Source of the DNA: Escherichia coli | Lineage (GTDB): Bacteria > Pseudomonadota > Gammaproteobacteria > Enterobacterales > Enterobacteriaceae | Assembly (NCBI RefSeq): GCF_024502345.1 | Contig: NZ_JALDNN010000001.1 | Length of the DNA: 64,000 bases | Reading direction: 5' to 3' (one strand) | The notes under the pieces: generated by a model | Databases searched by the model: none | The model's input: only the letters and a program-made list of their open reading frames with translations | What the model was told of the DNA's origin: nothing | Program-made: the position numbers and the translations under genes | Shown: one piece after another, positions 1-64,000 of the stretch | Position numbering within the stretch: the stretch's first letter is position 1 | Layout: each line of letters starts with the position of its first letter

Positions 1-456
1 GTCGTCCGGTATGCTTTTATTGAACATCGCGCCGAAGTTTTTGATTTTGCCAGTGTTGAAGGTAATGAAGAGAACAACGTCTGGCTATGCGATTGCGCTA
101 AAGTCTACGGTCACGCGCAGGTGAAAGCTGGCATAGAAGAAGATGCCATTCCGACGATTCATTACAGTTCGCAGGTGGCGGAATATGCCATTGTGGAAGG
201 TAATTGTGTGTTAAAACATCATGTCTTGATTGGCGGAAATGCCGTGGTACGTGGTGGACCGATTCTGCTCGACGAGCACGTTGTAATACAAGGTGAGAGC
301 CGTATTTCAGGTGCGGTGATAATTGAAAACCATGTGGAGTTAACCGACCACGCCGTCGTTGAAGCCTTTGATGGCGACACGGTTCATGTCCGTGGTCCAA
401 AAGTCATTAACGGCGAGGAGCGCATTACGCGAACGCCGCTGGCAGGGTTATTATGA
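1..456 (+). CDS. ydcK: Hexapeptide-repeat (LpxA-like) protein YdcK, C-terminal part; 5' end lies outside the window
   Basis: Frame is open from base 1 to the stop at 456; the translation has the left-handed beta-helix hexapeptide pattern; position next to rimL matches K-12 order. Confidence 0.6.
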
Positions 457-987
457 ATCGATAATACGCGCGTATAAGTTCACATCATCATAGGCATCAT
501 TCAGGAACTCAGCCTGTTTCAGGCAACCTTCAAGGATAAAACCATTGCGCAAAGCGACCTGGTTGCTTTGCGGATTGTCCACCCGACATTTGATCACGAA
601 GCGTCTAAGTTCACCAGACTGAGCGTAATGATGAATCAATGCCTGCAGCGCCTGAGAAATGATCCCCTGCCCCTGATGAGATTCGTCCAGCCAGTAGCCG
701 ATTTCAGCAGTTTTATTCAGTGGTTCAATACGATTAAACGAGATAACGCCGATAAGTTCATCTTCTTTGAAAATCATGAACATTTTGGCATAGCCGCGTT
801 GATGCAACATCACATTACCCTGCACCGTTTTTCGCGTGTCCTCTTCACTCTGAACGAACTGCGGCCAGTTTAGCGACTGCTGTAACCAGGTTTTATTTTT
901 ACAGATTAACTGATAAAGAGGTGTGACGTGACTTTCCGCAACAGCATGTAATTCAAGTGATTCGCTTACTTTTATCGTTTCAGTCAT
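451..987 (-). CDS. rimL: Ribosomal-protein L7/L12 serine N-acetyltransferase
   Basis: Translation [18 protein letters not shown]... matches remembered RimL; GNAT acetyltransferase; start taken at the internal Met of the longer ORF. Confidence 0.8.
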
Positions 988-1049
988 CTTATCTCCAGTC
1001 AATCCATGCTGTTGTTAAAAAAGCCGCCTGGCTGGCGGCTTAGGAAAGT

Positions 1050-1274
1050 TTACACCTCTTTGACGCTCTCCTGCTGCAGGATTTTGAGCATCTCATCTTT
1101 TAACTGTAGCTTTTGTTTTTTCATGCGGACCACTTCCGCATTGTACCCTCGACCGTCGGAACCTTCCTTTCTGGCAATTTCATGATCAAGTTTATTGTGT
1201 TTATCGAACAAGGACATAAAGCGAGGATTTTCGTTTTTCAGACGGGATATTAAATCTCGGTATTCTGGAAACAT
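1050..1274 (-). CDS. ydcH: Small DUF465 protein YdcH
   Basis: 74-aa product MFPEYRDLISRLKNENPRF... from the Met two codons inside the listed ORF. Confidence 0.75.
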   Translation of the reverse strand: MFPEYRDLISRLKNENPRFMSLFDKHNKLDHEIARKEGSDGRGYNAEVVRMKKQKLQLKDEMLKILQQESVKEV

Positions 1275-1413
1275 ACGCACTCCCTGTTAGTGGCTGACAA
1301 GGTGTATCTGAAATACACACCATCAGATTACTCATTTAACTTAGGGAAAAATGCGAGCGGGATCGTGTTTAACCAGACGGCACCTCCCGAAGAAGGTGCC
1401 GAAGAAAAAACGA

Positions 1414-3069
1414 TTAACTCATCACGCGGTCGTCAACATACTGACGTTTATCCGGCGCTGGCGGAAAATACTGATACAGCCATGTTTCACTGATAGCGTC
1501 CCCCTGACAACGTAGATACATCCGCATATCGACCGGATCAGTGGAGTCCGAAGTCGGATACCAGTCAAACTGAATACGATAACCATCGATGGGTTCAATA
1601 TAGAGAATTTCGATTTGCTTCGCTTCCCCACTGGAAAGCGTAATCACCGGCTCAATGCCTTTTGGCGCGGCAGCTTTCAGATCACCACCAACGAAATCGA
1701 CGGCAAAACGACGCGCCCATTTTTCGGGATAGTGTTCACCTGGCGCCCAACCTTCCGGGAAACCGCCCATGCCGGTACGCGTCGCCATAACGCGCGCTAA
1801 TGGGCAATGAACAGGCGGTTGCGCACTCCAGTACAGACGATACTGGAATGCAAACTCATCACCTGCTTTTACAGCTTTTTCTGGCTGCCAGAAGCAGACA
1901 ATGTTATCCAGCGTTTCGCCCGTTGTTGGGATTTCCATCAGGCCGATGGTGCCCTTACCCCACTTGTTACGCGGTTCCACCCACAGACTTGGGCGTTTGT
2001 TATACCAGCCCATAATGTCCTGATAATGGGAGAAGTCACGATCCAGTTGCAATAAACCAAACCCTTTCGGGTTGTTGTCGGTGTAAGCATTGAACTGCAA
2101 TTTTTGCGGATTATTCAGCGGACGGCAAATCCACTCGCCGTTGCCCCGCCACATGGACAGACGATCAGAGTCATGAATTTGCGGATGAATTGTATCGCAC
2201 ATCCGACGTTCATTAGTACCGCAGCTGAACATACTGGTCATCGGCGCAATGCCCAGCTGTTTAATGTCTTTGCGCGCATACAGGTGATTTTCCACATCCA
2301 TAATCACCTGACTTTTCTCACAATGGATAGTGAACTTATAGGCACCAGTAATGCTGGCGCTATCGAGCAACGCATAAACGGTAAAGGTAGTTGCCCCCGG
2401 TTTTACCGTATCAAACCAGAAGGCGGTAAAGTCGGGGAACTCTTCTTTACTGTCGGTGTAAGTGTCGATCGCCAGGCCGCGGGCCGACAAACCGTATTGA
2501 TATGTATCATCAACGGCGCGGAAATAACTCGCGCCGAGAAATGATACTACATCACGGCGCGCCAGTTCGGGGGCTTTAAACACGCGAAAACCGGCAAAGC
2601 CGAGATCGCTTTGCCCTTCTAATTGTTTTGTATCAACACCCGCATCGTTGTATTTGAACAACTCCGGGCGAAAGTGAATTTCACGCGCCAGATGTGTTGC
2701 TGGATCTACAGAAAACATACGAACGCGGCGACGGAATCCCATTCCCATATGGAAGAACTGAGCGTCCAGTTGACGGTTCTCAACGTTATGCCAGAGCGAT
2801 TTTTCGGCGTCGTATTGAATACTGTTATAAGCCTGCGGCGTCATTGTCGCCAGCGTGTCAGGTAACGGACGAGGCGCACCACGCCACGCTGTTTGCGCTA
2901 AGTCGTGCGCCATTGACTGTAGAATGGAGAAGTCAAAACGCTGGGTTTGCCCGTCGGCAATATCAGAATCTGCCGCGAATGCCGCCTGAGAAAAAAGAGA
3001 AGCAATGCCGCTGGTACCGCACACGGCGGCCATAGCCATTGAACCTTTAATAAATCGTCTACGATCCAT
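1414..3069 (-). CDS. opgD: Osmoregulated periplasmic glucan biosynthesis protein D, Tat-exported
   Basis: 551 aa; N-terminal twin-arginine signal [18 protein letters not shown]...AFA; MdoG/MdoD family. Confidence 0.9.
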
Positions 3070-3293
3070 ACCTGAAAGTGAGTCCTTCTGGTGTTGTGAA
3101 TGGTCCCGCGCTGGTCGTTTTCAGCGGCAAGAAAGTGCTTATTTATGACCGCTCACTCTAGACAATATTTATTAATAATCCAATTGTTGAACTGAGAGAA
3201 TATGCATAAATCGGCATTTTTTTTATGTCGATGGGATGAGCCTGATTCGTTTGTAAAATCAGGCAAATTTTTGCAAAGGCGGATGGTCAGAAT

Positions 3294-4637
3294 TTAAAGC
3301 AAACCACAGCGACGTTTACTGCGTTCTTCCGCTTCCTGGTAAAGCTGGAACTCATCCAAAACCGGACAACCCAACGCCTGCTCAAATGCTTCGCGACTGG
3401 CATTACCGTGACTGCGTGTCTGCGTTTCATTACCCAGATTTGACTGGAAGATCCCCGCCGCGCTAACGGGCAAGAAATCTTCATAGGTGATGGGTTGCGC
3501 CACTACCCAACCACGTTCAATTAAGGGCTGTGGATCGTCTCCAGGATGAATCGCCTGACGATGCGCCTCACCCGAAGGCGTCAGACGGTACCGGAACCAT
3601 GCCAACCCTTGCTGACGCATTAAAAACTCACTGTCAGGAAAAGTGCGGAAGGTTTCCTGTAAATGCATTTGGTGAGTGAGATTATCCTGCCCGGTTCCAG
3701 CGTTACGCAGAAGATCATCATACAGTTGTCGCCCTTTCGGCGTTAATGCCACGCCACGCTGCTCAATTTCACCAAAGCGCGCGGTATGCGTGCCCTGTTT
3801 CTGCCCCGCAAACAACACCGTCTCTTCCAGTGCTTTAAAGCTGGTCTGGCGTAGTAAAATCGGTACCTCGCGGCGCGGCGGCCCCTCGATGAGAATTTTG
3901 GGTTCAATTCCGCATTCAGGCATCATCGACTGCACCCGGTCAATATCCAGCGTACGTGGCGTCAGGTGGTTGATATGGCATCCAGGAAAACAGACCACAT
4001 CAGCAATCAACCGATGTTCGTTGTGCAAGGCGCGATAGGTTTCTTCATCTACCGTTGCTGACTGGTGCCAGCGAAACGTTTCCAGGGCTTCCTGCACAAA
4101 CTCCTGTGCCTGTGTTTCGTTAAAACCGCCCTGCTGCTCATATTCCTCTAACAGTTGTCGACAACGTGGGGTGAAGATATCGCGCTGACGCAGAATCTCC
4201 GCCGCTTTCTGGCGCAAAATTTCGTTCTCGATAAGCTCAAGGCGGAGTAAGGAGGTAAAAACGCGGAAGGGATTACGCGCCAGAGAAGCATCATCAATGG
4301 GCCGAAATGCTGTCGAATGTACCGGCACCCCTGCCTGCGAGAGATCGTAATAGCTCACCGGGTACATCCCCATAATGGCAAACATCCGCCGAAGAGTAGC
4401 AAGCTCTTGTGCAGTCCCAACGCGAATCGCCCCATGACGTTCAACATTCAGTCGCGCCAGCTCGTCTGCATTTACCATTTTTTCGTGCAGTTGAGGATTG
4501 TTTTCCAGCACAGCCAGATTCACATCAGCTACCAGTTCCAGCAGCGTGCCATATTGCGGAACTTCTTGCTGGTACATGGCTGACATTGCCTGCGAAAACT
4601 GTTCCCGAATCTCATCCGCCGTGATGCTGTTCGCCAT
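3294..4637 (-). CDS. ydcJ: DUF1338 family protein YdcJ
   Basis: 447-aa ORF whose length and position match K-12 ydcJ. Confidence 0.8.
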   Translation of the reverse strand: MANSITADEIREQFSQAMSAMYQQEVPQYGTLLELVADVNLAVLENNPQLHEKMVNADELARLNVERHGAIRVGTAQELATLRRMFAIMGMYPVSYYDLSQAGVPVHSTAFRPIDDASLARNPFRVFTSLLRLELIENEILRQKAAEILRQRDIFTPRCRQLLEEYEQQGGFNETQAQEFVQEALETFRWHQSATVDEETYRALHNEHRLIADVVCFPGCHINHLTPRTLDIDRVQSMMPECGIEPKILIEGPPRREVPILLRQTSFKALEETVLFAGQKQGTHTARFGEIEQRGVALTPKGRQLYDDLLRNAGTGQDNLTHQMHLQETFRTFPDSEFLMRQQGLAWFRYRLTPSGEAHRQAIHPGDDPQPLIERGWVVAQPITYEDFLPVSAAGIFQSNLGNETQTRSHGNASREAFEQALGCPVLDEFQLYQEAEERSKRRCGLL

Positions 4638-4853
4638 AGTGTCTGCCTCCAGTGGTCAGTAATCTGGAGTGTAGGTAACCGCATTCACTCTGGCGGGAAG
4701 AATTTACAAACTGTGATCTCGCCGCGAAAACATCAATATTATCCATTTTGATGTAACATAATTGCTTTAATTGTTAATAATATTTTGCAATCAAGTTATC
4801 ATAATCAAACAACTTCACTTGTCAGCGACACCGCTTCGTTTTTAACATCGCTT

Positions 4854-5777
4854 ATGGAAAAAAATAGTCTGTTTAGTCAGCGCATCCGTTTGCGCCACCT
4901 TCATACATTCGTAGCTGTCGCACAACAAGGAACTTTGGGGCGCGCGGCTGAAACCCTTAATTTGAGTCAACCTGCGCTCTCTAAGACATTGAATGAACTG
5001 GAGCAACTGACGGGCGCTCGCTTGTTTGAGCGTGGTCGTCAGGGGGCGCAACTTACCTTACCCGGCGAACAATTTTTAACGCATGCAGTCAGAGTTCTTG
5101 ACGCCATCAACACTGCTGGACAGTCGCTTAATCGTAAAGAAGGTCCTAATAATGATGTCGTCAGGGTTGGTGCACTACCTACTGCGGCACTGGGGATATT
5201 ACCTTCGGTTATAGGTCAGTTTCATCAGCAACAAAAAGAGACGACCTTGCAAGTTGCGACAATGAGTAACCCTATGATTCTGGCGGGTTTGAAAACCGGG
5301 GAAATCGATATCGGCATTGGTCGGATGTCAGATCCTGAACTGATGACCGGGCTTAATTACGAACTGCTGTTTCTTGAATCGCTGAAGCTGGTTGTCCGCC
5401 CTAATCACCCGCTACTTCAGGAGAACGTAACGCTAAGCCGGGTGCTGGAATGGCCGGTCGTTGTATCACCAGAAGGCACTGCGCCACGCCAGCATTCAGA
5501 TGCATTAGTGCAGAGCCAGGGCTGTAAAATTCCTTCGGGTTGTATCGAAACGCTATCTGCTTCGCTATCCCGTCAACTTACGGTTGAATACGATTACGTG
5601 TGGTTTGTCCCTTCTGGCGCTGTAAAAGACGACCTGCGTCATGCCACGCTGGTGGCCCTGCCTGTTCCGGGACATGGTGCAGGCGAACCGATTGGAATAC
5701 TAACCCGCGTAGATGCGACGTTCTCTTCTGGTTGCCAGTTGATGATTAACGCTATTCGAAAATCAATGCCGTTCTGA
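4854..5777 (+). CDS. ydcI: LysR-family transcriptional regulator YdcI
   Basis: 307 aa from the internal Met (MEKNSLFSQRIRLRHLHTFVAVAQQGTLGRAAE), N-terminal HTH; divergent from ydcJ. Confidence 0.8.
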   Translation: MEKNSLFSQRIRLRHLHTFVAVAQQGTLGRAAETLNLSQPALSKTLNELEQLTGARLFERGRQGAQLTLPGEQFLTHAVRVLDAINTAGQSLNRKEGPNNDVVRVGALPTAALGILPSVIGQFHQQQKETTLQVATMSNPMILAGLKTGEIDIGIGRMSDPELMTGLNYELLFLESLKLVVRPNHPLLQENVTLSRVLEWPVVVSPEGTAPRQHSDALVQSQGCKIPSGCIETLSASLSRQLTVEYDYVWFVPSGAVKDDLRHATLVALPVPGHGAGEPIGILTRVDATFSSGCQLMINAIRKSMPF

Positions 5778-5814
5778 AAGGTGAAGGGATCTGTCGATCC
5801 CTCCTTTAACATTT

Positions 5815-7455
5815 TCACACCGTAGCGAAACTAACTTGTTCACCCGCTCCGCGAGGTTCTGCCGACACAGAATGTTTGTTCAGACGGAATACGTCCACCG
5901 CCTCAGTTAATCGTGCCGCCTGTTCTTCAAGGGACACCGCCGCTGCTGAGGCCTCTTCTACCAGAGAAGCATTCTGTTGCGTCACCTTATCCATTTCAGA
6001 AATCGCCTGGCTAACCTGAGTTATGCCTCTACTTTGTTCATCCGAGGCGGCGGCGATTTCCTGCATGATATGTGTGACACTCGCGACGGCATCAACAATA
6101 GTGCTCATGGTTTTCCCTGCCGTTGCCACCTCATCCGACCCCAGGTCAATTAACCTGACTGATTCACTGATCAAGCCTTCAATCTCTTTCGCCGCCTGAG
6201 CGCTGCGGCTTGCGAGTGTCCGTACTTCGCTGGCGACAACGGCAAATCCACGCCCTTGCTCACCCGCTCGCGCGGCTTCAACGGCAGCATTCAGTGCCAG
6301 AATATTCGTCTGGAAAGCAATACTGTTGATGACGGCGGTGATCTCAGAAATTTTCTTCGAACTCATAGAGATAGCACCCATCGTTTTTACTACCCCGGAA
6401 ACCGTCTGCCCGCCATCGCTGGCTTTAATAGAAGCCTCTTGCGCCAGTTTGCTGGCATGATGCGCGTTATCCGCATTCGGTTTCACCGTCGCAGTGAGTT
6501 GCTCCATGCTGGCGGCAGTTTGTTCGATAGCCGCCGCTTGTTCTTCGGTGCGAGATGAAAGGTCCGCATTGCCAGCGGAAATTTCGCTGGTGCCACGATA
6601 AATCTCTTCCGCACCCTGTCGAACAGTCCCTACGGTCATCCCCAGTGAATGCTGCATTTGCTGTAAATGACGACTTAAGCGACCGATTTCATTACGACCC
6701 GCCGGTTCATCCTTCATCGTCAGATCGCCACTAGCGATTTTTTCAATCCGTTGTGCGGCATGTTGCAGTGGACGAATGACGATCCGACGTAGCACCATAA
6801 ATGTTATCAGCGTCATGACCAGGGCAAGCACAAACGCGCCAATCATGAACATCCCACCCAGGCGGGTGCGCTGATGGGCCAGTTCCGCCAGTTGGTTGGC
6901 TCTGGTGCTACGTATCTTAACGGCTTTGTTCAAAATATCGGTATAAGCATTATCCAGCGGTCGGATCTGCTCACTTTCATGATTGATAATCGCTTCAAAC
7001 ATGCCATTTTTGGCATATTTCAACATAGGTTGCATACCCGTGATATAAGCCTGAAAGCGTTGATTTAATTCAGTGTCGAGGGCTTCATCAGCAGGTGTTT
7101 TCACCGGCCGATTCTGATAAGCACGATACCCTTGCTGCGACTGTTTAATCTCCGATTCGGCTTGCGCAATATTTCGCTTCATTGCTTCCATTTCCGCAAT
7201 ACGACTCGCAGCCCCGGCCTGAATCATATTGATCCGGGCTGAACGCAAAAAATCTGAACTGTTCGCCAACCCGGTCCGAATCTCAATCTCCGCAGTAACA
7301 TCACGCTGATCGCGATCGGCCTGCCAGAGGAAATAGCCAGCCAGAGCAGAACTTAATGCGAATAGAACTAAGATACCGCCAAGAATGCAGGCAAATAACG
7401 GAACCAGCCTGATGTGATGCAAAAAACCTAATCGCTGTGAGGGAGTTGTATTCAT
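5815..7455 (-). CDS. trg: Methyl-accepting chemotaxis protein III (ribose/galactose sensor)
   Basis: 546 aa; two transmembrane segments, HAMP and the highly conserved MCP signalling domain. Confidence 0.9.
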
Positions 7456-7495
7456 TACCGTTGTCTCTCGTCCAGGTTTACTCCTGATAGAAAGT

Positions 7496-7521
7496 CATCG
7501 GCACTTGACGGTAATTACTTA
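7496..7521 (-). promoter_or_regulatory. Candidate sigma-28 (FliA) promoter for trg
   Basis: On the minus strand TAAGTAAT-N11-GCCGATGA against the consensus TAAAGTTT-N11-GCCGATAA, about 40 bp upstream of the trg start codon. Confidence 0.45.
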
Positions 7522-7795
7522 TGACCAAAAACCTCTTTGCGTCACATTTTTACAACAATTATTGCAGAGAAAATTAATGCTATTGGAATGAAGAGAGTAA
7601 CGAATGGCTAAACTGGCTAACCCGAATGACGAAAAATTCTGGAAAACAGCACGCAATTTCGTGAAGTGATTATTTTCGTCCCTAAGGAAACCTCATAGGA
7701 TGCCTGCGGGTGCCTGAGACTTTCTGTTTTCAGGCTAACCGGGAATCAGAAAGACGAAGGCCCCGACCGATATTTCTATCAACCGAGGCCAACGA

Positions 7796-8003
<208 letters not shown>

Positions 8004-8074
8004 GGGCAAGCGCGGGGATTTTCCCCGCGCATCTGACTAGCAGATTCATTTTCTCATGGCACCCCTTTTACACT

Positions 8075-8248
8075 TCAGTTAGTGCATGTTTTTTTCGATG
8101 CACTAATAGAACCATCATTACAGACAAATTTGCCGCCTGCCGTACAGTGTGAGATCCCCCCTTTCGAACCAGAACAGGGTTTGCGCCCGGCATCGGCATA
8201 AAAGGAAACAAGCGTTCCCATAAACAAAATAAGTGCCAGTTTTTTCAT
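8075..8248 (-). CDS. ydcA: Small secreted protein YdcA
   Basis: 57-aa product MKKLALILFMGTLVSFYADAGRKPCSGSKGG... with a signal peptide; below the ORF-track length cutoff. Confidence 0.7.
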   Translation of the reverse strand: MKKLALILFMGTLVSFYADAGRKPCSGSKGGISHCTAGGKFVCNDGSISASKKTCTN

Positions 8249-8418
8249 ATAACCTCCATGGTTTATCGAATCTTATGTTCGATTTGAACGTTATACGCTG
8301 GTTTATTTTGATACCGTTGATGAGATCAAAGATCGGGTGAATTGATTAAAAATAAGCCAGATGGACGTATGGGCAAGGATTATGGTTTTATTTGTCATAC
8401 AAATAAATATAATAGGCG

Positions 8419-8483
8419 CTTCCGATGTAGACCCGTATTCTTCGCCTGTACCACGGGTCGGTTTTAGTACAGGCGTTTTCTTT
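8419..8483 (+). ncRNA. rydC: RydC small RNA (Hfq-dependent pseudoknot sRNA)
   Basis: DNA CTTCCGATGTAGACCCGTATTCTTCGCCTGTACCACGGGTCGGTTTTAGTACAGGCGTTTTCTTT matches the remembered RydC sequence and ends in a T-run, next to cybB. Confidence 0.7.
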
Positions 8484-8492
8484 AAATATTCT

Positions 8493-9023
8493 TCAGGAAC
8501 GTTTACGCGGCATCATGCGTAGAAGTGTGTTGTCCTTCCAGAAATAGTGGTGTGCCAGTGCAGCCGCAGCGTGCAAACCGATGACAAAATATCCCAGATT
8601 CGCCAGCGTTTCATGCCACGACTTTAAGCTATCTACCCGTTCGAAATTGGCCTCTGAAGCGTAAGGCATCGTCAAACCAAACGCAAACCACGGGTTGCCC
8701 CGGTTATACATCATCACCAAACCAATCACTGGCAGCGCAATAAACAGGAGATAAATCACCAAATGTCCCAAATGCGCCAGTCCCGTCATCATCGGTTTCG
8801 GCTTAGGTATAATCGGCGGGGTTGGGTATTTCAGTCTTAACAAAAGACGAACCACCATCAGCACGAGAATTGAGATGCCACAGGAAACATGAATCATGTT
8901 GATGAGCGGCCGTTCGCTACGTGGGAAGAAACCACGAAACTCCATTGCGCAATACGCTGCGATAACCAGCAAAAAGACCAGCCAGTGAATGCCGATTTGT
9001 AACCTTGAGTATTTATTTTCCAT
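8493..9023 (-). CDS. cybB: Cytochrome b561
   Basis: 176 aa from the internal Met MENKYSRLQIGIHWLVFLL...; multi-pass membrane protein. Confidence 0.85.
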   Translation of the reverse strand: MENKYSRLQIGIHWLVFLLVIAAYCAMEFRGFFPRSERPLINMIHVSCGISILVLMVVRLLLRLKYPTPPIIPKPKPMMTGLAHLGHLVIYLLFIALPVIGLVMMYNRGNPWFAFGLTMPYASEANFERVDSLKSWHETLANLGYFVIGLHAAAALAHHYFWKDNTLLRMMPRKRS

Positions 9024-9211
9024 AACATTTCCTGCTTCAACATAATTTTCCGTTAACATAACGGGCTTTTCTCAAAATTTCATTAAATATTGTTCACCCG
9101 TTTTCAGTACGTTACGTTTCACTGTAAGAATGGAGATTGCCCATCCCACAATCCTGGTCTAAGCCTGGAAAGGATCAATTTTCATCCGAACGTTCCTGAC
9201 AGGAGAAAACC

Positions 9212-10213
9212 ATGAGTAAAGTTGGTATTAACGGTTTTGGTCGTATCGGTCGACTGGTGTTGCGTCGATTACTTGAAGTCAAAAGCAACATAGACGTTGT
9301 CGCTATTAATGATCTCACTTCTCCAAAAATTCTCGCCTACCTGCTCAAACATGATTCAAACTACGGACCGTTCCCCTGGAGCGTTGATTTTACGGAAGAT
9401 TCACTTATCGTTGATGGGAAAAGTATCGCGATTTACGCCGAAAAAGAGGCTAAAAATATTCCGTGGAAAGCGAAAGGGGCAGAAATCATTGTCGAATGTA
9501 CTGGCTTTTATACCTCCGCCGATAAATCGCAGGCGCATCTTGATGCTGGTGCGAAGAAGGTGTTGATTTCCGCTCCTGCCGGTGAAATGAAAACTATCGT
9601 TTATAACGTCAATGACGACACTCTGGATGGCAACGACACCATTGTTTCCGTGGCGTCATGCACCACTAACTGTCTTGCGCCGATGGCCAAAGCCTTGCAT
9701 GACAGTTTCGGGATAGAAGTCGGCACGATGACGACCATTCATGCCTATACTGGCACCCAGTCACTGGTGGATGGCCCACGTGGTAAAGATTTACGTGCTT
9801 CACGCGCAGCGGCAGAAAATATCATTCCCCACACTACGGGGGCGGCAAAAGCCATTGGTCTGGTGATCCCGGAACTGAGCGGCAAACTGAAAGGTCATGC
9901 GCAACGCGTGCCGGTGAAAACAGGTTCGGTCACTGAACTGGTATCGATTCTCGGAAAAAAAGTGACTGCCGAAGAGGTGAATAACGCACTTAAACAAGCA
10001 ACCACCAATAACGAGTCATTTGGTTATACCGATGAAGAAATAGTCTCTTCCGATATCATTGGCAGCCATTTCGGTTCAGTGTTTGATGCCACGCAAACGG
10101 AAATTACCGCCGTGGGCGATTTACAACTGGTGAAAACGGTCGCCTGGTACGATAACGAATATGGCTTCGTCACGCAGCTTATTCGCACCCTCGAAAAATT
10201 CGCTAAACTCTGA
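9212..10213 (+). CDS. gapC: Glyceraldehyde-3-phosphate dehydrogenase C, intact 333-aa reading frame
   Basis: Full-length GAPDH with NAD-binding [10 protein letters not shown] and the catalytic SCTTNCLAP motif; uninterrupted. Confidence 0.9.
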
Positions 10214-10221
10214 CGCGCACA

Positions 10222-10250
10222 GGCGGAGGGAAAAAACCTCCGCCTCTTTC
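10222..10250. terminator. Bidirectional hairpin between convergent gapC and aldA
   Basis: GGCGGAGG-GAAAAAA-CCTCCGCC followed by TCTTTC. Confidence 0.5.
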
Positions 10251-10255
10251 ACTCA

Positions 10256-11695
10256 TTAAGACTGTAAATAAACCACCTGGGTCTGCAGATATTCATGCAG
10301 GCCATGTTTACCATCTGCGCCGCCAATACCGGATTTACGCCATCCGGCGTGGAAGCCTTGCATAGCTTCGAAGTTTTCACGGTTGATGTAAGTTTCACCA
10401 AACTTCAGCCCTTTAATGGCTTTCATCGCGACGTTCAGATTTTGGGTATAGATTGATGAGGTCAGGCCGTAATCACTGTCATTAGCCATTGAGATAGCAT
10501 CTTCCAGCGTGTCAAATGCGACTACCGGCAGAACCGGGCCAAAGGTTTCCTCATGCATAATCGACATTTCCTGGCGAACATCCAGCAGCAATGTCGGCGG
10601 ATAATAATATCCTTTCCCCTCTACCGCTTTGCCACCCAACGCCACTCTCGCCCCTTCTTCTACTGCGCGCGCCACTTTTTGCTCGACCCTTTCCAGCGCC
10701 GCGGCGTTAATCAACGGCCCCATCGCAATGTCGTTGCGTTCAGCGGGGTTACCAAATTGAACCGCCTGCATCGCTTCACCCAGCCGATTGACGAACTGAT
10801 CATAAATGCCTTTCTGTACATAAACACGTTCTGCACAGTTACACACTTGCCCACTATTAATGACGCGTGAATCAACGATGGCTTTGACTGCCAGTTCAAG
10901 ATCGGCATCGTCCATTACGATAGCTGGTGCTTTACCCCCCAATTCCAGACACACTTTGGTGATGTTTTTCGCCGCAGTCGCCATGATCTTCTCACCTGCA
11001 GAGACGCTGCCTGTCATACTGACCATTGTGACCTTTGGGTTACCCGCCAGTTCTTGCCCAACGGTTTCACCACGCCCCAGTACAAGGTTAAACACGCCGC
11101 GCGGAAGGCCTATTTCATCGACGATTTTGGCGAATGCAATCGCATTGTTTGGCGTAAATTCACTAGGTTTAATGACGATGGTATTACCGGTCAAAAGAGC
11201 GGGAGCCATTTTGCGGGCAATGAGGAAGAACGGGAAGTTCCACGGCAGAATGCCGGTAGTCACACCAAGCGCACGTTTAAACAAAAGAATATTTTCTCCT
11301 GGACGATCGCTTTGAATAATCTCGCCCTCGTAACGCCGTGCCCACTCCGCCATGTAATCGATATAGTCGGCAGTAAAAGCCACTTCGACTTCAGCCAGCT
11401 GCTGGATCTTGCCCCCTTCTTCAACAATCAGCGCACTGATTTCACTGGCGCGTTCGCGGATCCCGGCGGAGATTTTGCGCAACCAACTGGCGCGTTCAAT
11501 AGCAGGCAACGCTTCCCATTCTGGTTGTGCACGTTCTGCTGCATCGATTGCCTTACGGGCATCCTCGGCCTGACCATCGGGTATGCGGGAAATGACAGCC
11601 TCTGTAGCAGGGTTTACCACATCAATCCATGCGTCTCCACGCCAGGTAACAAACTGTCCATCGATATACATAGGATGTTGAACGGGTACTGACAT
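10256..11695 (-). CDS. aldA: Lactaldehyde dehydrogenase (NAD-dependent aldehyde dehydrogenase A)
   Basis: 479 aa, MSVPVQHPMYIDGQFVTWRGDAWIDVVNPATE..., aldehyde dehydrogenase family. Confidence 0.9.
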   Translation of the reverse strand: MSVPVQHPMYIDGQFVTWRGDAWIDVVNPATEAVISRIPDGQAEDARKAIDAAERAQPEWEALPAIERASWLRKISAGIRERASEISALIVEEGGKIQQLAEVEVAFTADYIDYMAEWARRYEGEIIQSDRPGENILLFKRALGVTTGILPWNFPFFLIARKMAPALLTGNTIVIKPSEFTPNNAIAFAKIVDEIGLPRGVFNLVLGRGETVGQELAGNPKVTMVSMTGSVSAGEKIMATAAKNITKVCLELGGKAPAIVMDDADLELAVKAIVDSRVINSGQVCNCAERVYVQKGIYDQFVNRLGEAMQAVQFGNPAERNDIAMGPLINAAALERVEQKVARAVEEGARVALGGKAVEGKGYYYPPTLLLDVRQEMSIMHEETFGPVLPVVAFDTLEDAISMANDSDYGLTSSIYTQNLNVAMKAIKGLKFGETYINRENFEAMQGFHAGWRKSGIGGADGKHGLHEYLQTQVVYLQS

Positions 11696-11891
11696 GGGCG
11701 ACTCCTGTGATTTATATGTTTGTTTTCGGTGAATGCATTGTTAATTAACATCAATCATCAGAGAGACGGCATCGGGAAAGGACAATTCTGTGAAGGGCTT
11801 CATAAAAACAAGTGTAAAAGGAATAAAAGGCAGAAATAAAAGTCAGGAGTCATGCCCGTTTGCAAACAAGTGGTTCACAAACGGGCAATTT

Positions 11892-12692
11892 TTAACGTAA
11901 CGAGCGACTTTCCATCGCCTCGATGAGCACCGCATCATGTTTCAGCGTTTGCCATGCATGGATGACTTCTGCCGGAAAATCAACGTGAACGATAAAATCT
12001 CGCCCGCGGGGACCGTAGCCATCGCTATCATCGTGTAAACGCGGCAGCTCGCCAGTGAGTAGTGAGAGATAACGCTCAACCGGCCATAATCCTTGTAACT
12101 GATTAATAAAGATTACACTGTCTGCGTTATTTCCTAACTGAGGAACGAATCCGGGATAACTTAACCAGCGTGGTGCATCGGGATTGTCCCCGGTCATACG
12201 GCGGAACGTTGCCATCGTGCGCCGCTGCATGGTGGGGTCCTGTACAACGATAGCCGTATGAACTCGTTCTACGGCCTGATTCAATAGCGCGATGCTAAAG
12301 CGTGCGTTTTCACCGCAGTTTGTTGACTGGTCTTCAATCCAGATTTTTTCATGCGGAATGTGCCAGAACTGATGAGCGATATCCGCCAGGATGGTCGCTT
12401 CTGCTCTGCCAGTGGTGCGGATAGTGTTGTAGTGCGTATGCTGTGCGATGGCGCTATACAAAAATGTTGTCGAGTGACCGATACCACCACTAATCAGTAA
12501 AGGAATTTGCTGATCGCGGGCAATCTTACATGCCGCATCGATAGTCGGCATAATCGCATTGCCTGCAAGGATCACGCAATCGGCCTGATACGGCACCTCA
12601 CCGGAGAAATCATCCTGCGCCAGCCACTGTCCGATAACATTTATGGCATCTATAGTTGCCGGCGAAAGCGTCGGAAACGGGGTAATGTTCAT
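11892..12692 (-). CDS. ydcF: DUF218 (YdcF/ElyC-type) protein
   Basis: 266-aa ORF in the conserved position between aldA and hrpA. Confidence 0.8.
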
Positions 12693-12910
12693 GGTTCCTC
12701 CTTATCGTTCCCTTAAGAATACTGCGTGAGATAATAGTGAGAAGCGGAGCACTCTGAAAGGAGGAAGTCGTATGTCCTTAACCGCCACTCCGCAAGCCTG
12801 ACATATCTTTTAAGGAAATGCTGTAGATAAACATTATTCATCTTGCAGCAGAGAATTGTATTTTTCTGAATTCCTGAATTTTTACCCTTACCATTTTAGA
12901 ATTAATAAAA

Positions 12911-12943
12911 AACCCGGCGCTAAATGCTTACCGGGTTTTTTCT
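12911..12943. terminator. Hairpin with flanking A/T runs downstream of hrpA
   Basis: AACCCGG-N14-CCGGGTT followed by TTTTTTC. Confidence 0.45.
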
Positions 12944-12963
12944 TTATCAGGCAAATAGCAGGG

Positions 12964-15900
12964 TTAACCGCTAATCTGCTCCATCGCCTGCAAAATACGC
13001 TTATCTGAAATCGGATAAGGCGTACCAAGTTGTTGAGCGAAGTAACTAACGCGCAACTCTTCTATCATCCAACGGATCTCTTTCACGTCTTCATCCTCAC
13101 GACGTGCGGGCGGCAGTTTGTTGATCCATTGCTGCCACGCCTGCTGGACGTTTTCGACTTTCAGCATCTGCGCACGGTCGCGATGTGGATCAACCGCCAG
13201 TTTTTCCAGCCGTTTTTCAATCGCCTGCAAATATCGCAGCGTGTCGCCCAGCCGTTTGAAGCCGTTACCAGTGACAAAACCGCGATATACCAACCCGCCC
13301 ATCTGCGCTTTAATGTCAGAAAGCCCCAGCGCCATGGTCATATCCACCCGCCCTTTCAGACGTTTGTTGATATTGAACACTGCCGTAAGGATTTGCTCGA
13401 CCTGCTTCGCAATATCCACCACCGTGTCGTTCAGTTCGGCACGCACTTTTTCATGCAGCGCAGCAAAGCCTTCTTCCGTCCAGACCGGGCCACCATTGGC
13501 GTCGATCAATTTATCCACACCGCAGGAGATACAGTCGTCGATCAGCTCCAGCACTTTGCCATACGGGTTAAAGTACAGTCCCAGCTTGGCTTTGTTCGGT
13601 AACTTTTCATGTAAATATTTGATTGGCGATGGAATATTCAGCAGCAGTAGACGGCGAAGACCGTTCCACATTGCCTGCTTTTGCTCCAGCGGGTTATCAA
13701 ACAGTTTGATCGCCACACTGTCGCGCTCATCCACCAGCGCCGGCCACGCCTTCACTTTGTAGTTGCCACGCTTCTGTTCGTAGCTTTCCGGCAGCTGACC
13801 AAAACTCCAGATATGTAAGCCGCTCTGCTCGATACCGTCATCCGCCACCGCAGATAGCGTTTCCTGCACTTTGCCTTTCAGCGCATCTTTCAGATCTTGT
13901 AGCGAGCGCCCTTCTTTTAGCTTCTTGTTTTTGTCATCCACCACGCGGAAGGTAATTTTCAGGTGATCAGGCACCTGATCCCAGTGCCAGTCTTCGCGGT
14001 CAACGGTAACGCCGGTCATCCGCCGTAACTCGCGCTCAAGGCTGTCGAGCAACGGTAACTCCAGCGGTTTGACGCGGCCTAAAAACGCTTCGGCATAGTT
14101 TGGCGCGGGTACAAAATTACGGCGTACCGGTTTCGGCAACGATTTAATCAGAGCAATCACCAGTTCGCGGCGCAGACCGGGGATCTGCCATTCAAACCCG
14201 CTTTCCTCAACCTGGTTAAGTAACGGCAGCGGAATATGTACGGTCACACCGTCAGCATCCGCGCCGGGCTCAAACTGATAGCTCAAACGCAGCTTGAGAT
14301 TGCCCTGATGCCAGAAGTTCGGGTAATCCAGCTTGCTGATTTTTTCTGCGCCCTCTTTGATCAACATGCTTTTTTCAAAGTTGAGCAAATCAGGGGTTTC
14401 GCGGCTGACTTTTTTCCACCAGCTGTCGAAGTGACGAGCGGAGATTACATCGTGGCTGATGCGCTGGTCGTAGAACTCAAACAACGTTTCGTCATCAACC
14501 AGAATATCGCGGCGACGTGATTTGTGTTCCAGTTCTTCCACTTCAGCCCGCAGTTTCAGGTTTTCACGGAAGAATGCGTGACGCGTCTGCCAGTCACCTT
14601 CCACCAGCGCATGGCGAATAAAGAGTTCACGACATAACGCCGGATCGATCTGGCTGTAGTTGACCTTGCGCGCGGCAACAATCGGCAAACCATAAACAGT
14701 GACTTTTTCCGTTGCCATCACCGCGCCCTGCGCCCGTTCCCAGTGCGGTTCGCTGTAGGTACGTTTAATCAAATGCTGAGCGACAGGCTCCACCCATTCC
14801 GGGTCGATACGCGCAGCAATGCGCCCCCACAGGCGGCTGGTTTCTACCAGTTCCGCCACCATTACCCATTTCGGCGGTTTTTTGAATAAACCAGAACCGG
14901 GGAAGATGGAGAAACGCGCGTTACGTGCGCCGGTATATTCTTGTTTATCGGCATCTTTCATGCCGATATGGGATAGTAAACCCGTCAGCAACGCAATGTG
15001 AATTTCGCGATACTCCGCCGGTTCGCTGTTAACCGGAATGCCAAGTTCTTTCACCACCTGACGCAACTGGGTGTAGATATCCTGCCATTCGCGCACGCGC
15101 AGATAGTTGAGATAATCGGTACGACACAGGCGACGGAAGGCGTTTGAAGAAAGCGCCTTTTGCTGCTCGCCAAGATAATTCCACAGATTTACAAACGCGA
15201 GGAAGTCGGATTCTTTGTCGTGGAAGCGACGATGTTTTTCGTCCGATGCCTGCTGTTTGTCCATCGGCCGCTCACGCGGGTCCTGAATGGAGAGCGCGGA
15301 CGTGATAATCATCGCCTCACGCACGCAGCCATGTTTCTGCGCTTCCAGCACCATACGCGCCAGACGTGGGTCGACAGGCAACTGCGAGAGCTGGCGACCG
15401 AGCGGCGTCAGTTTATAGGCGCTGGCCTGTTCATCCGTGGTGATCGCGCCCAGCTCTTCGAGCAGACGCACGCCATCCTGGATATTGCGTTTATCCGGTG
15501 CTTCGACAAACGGGAACGCAGCGATATCGCCCAGCCCCAGCGCGGTCATCTGCAAAATAACCGAGGCCAGGTTGGTACGCAGAATCTCCGGATCGGTAAA
15601 CTCCGGGCGCGAGAGGAAATCGTCTTCGGAATAGAGACGAATACAGATCCCTTCGGACACACGACCACAACGGCCTTTACGCTGATTGGCAGACGCCTGT
15701 GAAATGGGTTCAATCGGCAAACGCTGCACTTTGGTGCGATAGCTGTAGCGGCTGATACGCGCCGTACCGGGGTCGATAACGTATTTAATCCCCGGTACAG
15801 TCAGCGAGGTTTCCGCGACGTTGGTCGCCAGCACAATGCGTCGCCCGCTGTGCGACTGGAACACGCGGTTCTGTTCGCTATTCGAAAGCCGCGCATAAAG

Positions 15901-16866
15901 CGGCAAGATTTCGGTATGGCGTAAGTTCAGCTTGTTCAGCGCATCGGCGGTATCGCGAATTTCCCGCTCGCCGCTCATAAAGATCAGAATGTCGCCAGGG
16001 CTTTCCTGGCTCAGTTCGTCTACGGCGTCAAAAATCGCCTGCAACTGATCGCGCTCGGTGTCATCGGCTTCTTCAACAATCGGGCGATAGCGCACTTCCA
16101 CCGGATAGGTCCGACCGGAGACTTCGATAATCGGCGCATTATTAAAGTGGCGAGAAAAGCGTTCCGGGTCGATAGTCGCGGAAGTGATAATGATTTTTAG
16201 GTCAGGACGCCGCGGCAGCAACTCTTTCAAATAGCCGAGCAGAAAATCGATATTCAGGCTGCGTTCGTGTGCTTCGTCAATAATGATGGTGTCGTACTGC
16301 ATCAGCAGGCGGTCTTGCTGGATCTCCGCCAGCAGGATACCGTCGGTCATCAGCTTGACCATCGTGTTATCACTTACGTGATCGCTGAAACGCACTTTGT
16401 AACCGATGCAACCGCCTGGCTCCGTTTTCAGCTCTTCCGCAATACGGTTCGCCACCGTTCTTGCCGCCAGACGACGCGGCTGGGTATGGCCGATCAGTCC
16501 TTTAATCCCGCGCCCCAGCTCCATACAGATTTTCGGTAGCTGAGTCGTTTTACCGGAACCGGTTTCCCCGGCGACGATCACCACCTGGTGATCACGAATC
16601 GCTTCGAGAATGTCCTGTTTTTTCTGACTAACCGGCAAATTGTCCGGATAAGTGATTTCCGGACGTGCCGCTTCACGCAGCAGGACTTTCCCTGCCGCCT
16701 GGTCAATCTCTTTCGCCATCTCCTGGAAAATGGCCTGTTGTGCATCAGGATTTTTAACCTTCTTCACACCGTGCAGACGGCGAGAAAAACGCTGTCTGTC
16801 GCGCAGCATCAGCGAATCCAGCCGCTGCTGCAAGACTGTAAAGGTCAATTTTTGTTGTTCTGTCAT
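12964..16866 (-). CDS. hrpA: ATP-dependent RNA helicase HrpA (DEAH box)
   Basis: 1300 aa; GETGSGKTTQ Walker A and DEAH motifs plus HA2/OB domains. Confidence 0.9.
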   Translation of the reverse strand: MTEQQKLTFTVLQQRLDSLMLRDRQRFSRRLHGVKKVKNPDAQQAIFQEMAKEIDQAAGKVLLREAARPEITYPDNLPVSQKKQDILEAIRDHQVVIVAGETGSGKTTQLPKICMELGRGIKGLIGHTQPRRLAARTVANRIAEELKTEPGGCIGYKVRFSDHVSDNTMVKLMTDGILLAEIQQDRLLMQYDTIIIDEAHERSLNIDFLLGYLKELLPRRPDLKIIITSATIDPERFSRHFNNAPIIEVSGRTYPVEVRYRPIVEEADDTERDQLQAIFDAVDELSQESPGDILIFMSGEREIRDTADALNKLNLRHTEILPLYARLSNSEQNRVFQSHSGRRIVLATNVAETSLTVPGIKYVIDPGTARISRYSYRTKVQRLPIEPISQASANQRKGRCGRVSEGICIRLYSEDDFLSRPEFTDPEILRTNLASVILQMTALGLGDIAAFPFVEAPDKRNIQDGVRLLEELGAITTDEQASAYKLTPLGRQLSQLPVDPRLARMVLEAQKHGCVREAMIITSALSIQDPRERPMDKQQASDEKHRRFHDKESDFLAFVNLWNYLGEQQKALSSNAFRRLCRTDYLNYLRVREWQDIYTQLRQVVKELGIPVNSEPAEYREIHIALLTGLLSHIGMKDADKQEYTGARNARFSIFPGSGLFKKPPKWVMVAELVETSRLWGRIAARIDPEWVEPVAQHLIKRTYSEPHWERAQGAVMATEKVTVYGLPIVAARKVNYSQIDPALCRELFIRHALVEGDWQTRHAFFRENLKLRAEVEELEHKSRRRDILVDDETLFEFYDQRISHDVISARHFDSWWKKVSRETPDLLNFEKSMLIKEGAEKISKLDYPNFWHQGNLKLRLSYQFEPGADADGVTVHIPLPLLNQVEESGFEWQIPGLRRELVIALIKSLPKPVRRNFVPAPNYAEAFLGRVKPLELPLLDSLERELRRMTGVTVDREDWHWDQVPDHLKITFRVVDDKNKKLKEGRSLQDLKDALKGKVQETLSAVADDGIEQSGLHIWSFGQLPESYEQKRGNYKVKAWPALVDERDSVAIKLFDNPLEQKQAMWNGLRRLLLLNIPSPIKYLHEKLPNKAKLGLYFNPYGKVLELIDDCISCGVDKLIDANGGPVWTEEGFAALHEKVRAELNDTVVDIAKQVEQILTAVFNINKRLKGRVDMTMALGLSDIKAQMGGLVYRGFVTGNGFKRLGDTLRYLQAIEKRLEKLAVDPHRDRAQMLKVENVQQAWQQWINKLPPARREDEDVKEIRWMIEELRVSYFAQQLGTPYPISDKRILQAMEQISG

Positions 16867-17057
16867 AACGTTAGAGGGCAGTAGGCTGCCTGATTAATTT
16901 TCTTTTAAATGATAGATATAGAGTACCACATCGCGGCTTTCTATGCGTTGTTCAATAAATTCGAACATAGGCTTCGATTTATTGCGCTATCTCTGTGGCA
17001 GGATTGTGAATAAAGTGTCAGCAAGCAACGGGGCATCGCCCATTCAAACATCTATAA

Positions 17058-17672
<615 letters not shown>

Positions 17673-17680
17673 CCGGACAC

Positions 17681-17719
17681 GATCTTGATGTGGACTGTAG
17701 TTCAGTCCACATCAAGATC
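17681..17719. terminator. Perfect 16-bp inverted repeat between convergent azoR and ynbD
   Basis: GATCTTGATGTGGACT-gtagttc-AGTCCACATCAAGATC. Confidence 0.45.
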
Positions 17720-17722
17720 CAC

Positions 17723-20637
<2,915 letters not shown>

Positions 20638-21694
20638 GGCTTTGTTGAATAAATCGAACTTTTGCTGAGTTGAAGGATCAGATCACGTATCTTCCCGACA
20701 ACGCAGACCGTTCCGTGGCAAAGCAAAAGTTCAAAATCACCAACTGGCCCACCTACAATAAAGCCCTCATCAACCGTGGCTCCATAACTTTCTGGCTGGA
20801 TGATGAAGCTATTCAGGCCTGGTATGAGTCAGCAACACCTTCTTCACGAGGCAGACCTCAGCGCTATTCTGACCTTGCCATCACGACTGTGCTGGTCATT
20901 AAACGCGTATTCAGGCTGACCCTGCGCGCTGCGCAGGGCTTTATTGATTCCATTTTTTCTCTGATGAACGTTCCGCTACGCTGCCCGGATTACAGCTGTG
21001 TCAGCAGGCGGGCAAAGTCGGTTAATGTCAGTTTCAAAACGCCCACCCGGGGTGAAATCGCACACCTGGTAATTGATTCCACCGGGCTGAAGGTCTTCGG
21101 TGAAGGCGAGTGGAAAGTCAAAAAGCATGGCCAGGAACGCCGCCGTATCTGGCGTAAGCTGCATCTCGCCGTTGACAGTAAAACACATGAAATCATCTGC
21201 GCTGACCTGTCGCTGAACAACGTTACGGACTCAGAGGCCTTCCCCGGGTTAATCCGGCAAACCCACCGGAAAATCAGGTCAGCCGCCGCCGATGGCGCTT
21301 ACGATACCCGGCTATGTCACGATGAACTGCGGCGTAAGAAAATCAGCGCGCTTATCCCTCCCCGAAAAGGTGCGGGTTACTGGCCCGGTGAATATGCAGA
21401 CCGTAACCGTGCAGTGGCTAATCAGCGAATGACCGGGAGTAATGCGCGGTGGAAATGGACAACAGATTACAACCGTCGCTCGATAGCGGAAACGGCGATG
21501 TACCGGGTAAAACAGCTGTTCGGGGGTTCACTGACACTGCGTGACTACGATGGTCAGGTTGCAGAGGCTATGGCCCTGGTACGAGCGCTGAACAAAATGA
21601 CGAAAGCAGGTATGCCTGAAAGCGTGCGTATTGCCTGAAAACACAACCCGCTACGGGGGAGACTTACCCGAAATCTGATTTATTCAACAAAGCC
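20638..21694 (+). mobile_element. IS903-group (IS5 family) insertion sequence, 1057 bp
   Basis: Perfect 18-bp terminal inverted repeats GGCTTTGTTGAATAAATC at 20638..20655 and 21677..21694; a single transposase ORF; the flanking 9-mers ACGAGATGT and GAGTGATGC do not match, so there is no target-site duplication. Confidence 0.9.
20670..21638 (+). CDS. IS903-type DDE transposase
   Basis: Translation ...WPTYNKALINRGSITFWLDDEAIQAWYESATPSSRGRPQRYSDLAITTVLVIKRVFRLTLRAAQGF... matches the remembered IS903/IS102 transposase; the true start may be internal to the listed ORF. Confidence 0.85.
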   Translation: MKDQITYLPDNADRSVAKQKFKITNWPTYNKALINRGSITFWLDDEAIQAWYESATPSSRGRPQRYSDLAITTVLVIKRVFRLTLRAAQGFIDSIFSLMNVPLRCPDYSCVSRRAKSVNVSFKTPTRGEIAHLVIDSTGLKVFGEGEWKVKKHGQERRRIWRKLHLAVDSKTHEIICADLSLNNVTDSEAFPGLIRQTHRKIRSAAADGAYDTRLCHDELRRKKISALIPPRKGAGYWPGEYADRNRAVANQRMTGSNARWKWTTDYNRRSIAETAMYRVKQLFGGSLTLRDYDGQVAEAMALVRALNKMTKAGMPESVRIA

Positions 21695-22038
21695 GAGTGA
21701 TGCGTTACTTTCCGGTAAAAATAAAAAGGTAAATAGAGCGCAATATCGGAAATAACATCGCCAGTTTCATTCAAAATCGCCCCCAGACGTGTTTGCTGAT
21801 TGCACTCACGCGCCAACATGCCATCCAGCGCATTGAGCGCCATACGGATAAAAAGCACGATGGGCAATAGCAAAAAGAGGATGGGTTGTGCCACCAACAC
21901 CAACAGCAATCCGGTAAAAAGAGAAAGCGCCAGTGCCGTAAGAGTGATGTGATTCGCTGTAACGTGGTGCTTATAAAGCCAAAACATCGTCGGCCTTAAC
22001 AGCGACTGAAAGAGCGGTTTTATCTGGTAGAGCGTCAT
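21695..22038 (-). pseudogene. ynbA: CDP-alcohol phosphatidyltransferase YnbA, N-terminal ~114 codons only, 3' end replaced by the IS
   Basis: MTLYQIKPLFQSLLRPTMFWLYKHH... membrane protein; the ORF runs into the IS right end, against a remembered 201-aa full length. Confidence 0.5.
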
Positions 22039-22336
22039 TTATCATTCCGTGATATTCAGTTTGCTCTATGGTGCATCAATTGTGATGGCGGAGATATCAC
22101 AACGCGGAGCATCAACGTAAATTCGGAATATATCAAGATGTGGTGGATGGTTTTCCTACACATCTGTTTGATTACCGACTGGATGTCAGTGAGATACCAT
22201 CGATCACTGTACGAATCAATGAATCCATTGCCTTTTCCCTGATTATCCAGCCGCAAATCCTGGCCTTAAACATATGCACTCCATGCCATTAAAAAAGAAA
22301 CAAAAGGGAAATGCATCTTTCCCTTTTGTATATTCG

Positions 22337-23197
22337 TTATTCTCGCGAAATACCATCCAACGTAGACAACACTTCCTCAGAAAGATGCAATTTTTCAGCA
22401 GCCATATTCTCCCGTAAATGCGCAACAGAAGACGTCCCTGGGATCAGCAAAATATTCGGTGAACGTTGTAACAGCCACGCCAGCGCCACCTGCATGGGTG
22501 TTGCACCCAGGCTCGCAGCAACATCGGAAAGTGTGGACGATTGCAGCGGTGTAAAGCCCCCGAGCGGGAAGAACGGCACGTAGGCAATGCCATCGTGGGC
22601 CAAAGCATCAATCATTGCATCATCAGCACGGTGCGCGATGTTGTATTCGTTTTGCACACAGACAATTTCGGCAATCTTGCGCGCCTCTGCAACCTGCGTC
22701 GGTGTGACATTGCTCAGGCCAATATGTTTTACCAGGCCTTGTTGTTGCATCTCTGCCAGCACGGTCAGGCTGGCCTCAATCGATCCTTCCGCTGGGCCAT
22801 GACCATCCCCCATCATAACGCGCAGGTTAACCACATCCAGCACGTCCAGCCCGAGATTACGTAGATTATCGTGCACCGCTTTTTGCAGCTCTGCCGGAGA
22901 AAATGCGGGCAACCAGGAAGCGTCCTCTCCACGCCGCGCACCAATTTTAGTGACAATTGTCAGGTCGTCAGAGTAAGGATAAAGCGCTTCGCGGATAATC
23001 TGATTGGTGACGTGCGGACCATAAAAGTCGCTGGTATCAATGTGAGTGACGCCCAATGCCAGCGCCTCACGCAGCACAGTTATAGCGACGTGGCGATCTC
23101 TTGGGGGACCAAAAACCCCAGGACCTGCCAGTTGCATCGCGCCATAACCAAGACGGTTAACGGATTTTGTACCGAGAGTAAATGTATTGCTGCTCAT
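22337..23197 (-). CDS. ydbC: Aldo-keto reductase YdbC
   Basis: 286 aa, MSSNTFTLGTKSVNRLGYGAMQLAG..., AKR family; followed by a hairpin plus T-run near 22296..22330. Confidence 0.85.
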   Translation of the reverse strand: MSSNTFTLGTKSVNRLGYGAMQLAGPGVFGPPRDRHVAITVLREALALGVTHIDTSDFYGPHVTNQIIREALYPYSDDLTIVTKIGARRGEDASWLPAFSPAELQKAVHDNLRNLGLDVLDVVNLRVMMGDGHGPAEGSIEASLTVLAEMQQQGLVKHIGLSNVTPTQVAEARKIAEIVCVQNEYNIAHRADDAMIDALAHDGIAYVPFFPLGGFTPLQSSTLSDVAASLGATPMQVALAWLLQRSPNILLIPGTSSVAHLRENMAAEKLHLSEEVLSTLDGISRE

Positions 23198-23425
23198 CGC
23201 ACCCTGCCCTGTAATAAAACGGATTGAGAAAAATCAGTATAGAAACGAAAAGAGATAAATAATGCGAAGGCGTAAACAAGATTACTGGATGAGTTGCTCT
23301 ATTGTCCTGAAAAACACAAAACAAAACGCGTCAAGTACCGCATCCGGCAATAAAAAACCGCAACCTGTATAGCGTTGCGGTTTAGGTATCACATGCTAAA
23401 AATTAGAATGTTCAGTATCTGGACG

Positions 23426-24016
23426 TTACTGTTTCGGTCGCAGATTCTCATCAAATACCAGACGTTTCCTGTTCGGTTCAACTTCCCGCAATGGCTCAAC
23501 TTGATGCAACGTCTGCTTACAACGAGTCACCAGCACCTGATACTCATGCGTACCCTGCTTTTTCCATGCCAGCTCCTGCTCACTGAGTTCACGAATCGCT
23601 TTCGCCGGGCTGCCGACAATCAGGTAATTGGCAGGCATTTCTGCTTTGGCTTTCACAAATGCGGATGCGCCAACAATGCTGTTCTCGCCAATCACCGCGC
23701 CGTCCATCACTACCGCGTTCATTCCCACTAATGCATTGCGGCGGATAATGCAACCATGAAGGATAGCGCTATGACCAATATGCCCATCTTCTTCCACGAC
23801 AGTATCCTGTTCGGGAAAACCGTGCATAACGCAATTATCCTGAATGTTCGCGCCATCTTTCACTACGATACGACCAAAATCGCCACGCAGATTGGCATTT
23901 GGCCCAACGTAAACGCCCTTGCCGAGAATAACATCGCCGATCAATACCGCTGTCGGATGGACAAAACTCTCTTCTGGCACAACCGGAGTCAGACCATCTA
24001 TCTGGTAAATTGGCAT
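23426..24016 (-). CDS. paaY: Hexapeptide-repeat thioesterase PaaY, apparently intact
   Basis: 196 aa, [34 protein letters not shown]... Confidence 0.85.
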
Positions 24017-24555
24017 AACGCCTCCTGTTCAATATTCAAACCGCCAAAACGTTGAAAATACAGGCTTCCCGGCGCAGGCAGTTCACCGACCGAGGTTTCA
24101 CCTTTTTCACTAACGAACGCTAAAGCAGCAGGCGCTACGCGCTGATAAATGTTGATACACAGCTGACGCGCCGTATGCCCTGCCCAGTGCGCCGGAAGCA
24201 ACTCCTCTGGCAACAATGGGTCTTTAAGGACGACACGGCGATAAAAATGGATCAGTAAAAGCTGAATATGAAATGCACGCTCCGGGGTTAACTCGTCTGC
24301 TGCCTCTTTTAACAGCGGCACCAGCGGGCGGAATGACTGAATAAAGGTTTCGTACATGGCATTTTGTTCAGTTAAATGCCAGCACTCTTCCACTCTGGCA
24401 CGCAGTGCTGCACGAGAAAGCGCCAGTGGTATTTGCGCTTCAAAACAAATCACGTTATCCGCCAGAAGGGCATTATTTAGCGCATTACGTGCGGCGGGAC
24501 GGTTAAGGGTCAGCAACAATACTTGTTGCTGACGGCTGACGATCAGTTCGCTCAT
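23998..24555 (-). pseudogene. Deletion-fusion remnant: first ~31 codons of paaF joined in frame to the C-terminal ~150 codons of paaX
   Basis: Translation MSELIVSRQQQVLLLTLNRPAARNALNNALL (PaaF N-terminus) continues directly into ADNVICFEAQIPLALSRAALRARVEECWHL... (PaaX C-terminal half). Confidence 0.6.
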
Positions 24556-25193
24556 GCCATCCCCTTCGCGTCAAAGTCAACCACCACATCGCTGGTCAGC
24601 GGCAGTGCCTGGCAACTCAACACATAGCCTGCGGCCAGTTCATCCGGTTCCAGACTGTAATTGGTTTCCATCGCCACTTTGCCACGCAGCACTTTGCATT
24701 TGCAGGTCGCACAGACGCCGCCTTTGCAGGCATAGGGCAGATCAGCCCCCTGGCGCAATGCCGCATCGAGAATGCTTTCATCGTCGGCATTAAGCACGAT
24801 TTCCCGATCCCGCCCATCCTGACGTACAGTCACTTTTTGTCCGTCACTTTGCACGTTAACGCTACGTTTGACGCGCGTGCCAGGCGTATTAAACCGCTCC
24901 AGATGAATGGTTTTATCTGGCATTCCCAGTGCTTTTAAGGCGGCTTCCGTCTCATCCATCATCGCCGCCGGACCACAAATAAATGCCTCATCATAAAGAC
25001 GAAAATTAATGAGCGAGGCCCCAAGTGACTGTAATTTTTCACCGTCAATACGCCCGTGAAGCAGATCGCTGTCGAGGGTTTCCTGACTGAAAATGCACAA
25101 CAACTGTAAACGCTGAGGATATTTGTCTTTCAGGTCTGCCAGTGCCTGGCGAAACATCATGCTCTGGCTGGTACGGTTACCGTAGATCAGGGT
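24552..25193 (-). pseudogene. paaE: paaE remnant, C-terminal ~200 codons (NAD-binding and 2Fe-2S ferredoxin domains), N-terminus deleted
   Basis: MMFRQALADLKDKYPQRLQLL...CKGGVCATCKCKV... matches the PaaE C-terminus; PaaE-like sequence ([11 protein letters not shown]) extends upstream to about 25193 and then stops. Confidence 0.6.
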
Positions 25194-25956
25194 GATGCCC
25201 GCACAAAACCAGCGACATGCTCTGCAACTGGCTTGTGCAGGCGGCGGTAGCCTTGCGGGAACGCTGGTGACGGCTGATCCGCAAATTGCGCGTCAGTTTA
25301 TTGCCGACGCGGCACGTACGCATGGGCGAATTCAGATCCTCAATGAAGAATCGGCAAAAGAATCCACCGGGCATGGCTCCCCACTGCCACAACTGTTACA
25401 TGGTGGGCCTGGTCGCGCAGGAGGCGGTGAAGAATTAGGTGGTTTACGAGCGGTGAAACATTACATGCAGCGAACCGCTGTTCAGGGTAGTCCGACGATG
25501 CTTGCCGCTATCAGTAAACAGTGGGTGCGCGGTGCGAAAGTCGAAGAAGATCGTATTCATCCGTTCCGCAAATATTTTGAGGAGCTGCAACCAGGCGACA
25601 GCCTGTTGACTCCCCGCCGCACAATGACAGAGGCCGATATTGTTAACTTTGCTTGCCTCAGCGGCGATCATTTCTATGCACATATGGATAAAATTGCTGC
25701 TGCCGAATCTATTTTTGGTGAGCGTGTGGTACATGGATATTTTGTGCTTTCTGCGGCTGCGGGTCTGTTTGTCGATGCCGGTGTCGGTCCGGTCATAGCT
25801 AACTACGGGCTGGAAAACTTGCGTTTTATCGAACCCGTAAAACCAGGCGATACCATCCAGGTGCGTCTCACCTGTAAGCGCAAGACGCTGAAAAAACAGC
25901 GTAGCGCAGAAGAAAAACCAACAGGTGTGGTGGAATGGGCGGTATGGGCACGCTAA
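25192..25956 (+). pseudogene. paaZ: paaZ remnant: end of the aldehyde-dehydrogenase domain plus the MaoC hotdog domain, without N-terminus or native C-terminal end
   Basis: [35 protein letters not shown]... [48 protein letters not shown]... corresponds to PaaZ from about residue 430. Confidence 0.6.
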
Positions 25957-26963
25957 CCTCACCAATTGCTCGTGGTAAAGATGCCCCGTCTAACGCAGTG
26001 CTCCTTAATGAAACCATCGCCGACTACACTGGCGTGCCGATGGAGATCCCTCGCGCTATCGCGGTATTTGAACGTTATGCCGGGCCGGAGTATAAGCATC
26101 AGGAAATGGGCCAGCCCAACGTCAGTACCGAACGCCGGGAGTTAGTGGTGCGCTGGATCAGTACAGTGGGTAACTATGACTACATTTTTGACTGGATCTT
26201 CCATGAAAACGGCACTATTGGCATTGATGCCGGTGCTACGGGCATCGAAGCGGTGAAAGGTGTTAAAGCGAAAACCATGCACGATGAGACGGCGAAAGAT
26301 GACACGCGCTACGGCACGCTTATCGATCACAATATCGTGGGTACTACACACCAACATATTTATAATTTCCGCCTCGATCTGGATGTAGATGGCGAGAATA
26401 ACAGCCTGGTGGCGATGGACCCAGTGGTAAAACCGAATACTGCCGGTGGCCCACGCACCAGTACCATGCAAGTTAATCAGTACAACATCGGCAATGAACA
26501 GGATGCCGCGCAGAAGTTTGATCCGGGCACGATTCGTCTGTTGAGTAACCCGAACAAAGAGAACCGCATGGGCAATCCAGTTTCCTATCAAATTATTCCT
26601 TATGCAGGTGGTACTCACCCGGTAGCAAAAGGTGCCCAGTTCGCGCCGGACGTGTGGATCTATCATCGTTTAAGCTTTATGGACAAGCAGCTTTGGGTAA
26701 CGCGTTATCATCCTGGCGAGCGTTTCCCGGAAGGCAAATATCCGAACCGTTCTACTCATGACACCGGTCTTGGACAATACAGTAAAGATAACGAGTCGCT
26801 GGACAACACCGACGCCGTTGTCTGGATGACCACCGGCACCACACATGTGGCCCGCGCCGAAGAGTGGCCGATTATGCCGACCGAATGGGTACATACTCTG
26901 CTTAAACCATGGAACTTCTTTGACGAAACGCCAACGCTAGGGGCGCTGAAGAAAGATAAGTGA
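25935..26963 (+). pseudogene. tynA: tynA remnant: C-terminal ~340 codons of the periplasmic copper/topaquinone amine oxidase, lacking signal peptide and N-terminal domains
   Basis: Contains the cofactor-precursor motif region TVGNYDYIFDW and the C-terminal catalytic-domain sequence; overlaps the paaZ remnant out of frame; convergent with feaB as in K-12. Confidence 0.65.
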
Positions 26964-26973
26964 TTGTTTCAGA

Positions 26974-27002
26974 CAAAAAAACGGCACCAGGTGCCGTTTT
27001 TT
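26974..27002. terminator. Bidirectional hairpin with A-run and T-run between the tynA remnant and feaB
   Basis: AAAAAAACGGCACC-AGGTGCCGTTTTTT. Confidence 0.55.
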
Positions 27003-27020
27003 ACTTATGAGCGAACCAGA

Positions 27021-28520
27021 TTAATACCGTACACACACCGACTTAGTTTCACACCAACCGTCCAGCCAGTCGGGGCCAAAATCACGGCCCGTTCCTGACT
27101 GCTTCATCCCACCAAACGGTAAGTTAGCGTCAATTAAGGTATGGCTGTTTACCCACACCGTCCCTGCCTGTAAGCGATCGCTATATTCCAGAGCCTGGGA
27201 GAGATTTTGCGTCCAGACACTGGCAGTTAAGCCATATTCCGTGTCGTTTGCCAGTTGTAACGCCTCTTCTCCATCCGCTACTCGCACCAGGTTTACCACC
27301 GGACCAAACACCTCTTCACGAGTTAAGCGCAATTTAGCATCGGGATTTACCACCAGCGTTGGCGCAACATAATACCCCTCTCCGGCTGGTCCATTCGACC
27401 CGCGAATCAGCTCTGCTTGCTGTGCCTGCGCATCGTCGAGGAATGAACACACTTTGTCGCAGTGCGCACGAGAAACCAAAGGGTTAATCTGTGCAACAGG
27501 TGACATCCCCGGTCCCACTTGCAACGATTTTACCGCCTGCTCAAATCCACTAACCAGCGTGTCAAACAACGGCGCTTCAATATAAATTCGCGAACTGGCG
27601 GCGCATACTTGCCCTTGATTCAGGAAGCTTCCGGTCATCAAGCCTTCAATAACCCATTGCGGATCAGCATCTTTTAATACAATTGCCGGGTTTTTACCGC
27701 CCAGTTCCAGCGTTACACGCGTTAAGTGATCAGCAGCAGTTCTGGCAATACCTTTTCCCGTCGCGGTTGAACCGGTAAAACTGATTTTCGCAACATGAGG
27801 ATGTGACGTCAGGGCCGCGCCGCATACAGCACCTGACCCGGTGACCACATTAAAAACGCCATCAGGGATACCAGCCTCGCTGGCCAGTTCCGCCACGCGC
27901 AACATCGTCAGTGGCGTGGTTTCCGAAGGCTTAATCACGATTGAACAGCCTGCTGCCAGTGCTGGCATCACCTTCCACATACCAATCATCAACGGAAAGT
28001 TCCATGGCACAATTCCCGCCACTACGCCAACCGGCTCTTTACGCGTCCAGGCCTGATAACGCGCCCCCTGGGGTAAGGGAATCGACAAGTCCAGCGTTTT
28101 ACCCGCGATTTTGGTCGTTAACCCGGCGGTATAACGCATCCAGTTCAGCGTACAGCCCACTTCAAAAGCACGGGAAATGGCAATTGACTTGCCTTGCTCC
28201 AGGGTTTCCAGTTGCGCCAGCTCCTCACTGTGCTGTTCCACCAGATCGGCAAAACGTAGCAGAATACGTTCACGCTCTGCGGGTAATCGCCCGGCCCAGC
28301 GACGCGAGACAAAGGCCCGCCAGGCAGACATGACTGCGTTATCTACATCCGCTTCGTTGGCATCAGCAGTAGACGCAATTTCTTGCCCGGTGGCCGGATC
28401 AAAGATCGCCAATCGTTTTTCACTTTGTGCGGGGCCTGGACGACCATCAATATAAAGACCGTGTTGACGATCGAGAAACTGTTGGACCTGGCTTAATACT
28501 GCTACATGCGGCTCTGTCAT
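27021..28520 (-). CDS. feaB: Phenylacetaldehyde dehydrogenase
   Basis: 499 aa from the second Met, [26 protein letters not shown]..., aldehyde dehydrogenase family. Confidence 0.9.
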
Positions 28521-28586
28521 CACTTTTCCTTATTATTTACCCAGTGTGATTTCAGTGTACGCAGCGACAAGAAAAGTCACTTTTTT

Positions 28587-28640
28587 CGCTGTGACATTCG
28601 CTTTGTCAGCTGTGACAAGCTCCGCAAATCGTGACAATAA
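28587..28640. promoter_or_regulatory. Three TGACA direct repeats at ~20-bp spacing upstream of feaB; candidate FeaR operator
   Basis: TGACA at 28591, 28612 and 28631; the middle copy fits TGACA-N8-AAA; located 70 to 115 bp upstream of the feaB start. Confidence 0.35.
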
Positions 28641-28755
28641 CCGCTTATGTCTCTATGCCTGACAAGACTTATTTCCTATAGTCAGGCTCATTAGCATCGT
28701 TTACTGCAACACAAATGCAACAATAAAAATACATTTCACAGAGCGAAAACGTGCC

Positions 28756-29661
28756 ATGAACCCCGCAGTGGATAATGAGTTTCAGCAATGGCTTTCCCAA
28801 ATCAATCAGGTATGCGGAAATTTTACCGGACACCTGCTGACTGAGCGTTACACGGGTGTACTGGATACGCATTTTGCCAAAGGACTAAAGCTGAGTACCG
28901 TGACAACCAGCGGGGTGAATTTATCCCGCACCTGGCAGGAAGTAAAAGGCAGCGACGATGCCTGGTTTTACACCGTTTTTCAGCTTAGTGGTCAGGCAAT
29001 AATGGAGCAGGATGAGCGTCAGGTGCAGATTGGCGCTGGCGATATTACGTTACTCGATGCCTCACGCCCCTGTTCGCTTTACTGGCAGGAGTCTTCTAAA
29101 CAGATTTCATTACTTTTGCCACGCACTCTGCTGGAACAATATTTTCCCCATCAAAAACCTGTCTGCGCAGAAAGACTGGACGCTGACTTACCCATGGTGC
29201 AACTCAGTCATCGCCTGTTACAGGAGAGCATGAATAATCCGGCACTTTCTGAAACAGAAAGTGAAGCTGCGCTACAGGCGATGGTGTGTCTGCTGCGCCC
29301 GGTACTTCATCAGCGGGAATCTGTTCAACCTCGTCGTGAACGTCAGTTTCAAAAAGTGGTTACGTTGATAGACGATAATATTCGCGAAGAGATATTACGC
29401 CCGGAGTGGATAGCCGGAGAGACAGGTATGTCAGTACGTAGTTTGTACCGAATGTTTGCCGATAAAGGTTTGGTGGTCGCGCAATATATTCGTAACCGTC
29501 GTCTCGATTTTTGTGCAGATGCGATTCGCCATGCCGCAGATGATGAAAAACTGGCAGGCATCGGCTTTCATTGGGTATTTTCTGACCAGAGTCATTTTTC
29601 AACGGTATTTAAGCAACGCTTTGGGATGACGCCAGGCGAGTATCGACGTAAATTCCGCTAA
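28756..29661 (+). CDS. feaR: AraC-family activator of the tynA/feaB pathway
   Basis: 301 aa with a C-terminal AraC-type HTH; divergent from feaB. Confidence 0.9.
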   Translation: MNPAVDNEFQQWLSQINQVCGNFTGHLLTERYTGVLDTHFAKGLKLSTVTTSGVNLSRTWQEVKGSDDAWFYTVFQLSGQAIMEQDERQVQIGAGDITLLDASRPCSLYWQESSKQISLLLPRTLLEQYFPHQKPVCAERLDADLPMVQLSHRLLQESMNNPALSETESEAALQAMVCLLRPVLHQRESVQPRRERQFQKVVTLIDDNIREEILRPEWIAGETGMSVRSLYRMFADKGLVVAQYIRNRRLDFCADAIRHAADDEKLAGIGFHWVFSDQSHFSTVFKQRFGMTPGEYRRKFR

Positions 29662-29698
29662 CTAATTGGCGTTGTGTGTACTGCAACGCCAATTAGTT
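29660..29698. terminator. 15-bp perfect inverted repeat directly after the feaR stop
   Basis: AACTAATTGGCGTTG-tgtgtactg-CAACGCCAATTAGTT. Confidence 0.45.
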
Positions 29699-29832
29699 AA
29701 AACAAATATTTGACTATGCATTTTTCAGGGCGAAAGGCAATTTGACAGGAGTTTTTGAATATTCACCTTGTTTCAGGAAAATAGATCAATCGCTTTCTCC
29801 TGTAGCGTTATCCCGATATTGCGGTTTTGCTA

Positions 29833-30159
29833 TTAAAATTTTCGCACCCATTTACCGTTTATCCCTTGTACATATTCCCCCGGTTTGGCCCGAGCTACGA
29901 GCTTTTGCCCGGCGAGTTTCGCGATATCATCTACAGACACATTATTTTGCTTTGCCAGTTGTTGGTAACTCGCTTTACGTTCGGCATTAATGTCGGTTAC
30001 TAATTTCTCTGTTTCAGCATCCGTTTTCAGCGCAACCAGATAACCATAAAATGTTTCCCCGACCCGCCCCTGCGTTCTGGCTTCATCCAGAGTCAATGCC
30101 ATTACATTGCTGCTTACCAGCCCAACAAGAAACGCACAAAGAAGTAATGTTTTCTTCAT
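29833..30159 (-). CDS. ydbL: DUF1318 periplasmic protein YdbL
   Basis: 108 aa from the internal Met with signal peptide MKKTLLLCAFLVGLVSSNVMA. Confidence 0.75.
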   Translation of the reverse strand: MKKTLLLCAFLVGLVSSNVMALTLDEARTQGRVGETFYGYLVALKTDAETEKLVTDINAERKASYQQLAKQNNVSVDDIAKLAGQKLVARAKPGEYVQGINGKWVRKF

Positions 30160-30166
30160 CATCGCC

Positions 30167-30352
30167 TCAGAAAAGATCGCTACGAGTTTCAAGCAGCTCT
30201 TCGACATCTTTGTCTGCCTTGATGATGATCTCATGCTCAATTTTAACGTTCATATTGATAGTGATCGGTTCCTTGGGCGCAGCGACTTCAATACGCGGCG
30301 TACAGGCAGCCAGCATAAAAGATGACGTCAACGCAGCCAGTAAAATTTTCAT
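30167..30352 (-). CDS. ynbE: Small lipoprotein YnbE
   Basis: 61 aa, MKILLAALTSSFMLAACTP lipobox; its start overlaps the ydbH stop. Confidence 0.75.
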   Translation of the reverse strand: MKILLAALTSSFMLAACTPRIEVAAPKEPITINMNVKIEHEIIIKADKDVEELLETRSDLF

Positions 30353-32988
30353 TGTTTTTCCTCACACTCTTTTCCTTGCGGACAGTCATTTCCCGGCAGA
30401 CGTGCGTTCTGCTCCAACCATGCCTGGAGATTATCGCCAAAGCGTAAACTGCGCCACAGCGTAAAAATATTCTCTTCATGATGGTAATTAAGGTTTACCG
30501 TACCGCTTTTACCATCAACGCGACTGGTACCTGTAATGTTGGCCTGCATGGTTAATAAACCGAGATTATCTAAATTAATATTTGTCGATGAACGGCTAAT
30601 TTCCATATAGCGCAACCAGTTAATTGCTGAACCCGCAGTCATATTGTCTTTCACCACCGCATCTGCGGTGTCTTTATCCAGCCGCAAGGTCATTGGCCCG
30701 CTATTTGCCAGCCAACCATCTTTCACTATCCATTTTTCGTTGTTTAGCCATAACGGCAATGCACCACTAAATGCCCCGGACATGGCGAATTGTTTCGGAT
30801 TGACGGCGCTAACCAGTTCGCTGGATGAGAGATTATTCAGCCGCAACAGCGCCGGGTCATGTTGCGGCATACGTAATTGTTTCATCAGTACGTTACCGCC
30901 TAACACATCGACGCTAACATCAGTCAACAGCAAGGGTTCTTCTTCAGTCCACGGATAACGCCCTTGCAAATCAGCCGTAATATTTTTCGCTGTCACCAGA
31001 TTAATCACTTCGGCAATTCGCAACGTAACGGGGCCGCGAGTCCCCAGATGCCAGGCTCCATCGGCAAAACGGAAAGGCAGGACAAAATCGACACCGTTAA
31101 CCTGATTATCTGGCATCCAGGCACTACCGCCTTTCAACACGCCGTGCCCTCCCGCGCGGAATCCTTGTTCAGGCGCAGCAGAAAATGCAACCTGAGCATA
31201 CAGTTCACCATCGCGTAAGTTCATCTTCCAGTCGGGTGGCACCAGCGGCTGGAATACAGTCAGTGATTGTTTTGGCCACCAGGCGTTACCGCGCAGACGA
31301 ATACCGTCCCAGCGACCATTTACCCGAACCGGGCCAATCTCACCAGCATGTAAATCGCCTTTAAAGAGGAAATACGTCGGATCGCGCCCATCGACGCTAA
31401 ATTTTAAGGTTGATGGCGGTAACACACTGCCGCCAGTGAACAGCGTTTGCCCGGCGTCCAGTGACAGCGCGCCGCTGAAGGAGGGATGCTGTGCGTCACG
31501 TACCCAGACGACGGGCTTGTCGAGAATTAATCGCGGCTTTTCTACCGTCATCGTACCGTATTGTAACTGGTCGAAACCGGTGGAGAGGTCGGTCAGCGTA
31601 ATCGTGCTGTCATGCCATTCACCTTTTCCTGCGACATCCCAGGTGGCATTCATCGGTGTAAAACTGCCTTTTCCCCAGTAGCGCCACTGCCAGCGGCCCG
31701 CGTCAGGGAGAAAATCATTCGCCAGCCCATCCATATGCAGCACGAAATCGCCCAGTTCATTTTCATGCGCCTGCAAAATGGCCTGCAAACGTCCGTCAAC
31801 ACCACGTTGGGTGACTTTTACACCCGCTAAAGGCCAGCGGATTTCATCGATGTCCAGCGAATCGATGACTCTTCCCTTTGAACGAAGTAACGCGCCTGGC
31901 TCAAAGGCCAGCGTTGGGTCAGTCAGACTTCCACTTAGCTGCGCGGGTAAGCGGGCATATAAAATGAGGTCCGCCTGTTTCGCTTCACCGGTCAGCTGCA
32001 GAGGCAGCTGGCTGTTATCCATGCTTAATTTTCCTGGGCCAAAATTTAGCACCGCGTTGCCTTTACCCGCTTGCCCCTGGGTCAGCACACTCAGTCGTCC
32101 GCTGATCAGAGCGTTCTCAAGCCCTGCCTGCCAGTTGTCGACTTTGACACCCAGTCGGCCACTCAAAGGAAAACCTGCATACGGCCAACTCCAGCGACCA
32201 TCGCTTACGGTCAATTGTTGACGAGTAATTTGCCACGGCAAATCGAGCAACGGATCGCCGTTATCCCGTGCCAGCACAATCAATTGCCCGCTATTTTCCT
32301 GCCAGTCCAGCTCTGCATCCACCAGTGACGGTTCCTGCGGCAAGTTTAACGTCGCAGTAGCATGCCCACTTACAGGAAGTCCATCCGGCACGAGCGGCAT
32401 AGTAAATTCCCCCACCAGTTTAACCGGCGGCTGATTTTCAAACGCGACGACATCCAGTTCGCTGACTGTAAGTTGTTGCCCTTTCAGCTGGCCTTGAAAT
32501 TTAACTTTTTCGCCCTGATAACGCAGTTGCTGGATATTAGAGGTTAATGCGAGAGAGAGTTTTCCCTGCCATTCCTGCCAGGGAGAAAAAATCAGTTTAT
32601 CGATATTGATCCAGGTATTAGGCAGCATGGACTGCCACTGCGCGAGGGTTTTTGGAGCAGCTGGCGATTGCTCCGTCTGCGGCAATTTCGCCAGACAAGC
32701 AGAATCAAGTTCTACCATGCCGACGTTCAATAACCAGCGGCTGGGATGTGAAAGGCTGGCGTTGGTGATATGCGCAAGCTGACAATCTCCCACCAGATAA
32801 CGGAGATCGGGAATGATTAAACCTTTACGCGTAATGCGTGGGCTTTCATCTAATGCAATACGTGTCCCGAGCGGTAGCCAGATGCCCGCCAGCGTGGGAA
32901 CCCACAGCCCGAGCGTCATCAGCAGCGTCAACGGCACAAGAATAATCAGTAATAACAGCGCGAGAACGGCTTTATATTTACCCAGCAT
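30349..32988 (-). CDS. ydbH: Large AsmA-like / DUF748 membrane-anchored protein YdbH
   Basis: 879 aa with an N-terminal transmembrane anchor; first gene of the apparent ydbH-ynbE-ydbL operon. Confidence 0.85.
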   Translation of the reverse strand: MLGKYKAVLALLLLIILVPLTLLMTLGLWVPTLAGIWLPLGTRIALDESPRITRKGLIIPDLRYLVGDCQLAHITNASLSHPSRWLLNVGMVELDSACLAKLPQTEQSPAAPKTLAQWQSMLPNTWINIDKLIFSPWQEWQGKLSLALTSNIQQLRYQGEKVKFQGQLKGQQLTVSELDVVAFENQPPVKLVGEFTMPLVPDGLPVSGHATATLNLPQEPSLVDAELDWQENSGQLIVLARDNGDPLLDLPWQITRQQLTVSDGRWSWPYAGFPLSGRLGVKVDNWQAGLENALISGRLSVLTQGQAGKGNAVLNFGPGKLSMDNSQLPLQLTGEAKQADLILYARLPAQLSGSLTDPTLAFEPGALLRSKGRVIDSLDIDEIRWPLAGVKVTQRGVDGRLQAILQAHENELGDFVLHMDGLANDFLPDAGRWQWRYWGKGSFTPMNATWDVAGKGEWHDSTITLTDLSTGFDQLQYGTMTVEKPRLILDKPVVWVRDAQHPSFSGALSLDAGQTLFTGGSVLPPSTLKFSVDGRDPTYFLFKGDLHAGEIGPVRVNGRWDGIRLRGNAWWPKQSLTVFQPLVPPDWKMNLRDGELYAQVAFSAAPEQGFRAGGHGVLKGGSAWMPDNQVNGVDFVLPFRFADGAWHLGTRGPVTLRIAEVINLVTAKNITADLQGRYPWTEEEPLLLTDVSVDVLGGNVLMKQLRMPQHDPALLRLNNLSSSELVSAVNPKQFAMSGAFSGALPLWLNNEKWIVKDGWLANSGPMTLRLDKDTADAVVKDNMTAGSAINWLRYMEISRSSTNINLDNLGLLTMQANITGTSRVDGKSGTVNLNYHHEENIFTLWRSLRFGDNLQAWLEQNARLPGNDCPQGKECEEKQ

Positions 32989-33195
32989 GGGTAGTTAATA
33001 TCCTGATTTAGCGAAAAATTAAGCATTCAATACGGGTATTGTGGCATGTTTAACCGTTCAGTTGAAGGTTGCGCCTACACTAAGCATAGTTGTTGATGAA
33101 TTTTTCAATATCGCCATAGCTTTCAATTATATTTGATATTTTGTAAAATATTTTTAGTAGCTTAAATGTGATTCAACATCACTGGAGAAAGTCTT

Positions 33196-34185
33196 ATGAA
33201 ACTCGCCGTTTATAGCACAAAACAGTACGACAAGAAGTACCTGCAACAGGTGAACGAGTCCTTTGGCTTTGAGCTGGAATTTTTTGACTTTCTGCTGACG
33301 GAAAAAACCGCTAAAACTGCCAATGGCTGCGAAGCGGTATGTATTTTCGTAAACGATGACGGCAGCCGCCCGGTGCTGGAAGAGCTGAAAAAGCACGGCG
33401 TTAAATATATCGCCCTGCGCTGTGCCGGTTTCAATAACGTCGACCTTGACGCGGCAAAAGAACTGGGGCTGAAAGTAGTCCGTGTTCCAGCCTATGATCC
33501 AGAGGCCGTTGCTGAACACGCCATCGGTATGATGATGACGCTGAACCGCCGTATTCACCGCGCGTATCAGCGTACCCGTGACGCTAACTTCTCTCTGGAA
33601 GGTCTGACCGGCTTTACTATGTATGGCAAAACGGCAGGCGTTATCGGTACCGGTAAAATCGGTGTGGCGATGCTGCGCATTCTGAAAGGTTTTGGTATGC
33701 GTCTGCTGGCGTTCGATCCGTATCCAAGTGCAGCGGCGCTGGAACTCGGTGTGGAGTATGTCGATCTGCCAACCCTGTTCTCTGAATCAGACGTTATCTC
33801 TCTGCACTGCCCGCTGACACCGGAAAACTACCATCTGTTGAACGAAGCCGCCTTCGATCAGATGAAAAATGGCGTGATGATCGTCAATACCAGTCGCGGT
33901 GCATTGATTGATTCTCAGGCAGCAATTGAAGCGCTGAAAAATCAGAAAATTGGTTCGTTGGGTATGGACGTGTATGAGAACGAACGCGATCTGTTCTTTG
34001 AAGATAAATCCAACGACGTGATTCAGGATGACGTATTCCGTCGCCTGTCTGCCTGCCACAACGTGCTGTTTACCGGGCACCAGGCATTCCTGACAGCAGA
34101 AGCTCTGACCAGTATTTCTCAGACTACGCTGCAAAACTTAAGCAATCTGGAAAAAGGTGAAACCTGCCCGAACGAACTGGTTTAA
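33196..34185 (+). CDS. ldhA: Fermentative D-lactate dehydrogenase (NAD-dependent 2-hydroxyacid dehydrogenase)
   Basis: 329 aa, MKLAVYSTKQYDKKYLQQVNESFGFELEFFDF... Confidence 0.95.
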   Translation: MKLAVYSTKQYDKKYLQQVNESFGFELEFFDFLLTEKTAKTANGCEAVCIFVNDDGSRPVLEELKKHGVKYIALRCAGFNNVDLDAAKELGLKVVRVPAYDPEAVAEHAIGMMMTLNRRIHRAYQRTRDANFSLEGLTGFTMYGKTAGVIGTGKIGVAMLRILKGFGMRLLAFDPYPSAAALELGVEYVDLPTLFSESDVISLHCPLTPENYHLLNEAAFDQMKNGVMIVNTSRGALIDSQAAIEALKNQKIGSLGMDVYENERDLFFEDKSNDVIQDDVFRRLSACHNVLFTGHQAFLTAEALTSISQTTLQNLSNLEKGETCPNELV

Positions 34186-34295
34186 TCTTGCCGCTCCCCT
34201 GCAATCCAGGGGAGCTGATTCAGATAATCCCCAATGACCTTTCATTCTCTATTCTTAAAATAGTCCTGAGTCAGAAACTGTAATTGAGAACCACA

Positions 34296-34718
34296 ATGAA
34301 GAAACTAGCCGCGTTTGTTGCGCTAAGCCTGCTGATGGCGGGATGTGTAAGTAATGACAAAATTGCTGTTACGCCAGAACAGCTACAGCATCATCGCTTT
34401 GTGCTGGAAAGCGTAAACGGTAAGCCCGTGACCAGCGATAAAAATCCGCCAGAAATCAGCTTTGGTGAAAAAATGATGATTTCCGGCAGCATGTGTAACC
34501 GCTTTAGCGGTGAAGGCAAACTGTCTAATGGTGAACTGACAGCCAAAGGGCTGGCAATGACCCGTATGATGTGCGCTAACCCGCAGCTTAATGAACTCGA
34601 TAACACCATTAGCGAAATGCTGAAAGAAGGTGCACAAGTGGATCTGACCGCGAACCAGTTAACGCTGGCGACCGCGAAACAGACATTAACTTATAAGCTG
34701 GCGGATTTAATGAATTAA
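34296..34718 (+). CDS. hslJ: Heat-inducible lipoprotein HslJ (META domain)
   Basis: 140 aa from the internal Met, MKKLAAFVALSLLMAGC lipobox. Confidence 0.85.
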   Translation: MKKLAAFVALSLLMAGCVSNDKIAVTPEQLQHHRFVLESVNGKPVTSDKNPPEISFGEKMMISGSMCNRFSGEGKLSNGELTAKGLAMTRMMCANPQLNELDNTISEMLKEGAQVDLTANQLTLATAKQTLTYKLADLMN

Positions 34719-34981
34719 TAGCTGCCACAGCTCCCGGCGGCAAGTGACTGTTCGCTACAGCGTTTGCCGTTGGGTAATGCACACATCCCAATCGCCGTAC
34801 CATCCAGTTGACGGGCAACAGAAAGCGAACCGCCGATCATTGCACAATTTGCTTCTCCACTACTGGACATCGACGCTTTTAAACCTGGCGCTACGTGCGC
34901 CGCAGTCGCCTGCTGAACAGGTTCACTACTACACGCCGACAACAATAAAGCGGCACACCCTACCCAAAACGCTGCTCGCAT
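34715..34981 (-). CDS. ydbJ: DUF333 lipoprotein YdbJ
   Basis: 88 aa, MRAAFWVGCAALLLSAC lipobox; convergent with hslJ. Confidence 0.7.
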   Translation of the reverse strand: MRAAFWVGCAALLLSACSSEPVQQATAAHVAPGLKASMSSSGEANCAMIGGSLSVARQLDGTAIGMCALPNGKRCSEQSLAAGSCGSY

Positions 34982-35254
34982 CTCTTCTTCCTCTGATCTT
35001 CAAGCCAAACGACACCGCCATAAATAATAGGCAGCACAGAGGGCGGCGTCGAGAGCTGTCCTGCGCATTGCCCCGCATTTTTACTTTTTTATGGCTATTT
35101 TTTTGCCCTCTGTTTGATCAAAACATTCATTACGCTGATGTGGGGGACACAAAAGCGAAAATGCAGAAGAAAGCCATTTGCTAAAATTGAAGGATTACTA
35201 CTGGGCGCGCAGCAATTTCGTGCGCCCCTCATTTGCGCAATGTAAGGGTGTCAT

Positions 35255-38200
35255 ATGATTACTATTGACGGTAATGGCGCGGTTGCTTCGGTGGCGTTTC
35301 GCACCAGTGAAGTTATCGCCATCTACCCTATTACCCCCAGTTCCACGATGGCAGAACAGGCTGATGCCTGGGCCGGAAACGGCTTGAAGAACGTTTGGGG
35401 AGACACACCACGCGTGGTTGAAATGCAGTCGGAAGCGGGTGCTATCGCTACCGTGCATGGCGCTTTGCAGACGGGTGCCCTTTCAACATCGTTTACGTCA
35501 TCGCAGGGTTTGCTGCTGATGATCCCGACGCTGTACAAACTGGCAGGCGAACTCACACCGTTTGTCCTGCATGTAGCGGCACGTACCGTTGCCACACATG
35601 CACTCTCTATTTTTGGCGATCATTCCGACGTCATGGCGGTGCGCCAGACGGGTTGCGCGATGTTGTGTGCGGCAAACGTCCAGGAAGCGCAAGACTTTGC
35701 TCTCATTTCGCACATCGCGACGCTGAAAAGCCGCGTGCCATTTATTCATTTCTTTGATGGTTTCCGCACGTCCCACGAAATCAACAAAATTGTCCCGCTG
35801 GCCGATGACACGATTCTTGATCTCATGCCGCAGGCCGAAATTGATGCTCATCGCGCCCGGGCACTCAACCCGGAACATCCGGTGATCCGCGGTACGTCCG
35901 CCAATCCTGACACTTATTTCCAGTCTCGCGAAGCCACCAACCCATGGTACGACGCGGTCTATGACCATGTTGAACAGGCGATGAATGATTTCTCTGCCGC
36001 GACAGGTCGTCAGTATCAGCCGTTTGAATATTACGGGCATCCGCAAGCGGAACGGGTGATTATCCTGATGGGCTCTGCCATTGGCACCTGTGAAGAAGTG
36101 GTTGATGAATTGCTAACCCGTGGCGAAAAAGTCGGCGTGCTGAAAGTTCGCCTGTACCGCCCCTTCTCAGCCAAACACTTGCTACAAACTCTACCGGGAT
36201 CCGTACGTAGCGTGGCGGTACTGGACAGAACCAAAGAACCCGGTGCCCAGGCAGAACCGCTCTATCTGGATGTGATGACCGCACTGGCAGAAGCCTTTAA
36301 TAATGGCAAGCGCGAAACTCTGCCCCGTGTCATTGGTGGGCGCTATGGTCTTTCATCCAAAGAATTTGGCCCGGACTGTGTACTGGCGGTATTTGCCGAG
36401 CTCAACGCGGCTAAACCGAAAGCGCGCTTTACGGTTGGTATTTACGATGATGTAACCAATCTGTCCCTGCCGTTGCCGGAAAACACCCAGCCAAACTCGG
36501 CGAAACTTGAAGCCTTGTTTTATGGCCTTGGTAGTGATGGCAGCGTTTCCGCGACCAAAAACAATATCAAGATTATCGGTAATTCCACGCCGTGGTACGC
36601 ACAGGGCTATTTTGTTTACGACTCCAAAAAGGCGGGCGGCCTGACGGTTTCTCACCTTCGAGTGAGCGAACAGCCGATTCGTTCCGCTTATCTCATTTCC
36701 CAGGCTGATTTTGTTGGCTGCCACCAGTTGCAGTTTATCGATAAATATCAGATGGCTGAGCGTTTGAAACCTGGCGGCATTTTCCTGCTCAACACACCGT
36801 ACAGCGCAGATGAAGTGTGGTCGCGCTTGCCGCAAGAAGTTCAGGCCGTGTTAAACCAGAAAAAAGCGCGCTTCTATGTGATTAACGCGGCGAAAATCGC
36901 CCGCGAATGTGGCCTGGCGGCCCGTATTAATACCGTCATGCAGATGGCTTTTTTCCATCTGACGCAAATTCTGCCTGGCGATAGCGCCCTCGCAGAATTG
37001 CAGGGTGCGATTGCCAAAAGTTACAGTAGCAAAGGCCAGGATCTGGTGGAACGCAATTGGCAGGCTCTGGCGCTGGCGCGTGAATCCGTAGAAGAAGTTC
37101 CGTTGCAACCGGTAAATCCGCACAGCGCCAATCGACCGCCAGTGGTTTCCGATGCCGCTCCTGATTTCGTGAAAACCGTAACCGCTGCGATGCTCGCCGG
37201 GCTTGGTGACGCCCTCCCCGTTTCGGCGCTGCCGCCAGACGGCTCCTGGCCGATGGGCACTACGCGCTGGGAAAAACGTAATATTGCCGAAGAGATCCCC
37301 ATCTGGAAAGAGGAACTCTGTACCCAATGTAACCACTGCGTTGCCGCTTGCCCACACTCAGCTATTCGCGCAAAAGTGGTGCCGCCTGAAGCGATGGAAA
37401 ACGCCCCTGCCAGCCTGCATTCGCTGGATGTGAAATCGCGTGATATGCGCGGGCAGAAATATGTCTTGCAGGTGGCACCGGAAGATTGCACCGGTTGTAA
37501 CCTGTGCGTCGAAGTTTGCCCGGCGAAAGACCGTCAGAATCCAGAGATTAAAGCCATCAATATGATGTCTCGCCTGGAACATGTCGAAGAAGAGAAAATC
37601 AATTACGATTTCTTCCTCAACCTGCCAGAAATCGACCGTAGCAAACTGGAACGTATTGATATTCGTACATCGCAGCTGATTACACCGCTGTTTGAATATT
37701 CAGGTGCTTGCTCCGGTTGTGGCGAGACGCCGTATATTAAATTACTGACTCAGCTCTATGGCGACCGGATGTTGATCGCTAACGCCACTGGCTGTTCTTC
37801 AATTTATGGCGGTAACCTGCCCTCTACACCGTATACCACCGATGCCAACGGTCGTGGGCCGGCATGGGCGAACTCTCTATTTGAAGATAATGCCGAATTT
37901 GGCCTTGGTTTCCGCCTGACGGTCGATCAACACCGTATCCGCGTGCTGCGTCTGCTGGATCAATTTGCCGATAAAATCCCGGCGGAATTACTGACGGCGT
38001 TGAAATCAGACGCCACGCCAGAGGTTCGTCGTGAACAGGTTGCAGCTTTACGCCAGCAACTCAACGATGTTGCCGAAGCACATGAACTGCTACGTGATGC
38101 AGATGCACTGGTGGAAAAATCAATCTGGCTGATTGGTGGTGATGGCTGGGCTTACGATATCGGCTTTGGCGGTCTGGATCATGTATTGAGTTTGACGGAA

Positions 38201-38779
38201 AACGTCAACATTCTGGTGCTGGATACGCAATGCTATTCCAACACCGGTGGTCAGGCGTCGAAAGCGACACCGCTGGGTGCAGTAACTAAATTTGGCGAGC
38301 ACGGCAAACGTAAAGCGCGTAAAGATCTTGGCGTCAGTATGATGATGTACGGTCATGTTTATGTGGCGCAGATTTCTCTCGGCGCGCAGCTGAACCAGAC
38401 GGTGAAAGCGATTCAGGAAGCGGAAGCGTATCCGGGGCCATCGCTGATCATTGCTTATAGCCCGTGTGAAGAGCATGGTTACGATCTGGCACTCAGCCAC
38501 GACCAGATGCGCCAACTCACAGCTACCGGCTTCTGGCCGCTATATCGCTTCGATCCTCGTCGTGCCGATGAAGGCAAACTGCCGCTGGCGCTGGATTCAC
38601 GCCCGCCGTCAGAAGCACTGGAAGAAACGTTACTTCACGAGCAACGTTTCCGTCGTCTGAATTCGCAGCAGCCAGAAGTGGCAGAACAGTTATGGAAAGA
38701 TGCTGCAGCTGATTTGCAAAAACGCTATGACTTCCTGGCACAAATGGCCGGAAAAGCGGAAAAAAGCAACACCGATTAA
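35255..38779 (+). CDS. ydbK: Pyruvate:flavodoxin/ferredoxin oxidoreductase (NifJ-like PFOR)
   Basis: 1174 aa; PFOR domain order with two 4Fe-4S CxxCxxCxxxCP motifs (CTQCNHCVAACP, CTGCNLCVEVCP) and a TPP-binding region. Confidence 0.9.
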   Translation: MITIDGNGAVASVAFRTSEVIAIYPITPSSTMAEQADAWAGNGLKNVWGDTPRVVEMQSEAGAIATVHGALQTGALSTSFTSSQGLLLMIPTLYKLAGELTPFVLHVAARTVATHALSIFGDHSDVMAVRQTGCAMLCAANVQEAQDFALISHIATLKSRVPFIHFFDGFRTSHEINKIVPLADDTILDLMPQAEIDAHRARALNPEHPVIRGTSANPDTYFQSREATNPWYDAVYDHVEQAMNDFSAATGRQYQPFEYYGHPQAERVIILMGSAIGTCEEVVDELLTRGEKVGVLKVRLYRPFSAKHLLQTLPGSVRSVAVLDRTKEPGAQAEPLYLDVMTALAEAFNNGKRETLPRVIGGRYGLSSKEFGPDCVLAVFAELNAAKPKARFTVGIYDDVTNLSLPLPENTQPNSAKLEALFYGLGSDGSVSATKNNIKIIGNSTPWYAQGYFVYDSKKAGGLTVSHLRVSEQPIRSAYLISQADFVGCHQLQFIDKYQMAERLKPGGIFLLNTPYSADEVWSRLPQEVQAVLNQKKARFYVINAAKIARECGLAARINTVMQMAFFHLTQILPGDSALAELQGAIAKSYSSKGQDLVERNWQALALARESVEEVPLQPVNPHSANRPPVVSDAAPDFVKTVTAAMLAGLGDALPVSALPPDGSWPMGTTRWEKRNIAEEIPIWKEELCTQCNHCVAACPHSAIRAKVVPPEAMENAPASLHSLDVKSRDMRGQKYVLQVAPEDCTGCNLCVEVCPAKDRQNPEIKAINMMSRLEHVEEEKINYDFFLNLPEIDRSKLERIDIRTSQLITPLFEYSGACSGCGETPYIKLLTQLYGDRMLIANATGCSSIYGGNLPSTPYTTDANGRGPAWANSLFEDNAEFGLGFRLTVDQHRIRVLRLLDQFADKIPAELLTALKSDATPEVRREQVAALRQQLNDVAEAHELLRDADALVEKSIWLIGGDGWAYDIGFGGLDHVLSLTENVNILVLDTQCYSNTGGQASKATPLGAVTKFGEHGKRKARKDLGVSMMMYGHVYVAQISLGAQLNQTVKAIQEAEAYPGPSLIIAYSPCEEHGYDLALSHDQMRQLTATGFWPLYRFDPRRADEGKLPLALDSRPPSEALEETLLHEQRFRRLNSQQPEVAEQLWKDAAADLQKRYDFLAQMAGKAEKSNTD

Positions 38780-38808
38780 ATGCTCTGGATAAGGATTATC
38801 CAATTCTA

Positions 38809-38917
38809 AAAAAAAGCCCGGACGACTGTTCGGGCTTGTCTTTTTATATGTTGGAAAATCAGTGGCAATGCAATGGCCCAACAGAAAATAAAATCTGTGA
38901 CAATAAAGGCATATAAC
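38809..38917 (-). ncRNA. micC: MicC small RNA (porin-regulating, Hfq-dependent)
   Basis: The minus strand reads GTTATATGCCTTTATTGTCACAGATTTTATTTTCTGTTGGGCCATTGCATTGCCACTGATTTTCCAACATATAAAAAGACAAGCCCGAACAGTCGTCCGGGCTTTTTTTT, matching remembered MicC; divergent from ompN and sharing a bidirectional hairpin with the ydbK 3' end. Confidence 0.8.
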
Positions 38918-39144
38918 CCGCGCAGAATAACGTATAGAAAATTAAAAGTATAATTTTTATTTTGTATGTATTATCTTCGATACATTCACCAGACTTATTA
39001 TCATTTCAGAAGAATTATTTGATTAAGGTTTTACTTAAGGCGTAACAAATGATATTTATCGGCTAACTGAACTTCTCCTTTAGGATGTTTTCACTCCCCG
39101 GAATGGGGATAAAAGGCAAATAAAATAACTAAAGGATTTATTCA

Positions 39145-40278
39145 ATGAAAAGCAAAGTACTGGCACTTTTAAATCCTGCCCTGCTCGCCGCAGGTGCTGC
39201 ACATGCAGCCGAAGTTTATAATAAAGACGGCAACAAATTAGATCTGTATGGCAAAGTTGATGGCCTGCATTATTTTTCTGATAATTCAGCGAAAGATGGC
39301 GATCAGAGCTATGCGCGTCTGGGTTTTAAAGGCGAAACCCAAATTAACGATCAACTCACTGGCTACGGTCAATGGGAATACAATATTCAGGCAAACAACA
39401 CTGAATCTTCAAAAAACCAGTCATGGACCCGTCTGGCATTTGCCGGGCTGAAATTTGCAGATTACGGTTCTTTCGATTACGGACGTAATTATGGCGTAAT
39501 GTACGACATCGAAAGCTGGACCGATATGCTGCCTGAATTTGGCGGTGACTCTTATACCAATGCAGACAACTTTATGACTGGTCGTGCCAACGGCGTCGCG
39601 ACTTATCGTAATACTGATTTCTTCGGTCTGGTAAATGGTCTGAACTTCGCGGTGCAGTATCAAGGTAACAACGAAGGTGCCAGTAATGGTCAGGAAGGCA
39701 CCAACAACGGACGTGATGTTCGCCATGAAAATGGTGACGGCTGGGGTCTTTCCACAACATATGATTTAGGCATGGGCTTTAGCGCTGGTGCGGCATACAC
39801 CTCATCTGACCGCACCAATGACCAGGTTAACCATACTGCGGCGGGTGGTGATAAAGCAGACGCGTGGACTGCTGGGCTAAAATACGATGCTAACAATATT
39901 TACCTGGCAACCATGTATTCAGAAACGCGTAATATGACCCCGTTTGGCGACAGCGATTATGCTGTTGCAAACAAAACCCAGAACTTTGAAGTCACTGCAC
40001 AGTACCAGTTTGATTTTGGTCTGCGTCCGGCAGTCTCTTTCCTGATGTCTAAAGGCCGTGACCTGCACGCTGCCGGTGGTGCAGACAACCCGGCAGGTGT
40101 TGATGATAAAGATCTTGTTAAATACGCCGATGTTGGCGCGACTTACTATTTCAATAAAAACATGTCCACTTATGTTGACTATAAAATCAACCTGTTGGAT
40201 GAAGATGACAGTTTCTACGCTGCCAACGGCATCTCTACCGATGATATTGTCGCTTTAGGTCTGGTTTATCAGTTCTAA
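39145..40278 (+). CDS. ompN: Outer-membrane porin N (OmpC/OmpF family)
   Basis: 377 aa with a signal peptide and the general-porin C-terminus ...LGLVYQF. Confidence 0.9.
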
Positions 40279-40286
40279 ATCCTCCT

Positions 40287-40310
40287 GCCCGCTGTTATGG
40301 CGGGCTTTTT
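40287..40310 (+). terminator. Rho-independent terminator after ompN
   Basis: GCCCGC-tgttatg-GCGGGC followed by TTTTT. Confidence 0.6.
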
Positions 40311-40337
40311 CTGCTTATTCTTCCTCCTTTGATCTAA

Positions 40338-40853
<516 letters not shown>

Positions 40854-40860
40854 CACTAAC

Positions 40861-40885
40861 GCCCGCACATTGCTGCGGGCTTTTT
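40861..40885 (+). terminator. Rho-independent terminator after uspF
   Basis: GCCCGCA-cattgct-GCGGGC followed by TTTTT. Confidence 0.6.
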
Positions 40886-41028
40886 GATTCATTTCGCAAA
40901 TGTGCTGACATTTTCCCCTCTAATCCGTACCATACACGCCACTGTTTTTATATCAGATTTCTTATGCTGGGCATTCCGGCATGACGCATACTCTTCTGAT
41001 GCCATATAACGAATTGAGTCGCTTTTAA

Positions 41029-41964
41029 ATGTCGCAAAATCAAGAAATTAGTAAGAAAGAACAATACAACCTGAACAAATTACAAAAACGTCTGCGTCGT
41101 AACGTGGGCGAAGCCATTGCTGACTTCAATATGATTGAAGAAGGCGATCGCATCATGGTTTGCCTCTCCGGGGGTAAAGACAGCTATACCATGCTGGAGA
41201 TTCTGCGCAATTTGCAGCAAAGCGCGCCAATCAATTTTTCGCTGGTGGCTGTTAACCTCGATCAAAAGCAACCGGGCTTCCCGGAACACGTTCTGCCCGA
41301 GTATCTTGAAAAGCTGGGCGTTGAGTACAAGATTGTCGAAGAGAACACTTACGGTATCGTGAAAGAGAAGATTCCAGAGGGCAAAACCACTTGCTCACTG
41401 TGTTCTCGCCTTCGTCGCGGTATCCTTTATCGTACCGCAACGGAACTGGGGGCGACGAAGATCGCGCTGGGTCACCATCGTGACGATATCCTGCAGACGT
41501 TGTTCTTAAATATGTTCTACGGCGGCAAGATGAAAGGTATGCCTCCGAAACTGATGAGCGATGATGGCAAACATATCGTTATTCGTCCGCTGGCCTACTG
41601 CCGCGAGAAAGATATTCAGCGATTTGCCGATGCAAAAGCGTTCCCGATTATTCCGTGCAACCTGTGCGGTTCACAGCCTAACCTGCAACGTCAGGTGATT
41701 GCTGACATGTTGCGTGACTGGGATAAACGTTATCCAGGGCGTATCGAGACGATGTTCAGCGCGATGCAGAATGTGGTGCCGTCGCATCTGTGCGATACTA
41801 ACCTGTTCGATTTCAAAGGCATCACCCACGGTTCTGAAGTGGTTAACGGGGGTGATTTGGCGTTTGATCGCGAAGAGATCCCACTACAACCGGCGGGCTG
41901 GCAGCCAGAAGAAGATGAAAATCAGTTGGATGAGTTACGGCTGAATGTGGTTGAAGTGAAATAA
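41029..41964 (+). CDS. ttcA: tRNA 2-thiocytidine(32) synthetase
   Basis: 311 aa; SGGKDS PP-loop motif and CxxC motifs. Confidence 0.9.
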
Positions 41965-42011
41965 CCAAGATGGCGCCCGATGCGCAAGCGTATCGGGCTA
42001 CTCTTATGGAG

Positions 42012-42045
42012 GCCGGATAAGACGCGGCCAGCGTCGCATCCGGCA
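42012..42045. repeat. REP (repetitive extragenic palindrome) unit between ttcA and dbpA
   Basis: GCCGGATAAGACGCGGCCAGCGTCGCATCCGGCA. Confidence 0.5.
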
Positions 42046-42092
42046 ATCCCGAATAAGATGTTTACTCTTGCACCCGGCAATTCAACATTTCA

Positions 42093-43466
42093 TTATTTTA
42101 ATAACCGCACCCGGCACGTTTTTCCTTTAATCTTCCCGCCCTGTAACTGTTTCCATGCTTTATGAGCAACAGCCTGACGGACCGCGACATAGACATGCGC
42201 CGGATGCACGGCGATTTTGCCAATATCTGCGCCATCAAGCCCGATATCTCCTGTCAGTGCACCTAATACATCACCCGGGCGCATTTTGGCTTTTTTCCCG
42301 CCATCAATACACAACGTTGCCATTTCTGCTTCCAGCGGCACAATGGAACTATTAGCTGGCGGCGTTTGCCAGTTAAGTTTTATCTGCAACATGTCAGAAA
42401 TGATATTGGCCCGCTGTGCTTCTTCCGGAGCACAGAAACTGATCGCCAGACCGCTATTTCCTGCACGAGCTGTACGGCCGATGCGATGTACATGAACTTC
42501 AGGGTCCCACGCCAGCTCAAAGTTCACCACCAGCTCAAGCGATTTAATATCCAGACCACGCGCAGCAACATCAGTCGCAACCAGTACACGGGCGCTACCG
42601 TTAGCAAAACGTACCAGGGTCTGATCGCGATCGCGTTGCTCCAAATCGCCGTGTAATGACAATGCACTTTGCCCTACTTCATTCAGCGCGTCGCAGACAG
42701 CCTGGCAATCTTTTTTGGTATTGCAAAACACCACGCAAGAGGATGGCTGATGCAAGCTTAATAACCGTTGCAACAGAGGAATTTTGCCTTTGCTGGATGT
42801 CTCATAAAATTGTTGTTCAATGGGTGGCAAAGCATCTGTTGAGTCAATTTCAATCGCCAAAGGATCGCGTTGCACTCGTCCGCTGATTACGGCGATGGCT
42901 TCCGGCCAGGTTGCCGAAAACAGAAGCGTCTGTCGAGATGCAGGCGCAAAACGGATGACATCATCAATGGCATCGCTAAATCCCATATCCAGCATGCGGT
43001 CGGCCTCATCCATCACCAAAGTATTCAGCGCATCCAGTGATACCGTGCCTTTTTGCAAGTGATCCAGCAAACGACCCGGCGTTGCAACGATAATATGCGG
43101 CGCATGTTGCAACGAATCACGCTGCATACCGAACGGTTGACCACCGCACAACGTCAAAATTTTGGTATTTGGGAGAAAACGCGCCAGCCGACGCAATTCA
43201 CCTGCCACCTGATCCGCCAGTTCACGCGTAGGACACAGCACTAAAGCCTGGGTTTGAAATAGCGACGCATCAATTTGCTGTAACAAGCCGAGGCCAAAAG
43301 CCGCCGTTTTGCCGCTGCCGGTTTTCGCCTGCACGCGAACATCTTTTCCGGCAAGGATCGCCGGAAGCGCGGCGACCTGCACCGGCGTCATGGTTAAATA
43401 ACCCAACTCATTAAGGTTCGTGAGTTGGGCGGGAGGCAAAACATGCAGGGTAGAAAAAGCGGTCAC
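42093..43466 (-). CDS. dbpA: ATP-dependent RNA helicase DbpA (DEAD box, 23S rRNA-dependent)
   Basis: 457 aa; Q motif, AKTGSGKT Walker A and DEAD motif. Confidence 0.9.
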   Translation of the reverse strand: MTAFSTLHVLPPAQLTNLNELGYLTMTPVQVAALPAILAGKDVRVQAKTGSGKTAAFGLGLLQQIDASLFQTQALVLCPTRELADQVAGELRRLARFLPNTKILTLCGGQPFGMQRDSLQHAPHIIVATPGRLLDHLQKGTVSLDALNTLVMDEADRMLDMGFSDAIDDVIRFAPASRQTLLFSATWPEAIAVISGRVQRDPLAIEIDSTDALPPIEQQFYETSSKGKIPLLQRLLSLHQPSSCVVFCNTKKDCQAVCDALNEVGQSALSLHGDLEQRDRDQTLVRFANGSARVLVATDVAARGLDIKSLELVVNFELAWDPEVHVHRIGRTARAGNSGLAISFCAPEEAQRANIISDMLQIKLNWQTPPANSSIVPLEAEMATLCIDGGKKAKMRPGDVLGALTGDIGLDGADIGKIAVHPAHVYVAVRQAVAHKAWKQLQGGKIKGKTCRVRLLK

Positions 43467-43726
43467 AATCTATTCTCGTGGTCATCGACGCAAAGTTAGC
43501 AGGCGCGTATCCTCGCAGATCTACGCTCACGATGCGACAATTTAATCGGTTCTTCATCAGGTGGTGGGTCAGGCATGGGTTGCGGGCGAGGGATCGGATC
43601 GGGCACTGGAACAGGATCGCCAGGAATCGGTTCAGGGACAGGAATTTGCAAATAAATAAGTGTCGTCATATTTCCCTCCGGTCATTGGGTGGACTCTTAA
43701 AGGGTAGACGCTGATAAATAACAGGC

Positions 43727-43848
43727 AAAAAAAAGCCGACTCATCAAAGTCGGCGTCGTACGAATCAATTGTGCTATGCAGTAATTCAAAAAAGGAAGTA
43801 AGACAATATGGAGCGCAACGCCCATCGCTTGACGTTGCATTCACCTGC
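43727..43848 (-). ncRNA. fnrS: FnrS small RNA (FNR-activated, Hfq-dependent)
   Basis: The minus strand reads GCAGGTGAATGCAACGTCAAGCGATGGGCGTTGCGCTCCATATTGTCTTACTTCCTTTTTTGAATTACTGCATAGCACAATTGATTCGTACGACGCCGACTTTGATGAGTCGGCTTTTTTTT, matching remembered FnrS, with a terminal hairpin and T-run. Confidence 0.8.
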
Positions 43849-43883
43849 AAGGGAGATATTGCCCTGAATGGGTAGAGAGTTTA

Positions 43884-43897
43884 TTGACTTCGCTCAA
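43884..43897 (-). promoter_or_regulatory. FNR site (TTGAG-N4-GTCAA) centred about 42 bp upstream of the fnrS 5' end
   Basis: The minus strand reads TTGAGCGAAGTCAA; position fits a class II FNR-activated promoter. Confidence 0.6.
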
Positions 43898-43943
43898 ACT
43901 TTGCGGCGTTTTTGTATACAGACAGCCGGAAAAATTGCTTTTG

Positions 43944-44948
<1,005 letters not shown>

Positions 44949-45181
44949 TTATTTTGTAGTCTAGCCTTCTGGCCCTGTTACGCAACATCTCATCACCCCA
45001 TTACCCTGAAATGATTAATAAAATTCTGTCTAAATTGAATACAAAAAGCAAAATGCTTTTCCGTATACAAACCGTGTGAAGTGTTAAATAGCGTCTATCA
45101 TTATCAGAATTATCTGATCATATGACGTGGCTTTTTTGCGATCGGATAGCAACAAAAATTGATAAAAATAACGGGATCTCA

Positions 45182-46414
45182 ATGATTACGCACAACTTCA
45201 ATACCCTGGACTTACTCACCAGTCCTGTCTGGATCGTTTCGCCCTTTGAGGAACAGTTAATTTATGCCAATAGCGCGGCGCGACTGTTGATGCAAGACCT
45301 CACGTTTAGTCAGCTACGAACCGGTCCCTATTCCGTCTCCTCACAAAAAGAACTGCCGAAATACCTCTCCGATCTGCAAAACCAACACGATATTATCGAA
45401 ATCCTCACTGTTCAGCGTAAAGAAGAGGAAACAGCATTAAGCTGTCGGCTTGTTTTGCGAAAGCTGACAGAAGCAGAACCGGTGATTATTTTCGAAGGTA
45501 TCGAAGCGCCGGCAACGCTGGGTTTAAAAGCCAGTCGCTCGGCAAATTATCAGCGCAAAAAACAAGGTTTTTATGCGCGCTTTTTTCTGACTAACTCTGC
45601 ACCAATGTTGTTGATTGCCCCCTCACGAGATGGCCAAATCGTCGATGCTAACCTCGCCGCGCTCAATTTCTATGGTTATAACCATGAAACGATGTGCCAG
45701 AAACATACCTGGGAAATAAATATGCTCGGGCGTCGCGTCATGCCTATCATGCATGAAATTTCGCATTTACCCGGTGGTCATAAACCTCTGAATTTTATTC
45801 ATAAGCTGGCGGATGGTTCGACTCGTCATGTGCAGACCTACGCCGGGCCGATTGAAATTTATGGCGACAAGCTCATGTTATGTATTGTGCATGATATTAC
45901 TGAGCAAAAACGGCTGGAGGAGCAGCTGGAACATGCTGCTCACCATGACGCGATGACCGGATTACTGAATCGGCGACAGTTTTATCACATTACGGAACCA
46001 GGCCAAATGCAGCATCTCGCCATCGCTCAGGATTACAGCTTGTTGCTCATCGACACCGATCGTTTTAAACACATTAACGATCTCTATGGGCATTCTAAAG
46101 GTGATGAGGTGTTATGCGCCCTCGCCCGCACCCTCGAAAGTTGCGCTCGCAAAGGCGATTTGGTGTTTCGTTGGGGAGGCGAAGAGTTTGTCTTATTGCT
46201 ACCAAGAACCCCACTGGATACCGCGCTTTCGCTGGCTGAAACTATCCGCGTAAGCGTGGCAAAAGTGAGTATTTCGGGCTTACCACGCTTTACCGTCAGC
46301 ATTGGTGTGGCGCATCACGAAGGAAATGAAAGCATCGATGAACTGTTTAAACGCGTTGATGATGCTTTGTATCGGGCGAAAAATGATGGACGCAACCGCG
46401 TGCTGGCGGCATAA
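45182..46414 (+). CDS. dgcM: PAS-PAS-GGDEF diguanylate cyclase (active site reads GGEEF)
   Basis: 410 aa from the internal Met, MITHNFNTLDLLTSPVWIVSP...; RWGGEEF motif. Confidence 0.8.
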   Translation: MITHNFNTLDLLTSPVWIVSPFEEQLIYANSAARLLMQDLTFSQLRTGPYSVSSQKELPKYLSDLQNQHDIIEILTVQRKEEETALSCRLVLRKLTEAEPVIIFEGIEAPATLGLKASRSANYQRKKQGFYARFFLTNSAPMLLIAPSRDGQIVDANLAALNFYGYNHETMCQKHTWEINMLGRRVMPIMHEISHLPGGHKPLNFIHKLADGSTRHVQTYAGPIEIYGDKLMLCIVHDITEQKRLEEQLEHAAHHDAMTGLLNRRQFYHITEPGQMQHLAIAQDYSLLLIDTDRFKHINDLYGHSKGDEVLCALARTLESCARKGDLVFRWGGEEFVLLLPRTPLDTALSLAETIRVSVAKVSISGLPRFTVSIGVAHHEGNESIDELFKRVDDALYRAKNDGRNRVLAA

Positions 46415-46434
46415 GCCGCGGATGCGTCTCGTGA

Positions 46435-46998
46435 TCAACGGCTGCGCTTAGCGTGGCGCTCCCAGTTTTCTTGCTTCGCCTGCGCCGTTTTACGTAGTGC
46501 GACATAACACGCCCCGCTGCCGCCATGATGCGGTAGCGCGGTGCAATATGCCTGAACATCATCAAATTCGGTCAGCCAGCGCGCCACATAGCTGCGGACA
46601 ATATTGGCATGCGATTTATCATCCCGCCCTTTACCATGAATAATCAGCACGTTACGCAAACTATCCGCCAGGGCTTGTTGAATGAAACTGAACACCATTT
46701 TGCGGCACTCTTCCACCGGCTGGCGCAAAAGATTCAGGCTCGCCTGTTGCGGATATTTACCACTGCGAAGCTTATCCAGCACCCCATGTTGCAACCCTTC
46801 CCGCCGAAACTCCAGCGGCTGACTTAGTGGGATGATGTCGAGAAATCCGGTGGTGAGGAAATTATCAAGCTGCAGCGTGTCGATACGCTGCGGCGCACGT
46901 TGGTTACGCGTTGGATGCCAGTGGACATCGGTAGCACGTTTCAGCGGCTGGACATCTTCCATGGCGTCAAGAAACAGCGATTTGTCGTCAAGGTTCAT
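46435..46998 (-). CDS. smrA: Smr-domain DNA endonuclease
   Basis: 187-aa ORF in the conserved position between dgcM and abgR. Confidence 0.75.
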   Translation of the reverse strand: MNLDDKSLFLDAMEDVQPLKRATDVHWHPTRNQRAPQRIDTLQLDNFLTTGFLDIIPLSQPLEFRREGLQHGVLDKLRSGKYPQQASLNLLRQPVEECRKMVFSFIQQALADSLRNVLIIHGKGRDDKSHANIVRSYVARWLTEFDDVQAYCTALPHHGGSGACYVALRKTAQAKQENWERHAKRSR

Positions 46999-47283
46999 GT
47001 TACATCCTCCCGCAATTAAGAGCGCGATATGATAACCAGACCGGGTCGGTCCAACAACGTATTACCCAAAATTCCAGTAATAAGTTCCAAATATTGCCGA
47101 TATTTTAAGCAAAATGCTTATGCATGATTATTCATTCACGATATTAATAATGTAACTTATATTTTCGTGAAATCTGTCACTGAAGAAAATTGGCAACTAA
47201 AGGTTAAAACCGTTATAACACAGTCACCGGCGCAGAGGAGACAATGCCGGACTTAAGACGCGGATGCACTGCTGTGTGTACTG

Positions 47284-47319
47284 TAGAGTCTGGCGGATGT
47301 CGACAGACTCTATTTTTTT
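47284..47319 (+). terminator. Strong plus-strand hairpin with T7 run and no plus-strand CDS upstream; possible sRNA 3' end (IsrA-like position)
   Basis: TAGAGTCTG-gcggatgtcga-CAGACTCTA followed by TTTTTTT; lies in the smrA-abgR intergenic region, where both flanking genes are on the minus strand. Confidence 0.35.
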
Positions 47320-47327
47320 ATGCAGTT

Positions 47328-48236
47328 TTAACTTTGCAGATAGCCGCATTCTCGCCGGAATTGCGTGATTAATGACGCGGTCAGTGGTGTCTGGCGACTA
47401 TCACGCCGCTGAATCAAATAATAGGCCGCTTTCGGTAAAATTTCGCTAACCGGCAACATCACCAGCCCCTGTCCATGCAAGGGATCGCAGCCCATTTCTT
47501 CAGGCAGTATGCTGAGAAAATCGCTTTTTGCCACCAGACTGATACAGGCTGAGAACGTCTCGCAGACTACACCGACCTGTGGCGTTTGCGCCTGATCGTC
47601 AAGCAATTCACTCAACTGTTTGTAGTAACTGCCGTGTGGCGTCGGCATTGTCCAGCTGTAATCCAGTAACTGTTTGATCGAACGGGCACCAATGGCGGGG
47701 TGTCCCGGGCGGCAAAAGATCGCGAATTGCTTTTCCAGTAATTTCTCAAAAGTAAATTCGTGGTCGTACGGTCCCTGATAATAGGTATTGATGGTGAAAT
47801 CCAATTCTCCCTGACGCAATTCATTAATCATCGACACCAGTTGCCCTTCCATAATGCGTACTTTTACCTGCGGATGCTGCTGATGAAAACGAGATATGAC
47901 AGCTGGCATCAGACTGCGGGAAATACTGGCCCCCATGCCGATATTAATCTGCCCTGCCAGTTGCCCTTGTCGTTGGCGAATATCCTCTTGGGCTGCGCGC
48001 AGCTCTTCAAGAATAAGACTGGCGTGCTGATAAAAACTTTCACCGGCATCAGTTAACGTCACGCCTTTACTACGGCGAAAAAAGAGTTGCGCCGCTAATC
48101 CTTCTTCCAGCTCCTGAATAGATTTACTCCGTGCCGGTTGCGACATATTCAACATTCGGCTCGCTCCGCGAATGCTGCCCTGACGAGCCACTTCAACAAA
48201 AGCCCGAATTTGATGAATTTTTACCTGAAAAGCCAT
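47328..48236 (-). CDS. abgR: LysR-family regulator of the abg operon
   Basis: 302 aa, MAFQVKIHQIRAFVEVARQGSIRGASRMLNMSQPARSKSIQELEE; divergent from abgA. Confidence 0.85.
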   Translation of the reverse strand: MAFQVKIHQIRAFVEVARQGSIRGASRMLNMSQPARSKSIQELEEGLAAQLFFRRSKGVTLTDAGESFYQHASLILEELRAAQEDIRQRQGQLAGQINIGMGASISRSLMPAVISRFHQQHPQVKVRIMEGQLVSMINELRQGELDFTINTYYQGPYDHEFTFEKLLEKQFAIFCRPGHPAIGARSIKQLLDYSWTMPTPHGSYYKQLSELLDDQAQTPQVGVVCETFSACISLVAKSDFLSILPEEMGCDPLHGQGLVMLPVSEILPKAAYYLIQRRDSRQTPLTASLITQFRRECGYLQS

Positions 48237-48411
48237 GACGCCACCGATAACCGTTATTTATCAGACCAAAGAAACTGGCATCTACTTTAATGCAGATGAT
48301 TGTGTCAGGGTAATTTATGAACGGTTAAAACTGTGAAAAATCAGTTAGTGATAAGTAAAAACTATCGCTACGTGAACCGGGTCACACTTTTTACTGATGA
48401 CGGGAAAGGTT

Positions 48412-49722
48412 ATGGAGTCTTTGAATCAATTTGTTAATTCGCTTGCCCCAAAATTATCGCACTGGCGACGTGATTTTCATCACTATGCAGAGTCTGGCTG
48501 GGTGGAATTCCGCACTGCCACCCTTGTTGCGGAAGAATTGCAGCAGCTCGGCTATTCACTGGCGCTGGGCCGCGAAGTAGTTAATGAAAGTAGCCGGATG
48601 GGACTACCTGATGAACTCACTCTACAACGCGAATTCGAGCGCGCTCGTCAACAGGGTGCGCTAGCACAATGGATTGCGGCTTTTGAAGGTGGTTTCACTG
48701 GTATCGTCGCCACCCTGGATACCGGTCGCCCCGGTCCGGTGATGGCTTTCCGTGTCGATATGGACGCGCTGGATCTCAGTGAAGAGCAGGATGTCAGCCA
48801 TCGCCCCTACCGCGACGGTTTTGCGTCATGTAACGCCGGAATGATGCATGCCTGTGGTCATGATGGGCATACCGCCATTGGGCTTGGGCTGGCGCATACC
48901 CTTAAACAGTTCGAGTCCGGACTACATGGCATCATCAAACTGATTTTTCAACCTGCAGAAGAAGGTACGCGTGGCGCGCGGGCGATGGTCGATGCAGGTG
49001 TAGTGGATGATGTTGATTATTTTACTGCCGTGCACATTGGCACTGGCGTACCTGCGGGCACCGTGGTGTGCGGCAGTGATAATTTTATGGCAACCACCAA
49101 ATTTGACGCGCACTTCACCGGGACCGCCGCTCACGCAGGCGCAAAACCAGAAGACGGTCACAATGCCTTGTTGGCGGCAGCACAAGCAACTCTTGCACTG
49201 CATGCAATCGCCCCGCACAGCGAAGGCGCTTCCAGAGTAAACGTGGGCGTTATGCAGGCAGGAAGCGGTCGTAATGTTGTTCCTGCCTCGGCGTTGCTGA
49301 AAGTGGAAACACGCGGGGCCAGCGACGTCATTAATCAATATGTTTTTGACCGTGCACAACAAGCGATTCAGGGCGCAGCAACCATGTATGGTGTCGGCGT
49401 TGAAATTCGTCTGATGGGTGCAGCTACCGCCAGTTCTCCTTCGCCGCAATGGGTCGCATGGTTGCAAAGTCAGGCGGCTCAGGTCGCGGGGGTCAATCAG
49501 GCCATTGAACGTGTCGAAGCGCCTGCGGGTTCCGAAGATGCCACATTAATGATGGCCCGCGTGCAGCAACATCAAGGGCAAGCCTCCTACATGGTGTTTG
49601 GCACACAGCTGGCGGCAGGTCATCACAACGAAAAATTCGATTTTGACGAGCAGGTTCTCGCTATTGCCGTCGAAACGCTGGCGCGCACCGCGCTCAATTT
49701 TCCCTGGACGCGAGGTATCTGA
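48412..49722 (+). CDS. abgA: p-Aminobenzoyl-glutamate hydrolase subunit A (M20 peptidase)
   Basis: 436 aa from the internal Met, MESLNQFVNSLAPKLSHWRRDFHHYAESGW...; its stop overlaps the abgB start (TGATG). Confidence 0.85.
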   Translation: MESLNQFVNSLAPKLSHWRRDFHHYAESGWVEFRTATLVAEELQQLGYSLALGREVVNESSRMGLPDELTLQREFERARQQGALAQWIAAFEGGFTGIVATLDTGRPGPVMAFRVDMDALDLSEEQDVSHRPYRDGFASCNAGMMHACGHDGHTAIGLGLAHTLKQFESGLHGIIKLIFQPAEEGTRGARAMVDAGVVDDVDYFTAVHIGTGVPAGTVVCGSDNFMATTKFDAHFTGTAAHAGAKPEDGHNALLAAAQATLALHAIAPHSEGASRVNVGVMQAGSGRNVVPASALLKVETRGASDVINQYVFDRAQQAIQGAATMYGVGVEIRLMGAATASSPSPQWVAWLQSQAAQVAGVNQAIERVEAPAGSEDATLMMARVQQHQGQASYMVFGTQLAAGHHNEKFDFDEQVLAIAVETLARTALNFPWTRGI

Positions 49723-51167
49723 TGCAGGAAATCTATCGTTTTATCGACGATGCGATTGAAGCCGATCGCCAACGTTATACCGATATTGCCGATCAAATCT
49801 GGGATCATCCAGAAACACGTTTTGAAGAGTTCTGGTCAGCGGAGCATCTGGCTTCGGCGCTGGAATCTGCAGGCTTCACCGTTACCCGCAACGTAGGCAA
49901 TATCCCAAATGCCTTTATTGCTTCGTTTGGTCAAGGCAAACCGGTTATCGCCCTGCTGGGAGAATATGACGCCCTGGCAGGTTTAAGTCAGCAAGCTGGT
50001 TGCGCGCAACCTACATCCGCGACGCCCGGTGAAAATGGTCACGGTTGCGGACACAATTTGCTGGGAACCGCCGCCTTTGCCGCTGCAATAGCCGTCAAGA
50101 AATGGCTGGAACAATATGGGCAAGGCGGCACAGTGAGCTTTTATGGTTGTCCTGGCGAAGAAGGCGGCTCGGGTAAAACGTTCATGGTCCGCGAGGGGGT
50201 ATTTGATGATGTGGATGCGGCACTCACCTGGCACCCGGAAGCCTTTGCCGGTATGTTCAATACCCGCACGCTGGCAAACATTCAGGCATCATGGCGCTTT
50301 AAAGGGATCGCAGCACATGCCGCGAATTCCCCTCATTTGGGACGCAGCGCCCTTGATGCCGTAACGTTGATGACCACTGGCACCAACTTCCTCAACGAAC
50401 ATATTATTGAAAAAGCGCGCGTACACTATGCCATCACAAATAGTGGCGGGATCTCGCCCAACGTGGTCCAGGCGCAGGCAGAAGTGCTTTATCTTATCCG
50501 CGCCCCCGAAATGACCGACGTGCAGCATATTTATGATCGAGTCGCCAAAATCGCCGAAGGTGCGGCATTGATGACCGAAACCACGGTTGAATGCCGCTTC
50601 GACAAAGCCTGTTCCAGTTAGCTCCCGAGTCGCACCTTAGAAAATGCCATGTACCAGGCCCTATCCCATTTTGGTACCCCGGAATGGAACTCCGAAGAAC
50701 TGGCTTTTGCGAAACAAATTCAGGCTACGCTCACCCCCAACGATCGGCAAAACAGTCTGAATAATATCGCCGCAACCGGTGGCGAAAACGGCAAGGCTTT
50801 TGCACTACGTCATCGTGAAACGGTACTGGCGAATGAAGTCGCTCCATATGCCGCCACCGATAACGTGCTTGCGGCATCGACTGATGTCGGCGACGTCAGT
50901 TGGAAACTGCCTGTTGCCCAGTGTTTCAGCCCCTGTTTTGCCGTCGGTACACCGCTACATACGTGGCAACTGGTTAGCCAGGGGCGAACATCTATTGCTC
51001 ATAAAGGAATGCTGCTGGCGGCGAAAACTATGGCAGCAACCACAGTCAATCTCTTCCTTGATTCAGGGCTATTGCAAGAATGCCAACAAGAGCATCAGCA
51101 AGTAACGGACACGCAACCGTACCACTGCCCTATCCCGAAAAACGTGACACCGTCACCTTTAAAATAA
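49722..51167 (+). pseudogene. abgB: p-Aminobenzoyl-glutamate hydrolase subunit B reading frame with a single in-frame TAG at codon 300 (50619..50621)
   Basis: ORFs 49722..50621 and 50649..51167 are in the same frame; 299 + stop + 9 + 172 codons gives 481, the remembered AbgB length; protein-like sequence continues through the TAG. Confidence 0.7.
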
Positions 51168-51203
51168 CAACAACAACGCAAACACAACAACCGAGGAATG
51201 CCC

Positions 51204-52730
51204 ATGAGTATGTCATCCATACCGTCGTCCTCCCAATCCGGGAAGCTCTATGGCTGGGTCGAAAGAATTGGTAACAAGGTTCCCCATCCTTTTTTGCTCT
51301 TTATCTATTTGATAATCGTACTCATGGTGACGACGGCAATTTTGTCAGCCTTTGGCGTCAGTGCGAAAAACCCGACCGATGGTACGCCGGTGGTGGTGAA
51401 AAACCTGCTCAGTGTGGAAGGATTACACTGGTTTTTACCCAATGTGATTAAAAACTTTAGCGGTTTTGCTCCACTTGGAGCGATCCTGGCGCTGGTTTTA
51501 GGTGCCGGCCTAGCGGAGCGCGTCGGCTTACTGCCAGCGCTAATGGTTAAAATGGCATCGCATGTTAATGCCCGCTACGCCAGTTATATGGTGCTGTTTA
51601 TTGCTTTTTTCAGCCACATTTCTTCCGATGCGGCGTTAGTGATCATGCCACCGATGGGTGCGCTGATTTTTCTGGCGGTGGGCAGGCATCCAGTTGCAGG
51701 TTTACTGGCTGCCATTGCAGGCGTAGGTTGCGGCTTTACGGCTAATTTACTGATTGTCACAACCGACGTGTTGCTGTCGGGGATCAGCACGGAAGCGGCG
51801 GCTGCGTTCAATCCGCAAATGCACGTCAGTGTAATTGATAACTGGTATTTTATGGCCAGCTCCGTAGTCGTACTGACGATTGTTGGCGGCCTGATAACCG
51901 ACAAAATCATCGAGCCACGGTTAGGTCAATGGCAGGGAAACAGCGATGAGAAACTGCAGACATTGACCGAAAGTCAGCGTTTTGGTTTACGCATAGCAGG
52001 TGTCGTATCGCTACTTTTTATTGCTGCGATTGCGCTGATGGTGATCCCGGAAAACGGGATATTGCGCGATCCGATTAATCACACCGTGATGCCATCACCC
52101 TTTATTAAAGGTATCGTGCCACTGATCATTCTTTTTTTCTTTGTTGTCTCGCTGGCTTATGGCATCGCTACCCGCACAATTCGACGTCAGGCGGATTTAC
52201 CGCATTTAATGATTGAACCGATGAAAGAGATGGCGGGATTTATCGTGATGGTTTTTCCCCTCGCCCAATTTGTCGCCATGTTTAACTGGAGCAACATGGG
52301 GAAATTCATCGCCGTGGGGCTGACCGATATACTGGAAAGTTCAGGGCTTAGTGGCATACCGGCGTTTGTCGGTCTGGCGTTGCTTTCCTCTTTCTTATGC
52401 ATGTTTATTGCCAGCGGTTCCGCAATCTGGTCGATTCTGGCCCCCATTTTCGTACCAATGTTTATGCTACTTGGCTTTCACCCGGCATTTGCGCAAATCC
52501 TCTTTCGTATTGCCGACTCATCCGTATTGCCTTTAGCGCCGGTATCTCCTTTTGTTCCACTGTTTCTTGGATTCCTGCAACGCTACAAACCAGACGCGAA
52601 ACTGGGTACTTACTATTCGTTAGTCTTGCCCTATCCGCTTATCTTTTTGGTGGTATGGCTGCTGATGTTGCTGGCGTGGTATCTTGTTGGTCTGCCGATA
52701 GGTCCGGGGATTTACCCACGTTTGTCTTAA
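51204..52730 (+). CDS. abgT: p-Aminobenzoyl-glutamate transporter (AbgT family)
   Basis: 508 aa from the third codon of the listed ORF; polytopic membrane protein. Confidence 0.85.
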
Positions 52731-52740
52731 GAGAGAACGG

Positions 52741-53256
52741 ATGCTGAGATTACTTGAAGAAAAAATTGCCACGCCACTGGGTCCACTGTGGGTGATTTGC
52801 GATGAGCAATTTCGCCTGCGGGCGGTTGAATGGGAAGAGTACAGCGAACGCATGGTGCAGCTGCTGGACATCCATTATCGCAAAGAAGGCTATGAGCGCA
52901 TTTCTGCCACCAACCCAGGCGGTTTAAGCGACAAGCTTCGTGATTATTTTGCCGGTAATCTTAGCATTATTGATACGCTTCCCACTGCCACAGGGGGGAC
53001 GCCATTTCAGCGCGAAGTCTGGAAAACACTACGCACTATCCCCTGCGGGCAGGTAATGCATTACGGCCAACTGGCTGAACAATTGGGCCGCCCTGGCGCG
53101 GCGCGTGCCGTTGGTGCGGCAAACGGATCGAATCCCATCAGCATCGTCGTACCTTGCCATCGGGTTATTGGCCGAAACGGCACCATGACCGGATATGCAG
53201 GCGGAGTTCAGCGAAAAGAGTGGTTATTGCGCCACGAAGGTTATCTTTTGCTGTAA
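52741..53256 (+). CDS. ogt: O6-methylguanine-DNA methyltransferase
   Basis: 171 aa with the active-site PCHRV motif. Confidence 0.9.
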
Positions 53257-53417
53257 ACATTAAACAATTTGTGCCAGCTTGTTCACACTTTTATGTAAAG
53301 TTACCCTTAACAACTTAAGGGTTTTCAAATAGATAGACATATATTTACATCTAATATCGGAATTCTCTGCTGTTAAGGTTTGCTTAGACTTACTTGCTCC
53401 CTAAAAAGATGTTAAAA

Positions 53418-53431
53418 TTGACAAATATCAA
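53418..53431 (+). promoter_or_regulatory. FNR autoregulatory site in the fnr promoter
   Basis: TTGACAAATATCAA (TTGAC-N4-ATCAA) about 20 bp upstream of the fnr start codon. Confidence 0.6.
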
Positions 53432-53450
53432 TTACGGCTTGAGCAGACCT

Positions 53451-54203
53451 ATGATCCCGGAAAAGCGAATTATACGGCGCATTCAGTCTGGCGGTTGTGC
53501 TATCCATTGCCAGGATTGCAGCATCAGCCAGCTTTGCATCCCGTTCACACTCAACGAACATGAGCTTGATCAGCTTGATAATATCATTGAGCGGAAGAAG
53601 CCTATTCAGAAAGGCCAGACGCTGTTTAAGGCTGGTGATGAACTTAAATCGCTTTATGCCATCCGCTCCGGTACGATTAAAAGTTATACCATCACTGAGC
53701 AAGGCGACGAGCAAATCACTGGTTTCCATTTAGCTGGCGACCTGGTGGGATTTGACGCCATCGGCAGCGGCCATCACCCGAGCTTCGCTCAGGCGCTGGA
53801 AACCTCGATGGTATGTGAAATCCCGTTCGAAACGCTGGACGATTTGTCCGGTAAAATGCCGAATCTGCGTCAGCAGATGATGCGTCTGATGAGCAGTGAA
53901 ATCAAAGGCGATCAGGACATGATCCTGCTGTTGTCGAAGAAAAATGCCGAGGAACGTCTGGCTGCATTCATCTACAACCTGTCCCGTCGTTTTGCCCAAC
54001 GCGGCTTCTCCCCTCGTGAATTCCGCCTGACGATGACTCGTGGCGATATCGGTAACTATCTGGGCCTGACGGTAGAAACCATCAGCCGTCTGCTGGGTCG
54101 CTTCCAGAAAAGCGGCATGCTGGCAGTCAAAGGTAAATACATCACCATCGAAAATAACGATGCGCTGGCCCAGCTTGCTGGTCATACGCGTAACGTTGCC
54201 TGA
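53451..54203 (+). CDS. fnr: Global anaerobic regulator FNR (CRP/FNR family)
   Basis: 250 aa from the internal Met, [32 protein letters not shown]..., with the N-terminal Fe-S cysteine cluster. Confidence 0.95.
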
Positions 54204-54354
54204 TTTTTCCGCATAACTCACTATCCTTCTGTCATATCATTAAATTTTTCTGATTTATTGATCTGGCAGAAGGTTCATCACTGTTTCATTCACCAGATAT
54301 GGGTTAATCTTTTAATTACAAACTGCGTTGACAGTTGTTGTAAGGAGACCCTGT

Positions 54355-55305
54355 ATGGCTATGTATCAGAACATGCTCGTTGTTATCGATCCTAACCAGG
54401 ACGACCAACCAGCATTGCGGCGAGCTGTTTATTTACATCAACGGATTGGTGGCAAAATTAAAGCCTTTTTGCCGATCTATGACTTCTCATACGAAATGAC
54501 CACCCTGCTCTCCCCGGACGAACGTACCGCTATGCGCCAGGGCGTCATCAGCCAGCGTACAGCCTGGATCCACGAGCAGGCAAAATATTATCTCAATGCT
54601 GGCGTTCCCATTGAAATTAAAGTGGTCTGGCATAACCGTCCTTTCGAAGCCATCATTCAGGAAGTGATCAGCGGCGGGCACGATTTGGTGCTAAAAATGG
54701 CGCACCAACATGACCGTCTGGAAGCGGTGATTTTTACGCCAACGGACTGGCATCTGTTACGCAAATGCCCAAGCCCGGTGTGGATGGTGAAAGACCAGCC
54801 GTGGCCGGAAGGAGGTAAGGCGCTGGTGGCGGTGAATCTCGCCAGTGAAGAGCCGTATCATAATGCGCTCAATGAAAAACTGGTCAAAGAGACGATCGAA
54901 CTGGCAGAACAAGTCAACCATACCGAAGTTCATCTGGTTGGCGCTTACCCAGTAACGCCAATTAATATCGCGATTGAACTGCCGGAATTTGATCCGAGCG
55001 TTTATAACGATGCCATTCGTGGGCAACATTTGCTGGCAATGAAAGCTCTGCGGCAGAAATTCGGCATTAATGAAAACATGACGCACGTAGAAAAAGGTCT
55101 GCCAGAAGAGGTGATTCCTGATTTGGCGGAGCACTTACAGGCGGGGATTGTGGTTCTGGGCACGGTAGGACGTACCGGTATTTCAGCAGCATTCCTCGGC
55201 AACACGGCGGAACAGGTGATTGATCATCTTCGCTGCGACCTGCTGGTCATTAAACCTGACCAGTATCAGACACCCGTTGAGCTGGATGACGAAGAAGACG
55301 ATTAA
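54355..55305 (+). CDS. uspE: Tandem-domain universal stress protein E
   Basis: 316 aa from the internal Met, [27 protein letters not shown]... Confidence 0.85.
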
Positions 55306-55326
55306 CGACTCTTCAATAACTGACAA

Positions 55327-55352
55327 GGCCCGAGTTATCGGGCCTATTTTTT
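55327..55352 (+). terminator. Rho-independent terminator after uspE
   Basis: GGCCCG-agttat-CGGGCC followed by TATTTTTT. Confidence 0.6.
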
Positions 55353-55354
55353 AC

Positions 55355-55612
55355 TTACTGCTCTTCGCCACCAAGGAAATAAATTCCTAACGGGATTGCC
55401 AGCAACACAGTAAAAACCAGGCTATAAACAAAAATCATCGATGACTGAATCACATACATTGATGTCGTCCACTCAGACAGCGGAATATTGTACTGTTCTA
55501 TAACGCCGCCGATAGTCGCGCGAGTCACAACCGACGCCGCAATAATGAAAACCGCCAACAAACCAAAGAGAAATTTCTTCCCTTTCGCTGACTTCAGTTT
55601 CGCCATAATCAT
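55355..55612 (-). CDS. ynaJ: Small inner-membrane protein YnaJ (DUF2534)
   Basis: 85 aa with two predicted transmembrane helices. Confidence 0.7.
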   Translation of the reverse strand: MIMAKLKSAKGKKFLFGLLAVFIIAASVVTRATIGGVIEQYNIPLSEWTTSMYVIQSSMIFVYSLVFTVLLAIPLGIYFLGGEEQ

Positions 55613-55855
55613 GATGTAATCCTTGTGCAGACAAATTTCTTGTTACCTAAACGTAACAATACCATGACATTTCACCGTTGTCTGCTCTGAAAACCTCACC
55701 TCTTAGCTGGATTTACAATCAACGCATTGATTAGTTAGCTAATGTTGCTACTTCCTTCCCTGACTATTGATGATCTGAATGAATTGTCGCGGTAAAATAG
55801 CCCCGCCAGGGGTTTCCGGCATGACGACAATTATCTGGAGGAGCCTGATAAAACA

Positions 55856-56887
55856 ATGATCGCTGAACTGTTTACAAATAATGCGCTTAATCTGGTCATT
55901 ATTTTCGGTAGCTGCGCAGCATTGATTCTGATGAGCTTTTGGTTTCGCCGCGGAAATCGTAAAAGAAAAGGTTTTTTATTCCATGCGGTGCAATTTTTAA
56001 TCTACACCATAATTATCAGTGCTGTTGGTAGCATTATTAATTATGTTATAGAAAACTATAAACTCAAATTTATCACCCCAGGCGTTATCGATTTTATCTG
56101 TACGTCCCTGATTGCGGTTATTCTGACGATTAAGCTATTTTTGCTGATTAATCAGTTTGAAAAACAGCAGATTAAAAAAGGTCGCGATATCACCAGTGCG
56201 CGGATTATGTCGCGCATTATCAAAATCACCATTATTGTGGTGCTTGTTCTGCTTTATGGCGAACATTTCGGCATGAGCCTTTCTGGCTTGCTGACCTTTG
56301 GTGGTATTGGTGGTCTGGCTGTCGGTATGGCCGGTAAAGATATTCTGAGCAATTTCTTTTCCGGGATCATGCTCTATTTCGACCGTCCTTTCAGTATTGG
56401 CGACTGGATCCGTTCACCGGACAGAAATATCGAAGGTACAGTAGCGGAAATTGGCTGGCGAATTACCAAAATTACGACCTTTGATAATCGTCCATTGTAC
56501 GTACCGAACTCGCTGTTTTCGTCGATCAGCGTAGAAAACCCAGGACGAATGACCAATCGCCGCATTACCACGACCATTGGTTTACGTTATGAGGATGCGG
56601 CAAAAGTGGGCGTTATCGTCGAAGCCGTACGTGAGATGCTGAAAAATCACCCGGCCATCGACCAGCGACAAACCTTACTGGTTTATTTCAACCAGTTTGC
56701 TGACTCGTCATTGAATATTATGGTTTATTGCTTTACCAAAACCACGGTATGGGCTGAATGGCTTGCTGCACAGCAAGACGTTTATTTGAAGATTATCGAT
56801 ATTGTGCAGTCACACGGCGCGGACTTTGCCTTCCCCAGCCAGACGCTGTATATGGATAACATTACACCGCCGGAACAGGGGCGCTAA
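55856..56887 (+). CDS. ynaI: Small-conductance mechanosensitive channel (MscS family)
   Basis: 343 aa; multiple transmembrane helices followed by an MscS-type beta domain. Confidence 0.85.
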
Positions 56888-56937
56888 ATCAGACATCACT
56901 GGCGTTATCCACAAGGGTAACGCCAGTTCCCATCACA

Positions 56938-58551
56938 TCAATGCTTCACAATATACATAGTCCGACTGTACGCCACATCTTCAGGGTTATTAATGGGATA
57001 ACCTTTCAGCCACGGTTTGATTAATCGTCCATTGGTATATTGATAAATTGGTGCAATCGGTGCTTGCTCCATGAGGATTTTTTCTGCCGCGTTGTAATCG
57101 GCATTACGCGCTTTAACGGTATTTTCCGTCGATGCCTGGGCCAGAACTTTGTCGTATGCCGGATTGTTAAAGCGTGAAATATTTCCTGAATGCGTTGACG
57201 TTAATAATGTCAGGAAAGTGGAGGGTTCATTATAATCCCCCACCCATGAGGCGCGGATAACATCAAAATTGCCGGTGTTACGGCTATCGATATAGGTTTT
57301 CCATTCCTGATTTTGCAATTTAACATCTACGCCAAGGTTCTTTTTCCACATCGATGCTACAGCAATCGCAATTTTTTGATGGTTTTCTGAAGTGTTATAC
57401 AAAAGCGTCAGCTTCAACGGTTTTTGCGGACCATAACCAGCTGCGCTCAACAAAGTTTTTGCCTGCGCATTCAGTTCTTCCTGACTCATTTGTTCAAGCG
57501 GCGAAGGTTCCGGCGTAAATCCGGCGGTAACATCTGGTGTAAAATGCCACGCTGGCTTTTCGCCCGTCCCTAATACTTTTTCGGTCATCAGGCGGCGATC
57601 TATCGTCATACTTAATGCCAGACGAACGCGCTGATCTGCCGTCGGCCCTTTTTGCGTGTTAAACGCATAATAATAGGTCCCGAGCTGCGGCGGCGTATAA
57701 ACCTCCCCCGGAATATCCTTCAACAGCTTCTGATACATATTTTTCGGGAAGGATTCGGTGATATCAATATCCCCCGCGAGGTAACGCTTAGTGGCTGCGG
57801 ATTCCTGATTAATTGGCAGGAAGGTCACTTTTTGCAGTACCGTTTTGGCGTTATCCCAATAATGGGTATTCGGTACCACGACCAGTTTTTCATTGACTAC
57901 GCGTTCTTTAAGAACATAAGCGCCATTGCCGATCAGATTTCCGGGTTTCGTCCACTCTTTACCGCTTTCTACGTTGGCTTTTTGCACCGGGAAGAAGGCA
58001 AAGTTAGCGGTTAAATTCACAAACCACGGCAACGGTTTATCAAGCTGAATTTTCAAAGTATGGGCATCAACTGCGGTGACGCCAAGCTGGTCAGGCGTAG
58101 CTTTACCATCAATAATCGCCTGTGCGTTGTTGATTCCCGCCAGCGCGGCAAACCATGCAAATGGCGATAGCGTTTTCGGGTCCACCAGACGCTGCCAGCT
58201 GTAGACAAAATCTTGCGCCGTTACCGGTGTGCCATCCGCCCATTTTGCGTTATCGCGCAGGGTAAAAGTCCAGATACGGTTGTCATTACTTTTCCACTGA
58301 GTCGCAACGCCGGGGACAATTTCCCCTTTCTCGTTCTGATTCACCAGTCCTTCAAACAGATCGCGAATGACCTGAATCTCTGGCAGGCCCACGGCTTTAG
58401 CGGGATCCAGCGACGCAGGCTCATCTTTAATGTGGCGCACCAGCTCCTGCTTCTCTGCCAGTACTGTGCCGCTCGGAACTTCTGCAGCATACGAAAGAGA
58501 AATGCTGCTGACCAACAGCGCACAACACGTGACTGAAACAGAGTGCTTCAT
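56938..58551 (-). CDS. mppA: Periplasmic murein tripeptide-binding protein (OppA paralog)
   Basis: 537 aa from the internal Met, MKHSVSVTCCALLVSSISLSYA signal peptide; solute-binding protein family 5. Confidence 0.9.
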   Translation of the reverse strand: MKHSVSVTCCALLVSSISLSYAAEVPSGTVLAEKQELVRHIKDEPASLDPAKAVGLPEIQVIRDLFEGLVNQNEKGEIVPGVATQWKSNDNRIWTFTLRDNAKWADGTPVTAQDFVYSWQRLVDPKTLSPFAWFAALAGINNAQAIIDGKATPDQLGVTAVDAHTLKIQLDKPLPWFVNLTANFAFFPVQKANVESGKEWTKPGNLIGNGAYVLKERVVNEKLVVVPNTHYWDNAKTVLQKVTFLPINQESAATKRYLAGDIDITESFPKNMYQKLLKDIPGEVYTPPQLGTYYYAFNTQKGPTADQRVRLALSMTIDRRLMTEKVLGTGEKPAWHFTPDVTAGFTPEPSPLEQMSQEELNAQAKTLLSAAGYGPQKPLKLTLLYNTSENHQKIAIAVASMWKKNLGVDVKLQNQEWKTYIDSRNTGNFDVIRASWVGDYNEPSTFLTLLTSTHSGNISRFNNPAYDKVLAQASTENTVKARNADYNAAEKILMEQAPIAPIYQYTNGRLIKPWLKGYPINNPEDVAYSRTMYIVKH

Positions 58552-58608
58552 AAGTTTCCCTCTAACCGACATTAAAATTGATGCGTAATTATTTGTTTCG
58601 CCTTAAAG

Positions 58609-58645
58609 AAATGCAAACAACTTCCATCAAAAAAGTGACACAGGA
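58609..58645 (+). repeat. Copy A of a 37-nt intergenic repeat, in the pgrR-mppA spacer
   Basis: AAATGCAAACAACTTCCatCAAAAAAGTGAcACAgGA; 33 of 37 positions identical to copy B at 62599..62635. Confidence 0.7.
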
Positions 58646-58887
58646 AGCATAAAATGTTTTATGTATCAATATATTAAATCAGATTTAGTGTAAATAATAG
58701 ACGCCAAAATGCGGCAAAGCACATAGAACACCGAACACTACGTTCGGGCTTCGCACGTTCAAACCAGTTTTCGGTATCATAATCAGCATCTGTCGCCATT
58801 GTACGAAGAATAAAAAATAACCAAAACGTTGAAAGGAACTGAGAATACGTTAAGAGAAGAATTAAATTAATGTATCAGCAAGTAGTG

Positions 58888-59787
58888 CTAAACAGCACCT
58901 TTATACTTCAGCCTATCTATAAATAATGAGAATGCCGAGCCAGCATGTCGACGATGTGGATAGTACAGGTGATAACCGGGTAAATCTGGTGTGAATTTAT
59001 CCAAAACACGTATCAGTTTTTTTTCTTTAATAGCCAGCTCAACCTGATCATAAGGTAGATACGCCAATCCATGCCCATCAATTGCAGCATCAATGATCAG
59101 GTCTATCGTATTCAGTAAAAGCTGACCTTCCATGCGAACACGAACTTCACGTCCACCGCGTATTAATCTCCAGCGATTTGCTGTACCCGATGTGGGAAGA
59201 TACAAATTAATTGCCTGATGATCTATTAATTGTGACACTGACGTTGGAACACTTCGGCGAGAAAAATAATCCGGTGAGCCAACAATAGCCATTGGTATAT
59301 CTGGCCCGATTCGAATGGCGATCATATCTTTATCCATCTCCCCACCCAGACGGACGCCTGCATCAAAACGTTCAGAAACGACATCGGTCAAACCATAATC
59401 AATGGTAAGCTGAACATCAATTTCAGGATGCGATCTCAGGAATGTGCGCATGGCTGGTAACAATATCGTTTTTGCTGCATGTTCTACAGTAGTAATACGT
59501 ATTGTCCCGGATGGGCGGTTCTGCAGATCGCTCAGGGATGTCAGGGCAGAATCTATGTCATGCAACATAGGGCCAAGAACAGACAAAAGATGCTCGCCCG
59601 CTTCAGTTGGTACAACGCTGCGCGTAGTTCGCGTCAGAAGCCGCAATCCCAATCGTTCTTCTATACGGCGCACTATCTGGCTTAAAGCTGACTGCGCCAT
59701 GCTCAGGCGGGCTGCTGCGCGAGTGAAGCTACGCTCCTCTGCAACGACGACAAACGCCATCAGATCAGCGATTTCTTCACGCTTCAT
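58888..59787 (-). CDS. pgrR: LysR-family regulator PgrR (YcjZ)
   Basis: 299 aa, MKREEIADLMAFVVVAEERSFTRAAARLSMAQSALSQIVRRIEERLG; divergent from ycjY. Confidence 0.8.
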   Translation of the reverse strand: MKREEIADLMAFVVVAEERSFTRAAARLSMAQSALSQIVRRIEERLGLRLLTRTTRSVVPTEAGEHLLSVLGPMLHDIDSALTSLSDLQNRPSGTIRITTVEHAAKTILLPAMRTFLRSHPEIDVQLTIDYGLTDVVSERFDAGVRLGGEMDKDMIAIRIGPDIPMAIVGSPDYFSRRSVPTSVSQLIDHQAINLYLPTSGTANRWRLIRGGREVRVRMEGQLLLNTIDLIIDAAIDGHGLAYLPYDQVELAIKEKKLIRVLDKFTPDLPGYHLYYPHRRHAGSAFSLFIDRLKYKGAV

Positions 59788-59812
59788 TCAGTATCTCCAT
59801 ACAATCTATTAA

Positions 59813-59826
59813 TCATTTAAATGATA
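59813..59826. promoter_or_regulatory. Perfect 14-bp palindrome in the pgrR/ycjY divergent promoter; candidate LysR-type operator
   Basis: ATCATTTAAATGAT fits the T-N11-A LysR box, about 25 bp upstream of the pgrR start; followed by a GGTCTAATCA direct repeat at 59827 and 59845. Confidence 0.35.
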
Positions 59827-59924
59827 GGTCTAATCATGATTTAGGGTCTAATCAACTTAATGATCAATATCTATAGTGATATTACCAACCGTTAAAACGA
59901 ACCGACAACTCCATGAGGAACGGA

Positions 59925-60845
59925 ATGATGAATAATAAAGTCAGCTTCACTAACAGCAATAATCCAACCATCTCTTTGTCTGCAGTGATCTATTTCCCTC
60001 CAAAATTTGATGAAACCCGTCAGTATCAGGCAATTGTGGTATCTCACCCAGGTGGGGGCGTTAAAGAACAAACGGCCGGAACCTATGCCAAAAAACTGGC
60101 GGAAAAGGGATTTGTCACTATTGCTTATGACGCATCTTATCAAGGTGAAAGTGGCGGCGAGCCGCGTCAGTTAGAAAACCCATACATTCGTACTGAAGAC
60201 ATCAGTGCCGTGATTGATTACCTGACAACGCTTTCTTATGTCGACAATACCCGAATTGGTGCGATGGGAATTTGTGCCGGTGCAGGATATACAGCCAATG
60301 CTGCAATTCAGGATCGCCGCATCAAGGCCATCGGTACCGTTAGTGCGGTCAATATTGGTTCGATGTTCCGTAATGGTTGGGAAAACAATGTGAAATCTAT
60401 TGATGCCCTGCCATACGTTGAAGCGGGTTCAAACGCCCGAACCAGCGATATTAGCAGCGGAGAATATGCCGTTATGCCACTGGCACCAATGAAGGAGTCC
60501 GATGCGCCGAACGAAGAACTGCGTCAGGCCTGGGAGTATTACCACACCCCTCGCGCGCAGTATCCAACAGCACCGGGTTACGCTACTTTGCGCAGCCTTA
60601 ACCAGATTATTACCTATGATGCTTACCATATGGCGGAAGTGTACCTGACTCAGCCGATGCAGATTGTGGCGGGCAGCCAGGCAGGGAGCAAATGGATGAG
60701 TGACGACCTGTACGATCGGGCATCAAGCCAGGATAAACGCTATCACATTGTTGAAGGCGCAAACCATATGGATCTTTATGACGGCAAAGCCTATGTGGCT
60801 GAAGCAATTTCAGTATTAGCTCCGTTCTTTGAGGAAACTCTGTAA
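59925..60845 (+). CDS. ycjY: Alpha/beta-hydrolase-fold protein YcjY
   Basis: 306 aa from the internal Met; hydrolase-fold motifs including GICAGAGY around a nucleophile-elbow-like position. Confidence 0.75.
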   Translation: MMNNKVSFTNSNNPTISLSAVIYFPPKFDETRQYQAIVVSHPGGGVKEQTAGTYAKKLAEKGFVTIAYDASYQGESGGEPRQLENPYIRTEDISAVIDYLTTLSYVDNTRIGAMGICAGAGYTANAAIQDRRIKAIGTVSAVNIGSMFRNGWENNVKSIDALPYVEAGSNARTSDISSGEYAVMPLAPMKESDAPNEELRQAWEYYHTPRAQYPTAPGYATLRSLNQIITYDAYHMAEVYLTQPMQIVAGSQAGSKWMSDDLYDRASSQDKRYHIVEGANHMDLYDGKAYVAEAISVLAPFFEETL

Positions 60846-61777
60846 TGAAACATATTCAAATCCGCAATAGTGATATGGCCTGGCATATTGCTGCCAATAT
60901 TCAGTTTCCACCAAATTTTGATGAGTCAAAACAGTATCCGGTGATTATCAGCGTCCATCCTTTTGGCAGTTGTAAGGAGCAGACGTCTGGCAATATCTAT
61001 GGCAAAGCATTGGCTGAAAAAGGCTATCTCGTTCTCGCTTATGACGCCAGTTTCCAGGGAGAATCTGGTGGGGAGCCTCGCTGGATAGAAGATCCGACAC
61101 AGCGCGTAGAGGATATTAGCCGTGTTATCGATTATGCAGTAACTCTGCCATATGTTAATGCTGAACGTATTGGCGTGCTGGGAGAGTGTGGGGGTGGTGG
61201 CTATGCCATTAATGCCGCGCTGACAGAAAAACGAATTAAAGCAGTAGTGAGTATTACGGGTGTTAATATCGGGCGTCTTTTTCGGGAAGGTTTCAGCAAT
61301 TACGATCCGATTGGCGCATTGAATGCAATGGCGTCGCAACGAACCAAAGAGGCTCGTGGTGGAGAATTACAGATCAACGAATTACTTCCCGCCAGCCTGG
61401 ATGCAGCAAAAGCCCATGGACTGACCGAACGCGATGTTTATGAAGCAACTGACTACTATAAAACACCACGCGGGCAACAACCGGGAGGTGCGACAAAAAT
61501 GTTGTTCTCACATGCACAGAAAACGCTGGCCTGGGATGCCTTCGCATTTACTGAAGTGTTACTGACTCAGCCGGTGATGGTAGTAGTTGGTGAAAAAGTC
61601 GGTGCCTTCGGTGCTTATCGTGATGGACTGGAAGTCTATGGCCGGGCGATGGTTTCGCAGGATCGTCAGTTAGTTTCATTACCCGATTTCTCACATTATG
61701 AACTGTATGACAAACCGGAAGCAGTTCAGGAGGCGCTGGAAAAAGTTATTCCTTTTTTCAACACCCATCTGGGATAA
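60845..61777 (+). CDS. Second alpha/beta-hydrolase, paralog of YcjY, start overlapping the ycjY stop
   Basis: 310 aa clearly alignable to YcjY (for example YDASFQGESGGEPR, VIDY..TLPYV, GECGGGGYAINAA). Confidence 0.75.
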   Translation: MKHIQIRNSDMAWHIAANIQFPPNFDESKQYPVIISVHPFGSCKEQTSGNIYGKALAEKGYLVLAYDASFQGESGGEPRWIEDPTQRVEDISRVIDYAVTLPYVNAERIGVLGECGGGGYAINAALTEKRIKAVVSITGVNIGRLFREGFSNYDPIGALNAMASQRTKEARGGELQINELLPASLDAAKAHGLTERDVYEATDYYKTPRGQQPGGATKMLFSHAQKTLAWDAFAFTEVLLTQPVMVVVGEKVGAFGAYRDGLEVYGRAMVSQDRQLVSLPDFSHYELYDKPEAVQEALEKVIPFFNTHLG

Positions 61778-61782
61778 GTTTC

Positions 61783-62433
61783 ATGAGAAATATTATGAAA
61801 AATGTACTGATTCTTGGTGCTGGCGGTCAGATAGCCCGCCATGTGATTAATCAACTGGCAGATAAACAAACCATTAAACAAACTTTATTTGCTCGTCAGC
61901 CAGCAAAAATACACAAACCCTATCCAACTAATAGCCAGATTATTATGGGGGATGTACTGAATCATGCAGCACTGAAGCAGGCCATGCAGGGACAGGATAT
62001 TGTGTATGCCAACCTTACGGGGGAAGATTTAGATATTCAGGCAAATTCAGTGATCGCTGCGATGAAAGCCTGTGATGTTAAACGTCTGATCTTTGTTCTT
62101 TCCCTCGGCATTTATGATGAAGTTCCAGGAAAATTTGGCGAATGGAATAATGCAGTTATTGGTGAGCCCCTAAAACCATTCCGCAGGGCTGCGGATGCAA
62201 TTGAGGCTTCTGGATTGGATTATACAATTCTTCGCCCTGCCTGGCTGACTGATGAAGATATTATTGATTATGAGATTACCTCACGCAATGAACTATTCAA
62301 AGGTACGATCGTATCGCGTAAGAGTGTCGCCGCATTAATCACAGATATCATCGATAAACCTGAGAAACACATTGGTGAGAATATAGGCATCAATCAACCT
62401 GGTACTGATGGTGATAAGCCATTCTTCATGTAA
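61783..62433 (+). CDS. NAD(P)-binding Rossmann-fold protein (NmrA/atypical SDR-like)
   Basis: 216 aa with an N-terminal LILGAGGQIA glycine-rich motif; the true start may be the Met at 61795. Confidence 0.7.
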   Translation: MRNIMKNVLILGAGGQIARHVINQLADKQTIKQTLFARQPAKIHKPYPTNSQIIMGDVLNHAALKQAMQGQDIVYANLTGEDLDIQANSVIAAMKACDVKRLIFVLSLGIYDEVPGKFGEWNNAVIGEPLKPFRRAADAIEASGLDYTILRPAWLTDEDIIDYEITSRNELFKGTIVSRKSVAALITDIIDKPEKHIGENIGINQPGTDGDKPFFM

Positions 62434-62598
62434 ATCAATTATATAACTACCATCGTACTGTACTATGTGCAGTACGATTTATTAAACTTATTAAGGTGAA
62501 CTGATCAATCAGATGCGATTAACATGTGTAGAACCAGTAAGAATAAAATACGCCATGTATATAACATTACGACAATTCTAATATCTGCACATCAATGA

Positions 62599-62635
62599 AA
62601 ATGCAAACAACTTCCGGCAAAAAAGTGATACAAGA
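62599..62635 (+). repeat. Copy B of the 37-nt intergenic repeat, about 90 bp upstream of mpaA
   Basis: AAATGCAAACAACTTCCggCAAAAAAGTGAtACAaGA. Confidence 0.7.
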
Positions 62636-62723
62636 TCGATGACATAGCGTTGAAGAAAAGGATTTGATAATCCGCAAAATTTGCACAACACTGCCTGTAA
62701 TACTTCCTGAACCAGAGACGATC

Positions 62724-63452
62724 ATGACCGTAAACCGCCCACGCGCCGAACGCGGCGCATTTCCGCCCGGAACAGAACATTACGGACGTTCATTATTGGG
62801 CGCGCCGTTAATCTGGTTTCCGGCCACTGCAGCCAGTCGCGAAAGTGGTTTGATTCTGGCTGGCACTCACGGTGATGAAAACTCTTCGGTCGTCACGCTC
62901 TCCTGTGCTCTGCGGACTTTGACACCTTCTTTGCGCCGCCATCATGTGGTGCTGTGTGTGAATCCTGACGGCTGCCAGCTGGGGTTACGGGCCAATGCTA
63001 ATGGTGTGGATTTAAACAGAAACTTTCCGGCGGCGAACTGGAAGGAAGGTGAAACGGTTTATCGCTGGAACAGCGCCGCTGAAGAACGTGATGTCGTATT
63101 ACTGACAGGTGACAAACCTGGCTCCGAACCTGAAACCCAGGCGCTGTGCCAGCTTATACACCGCATTCAACCTGCCTGGGTGGTCTCATTCCACGATCCA
63201 CTGGCCTGTATTGAAGATCCCAGACACAGCGAATTAGGCGAATGGCTGGCCCAGGCGTTTGAATTGCCTCTGGTAACCAGCGTCGGTTATGAAACGCCTG
63301 GCTCTTTCGGCAGTTGGTGTGCAGATCTCAACTTGCATTGCATCACCGCAGAGTTTCCGCCCATCTCCTCCGACGAAGCCAGCGAAAAATATCTCTTTGC
63401 GATGGCAAACTTGCTGCGCTGGCATCCTAAAGATGCAATTCGCCCGTCGTGA
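62724..63452 (+). CDS. mpaA: Murein peptide amidase A (gamma-D-Glu-Dap amidase, M14 family)
   Basis: 242 aa from the internal Met, MTVNRPRAERGAFPPGTEHYGRSLLGAPLIWFPA... Confidence 0.85.
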   Translation: MTVNRPRAERGAFPPGTEHYGRSLLGAPLIWFPATAASRESGLILAGTHGDENSSVVTLSCALRTLTPSLRRHHVVLCVNPDGCQLGLRANANGVDLNRNFPAANWKEGETVYRWNSAAEERDVVLLTGDKPGSEPETQALCQLIHRIQPAWVVSFHDPLACIEDPRHSELGEWLAQAFELPLVTSVGYETPGSFGSWCADLNLHCITAEFPPISSDEASEKYLFAMANLLRWHPKDAIRPS

Positions 63453-64000
63453 ACTGAAGCGCCGGTTCCACATCTACCGCCAGCCAGGTCGGTCCGTCAA
63501 GATCGGCGAAACTGACCTGCGGCACCAGCGGTAAAGCGGCGCTAATGGCACGAGAGGTACACAACATGCAGCCCAGCATCAGACGAAAACCTTGTGCACG
63601 CGCTTCAGTCGCCAGCGCCAGCGCTTCCGTCAGCCCCCCGGTTTTATCGAGCTTAATGTTAACCATCTCATAGCGCCCTTTCAGCGCCTTCAGATTGCTA
63701 CGAGTATGACAACTTTCATCAGCACAAATCGGTAACGGATGAATAAAATTCTCCAGTGCCGCATCGTCCTGCGCAGGAAGGGGTTGTTCAAGCATCGCAA
63801 CGCCTAAATCCGCCAATAGCTGGCAACGCGCCGCCAACCCTTCTGCACGCCAGGATTCATTTGCATCAACGATCAGCGTGGCATCGGGCACAGCTGTGCG
63901 AATTGCCACCATCCGCTCACTGATAAGATGGTTATCCAGCTTCACTTTCAGTAATTTCGCGCCGGCCTGCCAGAGTGTTGATGCACTATTGGCCATCTGA
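63427..64000 (-). CDS. ycjG: L-Ala-D/L-Glu epimerase (enolase superfamily), C-terminal part; 5' end outside the window
   Basis: Translation ...VKLDNHLISERMVAIRTAVPDATLIVDANESW... is the muconate-lactonizing-enzyme-like fold; the frame is open to the window edge; 26-bp convergent overlap with mpaA. Confidence 0.8.
   Translation of the reverse strand, partial: QMANSASTLWQAGAKLLKVKLDNHLISERMVAIRTAVPDATLIVDANESWRAEGLAARCQLLADLGVAMLEQPLPAQDDAALENFIHPLPICADESCHTRSNLKALKGRYEMVNIKLDKTGGLTEALALATEARAQGFRLMLGCMLCTSRAISAALPLVPQVSFADLDGPTWLAVDVEPALQFTTGELHL

Follow-up and report, generated by a model that had tools for sequence, protein, structure and literature searches.

The promoter of the aer gene, dissected by Hollands et al. 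(2010, PMC2859248), offers a described parallel to the promoter upstream of trg. Both drive a gene for an MCP-type receptor and combine a sigma-28 (FliA) -35/-10 pair at N11 spacing with an imperfect -10 element, and in both a CRP 22-mer lies 6 bp upstream of the -35 octamer. At aer, transcription was reported to start 6 bp after the -10 octamer (Hollands 2010, PMC2859248), single changes at T1, A3 and G5 of the -35 element decreased activity 4-10-fold (PMC2859248), and the aer206 mutation is a substitution in the CCGAT core, turning GCCGACAT into GCGCTCAT. The two promoters nevertheless differ in the distribution of their strength: aer associates a good -35 element (TAAAGATA, 8.8 bits) with a poorer -10 element (GCCGACAT, 7.8 bits), whereas trg presents the reverse (4.1 and 10.2 bits, respectively), and the CRP site of aer, AATTGCGATCTAAATCAAATTA, matches the consensus at 17 of 22 positions, compared to 13 of 22 for AAATGTGACGCAAAGAGGTTTT at trg.

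The same study provides the main evidence for CRP at trg (Hollands et al. 2010, PMC2859248). A trg100::lacZ fusion was found to be both sigma-28-dependent and CRP-activated, the CRP effect being recorded in crp+ and crp- backgrounds with sigma-28 supplied in trans and hence separate from sigma-28 levels. Besides, CRP shifts a trg fragment in EMSA with an affinity like that for aer, and the spacing between CRP and promoter is equal in aer and trg, the only two of eight sigma-28 promoters to behave so. This geometry was described as apparently optimal for activation, and the case for the exact trg site was made from the alignment with aer and not from mutations. By comparison, the canonical class-3 promoters (tar, motA, flgMN, tsr and fliC) share with trg the sigma factor, the spacing and the dependence on fliA, but no CRP effect is seen there: tar, motA, flgMN and tsr score 22-27 bits and fliC 15, whereas the CRP-activated trg promoter scores 14.7 bits.

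Regarding trg itself, its dependence on FliA has long been known and its promoter is already described (RegulonDB trgp1, Hollands 2010, Cho 2014, Fitzgerald 2014), the exact site being present in RegulonDB and in genome-wide ChIP-seq tables, so that the discovery value of the present identification is small. Fitzgerald et al. list for trg a FliA ChIP-seq motif, the 28-mer TAAGTAATTACCGTCAAGTGCCGATGAC, that is identical to the one analysed here, with a fold above threshold (FAT) of 23 (PMC4183435, Table 2), and report a 27-fold drop in normalised trg RNA, from 108 in motile MG1655 to a significantly different 4 in a fliA deletion (PMC4183435). The array ratios of Zhao 2007 for trg are -2.0-fold in the mutant and 2.2-fold upon induction. 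Concerning the 5' end, Cho et al. 2014 (PMC3923258, Tables S4 and S6) give a + strand transcription start at NC_000913.2 1490461, based on 8 reads in one condition, with an upstream sequence that ends in ...GCCGATGACTTTCTA, and RegulonDB trgp1, as reproduced in the Fitzgerald supplement, gives 1490463. At the coordinates where the trg start is expected, the Cappable-seq supplement lists nothing; neither FliA nor trg is covered by the ROSE in-vitro transcription paper, and the Fitzgerald 2017 preprint, which treats the conservation of FliA promoters, is silent on trg. FliA occupancy, fliA-dependent RNA, the dependence of a lacZ fusion on sigma-28 and CRP, the binding of CRP to the fragment and a 5' end are all established in K-12.

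Anatomy of the trg promoter

The window, i.e. the whole 64,000-nucleotide stretch of Escherichia coli DNA analysed here (contig NZ_JALDNN010000001.1 of assembly GCF_024502345.1), contains upstream of trg a site that is almost certainly a class-3 (late) FliA promoter of this gene with CRP co-activation of the aer type. Read directly from the window sequence, the minus strand presents in this order TAAGTAAT, 11 nt, GCCGATGA, 39 nt and the ATG of trg (Table 1). The flanking context is GGTCA TAAGTAAT TACCGTCAAGT GCCGATGA CTTTCTATCAGGAG...ATG, and a longer reading gives TGTAAAAATGTGACGCAAAGAGGTTTTTGGTCA-TAAGTAAT-TACCGTCAAGT-GCCGATGA-CTTTCTATCAGGAGTAAACCTGGACGAGAGACAACGGTA-ATG. The preliminary description of this DNA had placed both octamers on the minus strand, 11 nt apart and some 40 bp ahead of trg, with seven of eight positions of GCCGATGA agreeing with the -10 consensus GCCGATAA, and the direct reading concurs on each of these points; its count of five of eight for the -35 element has to be lowered to four (TAAGTAAT against TAAAGTTT), and its lower boundary, 7496, has to be moved by one base, the element extending to 7495. 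Other -35 registers bring no gain over N11, a 10-nt spacer giving 3/8 and a 12-nt spacer 4/8; the N11 register is favoured because the leading TAA of the -35 element is conserved across genera.

Between the CRP site and the start codon, the promoter is identical to that of K-12, which also shares the 28-mer (NC_000913.3 1492404-1492431), the gene and its neighbours (hokB/sokB upstream and ydcI downstream). The identity covers window positions 7440-7566, and the nearest difference is one SNP at about 7567, approximately 18 nt beyond the upstream edge of the CRP site. At the sequence level, the K-12 results can therefore be carried over to the window, and they would be expected to hold in the strain from which the window comes, including an active flagellar cascade. 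When carried to the window through K-12, the start of Cho et al. (1490461) falls 7 nt and that of RegulonDB (1490463) 9 nt past the -10 octamer, the two disagreeing by 2 nt. The preliminary description, which viewed the site as a sigma-28 promoter making trg a gene of the late flagellar class and expected a start 6 to 9 nt past the -10 element, is thus borne out by these mapped starts, and also by the ChIP-seq, the RNA of the fliA deletion and the lacZ fusion. As for the mRNA leader, its predicted fold is not significant against shuffles (z = 0.85) and a riboregulatory element is therefore not proposed.

Table 1. Coordinates of the trg promoter, its surroundings and other FliA-like sites in the window
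Feature	Position	Strand	Basis or remark
Candidate CRP site AAATGTGACGCAAAGAGGTTTT	7528..7549	-	best CRP-consensus match upstream; aer-like offset
Sigma-28 -35 element TAAGTAAT	7514..7521	-	4/8 to TAAAGTTT; +4.1 bits
Spacer TACCGTCAAGT, 11 nt	7503..7513	-	length fixed across genera, sequence unconserved
Sigma-28 -10 element GCCGATGA	7495..7502	-	7/8 to GCCGATAA; 10.2 bits
Transcription start, A 7488 (Cho 2014) or C 7486 (RegulonDB trgp1)	7486..7488	-	
trg mRNA 5' leader, ~31-33 nt	7456..7485	-	fold compared with shuffles
trg CDS, 546 aa, methyl-accepting chemotaxis protein III	5815..7455	-	ORF list, RefSeq, MCP family matches
hokB/sokB and RydC region features	7708-7859, 8419-8482, 7759-7790	+, +, -	
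FliA-like site, antisense in azoR	17553-17580	-	score at least that of the trg site
FliA-like site, in feaR	29352-29379	+	score at least that of the trg site
FliA-like site, 3' part of ompN	40107-40134	+	score at least that of the trg site

Distinctiveness of the FliA motif

Judged by the number of mismatches, 18 sites in the window equal or beat the trg site, and a consensus search of the whole window at three mismatches or fewer returned two other sites and missed it. The site was also scored with a leave-one-out weight matrix made from the 51 other FliA ChIP-seq motifs (Fitzgerald et al. 2014), trg being omitted. On this scale it reaches 14.7-14.8 bits and is ranked fourth in the window with all 51 sites and third with the strongly bound sites only, five of 127,946 positions scoring at least as high with a uniform background. 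Among the 52 bound sites, the -35 element of trg (4.1 bits) takes rank 27 and its -10 element (10.2 bits) rank 39, the site as a whole belonging to the lower middle of these real FliA sites. Dinucleotide shuffles give an expectation of 0.72 such sites per window, compared to 5 in the real sequence, and such motifs are therefore over-represented in real DNA. For a given gene, the chance of finding one within the 100 sense-strand nucleotides that precede it amounts to about 6e-4 at the shuffle rate and about 4e-3 at the rate of the real sequence; once its position is counted, the trg match is modestly significant.

The best match of the window to the FliA matrix lies elsewhere, at 39055-39082 (minus strand), where TAAAGGAGAAGTTCAGTTAGCCGATAAA scores 18 bits with a perfect -10 element and is located between ompN and micC, 136 nt ahead of the 5' end of MicC (38920). 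Another FliA-like sequence, GTAATAAGTTCCAAATATTGCCGATATT at 47077-47104 (plus strand, 14.6 bits), precedes the motility-related sRNA McaS (47226-47321) by 123 nt; it does not coincide with the 5' end of McaS, and it is not known to be supported by ChIP. The three intragenic sites of Table 1 exemplify how motifs of the GCCGATAA type are in excess in coding sequence. The 28-mers at 39055-39082, 17553-17580 and 29352-29379 are unchanged in K-12, and Fitzgerald 2014 (PMC4183435) called no FliA ChIP-seq peak between K-12 coordinates 1243779 and 1490461. Since sites of at least equal score are thus present in K-12 but unbound, a consensus match of such quality is not predictive alone. In the light of this, the motif on which the preliminary description had relied is indeed present, but the match itself is no better than several unbound sites of the window; taken alone it constitutes weak evidence, and context and experiments decide.

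Conservation of the promoter

Within the species, seven E. coli alleles (at least 95% identity) keep the -10 octamer and the TGTGA half-site invariant, one of them having TAAGAAAT as -35 element; this conservation is uninformative because the whole region is at least 95% identical. Beyond the species, a scan of one genome per species with Trg yielded 80 loci with 61-89% amino acid identity, of which 79 were analysed, one having too little upstream sequence. The taxa covered are Escherichia clades, Citrobacter, Enterobacter, Leclercia, Kosakonia, Kluyvera, Buttiauxella, Cedecea, Pantoea, Mixta, Dickeya and others. Over the 250 nt that precede these 79 genes, the best site for the FliA matrix has a median score of 14.4 bits on the sense strand, compared to 4.0 bits on the antisense strand and 7.4 bits in coding sequence, and a score of 14 bits or more is reached in 50, 0 and 2 of the 79 cases, respectively. 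A GCCGAT-type core lies at most 80 nt from the start codon at 76 of the 79 loci.

The 70 distinct 28-mers recovered in this way indicate which positions are held. The core is GCCGAT in 69 of them and GTCGAT in the remaining one, and at position 7 of the -10 element an off-consensus G persists in 67 of 70, across a range that runs from Escherichia to Pantoea and Dickeya. In the -35 octamer, the leading TAA is retained in 60-68 of 70 and positions 4-8 vary freely, and the spacer is fixed in length with an unconserved sequence. Upstream of the -35 element, 56 of the 76 loci of other genera carry a TG[T/C/A]GA half-site at a distance of 26 nt, compared to 25 nt, i.e. 1 bp closer, in the Escherichia-type sequences (the window and the loci L012 and L013). 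At the CRP position, the Pantoea group and Mixta possess a sequence with two half-sites, TGCGA-N6-TCTCA, and the conserved downstream block of most Enterobacteriaceae is GCGCTTTT, not TCACA. This cross-genus conservation provides strong independent support for the FliA elements, the CRP site and the N11 register. The difference between 25 and 26 nt may represent a shift within the geometry reported as apparently optimal.

The CRP site

In the region upstream of trg, the CRP consensus is best matched by AAATGTGACGCAAAGAGGTTTT, which ends 6 bp before the -35 octamer. Its left half, TGTGA (7546-7542), is perfect (5/5), its right half matches none of the five core positions, and 13 of the 22 positions agree overall. 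The centre of the 22-mer would be at -49.5 if transcription started at 7489, as the analogy with aer predicts, and is at -50.5 with the start of Cho et al. CRP probably uses exactly this 22-mer at trg. While the sigma-28 part of the preliminary description stood, the direct activation by CRP, probably from 7549-7528, had been missed there, and the picture of the promoter has to be completed in this respect.

Alternative explanations

Given the number of comparable motifs, it could be proposed that the FliA match is fortuitous and that trg is driven by another promoter, of the sigma-70 or sigma-38 type, in the hokB-trg intergenic region. Such a proposal draws on the 18 sites of equal or better mismatch count, on the 3-4 sites with a higher matrix score, of which those at 39055-39082, 40107-40134 and 17553-17580 are without a FliA ChIP-seq peak, and on the ChIP-chip data of Cho et al. 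2014 (PMC3923258), in which the trg region is bound by sigma-70 and sigma-38 as well as sigma-28, with motif support for sigma-38 and sigma-28. However, no sigma-70-like pair (TTGACA-N16-18-TATAAT) is present on either strand between 7350 and 7850, and the low-resolution sigma-70 signal can stem from the hokB/sokB promoters situated 220-320 bp away. Above all, FliA occupies trg, whose RNA decreases 27-fold in its absence and whose lacZ fusion needs sigma-28; the mapped starts lie 7-9 nt past the octamer, and conservation across genera is confined to the sense strand. A chance match is, in consequence of these data, extremely unlikely.

The two other alternatives accept the -10 element and question its partners. 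On the one hand, TAAGTAAT might not function as a -35 element, the contact being replaced by CRP. This would agree with its low match (4/8, only 4.1 bits), with the freedom of octamer positions 4-8 across genera and with the report of Plitnick et al. that a good -35 element is absent from many FliA-bound sites; nevertheless, the TAA at N11 is kept in 60-68 of the 70 promoters when the adjacent spacer is not, and the aer -35 mutants at T1, A3 and G5 lose activity 4-10-fold, which makes a promoter devoid of a -35 contact improbable. On the other hand, the TGTGA block could be an UP-like element or be recognised by a different factor, CRP acting elsewhere in the fragment, as might be suspected from a right half-site at 0/5 in E. 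coli, from the presence of GCGCTTTT instead of TCACA in most Enterobacteriaceae and from the fact that the site was left unmutated at trg in Hollands 2010 (PMC2859248). Yet the trg fragment is shifted by CRP, whose direct effect is independent of sigma-28 levels, the block has the same offset from the -35 element as the mutationally proven site of aer, and Pantoea and Mixta hold TGCGA-N6-TCTCA at this very position, so that a role of the block unrelated to CRP appears very unlikely.

Genomic surroundings

The 546-aa open reading frame downstream of the promoter is Trg, as labelled by RefSeq in many E. coli genomes whose DNA matches it at 100%, and corresponds to K-12 b1421 with 5 amino acid changes relative to K-12 Trg. 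Its neighbours are cybB, ydcA, yncP and hokB/sokB upstream and the convergent ydcI downstream, no intrinsic terminator being detected in the 37-bp convergent gap between trg and ydcI. The type I toxin-antitoxin locus hokB/sokB (Rfam sok match) lies directly upstream of the trg promoter, where the sRNA RydC is found too. Within the sok match, a terminator-like hairpin with a 14-bp stem occupies 7790-7759 on the trg strand and could insulate trg against upstream transcription.

For approximately 650 of 5104 matching complete E. coli genomes, the alignment is limited to that part of the intergenic region which adjoins hokB. In one strain, Ecol_AZ146 (NZ_CP018991.1), trg is annotated without its N-terminus, and the deletion takes away both the 5' part of the gene and its FliA/CRP promoter. 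This truncated trg appears to be the 'Tls' allele of the B2 phylogroup (PMC12623472), which, being devoid of the FliA/CRP promoter, must therefore be expressed from other signals.

Elsewhere in the window, an IS5-family element of 1057 bp (20638-21694) is inserted in the ynbC/ynbB region, with a 322-aa transposase ORF (20670-21638) and terminal inverted repeats of 33 nt. Between 22137 and 25944, comparison with K-12 reveals that ydbD is missing and ydbA absent, and that the paa/tynA cluster is cut to three fragments of about 730-1040 bp joined at short overlaps (a paaY-paaX part, a paaE/F part and a paaZ part). The stretch 20400-26400 was found in one piece in none of the complete E. coli genomes of the collection, which would not include Shigella. 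These features suggest that the lineage of the window is IS-rich and decaying, possibly Shigella-like. In a comparison covering K-12 1425000-1500500, the Rac prophage of K-12 proved to be absent, the similarity stopping at the Rac boundary (K-12 1434959), from window position 41078 onward; beyond it, the window holds FnrS (43731-43848, minus strand) and McaS (47226-47321, plus strand).

Proposed mechanism and significance

In the proposed mechanism, E-sigma-28 recognises the -10 element GCCGATGA and, 11 nt upstream, the weak -35 element TAAGTAAT, and starts transcription 7-9 nt past the -10 octamer (7488-7486), giving a leader of about 32 nt up to the trg ATG. Because both elements are sub-optimal, the promoter needs cAMP-CRP too. 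Bound at 7549-7528, 6 bp upstream of the -35 element, cAMP-CRP would recruit E-sigma-28 in the way it does at aer, a mechanism and a geometry that are transposed to trg by analogy. Under the dual control of FliA and CRP, trg is therefore gated by the flagellar cascade (FlhDC, FliA and the release of FlgM) and by the carbon status of the cell: the receptor would be made only once the cascade reaches the FliA stage, at a level raised when preferred carbon is scarce, and such gating would fit the role of a chemoreceptor for ribose and galactose.

Two aspects of these results are mildly new, namely the breadth of the conservation of the -10 G and the spacing of CRP, in which Escherichia differs by 1 bp from the other genera. 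In addition, the site can serve as a calibration case, a correct promoter call having been made from sequence alone despite the presence, in the same 64 kb, of unbound sites matching or beating its score of about 14.7 bits. Since unbound sites score as well, it is the position upstream of a chemoreceptor gene and the cross-genus conservation, not the consensus match, that make such calls reliable. Finally, the conserved -10 G, the -35 element reduced to TAA and the fixed offset of CRP raise the possibility, put forward here tentatively and with some doubt, that the weakness of the promoter is selected and not accidental, and would keep trg conditional on CRP. The conserved sub-optimal -10 element and the fixed CRP offset may thereby give a handle on how activator dependence persists at alternative-sigma promoters.

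Follow-up and report, generated by a model that had tools for sequence, protein, structure and literature searches.

The + strand of positions 8419..8483 is almost certainly the gene of RydC, a 65-nt Hfq-dependent trans-acting small RNA of Enterobacteriaceae, with the regulation and the mechanism proposed below. All positions are those of the window, the whole 64-kb stretch of Escherichia coli DNA that was analysed. The identification is based on a covariance model, identity to the K-12 gene, synteny, covariation, the anatomy of the promoter and the terminator, and complementarity of the seed to cfa. RydC has been known for about two decades, and the copy found here is the same allele as the type gene, that is, an already known and ordinary one. 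Its expression, its binding to Hfq, the activation of cfa and the repression by YieP are taken from the literature on K-12 and Salmonella and would be expected to apply to the present strain as well; we infer that the pathway is active in this strain because it is conserved almost universally within the species.

Identity and genomic context of rydC

The whole window was scanned with Rfam 15 at gathering thresholds, and a match to RydC (RF00505) was obtained at 8419..8482 on the + strand, which covers positions 1-64 of the 64 in the model and reaches 92.5 bits, the gathering score being 48 (E value 5.2e-17). The preliminary description had already read this stretch as RydC, and the full-length Rfam match sustains that call. 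The sequence, CTTCCGATGTAGACCCGTATTCTTCGCCTGTACCACGGGTCGGTTTTAGTACAGGCGTTTTCTTT, agrees at 65/65 nt with the ncRNA rydC (b4597) of K-12 MG1655, located at 1491442..1491506 of NC_000913.3, and across a stretch of 161 nt around the gene the identity to K-12 is 159/161. The window and K-12 thus have in common the 65 nt, the -10 box, the convergent cybB, the divergent ydcA, the pseudoknot and the seed, whereas their flanks differ by two SNPs only: G8394, which is A in K-12 and falls inside the YieP palindrome described below, and T8490, which is C in K-12 and falls in the 9-nt spacer between rydC and cybB. At the level of the species, rydC is present as a single copy in 5411 of 5426 complete E. 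coli genomes; in 4063 of the 5426 the identity is at least 99%, which for this gene means that all 65 nt are identical.

Table 1. Features of the rydC locus, in window coordinates.
Feature	Position	Strand	Remarks
trg	5815..7455	-	K-12 feature mapping
sokB	7750..7806	-	K-12 feature mapping; hokB type I toxin-antitoxin locus
mokB	7796..7963	+	K-12 feature mapping; hokB locus
hokB	7854..8003	+	K-12 feature mapping; type I toxin
yncP	7981..8049	-	K-12 feature mapping
ydcA	8075..8248	-	57-aa predicted periplasmic protein, divergent from rydC; 100% identical to K-12 b1419
Candidate YieP operator	8390..8404	.	Motif match; palindrome ATTTGT-CAT-ACAAAT (ATTTGTCATACAAAT), -29..-15 of rydC
-10 box of sigma-70 rydC promoter	8408..8413	+	TATAAT (-11..-6); from sequence
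rydC	8419..8483	+	Complete 65-nt sRNA gene; RydC nt 1-65, nt n = window 8418+n
5' seed	8421..8431	+	RydC nt 3-13; pairs with cfa mRNA 5' UTR
S1 5' arm	8430..8436	+	nt 12-18, GACCCGU; 7 Watson-Crick pairs with nt 35-41
S2 5' arm	8443..8451	+	nt 25-33, CGCCUGUAC; 9 Watson-Crick pairs with nt 49-57; also terminator stem
S1 3' arm	8453..8459	+	nt 35-41, ACGGGUC; pairs with nt 12-18; G37 and G39 present
S2 3' arm	8467..8475	+	nt 49-57, GUACAGGCG; pairs with nt 25-33
U-rich 3' tail	8476..8483	+	nt 58-65, UUUUCUUU; read from sequence; T-run
cybB	8493..9023	-	Cytochrome b561 / superoxide oxidase, convergent with rydC; K-12 mapping; TGA stop 8493..8495
gapC	9212..10213	+	Intact; K-12 feature mapping
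aldA	10256..11695	-	K-12 feature mapping

The K-12 features were placed on the window by BLAST, and the gene order trg-sokB/hokB-yncP-ydcA-rydC-cybB-gapC-aldA is common to both. The hokB locus together with yncP (7750..8049) shows 97.6-98.7% identity to the K-12 features. Between the 3' end of rydC and the cybB stop there are 9 nt (8484..8492), in agreement with the 10 bp given for these convergent genes in the preliminary description, which had correctly noticed the terminal T-run (TTTTCTTT at 8476..8483) and the presence of ydcA and hokB beside rydC; the interval of 7.75-8.5 kb carries six annotated small genes. It had also supposed that ORF-based annotation leaves 7.8-8.5 kb empty, and this holds for the RNA genes, which are missing, but not for the proteins, as RefSeq/PGAP has CDSs for hokB, yncP, ydcA and cybB. 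Among the records inspected, rydC and sokB are annotated only in the curated K-12 record. In none of the 12 non-K-12 records listed is a feature annotated where RydC matches, and no ncRNA is annotated across the stretch in the nearest genome, that of E. coli O18ac:H14 strain 873.10 (99.9% over 1.5 kb). Filling the rydC and sokB gaps in RefSeq records outside the curated K-12 record would need, for the records inspected, a covariance-model pass. With regard to other species, cybB adjoins rydC in most of them and the gene flanking the 5' side of rydC varies by species (PMC11340327).

Further observations concern the rest of the neighbourhood. The match to the Rfam model 'sok antitoxin' (RF01794), at 7708..7859, is on the + strand, in sense with the leader of the hokB/mokB mRNA, and stops at the hokB ATG. 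The K-12 sokB maps inside this match on the opposite strand, where there is a terminator-like hairpin too (7790..7759, -); thus, a strand taken from Rfam would mis-strand SokB. The hokB/sok cassette is tandemly duplicated in two homologous loci, L008 (E. coli E69, 1600..2400) and L010 (E. whittamii, 990..1790), the duplicated cassettes having two Rfam sok matches and two HokB matches about 500 bp apart, and is single-copy in the window; an extra Hok-family toxin is listed in some E. coli genomes (H9, H10). On the other side of cybB, gapC is an intact ORF of 333 aa, a type I GAPDH in the annotation of the nearest genome, and K-12 gapC is the pseudogene b4493, with one gap in the alignment. Full-length Rfam matches were also found in the window for MicC (38800..38920, -, 125.3 bits), FnrS (43731..43848, -, 134.8 bits) and McaS (47226..47321, +, 117.6 bits). 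McaS and RydC are both reported to repress csgD, and FnrS is reported to repress the translation of yieP, so that the window holds, about 35 kb from each other, two RNAs of the FnrS-YieP-RydC-cfa circuit.

A pseudoknot with compensatory changes in S2

All 16/16 pairs of the two helices of the RNA, S1 (7 bp) and S2 (9 bp), are Watson-Crick in the window. The helices interlock as an H-type pseudoknot: the loop of S2 contains the 3' arm of S1, and that of S1 the 5' arm of S2. S1 is the helix in the Rfam consensus structure, S2 is the helix of both the MFE and the centroid structures, and the energies calculated for each of them separately are -10.5 kcal/mol for S1 and -13.8 kcal/mol for S2. Nested MFE folding recovers S2 only. 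The MFE of the single sequence (-14.4 kcal/mol, z = -0.69) is no better than that of shuffled sequences; such a poor z-score is expected because nested folding cannot score a pseudoknot, and the result is not counted as evidence either way. The predicted terminator is formed by the S2 stem followed by UUUUCUUU, and it is missed by a generic terminator scan, as its loop has 15 nt and the limit of the scan is 8. The same scan also flagged a hybrid hairpin at 8444..8458 (+), GCCTGT-ACC-ACGGGT followed by CGGTTTTAGT, which combines part of the 5' arm of S2 with the 3' arm of S1 via G-U pairs. This hairpin may simply reflect the rules of the scan, and would otherwise be no more than an alternative fold competing with the pseudoknot.

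The elements described for the complex with Hfq can be located in the sequence. The crystal structure of Hfq with RydC, together with mutants of the pseudoknot and of the UU steps, has been published (PMC4337610). In that work the loop UU steps U23/U24 and U46/U47 contact the rim of Hfq, the U tail, which is the T-run of the terminator, is bound in the proximal channel or face of Hfq, and the double change G37C/G39C disrupts the pseudoknot and destabilises RydC in vivo (PMC4337610); in places its residue numbers appear to be shifted by one relative to the E. coli RNA. The window has the loop UU steps as U23 U24 and U44-U47, and positions 23, 24, 45 and 46 are invariant in the alignment of homologues.

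Homologues were recovered by two scans. In the genome collection, the pattern TATAAT-N4-7-seed-N11-CTT gave 8 true loci and 10 chance matches, the true loci belonging to E. albertii, E. whittamii, several Escherichia lineages and Citrobacter amalonaticus. This pattern was too strict and missed lineages with a TATACT -10 box. The metagenome scan, designed to leave out the E. coli allele, gave 5 true loci and 1 chance match. The -10 box of the metagenome relatives L026, L028, L029 and L030 is TATACT, not TATAAT, which is the reason why the genome-scan pattern missed them. All the true homologous loci pass the Rfam gathering score, with 65-91 bits, and in all recovered homologous loci rydC is flanked by a cybB homologue with 82-94% protein identity. 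The chance match of the metagenome scan, L027, scored below the gathering score and was left out of the alignment. The alignment contains 11 distinct, related sequences, with Salmonella and Klebsiella not among the recovered homologues.

In the 11 sequences 176/176 helix cells pair, whereas sliding the 3' partners by 1-3 columns lowers the share to 26-46%. Double-sided compensatory changes are found in 4/9 pairs of S2, namely G26-C56 to A-U, U31-A51 to C-G, A32-U50 to G-C and C33-G49 to U-A. They amount to 13 cells, a number reached by 0/500 shuffles, although this control overstates the significance with only 11 related sequences. S1 varies by G-U wobble only, A13G giving a G-U pair and A35G, in strain WL297, a U-G pair. 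The seed (nt 1-12, CUUCCGAUGUAG...) is invariant in 11/11 distinct homologues; the search patterns fixed nt 1-10, most of the 5' arm of S1 and part of the 5' arm of S2, and the invariance there is partly by construction. In the recovered homologues from outside Escherichia the seed and S1 are unchanged and S2 is kept through compensatory changes. Compared with RydC of Salmonella and other Enterobacteriaceae, the likeness extends to the 5' seed, the S1/S2 pseudoknot, the loop UU steps, the U tail and the activation of cfa, whereas the top of S2 and the loops vary between genera.

The same stems could be taken for the 3' end, or a bidirectional terminator, of the convergent cybB instead of an independent RNA gene, given that the element starts 9 nt past the cybB stop and that the stems would form in a cybB-sense transcript as well. 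On the cybB strand, however, neither stem has a U-run after it, and read that way the structure does not qualify as a canonical intrinsic terminator; the reading as a bidirectional cybB terminator was rejected on this ground. A consensus -10 box, a repressor box and a T-run all belong to the + strand. Moreover, L026, L029 and L030 conserve rydC even though cybB has there a GC hairpin and T-run of its own, between the two genes, and the best-conserved part of the element, nt 1-12, is the single-stranded seed and not a stem. An independent RydC transcript (a + strand RNA of about 65 nt in K-12 and Salmonella) and its binding to Hfq have been published (PMC4337610, PMC11340327). In the light of these data it is extremely improbable that the hairpins belong to cybB and not to an RNA gene of their own.

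Equally hard to credit is that the conserved sequence encodes part of a small protein. Two + strand ORFs overlapping rydC, 8361..8522 (53 aa) and 8342..8467 (41 aa), do exist mechanically, in a locus rich in genuine small proteins (ydcA, hokB and yncP), but the homologous frame is interrupted by stops in C. amalonaticus and in two metagenome relatives, L025 and L029, the RNA of L025 contains two separate 1-nt insertions, the substitutions are compensatory between helix arms and not codon-like, and the promoter and TSS as mapped lie downstream of the ORF start. The coding reading of both ORFs was ruled out by the stop codons and the 1-nt indels of the homologues.

Pairing with cfa and proposed mechanism

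The genes cfa, hfq and yieP are located outside the window, and the pairing of the seed was computed on the K-12 cfa and complemented by the conservation of the target in the population. RydC nt 3-13 pairs with positions -109..-99 of the K-12 cfa mRNA through 11 bp, 10 of them Watson-Crick and 1 G-U, with an energy of -17.7 kcal/mol (RNAduplex). This duplex spans the reported RNase E cut between G-100 and A-99; cleavage by RNase E in the cfa 5' UTR between -100 and -99 has been described (PMC6755755). Shuffled seeds pair as well with the cfa UTR in 9/500 cases, the complementarity being modest support when taken alone. The target segment is found in 5422/5426 E. coli genomes.

This pairing is in line with the published activity of RydC. 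The 5' end of the Hfq-bound RNA pairs with the long isoform of the cfa mRNA, which has a UTR of 212 nt, masks the RNase E site and counteracts Rho-dependent termination, leading to more cyclopropane fatty acid synthase, and rydC mutants are sensitive to acid (PMC6755755, PMC11340327). Weaker targets reported for RydC are yejABEF, csgD, pheA and trpE (PMC11340327).

For the present strain we propose that rydC would be transcribed from a sigma-70 promoter with a consensus -10 box, which YieP would normally keep almost silent. The transcript would end at the S2 stem and UUUUCUUU and would fold as an H-type pseudoknot with the first dozen or so nucleotides single-stranded. Hfq would then hold the U tail and the loop UU steps, presenting the 5' seed, which on cfa would mask the RNase E cleavage site and counteract the Rho-dependent termination. 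The larger amount of cyclopropane fatty acid synthase would result in cyclopropanated membrane lipids and consequently in survival of acid and membrane stress. ArrS, an RNA which also acts on the cfa 5' UTR, has this mechanism in common with RydC but not the membership of the family: its sequence is unrelated and lacks a pseudoknot, and it is encoded antisense to the leader of gadE and induced by acid via sigma-S and GadE.

Promoter, candidate YieP operator and the cybB strand

Upstream of the consensus -10 box there is no recognisable -35 box, and a consensus scan requiring both hexamers finds no promoter there. The published account of this promoter is the same: 'perfect -10 box ... no obvious -35 box' (PMC11340327). 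In this region, 8390..8404 forms a perfect 6-3-6 palindrome, 3 bp short of the -10 box. The reverse strand of this site, ATTTGTATGACAAAT, fits the YieP ChIP-exo motif atTTGTaTGAcaAAT (PMC7642389) at 15/15 positions, and the site is the sole one in the window which matches the motif with 0 mismatches. A box at exactly -29..-15, with 0-1 mismatch, is found in 14/15 of the recovered RydC promoters, against a divergent sequence further upstream; only the short contig L028 departs from this, with a degenerate box of 6 mismatches. The box of L026, L029 and L030 has intact half-sites around an inverted centre, ATG in place of CAT. The conservation of the box is not by construction, because the box was absent from the search patterns.

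YieP is a GntR/FadR-type repressor which represses rydC about 20-fold in E. coli and 7.5-fold in Salmonella, as shown genetically (PMC11340327). A study by ChIP-exo and RNA-seq chose rydC and ydcA among six candidate YieP-regulon operons for functional tests (PMC7642389), and one ChIP-exo study did not have rydC in the YieP regulon, as noted in PMC11340327. Neither a gel shift nor a footprint of YieP on the rydC promoter was found in the literature searched, and PMC11340327 reports no operator. Judging from its match to the motif, its position and its conservation, 8390..8404 is likely the operator behind the known repression of rydC by YieP. Binding of YieP to this site would occlude the spacer and the -35 region, thus blocking the RNA polymerase. 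The box could also serve as an operator shared by the divergent rydC and ydcA promoters, the ATG of ydcA being 142 bp away.

At window position 8394 both K-12 and strain E69 have A instead of G, a mismatch in one half-site. The perfect-box allele of the window appears to be the one of the E. coli majority: a 47-nt promoter query gave megablast matches in 4127 genomes, 3869 of them at 99% identity or more, a frequency which is an indirect estimate since the K-12 allele cannot seed a 28-nt megablast word with this query.

The perfect box bears on a further reading, according to which rydC of this strain looks intact but is functionally dead, for instance permanently silenced or devoid of a target. 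Under laboratory conditions, hardly any RydC can be detected in the wild type (PMC11340327), and a perfect YieP box, against one mismatch in K-12, could mean tighter repression. The RNA is nevertheless 100% identical to the functional K-12 gene, with the -10 box intact, and the perfect-box allele appears to be that of the E. coli majority, at least 3869 genomes matching the promoter query at 99% identity or more by the same indirect estimate; besides, the cfa target segment is nearly universal and purifying selection is evident across genera. There is barely any chance that the gene is dead here.

The orientation of the genes around rydC raises another issue. Downstream of cybB, ydcA is co-oriented with it (both on the - strand), and rydC lies between them on the + strand. 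With this arrangement, and with no U-run terminator on the cybB strand, read-through from cybB would carry a perfect 65-nt complement of RydC. A role of such a read-through as a cis-antisense sponge, or as a source of transcriptional interference on RydC, perhaps combined with a YieP box shared as an operator by rydC and ydcA, is an unlikely but conceivable addition to the regulation proposed above; no paper describing either the read-through or antisense effect on RydC or the shared rydC-ydcA operator was found in the literature search. If true, it would tie the availability of RydC to the expression of the superoxide oxidase CybB.

What the present analysis adds to the known RydC is the exact placement of the YieP box, the difference between K-12 and the common allele, and the omission of the gene from automated RefSeq annotation. 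The one-mismatch box hints that repression may be slightly leakier for the laboratory allele of K-12 than for the common one. The box at -29..-15 provides a concrete, testable candidate operator for a repression so far shown only genetically.

Follow-up and report, generated by a model that had tools for sequence, protein, structure and literature searches.

The gapC gene of this Escherichia coli strain is, with a probability of about 90%, an intact ancestral allele encoding a type I NAD+-dependent phosphorylating GAPDH (EC 1.2.1.12) that serves as an accessory isoenzyme. It occupies positions 9212..10213 on the plus strand of the window, the 64,000-nucleotide stretch of DNA analysed here, and reads from ATG to TGA through 333 codons free of internal stops. 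The start at 9212 is the earliest start codon past the upstream in-frame stop, and the boundaries agree with the PGAP coding sequence of E. coli FDAARGOS_943, in which the gene is 100% identical. The presence of an intact gene in strains other than K-12, the K-12 pseudogene, the structure and kinetics of the enzyme and its practical use are already documented.

Reading frame, family membership and a near-identical enzyme

An AGGAG resembling a Shine-Dalgarno element lies at 9201..9205 (+), 6 nt before the ATG, and presumably functions as one. The Rossmann NAD-binding motif GxGxxG is formed by G-F-G-R-I-G at codons 8-13 (9233..9250, +), within N7-G-F-G-R-I-G-R14, and D34 and S120 lie further along. 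The catalytic cysteine is codon 150 (TGC, 9659..9661, +) in A148-S-C150-T-T-N-C, and the catalytic histidine is codon 177 (CAT, 9740..9742, +) in T175-I-H177-A-Y-T180. Both members of the Cys-His dyad are found in their family contexts, ASCTTNC and TIHAYT, and are invariant among 13 intact alleles. The phosphate-site (Ps/Pi) residues Thr180, Arg198, Thr209-Gly210 and Arg232 are all kept and align with their GapA counterparts, and the C-terminal part carries W312-Y-D-N315-E.

Against the NCBIfam equivalog model for type I GAPDH, TIGR01534, GapC scores 446.2 bits (E = 7e-134; curated cut-off 367.2) in a match spanning residues 3-325 and profile positions 1-330 of 330. Pfam assigns residues 3-102 to PF00044 (Gp_dh_N, 122 bits) and residues 155-313 to PF02800 (Gp_dh_C, 195 bits), which corresponds to the two-domain architecture of an N-terminal NAD-binding Rossmann domain followed by a C-terminal catalytic domain. 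A 333-codon open reading frame with such an HMM score cannot have arisen by chance. Score and architecture, the catalytic residues, synteny and identity together place the gene among the type I GAPDHs and identify it as the E. coli gapC orthologue. The uninterrupted frame and the score above the TIGR01534 cut-off bear out the first-pass annotation, which had described a complete 333-codon GAPDH gene with its NAD-binding and catalytic-cysteine motifs intact.

The GAPDH family of E. coli comprises gapA, epd/gapB and gapC, so the same annotation correctly called gapC a third GAPDH paralog in family terms, though Epd is an erythrose-4-phosphate dehydrogenase. Epd (GapB) shares the superfamily and the two-domain architecture with GapC, but GapC is not one of its members: it reaches only 275.4 bits against TIGR01532 (cut-off 530.55) and 279.8 bits against NF010058 (cut-off 539), and an identity as Epd was rejected. 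The ArsJ-associated GAPDH (NF033735) was likewise rejected, with 306 bits against a cut-off of 450 and with cybB and aldA, rather than arsJ, as neighbours. GapA (b1779), the main glycolytic GAPDH, has the fold, the Cys/His chemistry and the NAD dependence in common with GapC at 46% identity, and a 16-residue motif and WYDNE are conserved in both proteins. In a PDB search with GapC, several other bacterial GAPDHs score about 410-480 bits, above any chain in a tier near 300 bits. These tiers fit separate origins of gapA and gapC, which are described, in a statement on lateral gene transfer cited in PMC1796617, as being of different evolutionary origins. The GC content of gapC is 47.7% (GC3 47.9%), compared with 49.5% for the window and a GC3 of 61.6% for hrpA; this lower value is weakly suggestive of, and compatible with, the published proposal of lateral acquisition.

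The closest characterised protein is "EcGAPDH1" (PDB 7C5F, 7C5H, 7C5P, 7C7K and mutants; WP_000048667.1), which is identical to the window protein at 331/333 residues over the full length. Catalytic Cys150 and His177, the NAD-site and phosphate-site residues and the cybB/aldA locus are all alike. The only differences from 7C5F are V74I and E104D, both conservative and away from the catalytic residues; V74 and E104 are found in all 12 other sampled alleles. WP_000048667.1 occurs in an E. coli B-strain derivative and in many other strains, and the B-strain allele (V74, E104) and the 7C5F sequence appear to be the same protein. The window protein itself corresponds to RefSeq WP_038340197.1, which appears in 216 blocks of the assembly collection and is thus widespread. 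EcGAPDH1, named the E. coli type 1 GAPDH, has a KM for glyceraldehyde-3-phosphate (G3P) of 0.73 mM; its activity is abolished by C150A and drops about 8000-fold with H177A, and it has been crystallised in complexes with NAD, G3P, phosphate and the thioacyl intermediate (PMC8615399). By analogy with this active protein, the window allele is predicted to perform NAD+-dependent oxidative phosphorylation of G3P.

The gene lies between two synteny markers. The divergent upstream neighbour is cybB (cytochrome b561 / superoxide oxidase; 8493..9023, minus strand), and the convergent downstream neighbour is aldA (aldehyde dehydrogenase A; 10256..11695, minus strand). The order and orientation of cybB-gapC-aldA are the same as in K-12 and other E. 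coli, and about 6 kb around gapC are collinear with K-12 at an identity of about 99%. The 42-nt convergent gap between gapC and aldA contains a 9-bp GC-rich hairpin (10221..10245) with a folding energy of -19.3 kcal/mol (z = -3.9), and 0 of 200 shuffled sequences were equally stable. This hairpin is probably a bidirectional terminator common to gapC and aldA. It was not flagged by a terminator scan because its tail consists of 4 T rather than 5.

The K-12 pseudogene and the prevalence of intact gapC

In K-12 MG1655, gapC is annotated as b4493, a 1001-bp pseudogene at NC_000913.3 1489713-1490713 that PGAP labels "frameshifted; internal stop". Formerly split into gapC_1 (b1417) and gapC_2 (b1416), it has the same locus, orientation and flanking genes as the window gene. 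Alignment of the two reveals 12 substitutions and one deletion, for a nucleotide identity of 98.7%. The first lesion is at codon 39, where the window has AAA (Lys; 9326..9328, +) and K-12 has TAA through an A-to-T change at 9326. The second lies in the A7 run of codons 248-250 (G-K-K; 9955..9961, +), which is one A shorter in K-12; the resulting A6 shifts the frame. The K-12 copy thus carries the K39 stop, the 1-bp deletion and an R18G replacement, whereas the window gene has none of the three. The first-pass annotation had described gapC as annotated as a split pseudogene in K-12 and had proposed this comparison; that description was right, both lesions are now mapped, and the intact frame of the window has no identical counterpart in K-12.

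The state of gapC in K-12 is not that of the species. Among 5426 complete E. coli genomes, gapC is found in 5417, with 5409 matching at least 80% of the gene length; identity reaches 95% or more in 5323 genomes and lies between 90% and 95% in the other 94. The frequency of the lesions was estimated in the same 5426 genomes from exact matches of short K-12 probes centred on each lesion. The K-12 A6 frameshift 56-mer matches 1046 genomes exactly and the K-12 TAA 57-mer matches 1152, many K-12 laboratory derivatives being included in both counts. Each lesion haplotype is therefore present in about 20% of complete genomes, and about 80% are without them. A 57-mer probe carrying the A7 allele of the window gave no match in E. 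coli genomes, almost certainly because BLAST masked the A run as low-complexity sequence and not because the allele is absent. The K-12 A6 probe was therefore used in its place, since its identity bands tell A6 from A7: the bands at 98.2% and 93.0% represent alleles that keep A7 and whose flanking SNPs resemble those of the window or of B.

The two K-12 lesions do not always go together, since the stop haplotype is present in 1152 genomes and the frameshift in 1046. Strain M6 (NZ_CP010186.1), for instance, carries the A6 frameshift but not the codon-39 stop. A further kind of loss is found in SCPM-O-B-7615 (NZ_CP144926.1, 2501-4678), where an IS1A-associated deletion takes away the part of gapC beyond codon ~66 and also the 3′ end of aldA. 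Such repeated inactivation in E. coli means that gapC is dispensable in some niches. Intact gapC is nevertheless the majority state in the species, K-12 is the exception, and the intact form is presumably ancestral. The first-pass annotation had concluded that this strain "retains" a potentially functional copy. Its functional part stands, given the intact frame and the activity of the near-identical protein, but the rarity implied by "retains" does not.

Proposed role and alternative readings

The phosphorylating GAPDH cycle is well established for this family, and GapC is expected to follow it. NAD+ would be bound by the N-terminal Rossmann domain through GxGxxG and Asp34, and the Cys150 thiolate, activated by His177, would attack the aldehyde of G3P. 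Passage of the hydride to NAD+ would then yield a thioacyl enzyme, from which inorganic phosphate would free 1,3-bisphosphoglycerate. The 7C5x/7C7K structures show intermediates of this cycle directly (PMC8615399). In the cell, GapC most likely acts beside GapA as an accessory, conditionally useful isoenzyme, and its expression is probably weak or confined to some conditions. The gene can be spared in the laboratory and under some host conditions, and this would account for its loss in K-12 and about one-fifth of sequenced E. coli.

In natural isolates, gapC is reported to be intact and to be expressed preferentially at low temperature. One reading, an unlikely one, is that selection tied to a particular niche maintains the gene, as in survival in the cold or in water away from a host, and that its loss in about 20% of E. 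coli, the K-12-like strains, reflects adaptation to a host-only or laboratory existence. If this is true, V74I and E104D could change the properties of the enzyme.

Somewhat less likely still is the opposite possibility that gapC is intact yet silent, a cryptic gene drifting towards a pseudogene that has so far acquired no disabling mutation and contributes nothing to the cell. Several independent losses of gapC in E. coli and the occurrence of the K-12 lesions in about a fifth of genomes speak for it, as does the promoter search. A consensus scan of 8900-10400 found no above-chance sigma-70-like promoter in the intergenic region between cybB and gapC, and its one weak plus-strand site (9017-9046, 9/12 matches) compares with 2.1 expected by chance. 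As the scan stays at chance level, no promoter is claimed, and we only infer that gapC is expressed in this strain. The pattern of variation, however, misfits neutral drift. Twelve diverse 1002-bp alleles were sampled at 99.2% to 95.5% identity, including those of a B-strain derivative, O157:H7, urinary and bloodstream isolates and stream-water isolates. All 12 of these full-length alleles, from distant lineages, are annotated as intact coding sequences. With the window allele added, the 13 sequences have 81 polymorphic sites, 69 of them at third codon positions, and only 11 variable amino-acid positions, every change being conservative. Pairwise dN/dS is 0.04-0.10 at dS up to 0.18, and gapC is under strong purifying selection. 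The gapC_1 fragment is also among the differentially expressed genes in a K-12 microarray study (PMC4512719), which shows transcription of the locus even in its broken state. Finally, PMC1796617 cites Espinosa-Urgel & Kolter (Mol Microbiol 1998, 28:325) for an adaptive role of gapC in aquatic environments, which also counts against a gene without a contribution to the cell.

A GAPDH fold put to another main substrate, whether erythrose-4-phosphate in the manner of Epd/GapB or as the arsenate-handling partner of ArsJ, is by far the least credible explanation: the partial scores for Epd (280 bits) and the ArsJ-associated form come from the common fold and fall far under both cut-offs while that of TIGR01534 is exceeded, cybB and aldA flank the gene with no arsJ neighbour, and the near-identical enzyme (331/333 residues) uses G3P and NAD+ as its substrates and has been crystallised with G3P, thioacyl and phosphate bound.

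K-12 is unrepresentative of E. coli at this locus, with most strains encoding a second working GAPDH. Metabolic models based on K-12, calls of gapA essentiality and engineering designs may accordingly not carry over to other strains. Use has already been made of BL21 gapC as a lower-activity substitute for gapA: according to reviews of synthetic methylotrophy (PMC9397406, PMC11611044), it took the place of gapA, with the aim of reducing GAPDH flux, in a strain that was later evolved to grow on methanol.

Other differences from K-12 in the window, and the surroundings of gapC in FDAARGOS_943

The whole window was mapped onto K-12, and several differences lie away from gapC. An insertion sequence (20638-21693, about 1056 bp) contains a 322-aa DDE transposase reading frame at 20670-21638 (Pfam DDE_Tnp_1_5 / DDE_Tnp_1) and is bounded by the terminal inverted repeats GGCTTTGTTGAATAAATCG...; we take it to resemble IS903/IS102. 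The element removes the 5′ end of ynbC and takes the place of ynbB and part of ynbA, of which a remnant with 93% identity to K-12 is left at 21694-22137. At 22137-23425 the window lacks most of the K-12 gene ydbD and all of the 8.6-kb ydbA autotransporter locus, which in K-12 is itself disrupted by IS insertion. Of this region only pdxI (22244-23412) is left, flanked by what remains of ynbA and paa.

Of the paa phenylacetate cluster, only three short, directly adjoining fragments persist at 23425-25944, derived from paaX/Y (23425-24464), paaE/F (24463-25195) and the C-terminal MaoC domain of paaZ (25193-25944). Next to them, the amine oxidase gene tynA is truncated, with 342 codons of its C-terminal end left (25935-26963). 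The paa/tynA junctions within 23425-26963 contain no IS element. Judging from these truncations, neither phenylacetate nor phenylethylamine should support growth of the strain.

Two mobile elements of K-12 are missing. The 23-kb cryptic prophage Rac is absent at about 41036-41078, where the ompN/uspF side runs straight into an intact ttcA (41029-41964), so that the Rac attachment site is unoccupied. IS5F is also absent, leaving a clean junction near 55735 (55735-55738). The reverse situation is found at 60902-62594, a segment of about 1.7 kb that is missing from K-12 and carries two reading frames (60845-61777 and 61783-62433). Here K-12 appears to be the deleted form, with tiny ymjC/ymjD remnants at the site.

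In the complete genome of FDAARGOS_943 (NZ_CP065615.1), whose gapC is identical to that of the window, the ydcA-cybB-gapC-aldA block lies between IS600 copies. Both ydcF and the hokB side are truncated, and the record, although labelled E. coli, has a Shigella-like IS load.

Follow-up and report, generated by a model that had tools for sequence, protein, structure and literature searches.

How two neighbouring spacers in an Escherichia coli genome came to be far shorter than their counterparts in strain K-12 is the question raised by the region around pdxI (old name ydbC) in the 64,000-nt stretch of DNA analysed here (the window). A sequence-only reading of the window had noticed that very little DNA separates ynbA from pdxI and pdxI from paaY. 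It had also stated that K-12 carries ydbD in the first interval and an IS-disrupted ydbA in the second, and had left it to be decided whether the compact state is ancestral or the result of secondary deletion. The short spacers are real: according to the ORF list and the sequence, 298 bp lie between the pdxI stop and the ynbA start (22039-22336), and 228 bp lie between paaY and pdxI (23198-23425). The remnant of ynbA (ynbA'), pdxI and paaY are all on the minus strand, and the orientation of the window is reversed with respect to the K-12 map.

The K-12 gene order given in that reading is also that of the annotated K-12 record, which reads paaY, ynbG, ydbA (split by IS2D and IS30C), pdxI, ydbD and ynbA, with intervals of 9,159 bp from paaY to pdxI and 2,539 bp from pdxI to ynbA. 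Both ydbD and ydbA are absent from the window. When the window is aligned with K-12 by BLAST, the homology falls into three blocks (21694-22137, 22244-23412 and 23425-24464), and the K-12 segments that are missing are one of 2,348 bp with ydbD and one of 8,941 bp with ynbG and ydbA. K-12 does not have the compact spacers, and the gene order named in the sequence-only reading thus stands. In effect, the window resembles K-12 MG1655 (b1400-b1408) in the flanking genes, the region upstream of pdxI, the terminator hairpin and decayed REP that follow ydbA, and the pdxI terminator, with paaY and pdxI 96-98% identical, but two segments are missing from it, one of 8.9 kb (ynbG, and ydbA together with IS2D and IS30C) and one of 2.3 kb (ydbD).

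The reading that best accounts for this difference, with a probability of about 0.9, is that the two spacers arose through two distinct, old deletions without IS involvement, from an ancestor with the order paaXY-ydbA-pdxI-ydbD-ynbABCD. Sequence comparison shows both that the two deletions took place and where they end. Of the two states that had been considered, the ancestral one does not hold, and gene remnants together with outgroup synteny indicate secondary deletion at both spacers. Nor is there any appreciable probability that the short spacers are an artefact in the assembly of the window's genome. Nothing specific favours such an error, apart from the fact that the IS and several deletions of the window are unseen in complete E. 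coli genomes, whereas the same 2.77-kb stretch is 99.86% identical in the complete genome of 2013C-3264 and recurs in 153 complete genomes. In 2013C-3264, and in about 150 complete genomes that have both compact junctions, the arrangement is likewise ynbA, 298 bp, pdxI, 229 bp and paaY, and the identity between 2013C-3264 and the window extends over 2,773 bp, both spacers included. Genomes of this type nevertheless have ynbA-ynbB in full and an entire paa operon, while the window has an IS903-linked loss and three paa/tynA deletions. The features of the region are collected in Table 1.

Table 1. Features of the ynbA-pdxI-paaY region and its surroundings, in window coordinates.
Feature	Position	Strand	Basis or remark
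IS903-type insertion sequence (IS5 family), 1,057 bp	20638-21694	+	NF033579, 357 bits; 99.4% to IS903B copies
ynbA 5' fragment, 344 nt	21695-22038	-	
ynbA'	start codon ends 22038	-	ORF list
Rest of the 106-nt allele-specific segment	22138-22204	-	no alignment to K-12
33-codon remnant ORF from the fusion, MFKARICGWIIREKAMDSLIRTVIDGISLTSSR	22172-22273	-	
ydbD 3' remnant	22205-22243	-	34/39 nt match to the ydbD end of contig L093
ydbD 5' remnant (start codon and codons 2-10, MFKARICGWI)	22244-22273	-	GGAG ribosome-binding site retained upstream
pdxI terminator-like hairpin	22300-22329	-	12-bp stem and T-run; also in K-12
pdxI (ydbC), intact, 286 aa	22337-23197	-	PRK10376, 557 bits
Decayed REP pair	23300-23350	-	CCGCATCCGGCAA of the sequence-only reading at 23338-23350
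Intrinsic terminator, stem CCGCAAC/GTTGCGG	23350-23380	-	T-run; MFE -21.1 kcal/mol, z = -2.97
ydbA 3' remnant, ...GATACTGAAC(11 nt lost)ATTCTAA	23403-23425	-	ydbA stop codon at 23403-23405
paaY, intact, 196 aa	23426-24016	-	TIGR02287, 375 bits
paaX'/paaF' deletion, 6,433 bp lost	24463-24464		
paaE'/paaZ' deletion, 4,421 bp lost	25193-25195		
paaZ'/tynA' deletion, 1,584 bp lost	25940-25944		

On the paaY side, the stop codon of paaY is followed immediately in the window by CGTCCAGATACTGAACATTCTAA (23403-23425). In sequences that carry ydbA (K-12, A1.S1.160, UM146, MCJCHV-1, A24 and the outgroups), this gene ends in ...GGCGTGATGCTGAACTTCAAGAAAACGTTCTAA. The compact allele matches ...GATGCTGAAC, lacks the next 11 nt and then continues with the GTTCTAA of the ydbA end, which is plainest in the O145 copy. 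In general form, the stub GAT(A/G)CTGAAC...(A/G)TTCTAA aligns to the end of ydbA in six ydbA-bearing strains or species, and the remnant comprises the last ~20 nt of the gene, including the stop codon. The first deletion removed ydbA and ynbG, running from just past the paaY stop to a point ~30 nt short of the ydbA stop, and left these last ~20 nt, the stop codon, the terminator hairpin and the decayed REP in place, and the region upstream of pdxI untouched. As for the gene itself, in several genomes (L005 4719-7002, L006 4708-7002 and L087 5223-8098) RefSeq gives the name 'EntS/YbdA MFS transporter' to the large autotransporter gene of the YdbA/BigA type, which looks like a mix-up of ydbA and ybdA.

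The paaY-pdxI spacer also contains the partial REP-like sequence and the hairpin that the sequence-only reading had proposed as possible deletion scars, an interpretation that fails on comparison with occupied alleles. Both elements lie in the 207-bp stretch from the ydbA stop to the pdxI start, which is nearly base-for-base the same in ydbA-bearing strains. They are present in K-12, A1.S1.160, UM146, MCJCHV-1 and A24, all of which carry ydbA, and they sit 23-88 nt outside the deletion endpoint. Their conservation in these strains indicates that both are older than the deletion and outside the deleted interval. The actual scars are the ydbA stub at 23403-23425 and the ydbD stub at 22205-22273. 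The case illustrates that a motif close to a junction is best compared with occupied alleles before it is taken for a scar.

The hairpin (CCGCAACCTGTATAGCGTTGCGG, 23358-23380) has the sequence features of a rho-independent terminator, as a stem of 7-10 bp is followed by UUUUUU on the transcribed (minus) strand, and such a function is predicted for it. It stands 45 nt past the paaY stop in the window, and in K-12 the same hairpin comes after ydbA. A simple terminator scan that allows loops of at most 8 nt missed it because its loop is longer. The paaY-proximal hairpin that K-12 has of its own is gone with the deleted segment, and the terminator that once served ydbA would now be the one at which paaXY transcripts end. 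A complete REP would be an imperfect palindrome of ~35 nt with the consensus GCCGGATG...TATCCGGCCTAC, and the sequence at 23338-23350 falls short of it. In E. coli, only the GCCGGATGCGG half-site is left here, with the same decayed copy in K-12, and two outgroups (L008 and L009) have both members of an inverted REP pair there, complete. To judge from this comparison, the element is an old, decayed REP, in line with its earlier description as partial. In addition, an Rfam scan of the spacers gave nothing, the sole match being the patAB leader (25.9 bits, where the gathering score is 92), which coincides with the pdxI terminator hairpin, and a promoter scan found sites no more numerous than in shuffles.

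Rearrangements are known to occur at REP elements and hairpins, and both elements lie less than 90 nt from the ydbA deletion endpoint. For this reason, it might be supposed that they have promoted recurrent, independent deletions, as recombination hot spots or scars. This is very unlikely, since the REP and the hairpin are unchanged in ydbA-bearing strains and outside the deleted interval, the paaY side has no repeat partner, and one junction is found in all compact genomes examined, even to the extra loss of 11 nt. Clear microhomology was sought at both deletion junctions, and none explains either. On the ydbD side, for instance, K-12 has ATACG at both sites, but the junction in the window (ATA/ATC) makes no use of it.

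The two-deletion reading finds its counterpart evidence at the other spacer, where both ends of the missing ydbD ORF are kept at the empty site, in order and orientation. In K-12 orientation, positions 22244-22273 read ATGTTTAAGGCCAGGATTTGCGGCTGGATA, which is the ydbD start and codons 2-10; these 30 nt are identical in translation to the N-terminus of full-length YdbD from E. coli and E. albertii. Next to them is an allele-specific segment of 106 nt (22138-22243) that a distant BLAST search finds, within E. coli, only at 482 compact loci. Shuffled sequences score as well as this segment in local alignments with K-12 ydbD on both strands, and global alignment with the same gene reaches only p ~0.02. 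By contrast, the first 39 nt of the segment align, with 34 matches, to the exact ydbD 3' end of contig L093, from a divergent Escherichia that is ~85% identical to K-12 in nucleotide sequence. The target comprises the last 53 nt of ydbD and 11 nt downstream, and the alignment consists of ATCCGGGAACAGGCAATG, 14 nt that are absent from the window, and GATTCATTGACTTGTAAAGTG, with the stop codon spanned. Its score is 35, compared with 20.7 +/- 2.6 for shuffles, and 0 of 300 shuffles reach it. The right end of the ydbD deletion is therefore not placeable on a ydbD of the K-12 type, the match being significant only against L093. The rest of the segment is presumably diverged intergenic DNA formerly 3' of ydbD.

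Since codons 1-10 are kept and the 3' end matches that of L093, the allele can be described as a fusion of ydbD codons 1-10 with the final ~50 nt of the gene. The second deletion removed ydbD codons 11 to ~755 and fused the gene start to these last ~50 nt. A later loss of 14 nt then shifted the old ydbD stop out of frame and left a stub ORF of 33 codons; the former stop itself (TGA, 22216-22218) is retained. No sign of constraint is seen in the stub ORF, which is decaying in other strains. Of the five substitutions that separate the window type from the UM146 type, three alter the amino acid, the copy in strain A24 has extra small deletions, and one database copy is frameshifted. When the protein database was queried with a chimera of the YdbD C-terminus and the stub tail, only YdbD fragments and that frameshifted copy were matched, and no full-length YdbD with the tail of the stub was found.

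Whether the genes were lost or gained can be judged from the outgroups, in which the occupied state is found at the same position in E. albertii, the Escherichia of contig L093 and Pseudocitrobacter faecalis. In E. albertii, ydbD comes directly after pdxI; the L093 contig is collinear, with the order pdxI-ydbD-ynbA-ynbB-ynbC; and P. faecalis has paaK-paaX-paaY-ydbA-pdxI. Furthermore, ydbA lies upstream of pdxI in a second Escherichia-like genome and in some E. albertii. The reverse scenario, in which the compact spacers are ancestral and insertion brought ydbA and ydbD into K-12-like strains, is extremely unlikely in view of these three outgroups with occupied arrangements, and also because the empty sites still contain both ends of the ydbD ORF and, for ydbA, the 3' end of the ORF including the stop codon, none of which an insertion would leave at an unoccupied site. 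It would be in agreement with the description of the region as a zone of gene-content variation (PMC4951805), with the variable flanks of pdxI in E. albertii and other relatives, and with the 39% of E. coli genomes that are without ydbA. The polarity of the two common differences beside pdxI is thus settled as loss, not gain.

The frequency of the compact junctions was surveyed in 5,426 complete E. coli genomes, which were counted if one place covered at least 80% of a junction-spanning probe. The compact ynbA-pdxI junction (no ydbD) is present in 480 genomes (5,266 with any match), the compact pdxI-paaY junction (no ydbA) in 2,033 (5,205 with any match) and both junctions in 153 (5,304 with any match). 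All four combinations of presence and absence are seen: K-12 has both genes, O145 RM9872, O103:H2 and CH427 have ydbD only, UM146 and MCJCHV-1 have ydbA only, and the window has neither. The ydbD junction is identical in the window, 2013C-3264, UM146 and MCJCHV-1, and the same in A24 with further small losses, while ydbD-deleted alleles of the window and B2 types, which are ~5% different, have the junction in common. Similarly, the ydbA junction is identical in the window, 2013C-3264, A30, O145 RM9872, O103:H2 and CH427, despite a divergence of 1-6% in the flanks. Such identity across the compact genomes examined points to single old events, on the basis of 5-6 genomes read base by base and of uniform match lengths in spread samples, out of the 480 and 2,033. 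Each deletion allele would have spread by descent and recombination, which would account for all four combinations in E. coli. The exact junctions could be used as simple markers for these four haplotypes.

The compact state is an ordinary and widespread variation in gene content, already known apart from the exact junctions. The paa-ydbA interval has been described as a zone of genomic heterogeneity in phylogroup A E. coli (Goldstone et al. 2016, PMC4951805). The zone is the same interval, from ydbH/ynbE/ydbL to ynbC/ynbD/azoR, and full-length ydbA is reported in ~42% of phylogroup A, along with variable carriage of ydbA and independent deletions within the paa cluster (PMC4951805). The passages of that work on this zone give carriage percentages without junction sequences or polarity, and no discussion of ydbD loss was found in them (PMC4951805). 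A literature search for papers on the junctions found none beyond this pan-genome description (PMC4951805).

There are also signs that bear on the age of the ydbD-deleted allele. The 3' end of the stub is of the E. albertii or L093 type (GGCAATG...GATTCATTGA), unlike every sampled E. coli YdbD, which ends in ...RKL(D/N)ELY. Between deleted and intact ydbD alleles, the ynbA-proximal spacer (window 22039-22137 against L003 16523-16621) has an identity of ~77-80%, whereas the genes that flank it are 95-99% identical; overall, the spacer adjacent to the stub is 20-45% diverged. Taken together, the type of the stub end and the diverged spacer suggest that the allele either is old or entered from a different lineage of Escherichia. 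Even so, it is rather unlikely that the deleted allele predates all surviving E. coli ydbD alleles or was imported in this way. If a long-lived presence/absence polymorphism of ydbD did exist, selection on YdbD could be behind it, and the stub ORF, which has kept the ydbD ribosome-binding site, could be expressed.

Next to the ynbA-pdxI spacer, what the sequence-only reading had called ynbA is only the 5' 344 nt of this gene. The rest has been replaced by the IS903-type element, which that reading had missed, and the ORF of the ynbA fragment (124 codons, 21664-22038, minus strand) continues into it. The element has the 1,057 bp, the 18-bp terminal inverted repeats (GGCTTTGTTGAATAAATC) and the IS5-family transposase of IS903 (IS5 family), and stands in for 1,320 bp comprising the 5' end of ynbC, ynbB and the 3' end of ynbA. 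A 9-bp target-site duplication is absent at 20638-21694, where the flanks differ, and the missing 1,320 bp would fit either a deletion next to the element or recombination between two IS copies. This arrangement occurs in 0 of the 5,426 complete E. coli genomes; in three of them, with a cover of at least 80%, an IS5-family element lies at a different place among the ynb genes. In addition, ynbD (17723-19015, minus strand) has an in-frame stop codon, which is likewise annotated in 2013C-3264. Together with the IS903 loss, this stop inactivates the entire ynbABCD operon in the window. In E. albertii L091, L092, L094 and L095, pdxI-ydbD is situated between ydbL (or the BigA/ydbA gene) and azoR-hrpA, without the paa cluster and without ynbABCD. 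The lack of ynbABCD in this species means that the ynb operon, too, varies across Escherichia.

Beyond paaY, the window has three further IS-free deletions relative to K-12, with overlaps of 2-5 nt at the joints, which the sequence-only reading had also missed. The paaX'/paaF' junction is found in 0 of the 5,426 complete E. coli genomes, which puts the source strain outside this set, possibly in a Shigella-like lineage. Taken as a whole, the window adds to the picture of a decaying ynb/paa/tynA region. Two observations concern pdxI, which is intact. PdxI has an amino acid identity of 72-79% to proteins of Mesorhizobium, Burkholderia and Corallococcus, among others, compared with 79% to Enterobacter, and this likeness may be a sign of unusually strong conservation or of horizontal spread. 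Finally, in some B2 genomes (e.g. EC958, ST131), homology to the window begins only at 22401, within the 3' end of pdxI, at ~92% identity, which points to a further layout downstream of this gene.

Follow-up and report, generated by a model that had tools for sequence, protein, structure and literature searches.

The paa/tynA region of the 64,000 nt stretch of Escherichia coli DNA analysed here (the window) is very probably a decaying catabolic locus of one natural clone, eroded by successive short-homology deletions. Gene decay of this kind is ordinary, the locus was already known to be prone to deletion, and no new system is involved. It gives a clean and dated example of how a catabolic locus is dismantled: an inactivating hit is followed by the removal of useless neighbours, and the intermediate still circulates in the clone.

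Composition of the locus

We compared window positions 20001-31000 to E. coli K-12 MG1655 by blastn and the remnant proteins by protein alignment. The original prediction had described the region as a mosaic of deletion remnants, and blastn indeed resolved it into four collinear blocks with three junctions, which had been placed at about 24460, 25192 and 25940, right within a few bases. Block 1 (window 23425-24464, K-12 1,465,062-1,464,023) comprises paaY and the 3' half of paaX, and block 2 (24463-25195, K-12 1,457,589-1,456,857) the first 93 nt of paaF and the 3' 644 nt of paaE. Block 3 (25193-25944, K-12 1,452,435-1,451,684) is internal to paaZ, and block 4 (25940-31000, K-12 1,450,099 onward) harbors the 3' part of tynA together with feaB, feaR and ydbL. 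The K-12 gene order quoted in the prediction was wrong, as tynA adjoins paaZ and does not lie downstream of paaY, but the count of three junctions is unaffected by this.

Positions 23425-26963 contain an intact paaY, a PaaF::PaaX fusion and remnants of paaE, paaZ and tynA. The paaY gene (23426..24016, minus strand) encodes 196 aa, all of which align to K-12 PaaY (192 identical), and a Hexapep Pfam match was found on PaaY in identical contigs. The ORF at 23998..24555 (minus strand, 185 aa) was identified by blastn and protein alignment as an in-frame fusion of PaaF residues 1-31 to PaaX residues ~163-316, so that the intact paaY and the PaaX C-terminal half fused to about 31 PaaF codons had both been read correctly. 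The fusion ORF keeps PaaX_C (PF08223 match of an identical protein) but no longer has a winged-helix N-terminus or a Px promoter. The paaE remnant (24552..25195, minus strand) covers codons ~143-356 by blastn and protein alignment. Its ORF (24552-25160) starts from Met155 and comprises residues 155-356, in agreement with the ~200 C-terminal codons proposed, and the sole domain left is the 2Fe-2S ferredoxin (PF00111 Fer2 match).

On the plus strand, the paaZ remnant (25193..25944) comprises codons 403-653 of 681; the prediction had let it begin only at about residue 430. It represents the MaoC hydratase domain minus the last 28 residues and is identical in 752/752 nt to L022 and L029, two undeleted loci of the same haplotype. 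Its ORF (25192-25956) closes with three foreign codons. The tynA remnant (25940..26963, plus strand) covers codons 418-757, as expected for ~340 C-terminal codons, and a chance ATG at 25935 serves as the called start of its ORF. Both the signal peptide and the N-terminal domains are missing from this remnant: PF01179 was the sole match, and domains N1-N3 were unmatched. The genes feaB (27021..28523, minus strand; 499/499 aa identical to K-12) and feaR (28756..29661, plus strand; 301 aa, 298 of them identical to K-12) are intact, as had been stated.

Functional status of the pathways

The losses of function listed in the prediction were borne out by the alignments. The epoxidase PaaABCDE is incomplete, since paaABCD are absent and PaaE lacks its N-terminus. 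Full-length bifunctional PaaZ (ALDH plus MaoC hydratase) is also absent; the ALDH domain is lost, and the remnant has neither a start region nor a promoter. The genes paaFGHIJ and the ligase gene paaK are deleted save for the 31 paaF codons. PaaX has lost residues 1-162 and with them its DNA-binding half, and TynA has lost its N-terminal 417 residues as well as its promoter. All three promoter regions (Pz/Pa, Px and PtynA) are removed, and we found no promoter-like site within 24016-26963. The PaaY thioesterase ORF is intact but has lost its Px promoter, and the upper pathway is represented by the intact feaB and feaR.

As judged from the sequence, the remnants should be unable to function: they are promoterless fragments, among them an exported enzyme without signal peptide and a repressor without DNA-binding domain. 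The genes feaB, feaR and paaY remain as orphans. The predicted phenotype is an inability to use either phenylacetate or 2-phenylethylamine, and annotation should treat the four ORFs at 23998-26963 as remnants and not as genes.

The three junctions

Junction J1 (24463..24464) joins paaX to paaF and deletes 6,433 bp (K-12 1,457,590-1,464,022), which removes the remainder of paaF, paaGHIJK and the 5' half of paaX. J2 (25193..25195) sets the divergently transcribed genes paaE and paaZ head to head through a loss of 4,421 bp (K-12 1,452,436-1,456,856) that took the 5' part of paaE, paaDCBA, the Pa/Pz region with its divergent promoters and the first 402 codons of paaZ. J3 (25940..25944) connects paaZ and tynA on the same strand and deletes 1,584 bp (K-12 1,450,100-1,451,683), comprising the end of paaZ, the spacer between paaZ and tynA including the tynA promoter, and the first 417 codons of tynA. 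In-frame junctions had been proposed throughout. This applied to J1, but neither to the head-to-head genes at J2 nor to J3, where the paaZ frame enters tynA out of frame and meets a stop 12 nt further on, at 25956.

Short-homology illegitimate recombination in E. coli acts on short direct repeats at the parental ends, and one copy is left at the junction. The same was seen at each of the three junctions, where one copy of a 2-5 bp direct repeat is left and the blocks abut with an overlap of 2-5 bp. The microhomology is CA for J1 in the true parental allele (CGCCA/CGTCA, 4/5; parental proxy sequence L013), TGA for J2 (proxies L022 and L029) and exactly CGGTA for J3. Comparison with the parental proxies revealed no IS, long repeat or filler DNA at J1, J2 or J3, and there are no recombinase sites. 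The locus differs from the known mechanism in that some endpoints recur far more precisely than the mechanism alone predicts.

Several candidate causes of the breakpoint positions were rejected. Folding energies at the six breakpoints were unremarkable with regard to hairpins or other secondary structure, and the positions did not fit Chi sites or GGTNACC restriction sites. A recombination-tract boundary in paaX was considered for the location of J1, 7 bp from the breakpoint of the strain 165 type; SNP density was unchanged there.

Sister alleles and the order of the deletions

Sister strains of the same clone (at least 5 samples, among them SRR24000611 and ERR972159) carry an allele with J2 and J3 in which paaF-paaK, paaX and paaY are intact (allele B). 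The flanks of allele B are 99.94-100% identical to the window across more than 14 kb. Four derived SNPs are common to the window, L004 and one allele-B strain (L014), and the remaining allele-B strains hold the ancestral SNP states of the outgroups L022, L029, L002 and K-12. Because the window and L004 share the derived SNPs with L014, J1 is the youngest junction and formed in an allele-B strain. The deletions thus took at least two events, with J1 after J2/J3. Of the three separate deletions that had been proposed, the three internal junctions stand, while their separateness was established only to the extent of these two or more events. The clade is very shallow, with 4 SNPs in about 9 kb.

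These data fit a stepwise course. J2 and J3 came first and took paaZ(5')-paaABCD-paaE(5') and paaZ(3')-tynA(5'), which disabled both the amine oxidase and the phenylacetyl-CoA epoxidase branch and stripped the Pa/Pz and tynA promoters. J1 then removed the useless, promoterless paaF-K together with paaX in a sub-branch of the clone. The deletions were presumably illegitimate, by replication slippage or end-joining, and the later losses may have followed from a relaxation of selection once the first hit had occurred.

Alternatively, J2 and J3, or all three junctions, may stem from one complex replicative event, in which a stalled fork switched template twice (MMBIR/FoSTeS type) and small islands were retained. 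For all three junctions this is ruled out, because J1 is later than J2/J3. We consider a complex origin a tenable possibility, if not the expected one. J2 and J3 always occurred together in trustworthy contigs, and scanning JGI metagenomes twice with 29-31-mers of the junctions gave no matches for J2 or J3 alone. We also found no trustworthy allele of this kind with a constructed 278-aa PaaZ' query, which returned L022 (undeleted, frameshifted) and L023 (chimeric). The 2-5 bp of microhomology at every junction would suit template switching, and in the unrelated allele L030 two junctions enclose a 103-bp island, which is hard to obtain by two independent deletions. The 752-bp island between J2 and J3 is, however, big enough to have remained by chance.

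A further question is whether the losses were positively selected. When PaaZ is defective, the epoxidase of the paa pathway yields reactive epoxide/oxepin-CoA dead-end products. TynA produces H2O2 and phenylacetaldehyde, and deletion of paaABCDE/tynA could therefore be advantageous. Repeated and independent loss of paaZABCDE(-tynA) with paaF-K kept, as in HS-01, L030, L031, L033/37, L034 and a mastitis clade (PMC4951805), points in this direction, but mutational hot spots can also give recurrent loss. In the undeleted L022, paaA and paaZ already carry 2-bp frameshifts, but these were seen in a single contig and are missing from the relative L029. We therefore left these frameshifts as a hint and did not adopt them as the first hit. 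Selection appears somewhat doubtful as the driving force, although neutral decay and selection for loss would both be compatible with the sequence.

We considered it very improbable that the triple allele is a recombinant, formed when a J1-only allele and a J2+J3 allele were joined by homologous recombination in the shared 733-bp paaF'/paaE' segment. The metagenome contigs L006 and L008 have J1 with a paaE that runs on past the J2 site, a combination that would conflict with a simple linear order. Both are MEGAHIT contigs, however, and their paaE 5' part is foreign: the extra 499 bp show 6 differences from L022, which has the lineage haplotype, and 9 from L029. Over the 206 bp that precede J2 they match K-12-type sequence at every position, and this stretch is shared by many strains. 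Because the foreign haplotype is joined through this stretch, which is longer than the assembler k-mer, L006 and L008 are probably chimeric. Moreover, J1 alone occurred in no isolate, and the nested SNP pattern fits deletion in situ.

Even less credit can be given to IS-mediated adjacent deletions or to excision of a genomic island by a site-specific recombinase. An IS903-type element (20638-21694) lies at a distance of 2.3 kb and was indeed responsible for the loss of ynbC'-ynbB-ynbA', and two draft contigs of other strains stop exactly at the right-hand position of J2, as contigs do at repeats. But this separate ynb deletion is the only one abutted by an IS end; at J1, J2 and J3 there was neither IS sequence nor a terminal repeat or target duplication, and sister strains that already have the junctions have no IS903 element. 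We detected no tRNA in 15-35 kb, no integrase ORF and no att-like or flanking repeats.

The concern that the junctions are assembly artefacts (collapsed or mis-joined contigs), raised in the prediction as an a priori possibility, is practically negligible, because independent assemblies carry identical junctions: all three matched 100% in the NCBI assembly GCA_050022275.1 and in several ENA/Logan contigs from different samples, metagenome contigs included, and no repeat able to cause collapse is present at them.

Other alleles of the locus

None of the three junctions was present in the 5,426 complete E. coli genomes scanned, and the remnant proteins occurred in only a handful of contigs. An origin from Shigella was unsupported, as the sequence of the window is that of an ordinary E. 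coli, whose complete genomes match it with up to 99.4% identity. Among the 5,426 genomes, 3,098 kept at least 80% of tynA-paaY, 1,305 had nothing left, and about 1,000 had partial remnants of many kinds. The view that such a locus is normally excised whole, and only unusually lost piece by piece, is at odds with these numbers and with the mosaic structure described before (PMC4951805). In that study, the paa locus was heterogeneous, and independent internal deletions left feaRB orphaned; G246 and the paaA-paaK fusion in DEC6A/B are other internal deletions. A bovine-mastitis clade of phylogroup A (ECC-Z, G169, G250 and others) kept feaR, feaB and paaFGHIJKXY, while tynA and paaZABCDE were scored absent (PMC4951805). 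This is the gene content of allele B, a likeness in gene presence/absence, as the paper did not map breakpoints, and it is plausible from gene content that allele B is the deletion of that clade. The window differs from the mastitis clade by the extra 6.4-kb J1 deletion that took paaF-K and half of paaX.

Six further alleles have internal deletions with microhomology of a few bp and truncated genes at the same locus: the strain 165 type (paaX' joined to the paaZ tail), O145:H28 (paaK' to paaF), HS-01 (paaE' to paaZ'), 042 (paaX' to feaR'), ST131 (paaY' to feaR') and GF31 (paaK to feaR'). Each of them has a single deletion, whereas three junctions with two islands kept between them are present in the window. 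Junctions of the L033 and L034 types were not found among the complete genomes.

Deletional erosion of pseudogenes is an established bacterial pattern (PMC2916853, PMC2817411). The locus resembles it in the piecemeal removal of non-functional DNA after inactivation, and its nested series, which leads from undeleted loci (L022, L029) to J2+J3, to J1 and to the nearby IS903 damage, is a textbook case observed while under way. It differs in that kilobase-sized deletions took place in a very shallow clade and not over long evolutionary time. Loss of ydbD was considered as part of the decay and rejected, since it is a common polymorphism (482/5,426 genomes).

Recurrent breakpoints

Some endpoints recur to the nucleotide across unrelated lineages. 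The paaE endpoint, directly after ...GGTACGGTT(A) at K-12 ~1,456,873, lies at the centre of the 13-nt quasi-palindrome TACGGTTACCGTA and was found in at least 6 different alleles. The feaR endpoint, between GTGGATA and GCCGGAG (K-12 ~1,446,629), is used by 3 alleles including that of ST131. The paaZ endpoint, between CGGTA and GAGG (K-12 1,451,684), is that of J3 in the window and, from the other side, that of the widespread deletion of the strain 165 type. That an unrelated allele reuses the J3 site is a hint that breakpoints are chosen by more than random microhomology.

We put forward only tentatively, as a rather unlikely proposal, that endpoints in fea-tynA-paa are non-random, with independent deletions and inversions of unrelated lineages returning, with variable partners, to the same few sites at nucleotide precision. 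If true, rearrangement would be initiated site-specifically, at a recurrent nick, break or fork-stall site so far undescribed here, and the mosaic of the window would partly be its product. Should pan-genome-wide data confirm the reuse, the causes of illegitimate-recombination hot spots would be directly testable at a non-essential locus. Breakpoint reuse across E. coli phylogroups is the sole lead of wider interest from this analysis.

A breakpoint hot spot in paaX, suggested by many PaaX_C proteins of ~151-156 aa, was an ORF-calling effect: these proteins represent one allele with different called starts, plus scattered 1-bp frameshifts elsewhere. Decay also goes on in relatives, as seen from a feaR frameshift in L014, an internal stop in tynA of USMARC-49610 and an internal stop in feaR of O145 C325.

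Structure of the paa/tynA remnants

The structure of the locus was read from the ORF list of window positions 20-31 kb and from a blastn alignment to the intact locus of K-12 MG1655. Both bore out the original prediction of a mosaic of remnants. The paaY gene is intact on the minus strand (23426-24016), with a full-length PaaY protein by alignment. Next to it, junction J1 at 24463/4 links the 3' half of paaX with the initial 93 nt of paaF, as seen in the ORF list and by blastn, and protein alignment identified the fusion product as PaaF 1-31 plus PaaX ~163-316. In the blastn alignment the last 644 nt of paaE meet a piece of paaZ head to head at 25193-5 (J2). This internal paaZ piece of 752 nt extends to 25940-4 (J3), where the last 1,024 nt of tynA start. 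According to the protein alignments the PaaE remnant has an ORF from Met155, with the DNA kept from about codon 143, and the PaaZ and TynA remnants comprise residues 403-653 of 681 and 418-757, respectively. To the right of the tynA remnant, the ORF list and blastn showed intact feaB and feaR and then ydbL-ynbE-ydbH. FeaB (499/499) and FeaR (298/301) were identical or nearly identical to the K-12 proteins by alignment.

Losses in the strain comprise the epoxidase, the enzyme that opens the ring, the steps resembling beta-oxidation, the ligase, the DNA-binding half of PaaX and the periplasmic amine oxidase, and the remnants are unable to work as the original enzymes. Three promoter regions were removed, namely the divergent Pz/Pa region, Px in front of paaX and the intergenic region between paaZ and tynA with the tynA promoter; no promoter-like site was found inside 24016-26963. 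The feaR-feaB pair is indeed orphaned, as had been proposed: both genes are structurally intact, the amine oxidase upstream is gone and so is the paa pathway downstream.

Junctions and parental sequences

The deletions removed 6,433 bp at J1 (K-12 1,457,590-1,464,022), 4,421 bp at J2 (K-12 1,452,436-1,456,856) and 1,584 bp at J3 (K-12 1,450,100-1,451,683). The expectation of in-frame junctions held for J1 only. J2 joins divergently transcribed genes, and J3 is out of frame, the paaZ frame ending 12 nt beyond the junction and the tynA' ORF starting at a chance ATG.

The junctions were read against the best parental proxies available, L013 for J1 and both L022 and L029 for J2 and J3. L022, a Logan contig that between paaE and feaB is collinear with K-12, and L029, the complete genome of the bovine strain USMARC-49610, carry the local haplotype of the window without the deletions, and the paaZ island of the window is identical to each of them (752/752). 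The microhomology is CA at J1 (CGCCA/CGTCA, 4/5 matching), TGA at J2 and an exact CGGTA at J3. In L022, paaA (position 2725) and paaZ (position 4655) each carry a 2-bp frameshift deletion, the one in paaZ lying 25 bp before the J2-right position. These may have been the first inactivating hits, with the deletions following later; this is only a hint, as the frameshifts occur in a single contig and L029 lacks them. Draft contigs from two other strains, L048 (GCA_014816465.1) and L050 (GCA_052646035.1), end 0-2 nt from the J2-right paaZ breakpoint; contig ends at the equivalent of window 25193-25195 would be expected with a repeat or another junction at that site.

Order and mechanism of the deletions

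Exact-protein look-ups retrieved the same structure, 100% identical over the junctions, from assembly GCA_050022275.1 (L004/L012/L015) and from ENA and Logan contigs (L005, L007, L009). This agreement between independent sources confirmed the junctions as genuine deletions and makes an assembly artefact unlikely. In at least five samples (L013, L014, L016, L017, L018) we found an allele, termed allele B, with J2 and J3 present and paaF-paaK, paaX and paaY intact; its flanks were 99.94-100% identical to the window over >14 kb. The small number of SNPs within the clone were polarised with L022, L029, the strain 165 type (L002) and K-12 as outgroups. Because four derived SNPs are common to the window, L004 and a single allele-B strain, L014, and the remaining allele-B strains have the ancestral bases, J1 is the last event, arising in an allele-B background. 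Of the three separate deletions predicted, the three junctions stood; as separate events they resolve into at least two steps, J1 being later than J2 and J3. The value of the finding is that the intermediate, allele B, is still preserved. L023 was the only contig with J2 and without J3. Its haplotype changes ~155 bp past the junction, for which reason it is best taken as chimeric. No match to the junction sequences was obtained in two JGI metagenome scans.

Among the mechanisms considered, illegitimate deletion through short homology, in two or more steps, has the best support, and confidence in the overall account is high. J2 and J3 were present first, as in allele B, and the J1 deletion was added later. 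Selection may plausibly have favored loss of the epoxidase/PaaZ/TynA module, in view of the toxicity of the pathway and of repeated, independent losses of this module. A single complex template-switching event that generated J2 and J3 together is possible but less likely; in its favor, an unrelated multi-junction allele, L030 (SRR31950677), likewise keeps a 103-bp island, there from paaA, between two junctions. Recombination between single-deletion alleles is unlikely: the metagenome contigs L006 and L008 do show J1 without J2, but they carry a foreign haplotype past the J2 site. Filler DNA, IS ends and long repeats were absent from all three junctions in comparison with the parental sequences and there is no tRNA gene within 10 kb of the locus, which argues against IS mediation and genomic island excision, both unlikely.

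Frequency of loss in E. coli

None of 5,426 complete E. coli genomes contained J1, J2 or J3. At least 80% of the 16-kb tynA-paaY region was kept in 3,098 of them, 1,305 had no match to it, and about 1,000 had partial remnants of many kinds. With so many partial remnants, and with the paa region already described as heterogeneous (PMC4951805), the suggestion that the loss took an unusual route finds no support. Since the locus is broadly variable and the erosion of dead genes piece by piece through deletion is well established (PMC2916853, PMC2817411), the window locus represents ordinary gene decay at a deletion-prone site, a new allele produced by an event of a known kind. Among mastitis isolates, one clade lacks tynA-paaZABCDE and has kept feaRB and paaFGHIJKXY (PMC4951805); this matches allele B at the level of gene content.

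A further multi-junction allele, L031 (GCA_043360805.1), has a second deletion of 498 bp across the intergenic region between feaB and feaR. An almost identical paaE-paaH haplotype is common to L030, L031 and L036, yet their three rearrangements differ.

Reuse of breakpoints

The breakpoints were inspected more closely because of three coincidences between the window and unrelated alleles. The paaZ end of J3 is the GTA|GAGG site that also forms the right end of the strain-165-type deletion, a widespread paaX'|paaZ-tail allele (L002, NZ_CP020509), with the opposite side kept. The paaX end of J1 (window 24457-24464) is offset by 7 bp from where that deletion has its left end, and the paaE end of J2 lies 16 bp from the breakpoint of HS-01, a paaE'|paaZ' allele. 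The paaX' haplotypes of the window lineage and L002 had 0/439 mismatches, and the flanks differed by 1-3%. Positions along the reverse complement of the K-12 locus (L003) were expressed as K12rc coordinates.

A search for exact copies of the 201-aa PaaE' ORF, which catches any lesion in an 84-bp range, revealed at least six structurally different rearrangements (deletions/inversions) in unrelated samples (L010, L030, L031, L033, L034, L036, L037), with four or more haplotypes as background. In paaE they share an end point to within 1-3 nucleotides, ...GGTACGGTT(A)(C), at the center of the quasi-palindrome TACGGT-T-ACCGTA (TACGGTTACCGTA; window 25177-25179, K-12 ~1,456,873). The partners were paaA/paaZ, paaZ, tynA (twice), feaR and paaI (inverted). 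In a control search of the same type with the PaaZ C-terminal ORF, lesions were spread over about 130 bp, and therefore the method is not the source of the clustering in paaE. J2 is off this hot spot, 16 bp away with the whole palindrome kept, and among the window junctions only J3 shares a reused site.

A site in feaR, GTGGATA|GCCGGAG (window ~29407-29412; K-12 ~1,446,629), is the right end of three alleles within about 3 nt. The left partners are paaE (L033/L037), paaK (GF31, L042) and paaY' (ST131, L044), and the haplotypes differ and include phylogroup B2. The feaR breakpoint of E. coli 042 is at another site. Neither structure, Chi, restriction sites nor IS elements accounted for the reuse at the locus, and no literature on it was found. 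We regard breakpoint reuse as an unexplained lead, apart from the verdict on the window deletions.

Further decay near the locus

A complete IS903-type element of 1,057 bp (window 20638-21694; inverted repeats GGCTTTGTTGAATAAATC...) replaces 1,320 bp comprising the ynbC 5' end, ynbB and the 3' part of ynbA. It was seen at this position in this strain only and was absent from the sister strains L004, L013 and L014. L006, a metagenome contig, has that IS end 189 bp deeper in ynbA, suggesting that IS-adjacent deletion proceeded stepwise. At window 22137-22244, pdxI adjoins ynbA without ydbD, with ~106 bp of unmatched sequence in between; absence of ydbD is a common polymorphism (482/5,426 complete genomes) and not local decay. 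Orphaned or neighboring genes are also decaying in relatives: the sister allele-B strain L014 (SRR24000611) has a feaR frameshift at the equivalent of window 29169-29171, and internal stops were present in tynA of USMARC-49610 and in feaR of the O145 strain C325 (L001).

Follow-up and report, generated by a model that had tools for sequence, protein, structure and literature searches.

The 235-bp region between the divergent genes feaB and feaR raises two questions in this Escherichia coli strain: whether a series of TGACA repeats upstream of feaB marks binding sites of the activator FeaR, and what such sites could still do beside a tynA gene of which only a fragment is left. FeaR activates both feaB and tynA (PMC4640556). 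The repeats were analysed within the window, i.e., the whole 64-kb stretch of DNA that contains the locus.

On the + strand, TGACA occurred at 28592-28596, 28613-28617 and 28632-28636 (spacing 21 and 19 bp). These positions lie upstream of feaB, 72-116 bp from its ATG (28520, - strand), and agree with what the sequence-only reading had described. Two further copies were close by, one on the + strand (28660-28664) and one inverted (28604-28608). Altogether, the pentamer was counted 105 times on both strands of the window, about once per 610 bp. Five copies within 73 bp, compared with about 0.12 expected, corresponded to a Poisson P of about 2e-7 for a single stretch of that length and about 2e-4 for the window as a whole.

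A candidate two-box FeaR operator upstream of feaB

The tynA and feaB promoters reportedly carry two copies of the FeaR site, TGNCA-N8-AAA (Zeng & Spiro 2013, J Bacteriol 195:5141). The K-12 feaB promoter is reportedly the sequence on which the site was defined. Because TGNCA is self-complementary save for its middle base, the core of a box also reads as TGNCA on the opposite strand, and strand and copy number must therefore be settled by repeat spacing and conservation. The pattern matched 11 times in the whole window, compared with 14.6 matches expected, and three of these matches fell within the TGACA cluster.

Two matches formed direct repeats of TGTCA-N8-AAA on the feaB (-) strand, 21 bp apart from start to start and 61-97 bp upstream of the feaB ATG, divergent from feaR. 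The first and the middle TGACA of the + strand were the reverse complements of the two cores. A repeat finder, which works independently of the pattern search, returned a 20-nt direct repeat with 80% identity and a spacing of 21 at 28577-28596 and 28598-28617. With a box matrix built only from the boxes of species other than E. coli, the two matches were the best sites in the 64-kb window (Table 1) and the next best site scored 13.6 bits. By estimate, fewer than 0.001 pairs of - strand TGNCA-N8-AAA matches 21 bp apart would be expected in the window by chance, and a relaxed two-box pattern occurred in it once, at the feaB promoter. With a probability that we put at about 90%, the first two pentamers are the cores, seen from the other strand, of an operator in the feaB promoter to which FeaR binds through two boxes. 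The sequence-only reading had taken the three pentamers as candidate FeaR sites; it named the right protein and the right promoter, but on the wrong strand and with three boxes rather than two.

The region around the boxes was close to invariant within the species. In the feaB-feaR intergenic region, two differences from K-12 were counted, and both lie toward feaR, well away from the boxes, which correspond to MG1655 1447422-1447458. A 74-nt stretch that includes the boxes was identical to K-12 and to 98% of the E. coli genomes that carry the locus: of 3288 complete E. coli genomes with the region, 3237 passed a threshold of 99% identity, which for 74 nt means an exact match. What has been established for K-12 at this promoter therefore holds here too.

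For comparison between species, a FeaR alignment scan with one genome per species yielded 80 loci from about 20 genera, and feaB was divergent from feaR in 69 of them. Conservation was counted over 68 non-E. coli feaB upstream regions from other Enterobacteriaceae species. Box spacing was always 21 bp in these species and the orientation was always toward feaB. Conservation of the pentamers in other feaB promoters, on which the sequence-only reading had made its proposal depend, was complete for the first two cores and was rarely seen for the third (Table 1).

The relaxed two-box pattern was also searched in 685 kb of fetched loci, where about 0.1 occurrences would be expected by chance. Outside the feaB upstream regions it occurred only in Hafnia and Serratia, where it separates feaR from tynA, and in Pseudomonas, where it lies between feaR and a dehydrogenase gene. 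The Hafnia and Serratia sites were TGTCA/TGGCA pairs (L082, L083, L087, ~4906-4970). Five Pseudomonas species carried TGGCA-N8-CAA-N5-TGGCA-N8-AAA next to feaR (L085-L092, ~5040-5330); there the downstream gene is a feaB-like aldehyde dehydrogenase gene. The occurrence of the two-box layout at several FeaR-linked genes ties the motif to FeaR and not to feaB alone, and extends it beyond the Enterobacteriaceae to Pseudomonas.

A FeaR operator of feaB is already known, reportedly since its description in 2013, and the copy in the window is identical to the K-12 copy. As a finding, the operator adds little new biology and is chiefly a worked check; the comparison over about 20 genera sharpens it to TGTCACAG-N5-AAAGCG, twice, at 21 bp.

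Table 1. Positions, strands and conservation of features at the feaB-feaR locus and of the neighbouring tynA remnant.
Feature	Position in window	Strand	Conservation	Remarks
Candidate distal FeaR box TGTCACAGCTGACAAA	28617->28602	-	full box kept in 52/68 other species	TGNCA-N8-AAA match; 25.8 bits, top score in window
Distal core TGTCACAG (includes TGTCA)			invariant in 68/68 other species	
Candidate proximal FeaR box TGTCACAGCGAAAAAA	28596->28581	-	full box kept in 67/68 other species	TGNCA-N8-AAA match; 25.4 bits, second-best in window
Proximal TGNCA			kept in 68/68 other species	
+ strand TGNCA-N8-AAA match TGACAAGCTCCGCAAA	28613-28628	+	kept in 41/68 species	-1.9 bits, rank 160 in window
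Third TGACA pentamer	28632-28636	+	kept as TGNCA in 7/68 other species	19 bp from middle pentamer; -14.8 bits
CRP-like element	28611-28626	both		+ strand TGTGAcaagctCCGCA, - strand TGCGG-N6-TCACA; overlaps distal box core
-10-like hexamer TACACT, putative feaB promoter	28559->28554	-	TAnACT kept in 63/68 other species	21 nt past end of proximal box
-10-like hexamer TATAGT, feaR side	28677-28682	+	TATAnT kept in 54/70 species	
feaB (phenylacetaldehyde dehydrogenase)	27021-28520	-		intact; collinear with annotated K-12 feaB
feaR (AraC-family activator)	28756-29661	+		full length; R26H, I136V and G274V relative to K-12
tynA remnant, 3' 1024 nt only	25940-26963	+		from BLAST against K-12 loci

Other readings of the repeats

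It is improbable that the three + strand pentamers are three FeaR sites of which the middle one is best. The pentamers do recur on that strand at 21 and 19 bp, the middle one fits TGNCA-N8-AAA as had been claimed, and a 14-nt repeat GTGACAAnnnnCCGC, found only in E. coli, joins the second and third pentamers at 19-bp spacing within 28612-28644. The + strand, however, points away from feaB, whereas boxes face the regulated gene upstream of feaB in 68 species and at all other two-box sites found. The + strand match points toward feaR, shares its pentamer with the distal box, scored poorly and had no partner 21 bp away on the + strand; it survives in as many species as it does because a conserved block next to the box supplies its AAA, and on these comparisons it is a by-product of the self-complementary core and that block. 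The third pentamer is probably not a FeaR box: a search with the TGNCA-N8-AAA pattern found no AAA arm on either strand, and its spacing is 19 bp and not 21. Together with the fourth pentamer, which was kept as TGNCA in 0/68 other species, it was ruled out as an additional FeaR box by score and conservation. Very improbable, too, is the reading of the TGTCA/TGACA repeats as half-sites of a PhoB pho box. Pho boxes are direct repeats of the TGTCA type and PhoB binds this intergenic region, with a ChIP-seq peak between feaR and feaB and a 3.4-fold increase of feaR in a phoB deletion (Table 1 of PMC10294691), but their half-sites have a period of 11 bp, compared with 21 bp here. The peak centre, at MG1655 position 1447326, maps to 28713 in the window, about 100-130 bp from the boxes in the direction of feaR. 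A PhoB matrix from the other 58 published ChIP-seq sites, by which the TGACA cluster was ruled out as PhoB boxes, gave at most 0.0 bits in 28581-28640, compared with 7.8 at 28705 and 5.8 at 28734. That a short word merely clustered by chance in an AT-rich intergenic region, or that the repeats belong to an RNA-level element, is barely conceivable. The FeaR pattern was indeed not enriched over the window as a whole, but five TGACA copies were found where a fraction of one was expected, the exact 21-bp pair lies in the one promoter expected to have it, and the boxes are invariant over about 20 genera. As to an RNA element, no Rfam match and no stable or unusual fold was found (z = +0.75).

A binding site for CRP at 28611-28626, instead of the FeaR box or besides it, would explain carbon-source control and is a doubtful but serious alternative. 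The element matches TGTGA-N6-TCACA at 8 of 10 positions with poor flanks, and its TCACA sits inside the distal FeaR box. Core matches of at least 8/10 were found in 66 of 70 species, with left halves TGCGG, TGCGA, TGTGT or TGCGT; TGCGA and TGTGT drift toward the consensus, and T1, G2 and G4 are kept. Four nucleotides upstream of the distal box lies the block (T/A)TTGCGG (to 28627 in the window), the TTGCGG of which is 90-100% conserved at feaB and missing from the tynA promoter. The centre of the element (28618.5) is at fixed distances from the -10-like hexamers on both sides, about -71.5 from the putative feaB start and about -70.5 from the putative feaR start. Zeng & Spiro are said to have proposed in their abstract that feaR is regulated by CRP, and feaB is reportedly induced under carbon and not nitrogen limitation; a CRP site at this position may already have been proposed by them. 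Against a CRP site stand the 21 core matches of 8/10 in the window that arise by chance alone, the overlap of the element with the TGTCA core of the distal box, and the proximal box, the 21-bp repeat and the two-box layout at tynA and in Pseudomonas, all of which it leaves unexplained. Given the overlap with the FeaR core and the 21 equally good matches, the CRP reading was left as a hypothesis, namely that CRP could bind the conserved TGYGN-N6-TCACA, halfway between the two divergent promoters of feaB and feaR. Because of the overlap, CRP and FeaR could not bind together, and would share or compete for the same DNA if the reading is true; part of the invariance of the distal box may then reflect another protein.

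Additionally, several elements were noted near the boxes and on the feaR side. A near-palindrome TGTCAcagcTGACA at 28604-28617 lies inside the distal box. The PhoB peak centre at 28713 falls on a conserved direct repeat, TGCAACAcaaaTGCAACA (28705-28722, 7.8 bits), which may be the PhoB site; the site assigned to PhoB by MEME in PMC10294691, TTTCACAGAGCGAAAACG (28734-28751), scored 5.8 bits, below TGCAACAcaaaTGCAACA. A FeaR-like box at the feaR start, TTTCACAGAGCGAAAA (28734-28749), came from a search of inverted repeats and was rejected at 1.8 bits and for lack of conservation; it coincides with the site assigned to PhoB in PMC10294691.

Loss of tynA and the FeaR G274V allele

Over 25940-34900, the window shared 98.9% identity with K-12 (DH1) and 99.6% with strain E2865. 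The feaB protein was the K-12 protein, encoded with five nucleotide differences, all of them silent. The reduction of tynA to a fragment, which the sequence-only reading had noticed, was borne out by the comparison with K-12: missing are the 3' end of paaZ and, from tynA, the promoter together with 1250 nt at the start of the gene. The remnant contains an open reading frame at 25935-26963 (342 aa), called a Cu_amine_oxid fragment in the identical locus L006.

Relative to K-12, three clean deletions had reduced the whole paa-tynA region (23425-26963) to a patchwork. Deletion 1 (about 6.4 kb) runs from the 5' end of paaX to paaF, deletion 2 (about 4.4 kb) from the 5' end of paaE to the 5' part of paaZ, and deletion 3 (about 1.6 kb) took the paaZ-tynA segment named above. 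Their junctions, at 24463-24464, 25193-25195 and 25940-25944, each showed an overlap of 2-5 bp and no insertion sequence. The exact three-deletion arrangement was found in no complete E. coli genome of the collection.

In this strain feaB has lost its regulon partner tynA. TynA is the amine oxidase that makes the aldehyde from phenylethylamine or tyramine. With TynA lost, any response of the operator would depend on an aldehyde of different origin and on a FeaR G274V protein that still binds DNA. The description of feaB as an orphaned target accordingly stands as far as the lost tynA and the intact feaB are concerned, with the FeaR substitution as a caveat. Of 5426 complete E. coli genomes, 3288 contained the feaB box region and 3171 the tynA promoter and 5' end, so that about 117 may likewise carry the feaB promoter without tynA, a figure that is a difference of totals and not a per-genome overlap. 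The orphaned state is probably uncommon but not unique. The feaB-feaR locus is itself accessory, and the whole of it was missing from about 39% of the complete E. coli genomes. Absence of tynA has been reported for O157:H7 and most UPEC isolates (PMC4640556).

FeaR was 99% identical to its K-12 counterpart, with the AraC_binding_2 and HTH_18 domains present. At codon 274 (29575-29577), GGA is changed to GTA and replaces a glycine of the DNA-binding domain that precedes the second helix-turn-helix. This glycine was invariant in 11 orthologs from other genera, was G in 127 of 129 homologs, and aligned with a conserved G of RamA, SoxS and the AraC-type structure 3oio. The substitution lowered the HTH_AraC profile score from 49.5 to 42.8 bits (-6.7). 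The 61 nt around the codon had no exact match in the 5426 complete E. coli genomes; the exact G274V protein was on record as E. coli in 19 contigs.

Contigs with the allele carried none (L009, L012), two (L007, L008) or three (L005, L006) of the paa-tynA deletions. Since the same allele occurs with 0, 2 or 3 deletions, the substitution probably arose before them. The same contigs suggest that tynA and paa decayed in steps once the substitution had arisen. Contig L010 was collinear with K-12, and its tynA was called as two pieces.

In this lineage, G274V could be a loss-of-function change that preceded the tynA and paa deletions, and this strain may have ceased to use the operator. If so, the catabolic pathway decayed regulator first and left behind an operator and a feaB gene that are intact but unused. 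Both proposals, a CRP site that overlaps the distal FeaR box and a loss of FeaR function by G274V before the stepwise deletions, are tentative and on the unlikely side. The FeaR G274V allele, the nested deletions and the CRP-like element could interest researchers who study pathway decay or FeaR biosensors.

Promoter layout and comparison with known activators

A consensus scan found no full sigma-70 promoter in 28450-28800 and no recognisable -35 element for feaB, as expected for an activator-dependent promoter. The distance between the -10-like hexamer of feaB and the distal box core was 56 nt in 69 of 70 sequences. We infer a feaB transcription start about 7 nt after this conserved hexamer. 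Counted from it, the distal box would span about -70 to -55 (centre about -62.5) and the proximal box about -49 to -34 (centre about -41.5). On the other side, TATAGT is likely a feaR promoter element; its distance to the distal box was 62 nt in 53 of 70 species, and it had no good -35 upstream.

With start, box positions, FeaR occupancy and mechanism all deduced from the layout, the arrangement suits a class II activator of the AraC type. A FeaR dimer loaded with aromatic aldehyde would occupy both direct repeats, and its promoter-proximal subunit would replace the -35 contact and recruit RNA polymerase. No looping or distal site was seen at the feaB operator, and none is known there. FeaR is activated by the aromatic aldehydes that TynA makes (PMC11542736), and on phenylethylamine a K-12 strain with tynA deleted showed a 40-fold drop in feaB (PMC4640556).

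Compared with K-12, the strain has tynA and its promoter deleted, most paa genes gone and FeaR G274V, whereas the operator itself is unchanged. The boxes of the tynA promoter are absent from the window. In K-12 they read TGGCAcacctgccAAA and, after N5, TGGCAggtgcaggCAA, 21 bp from start to start. Like the feaB boxes, they are two direct repeats that face the gene just upstream of a -10-like element; they differ in a TGGCA rather than TGTCA core, a CAA proximal arm, and missing CACAG and GCGAA flanks. The two promoters share only the short core TGNCA-N8-(A/C)AA. The matrix derived from feaB gave the K-12 tynA boxes no more than 5.0 bits, a weak score, and was therefore not used to claim regulon membership.

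Class II comparators from the AraC/XylS family include AraC at I1-I2 of araBAD, RhaS at rhaBAD, MelR at sites 2 and 2', and XylS at Pm. Half-sites in such promoters are about 17-20 bp long, and the one closer to the transcription start touches or overlaps the -35 position. The putative feaB operator resembles them in its two direct-repeat half-sites two helical turns apart and in a putative promoter that seems to lack a good -35 element. FeaR has the architecture of AraC/XylS-type activators, with an N-terminal domain for ligand binding and dimerisation and two C-terminal helix-turn-helix motifs, but differs in its own recognition sequence, its N-terminal domain of the AraC_binding_2 type and its aromatic aldehyde ligand.

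Follow-up and report, generated by a model that had tools for sequence, protein, structure and literature searches.

A single hairpin between the convergent genes ydbK and micC of Escherichia coli very probably acts as an asymmetric two-way intrinsic terminator, with transcripts of the two genes that overlap by 38 nt. The element on the minus strand is the E. coli micC gene, an already known sRNA gene in its usual position between ompN and ydbK. It was analyzed as part of the window, which here denotes the whole stretch of 64,000 nt of E. coli DNA. The identity of MicC, the gene layout, the folds of both strands, and the conservation were established in this study, and the ydbK 3′ end as well as the length and function of MicC were taken from published K-12 data. 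Knowledge of MicC, of where it lies, and of its terminator dates back to 2004, and published tables already contain the ydbK 3′ end. The points that are mildly new are confined to the strand asymmetry and to the lineage polymorphism of the U-tract on the ydbK side.

Identification of micC and its genomic context

The Rfam family RF00121 (MicC) matches the window at 38800-38920 on the minus strand with 125.3 bits (gathering score 90, E = 2e-19), and the match spans the full model (positions 1-123 of 123). An earlier note, made from the sequence alone, had placed a 109-nt MicC gene on the minus strand at 38809-38917 and had named an Rfam search as the way to check it; the search gave this strong match, well over the gathering score, and the left boundary of the note lies at most 1 nt from the end of the U-tract at 38808. 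The published length is likewise 109 nt (Chen et al. 2004, as quoted in PMC5745476). Read from 38917, the minus-strand RNA starts with GUUAUAUGCCUUUAUUGUCAC and ends in ...GCCCGAACAGUCGUCCGGGCUUUUUUUU. The window is chromosomal DNA and is oriented as the reverse complement of K-12 MG1655 near 1.437 Mb. Its micC agrees with the K-12 gene (RF00121, b4427; 1437121..1437231) in the flanking genes, in the seed, which is complementary to the ompC leader, and in the terminator hairpin, A.C mismatch included, and differs from it solely in the A-run encoding the U-tail (8 A here and 9 in K-12), a common polymorphism. A stretch of 701 bp around micC has matches in 5413 of 5426 complete E. coli genomes, with a top identity of 99.9%. 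The automated PGAP annotation shows no feature at micC in the RefSeq E. coli genomes that were displayed, and the curated K-12 record alone carries an ncRNA.

The coordinates of the features are collected in Table 1. The gene is convergent with ydbK and divergent from ompN, and the ydbK stop codon (38777-38779) is separated from the MicC U-tail by 28 nt. This layout, with ompN and micC head to head and micC and ydbK tail to tail, is that of K-12, which bears out the statement in the note that the divergent arrangement of micC and ompN is preserved. The YdbK protein shows 9 amino-acid differences from that of K-12. For the divergent pair, micC-lacZ and ompN-lacZ fusions were found to be co-regulated (PMC5745476). 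A similar arrangement is known from micF and ompC, where an sRNA gene also lies head-to-head with a porin gene and represses another porin (PMC5745476). In contrast to MicC, MicF belongs to another sRNA family and targets ompF, and micF starts about 335 bp before the ompC start codon.

Table 1. Features of the ydbK-micC-ompN region in window coordinates
Feature	Position	Strand	Basis
ydbK (nifJ, pfo) CDS, pyruvate:ferredoxin/flavodoxin oxidoreductase, 1174 aa	35255..38779	+	ORF list; RefSeq annotation of K-12 and strain WEC
ydbK 3′ UTR, 66 nt	38780..38845	+	Stop codon; TRS 3′ end; fold
micC (MicC sRNA), 110 nt with the whole U-run	38808..38917	-	RF00121 match; identity with K-12 micC
A8 run on the plus strand, MicC 3′ U-tail (termination U-tract, expected Hfq-binding tail)	38808..38815	-	Sequence; RF00121
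Hairpin of the probable shared terminator, plus strand AAGCCCGGAC-GACT-GTTCGGGCTT	38814..38837	.	Folds of both strands; pattern scan
ydbK-side tail GTCTTTTTAT, with mapped ydbK 3′ end at 38844/38845	38838..38847	+	Pattern scan; TRS terminus
MicC 5′ seed, nt 1-16 (GUUAUAUGCCUUUAUU)	38902..38917	-	Complementarity to the ompC leader
Divergent micC-ompN control region, 227 bp	38918..39144	.	Spacing between micC and ompN
ompN CDS, quiescent porin OmpN, 377 aa	39145..40278	+	ORF list; RefSeq annotation of K-12 and WEC

Several further observations concern the surroundings of the gene. Residue 10 of OmpN (window 39172-39174), which lies in the hydrophobic core of the signal peptide, is Asn here and Ile in K-12 and in the closest strain, WEC. 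The 43-mer around this codon (39152-39194) has no match in the 5426 complete E. coli genomes, and the change is therefore either private or a sequencing error; the exchange of Ile for Asn could impair export of this quiescent porin. The cryptic prophage Rac, which occupies 23 kb in K-12 (1411899-1434958), is absent from the window. Window positions 34539-41078 align with K-12 1434959-1441500 and positions 41036-48477 with K-12 1404500-1411941, and the two alignments overlap by 43 nt (41036-41078) inside ttcA, which represents the unoccupied attachment site. Due to the absence of Rac, micC lies about 4.9 kb from fnrS here, compared with about 28 kb in K-12. The window also contains Rfam matches above the gathering score for FnrS (43731-43848, minus strand, 134.8 bits) and McaS (47226-47321, plus strand, 117.6 bits), the genes of which are annotated in K-12, as well as for RydC (8419-8482, plus strand, 92.5 bits) and the sok antitoxin RNA (7708-7859, plus strand, 111.5 bits).

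The 5′ seed of MicC and its target

Nucleotides 1-16 of MicC are a perfect complement of positions -29 to -14 of the ompC leader; the leader sequence was taken from K-12, and ompC lies outside the window. For the duplex of seed and leader an energy of -27.6 kcal/mol is predicted, a value that was reached by none of 1000 shuffled seeds. The first 20 nt of MicC are invariant in 39 homologues among the matches listed, which says little because the pattern used to collect them itself fixed most of these positions. K-12 MicC has been described as an Hfq-dependent RNA of about 109 nt that lowers OmpC (Chen et al. 2004, as quoted in PMC5745476). Here, transcription would proceed leftwards from 38917 and end at a Rho-independent terminator, formed by the hairpin at 38814-38837 followed by 8 U, and pairing of the MicC 5′ end with the ompC mRNA leader would repress OmpC synthesis. 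No micC promoter was called by the consensus scan. MicC is poorly expressed in standard media and was undetected by one study in late logarithmic or stationary growth.

Structure of the terminator hairpin on both strands

Shared terminators between convergent genes are commonplace. As in bidirectional intrinsic terminators, a G+C-rich palindrome flanked by an A-tract and, opposite it, by a T-tract is found here between convergent units, so that the RNA of each strand consists of a hairpin and U residues; for the ydbK side a 3′ end has been mapped. In contrast to such terminators, the present element is markedly asymmetric: GUC intervenes between the stem and the U-tract on the ydbK side. This tract is restricted to Escherichia among the matches listed and differs between E. 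coli strains, but the MicC side does not vary. Our literature search found no paper that names MicC together with a bidirectional terminator or that calls this hairpin bidirectional, and no in vitro or reporter assay of factor-independent termination at it.

The hairpin lies 34 nt past the ydbK stop codon, between the convergent transcription units, and doubles as the 3′ end of micC. The sequence quoted for it in the earlier note (AGCCCGGACGACTGTTCGGGCTT) occupies exactly 38815-38837, and the flanking runs described there are found as A8 at 38808-38815 and as TTTTT at 38841-38845, the latter with GTC between stem and T-run. The minus-strand RNA has the form GCCCGAAC-AGUC-GUCCGGGC followed by U8, with the U-tract directly after GGGC; its stem contains an internal A.C mismatch and reaches -11.8 kcal/mol with the flanking A-U pairs. 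The plus-strand RNA, GCCCGGAC-GACU-GUUCGGGC followed by UUGUCUUUUUAU, forms a stem of 10 bp including one G.U pair where the minus strand has A.C. This fold reaches -15.8 kcal/mol (z = -3.75), its stem is flanked by A and U tracts able to extend it, and the U-tract in the sense of ydbK (UUGUCUUUUU) is interrupted. The terminator is thus asymmetric, combining a long U-tract with a mismatched stem in the MicC sense and a better stem with a weaker U-tract in the ydbK sense.

The consensus pattern scan called a terminator on the plus strand at 38814-38837, with the tail given in Table 1, and left the minus-strand terminator uncalled under its loop limit of at most 8 nt. This miss is explained by the A.C mismatch, which makes the loop exceed the 8-nt rule, rather than by an absent signal, since both the fold and the Rfam match show the terminator. 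The generic pattern is no rarer than in shuffled sequences (1 found, 2.2 expected), so that two-way termination has to be argued from position, folding, and published 3′ ends instead of from the pattern count. A terminator score of the d'Aubenton-Carafa form, which is approximate because modern energy values were used, amounts to +22.9 when read in the direction of micC and to +6.3 in that of ydbK; both values exceed the threshold of 0, the latter by a narrow margin.

Mapped transcript 3′ ends and alternative explanations

A TRS study (PMC10687069) lists a terminus for ydbK on the K-12 minus strand with a peak at 1437187-1437202 and the dominant position 1437194. It appears in at least three tables of that study, with replicate p-values down to 1e-105 and a sharp peak (signal 0.93-1.0), and is strong in the exponential-phase tables for LB and minimal medium (EG). 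The terminus at 1437193/4 ends in ...CGGGCUUGUCUUUUU, and the upstream sequence is given as ...AAAAAAAAAGCCCGGACGACUGUUCGGGCUUGUCUUUUU with a hairpin of -16.9 kcal/mol. Anchored on the micC 5′ end, K-12 1437193/4 corresponds to window positions 38845/38844, and the K-12 sequence is the same here. The ydbK 3′ end thus falls on the final U residues encoded by the T-run, at a distance of 8 nt from the stem, and the last 38 nt of the resulting 3′ UTR (38808-38845) overlap and are complementary to the MicC 3′ end.

Mapping of 3′ ends in both directions had also been named as a check in the note, and for the ydbK direction it leads to the hairpin. On the plus strand, the same palindrome would fold into the more stable hairpin, followed by UUGUCUUUUU, and would end the ydbK mRNA at 38844/5, 66 nt past the stop codon; we attribute this end to intrinsic termination rather than to trimming. 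For micC, no terminus was found among the listed entries of the TRS tables (PMC10687069), and the MicC 3′ end is taken from the RefSeq annotation and from the 109-nt length as quoted from the literature. Neither strand is represented by a micC or ydbK entry, or by any entry at 14371xx or 14372xx, in the 3′-end lists for LB and M63 of Adams et al. 2021 (PMC7815308), and the TERMITe supplements (PMC12207403) hold no entry for the micC/ydbK region.

The foremost alternative is that the hairpin terminates micC alone, and that ydbK transcription continues past it, either in the direction of ompN or as far as a Rho-dependent site further on, with the 3′ end at 38844/5 produced by 3′-to-5′ exonuclease trimming back to the hairpin. 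An end located 8 nt behind a stable hairpin can also result from such trimming, the U-tract on the ydbK side is weak and poorly conserved, and the lists of Adams et al. 2021 lack a 3′ end on either strand here. Furthermore, the class given to this terminus in the TRS study is ‘alternative primary in TU’ (PMC10687069), meaning that EcoCyc groups ydbK and a gene downstream of it into one transcription unit, and the title of Fabrega et al. 2012 reports a SoxS-dependent co-regulation of ompN and ydbK. On the other hand, an end at the last U of U5, 8 nt past the stem, is the canonical position of intrinsic termination, the peak is sharp, and both the pattern scan and the classical score were passed. 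We therefore regard trimming as an unlikely source of this end and retain intrinsic termination at the two-way hairpin.

The TRS class of the ydbK terminus indicates that this termination is probably partial. The claim in the earlier note that the hairpin can also terminate ydbK accordingly stands as far as the scan call, the 10-bp fold, and the mapped 3′ end are concerned, and has to be restricted with regard to efficiency. A further qualification is that the U-tract on the ydbK side is interrupted and lacks conservation outside Escherichia and in about a third of E. coli genomes. Read-through RNA from ydbK towards ompN would be antisense to micC over its full length.

It has also been proposed for convergent gene pairs and bidirectional terminators of E. 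coli that transcription ends through collision of RNA polymerases (bioRxiv 10.1101/2022.10.23.513370). Applied to ydbK and micC, head-on collision at the hairpin would be the main cause of both ends. The existence of this model for E. coli convergent pairs and the transcript overlap of 38 nt speak for it, but the hairpin-plus-U signals are present on both strands here, unlike in the terminators for which the model was proposed. Moreover, the ydbK terminus is strong, whereas no MicC 3′ end was found among the listed LB, M63, and EG entries and MicC escaped detection in one study. Since the strong ydbK terminus occurs where the tables record no micC terminus, termination of ydbK would not need convergent micC transcription, and we consider collision as the main mechanism very improbable.

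Conservation across genera

Homologues were collected by a scan of one genome per species with a 17-base pattern, which returned at least 120 loci, about two thirds of them chance matches; the cross-genus sample comprises about 37 loci among the matches listed. All 33 loci with enough flanking sequence among these matches have a convergent nifJ whose stop codon is located 14-33 nt away from the MicC tail, and they represent six genera (Escherichia, Citrobacter, Salmonella, Klebsiella, Pseudocitrobacter, and Superficieibacter). The spacing between micC and ompN in the window recurs in 19 listed loci from other Escherichia, Citrobacter, Klebsiella, Pseudocitrobacter, and Superficieibacter, at 221-228 bp wherever the OmpN match extends to residue 1. 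In two Salmonella loci, in which nifJ is kept and convergent, the 3-4 kb upstream of micC yielded no OmpN homologue; a divergent porin gene is thus not a feature of every micC locus.

The seven outer pairs of the hairpin are invariant in the 39 homologues among the matches listed, and the innermost stem pair shows four compensatory changes from C-G to U-A in the same set. The MicC tail comprises 7-10 U in all of these aligned homologues, and the middle of the RNA varies. On the opposite side, the nifJ-side tail reads GUCUUUUUAU in Escherichia (window and K-12), GUCAAUUUAUUCGC in Citrobacter and Salmonella, GUCGUUUUACC in Klebsiella, and GUCAUAAAUACC, without a U-tract, in Superficieibacter. 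A run of T5 on this side is found only in Escherichia among the matches listed, and the tails outside Escherichia have terminator scores at or below zero on the approximate scale used. As the U-tract on the ydbK side is not conserved, selection seems to act mainly on the MicC direction. The simplest reading of these alignments would be that selection maintains the MicC terminator and tail, that the nifJ mRNA has always ended near the hairpin, and that the clean second U-tract is a recent and non-universal feature of Escherichia.

Conservation of seed, hairpin, and U-tail across genera, together with the identity to the experimentally characterized K-12 gene, the intact complementarity to ompC, and the Rfam E-value of 2e-19 over the full model, by which a chance match is excluded, leaves a negligible probability for a chance resemblance or decayed copy at a locus without functional MicC, for which the missing PGAP annotation in most RefSeq E. 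coli genomes and the weak expression in standard media might be adduced.

Variation within E. coli

Alleles were counted as exact matches of the 38-nt hairpin-plus-tail sequence in the 5426 complete E. coli genomes. The T5 allele (TTTTT) of the window and K-12 has 3713 exact matches (~68%), the TTCTT allele of Nissle 859, and the TCATT allele of WCHEC96200 629. The changes in the T-run (38841-38845), seen at three of the aligned loci, affect at the same time the A-rich sequence that immediately precedes the MicC terminator stem. All three alleles carry a derived G at window position 38821 (plus strand), which leads to A.C in the MicC stem and to G.U in the ydbK sense, and the A.C mismatch is therefore present in ~96% of the genomes. 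The same stem position is a Watson-Crick pair in other Escherichia species and in other genera. A second change of like kind (GTCCGG) was observed in an O145 strain. The A-run that encodes the MicC U-tail varies in length within E. coli, with 8 in the window, 9 in K-12, and 10 in WCHEC020031, and the exact 71-nt allele of the window (A8) occurs in 891 complete E. coli genomes. A hairpin allele from another contig labelled E. coli was rejected as an E. coli variant; it has no match in a complete E. coli genome and fits other Escherichia species.

Two further observations were made next to the hairpin. The ydbK 3′ UTR contains, between stop codon and terminator, an inverted repeat of 7 bp (TGGATAA-GGA-TTATCCA, 38786-38802). 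Its arms are kept in the other aligned Escherichia species and the 3-nt loop varies (GGA, CGA, TTA); within E. coli, one strain has the loop GAA and Nissle has one arm base changed. The repeat is absent from the other genera aligned. The second observation concerns E. coli SC418 (NZ_LR778147.1, 3302583-3302924), in which the end of nifJ downstream of the micC terminator is replaced by a G+C-rich hairpin adjoining a frameshifted IS200/IS605 transposase gene. The MicC tail is A7 in this strain, and the non-nifJ sequence implies that an insertion or rearrangement abuts the MicC U-tail.

Implications

A more far-reaching interpretation, which we regard as improbable, is that the terminator on the ydbK side represents a leaky and lineage-variable attenuator. 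If this were true, strong induction of ydbK (SoxS, RpoS) would lead to antisense read-through across micC into ompN and thus to a ydbK-ompN transcript. A perfect anti-MicC RNA or interference with micC transcription would result, and ompN expression would be coupled to the loss of MicC. The polymorphism of T5, TTCTT, and TCATT would then set the extent of read-through in each E. coli lineage.

For the two-way terminator itself, the finding has little importance beyond correct annotation, and the practical point is that automated RefSeq annotation omits micC in most E. coli genomes. Lineage differences in the U-tract on the ydbK side could serve as a natural experiment in which terminator strength and the read-through into micC antisense RNA and ompN are compared.
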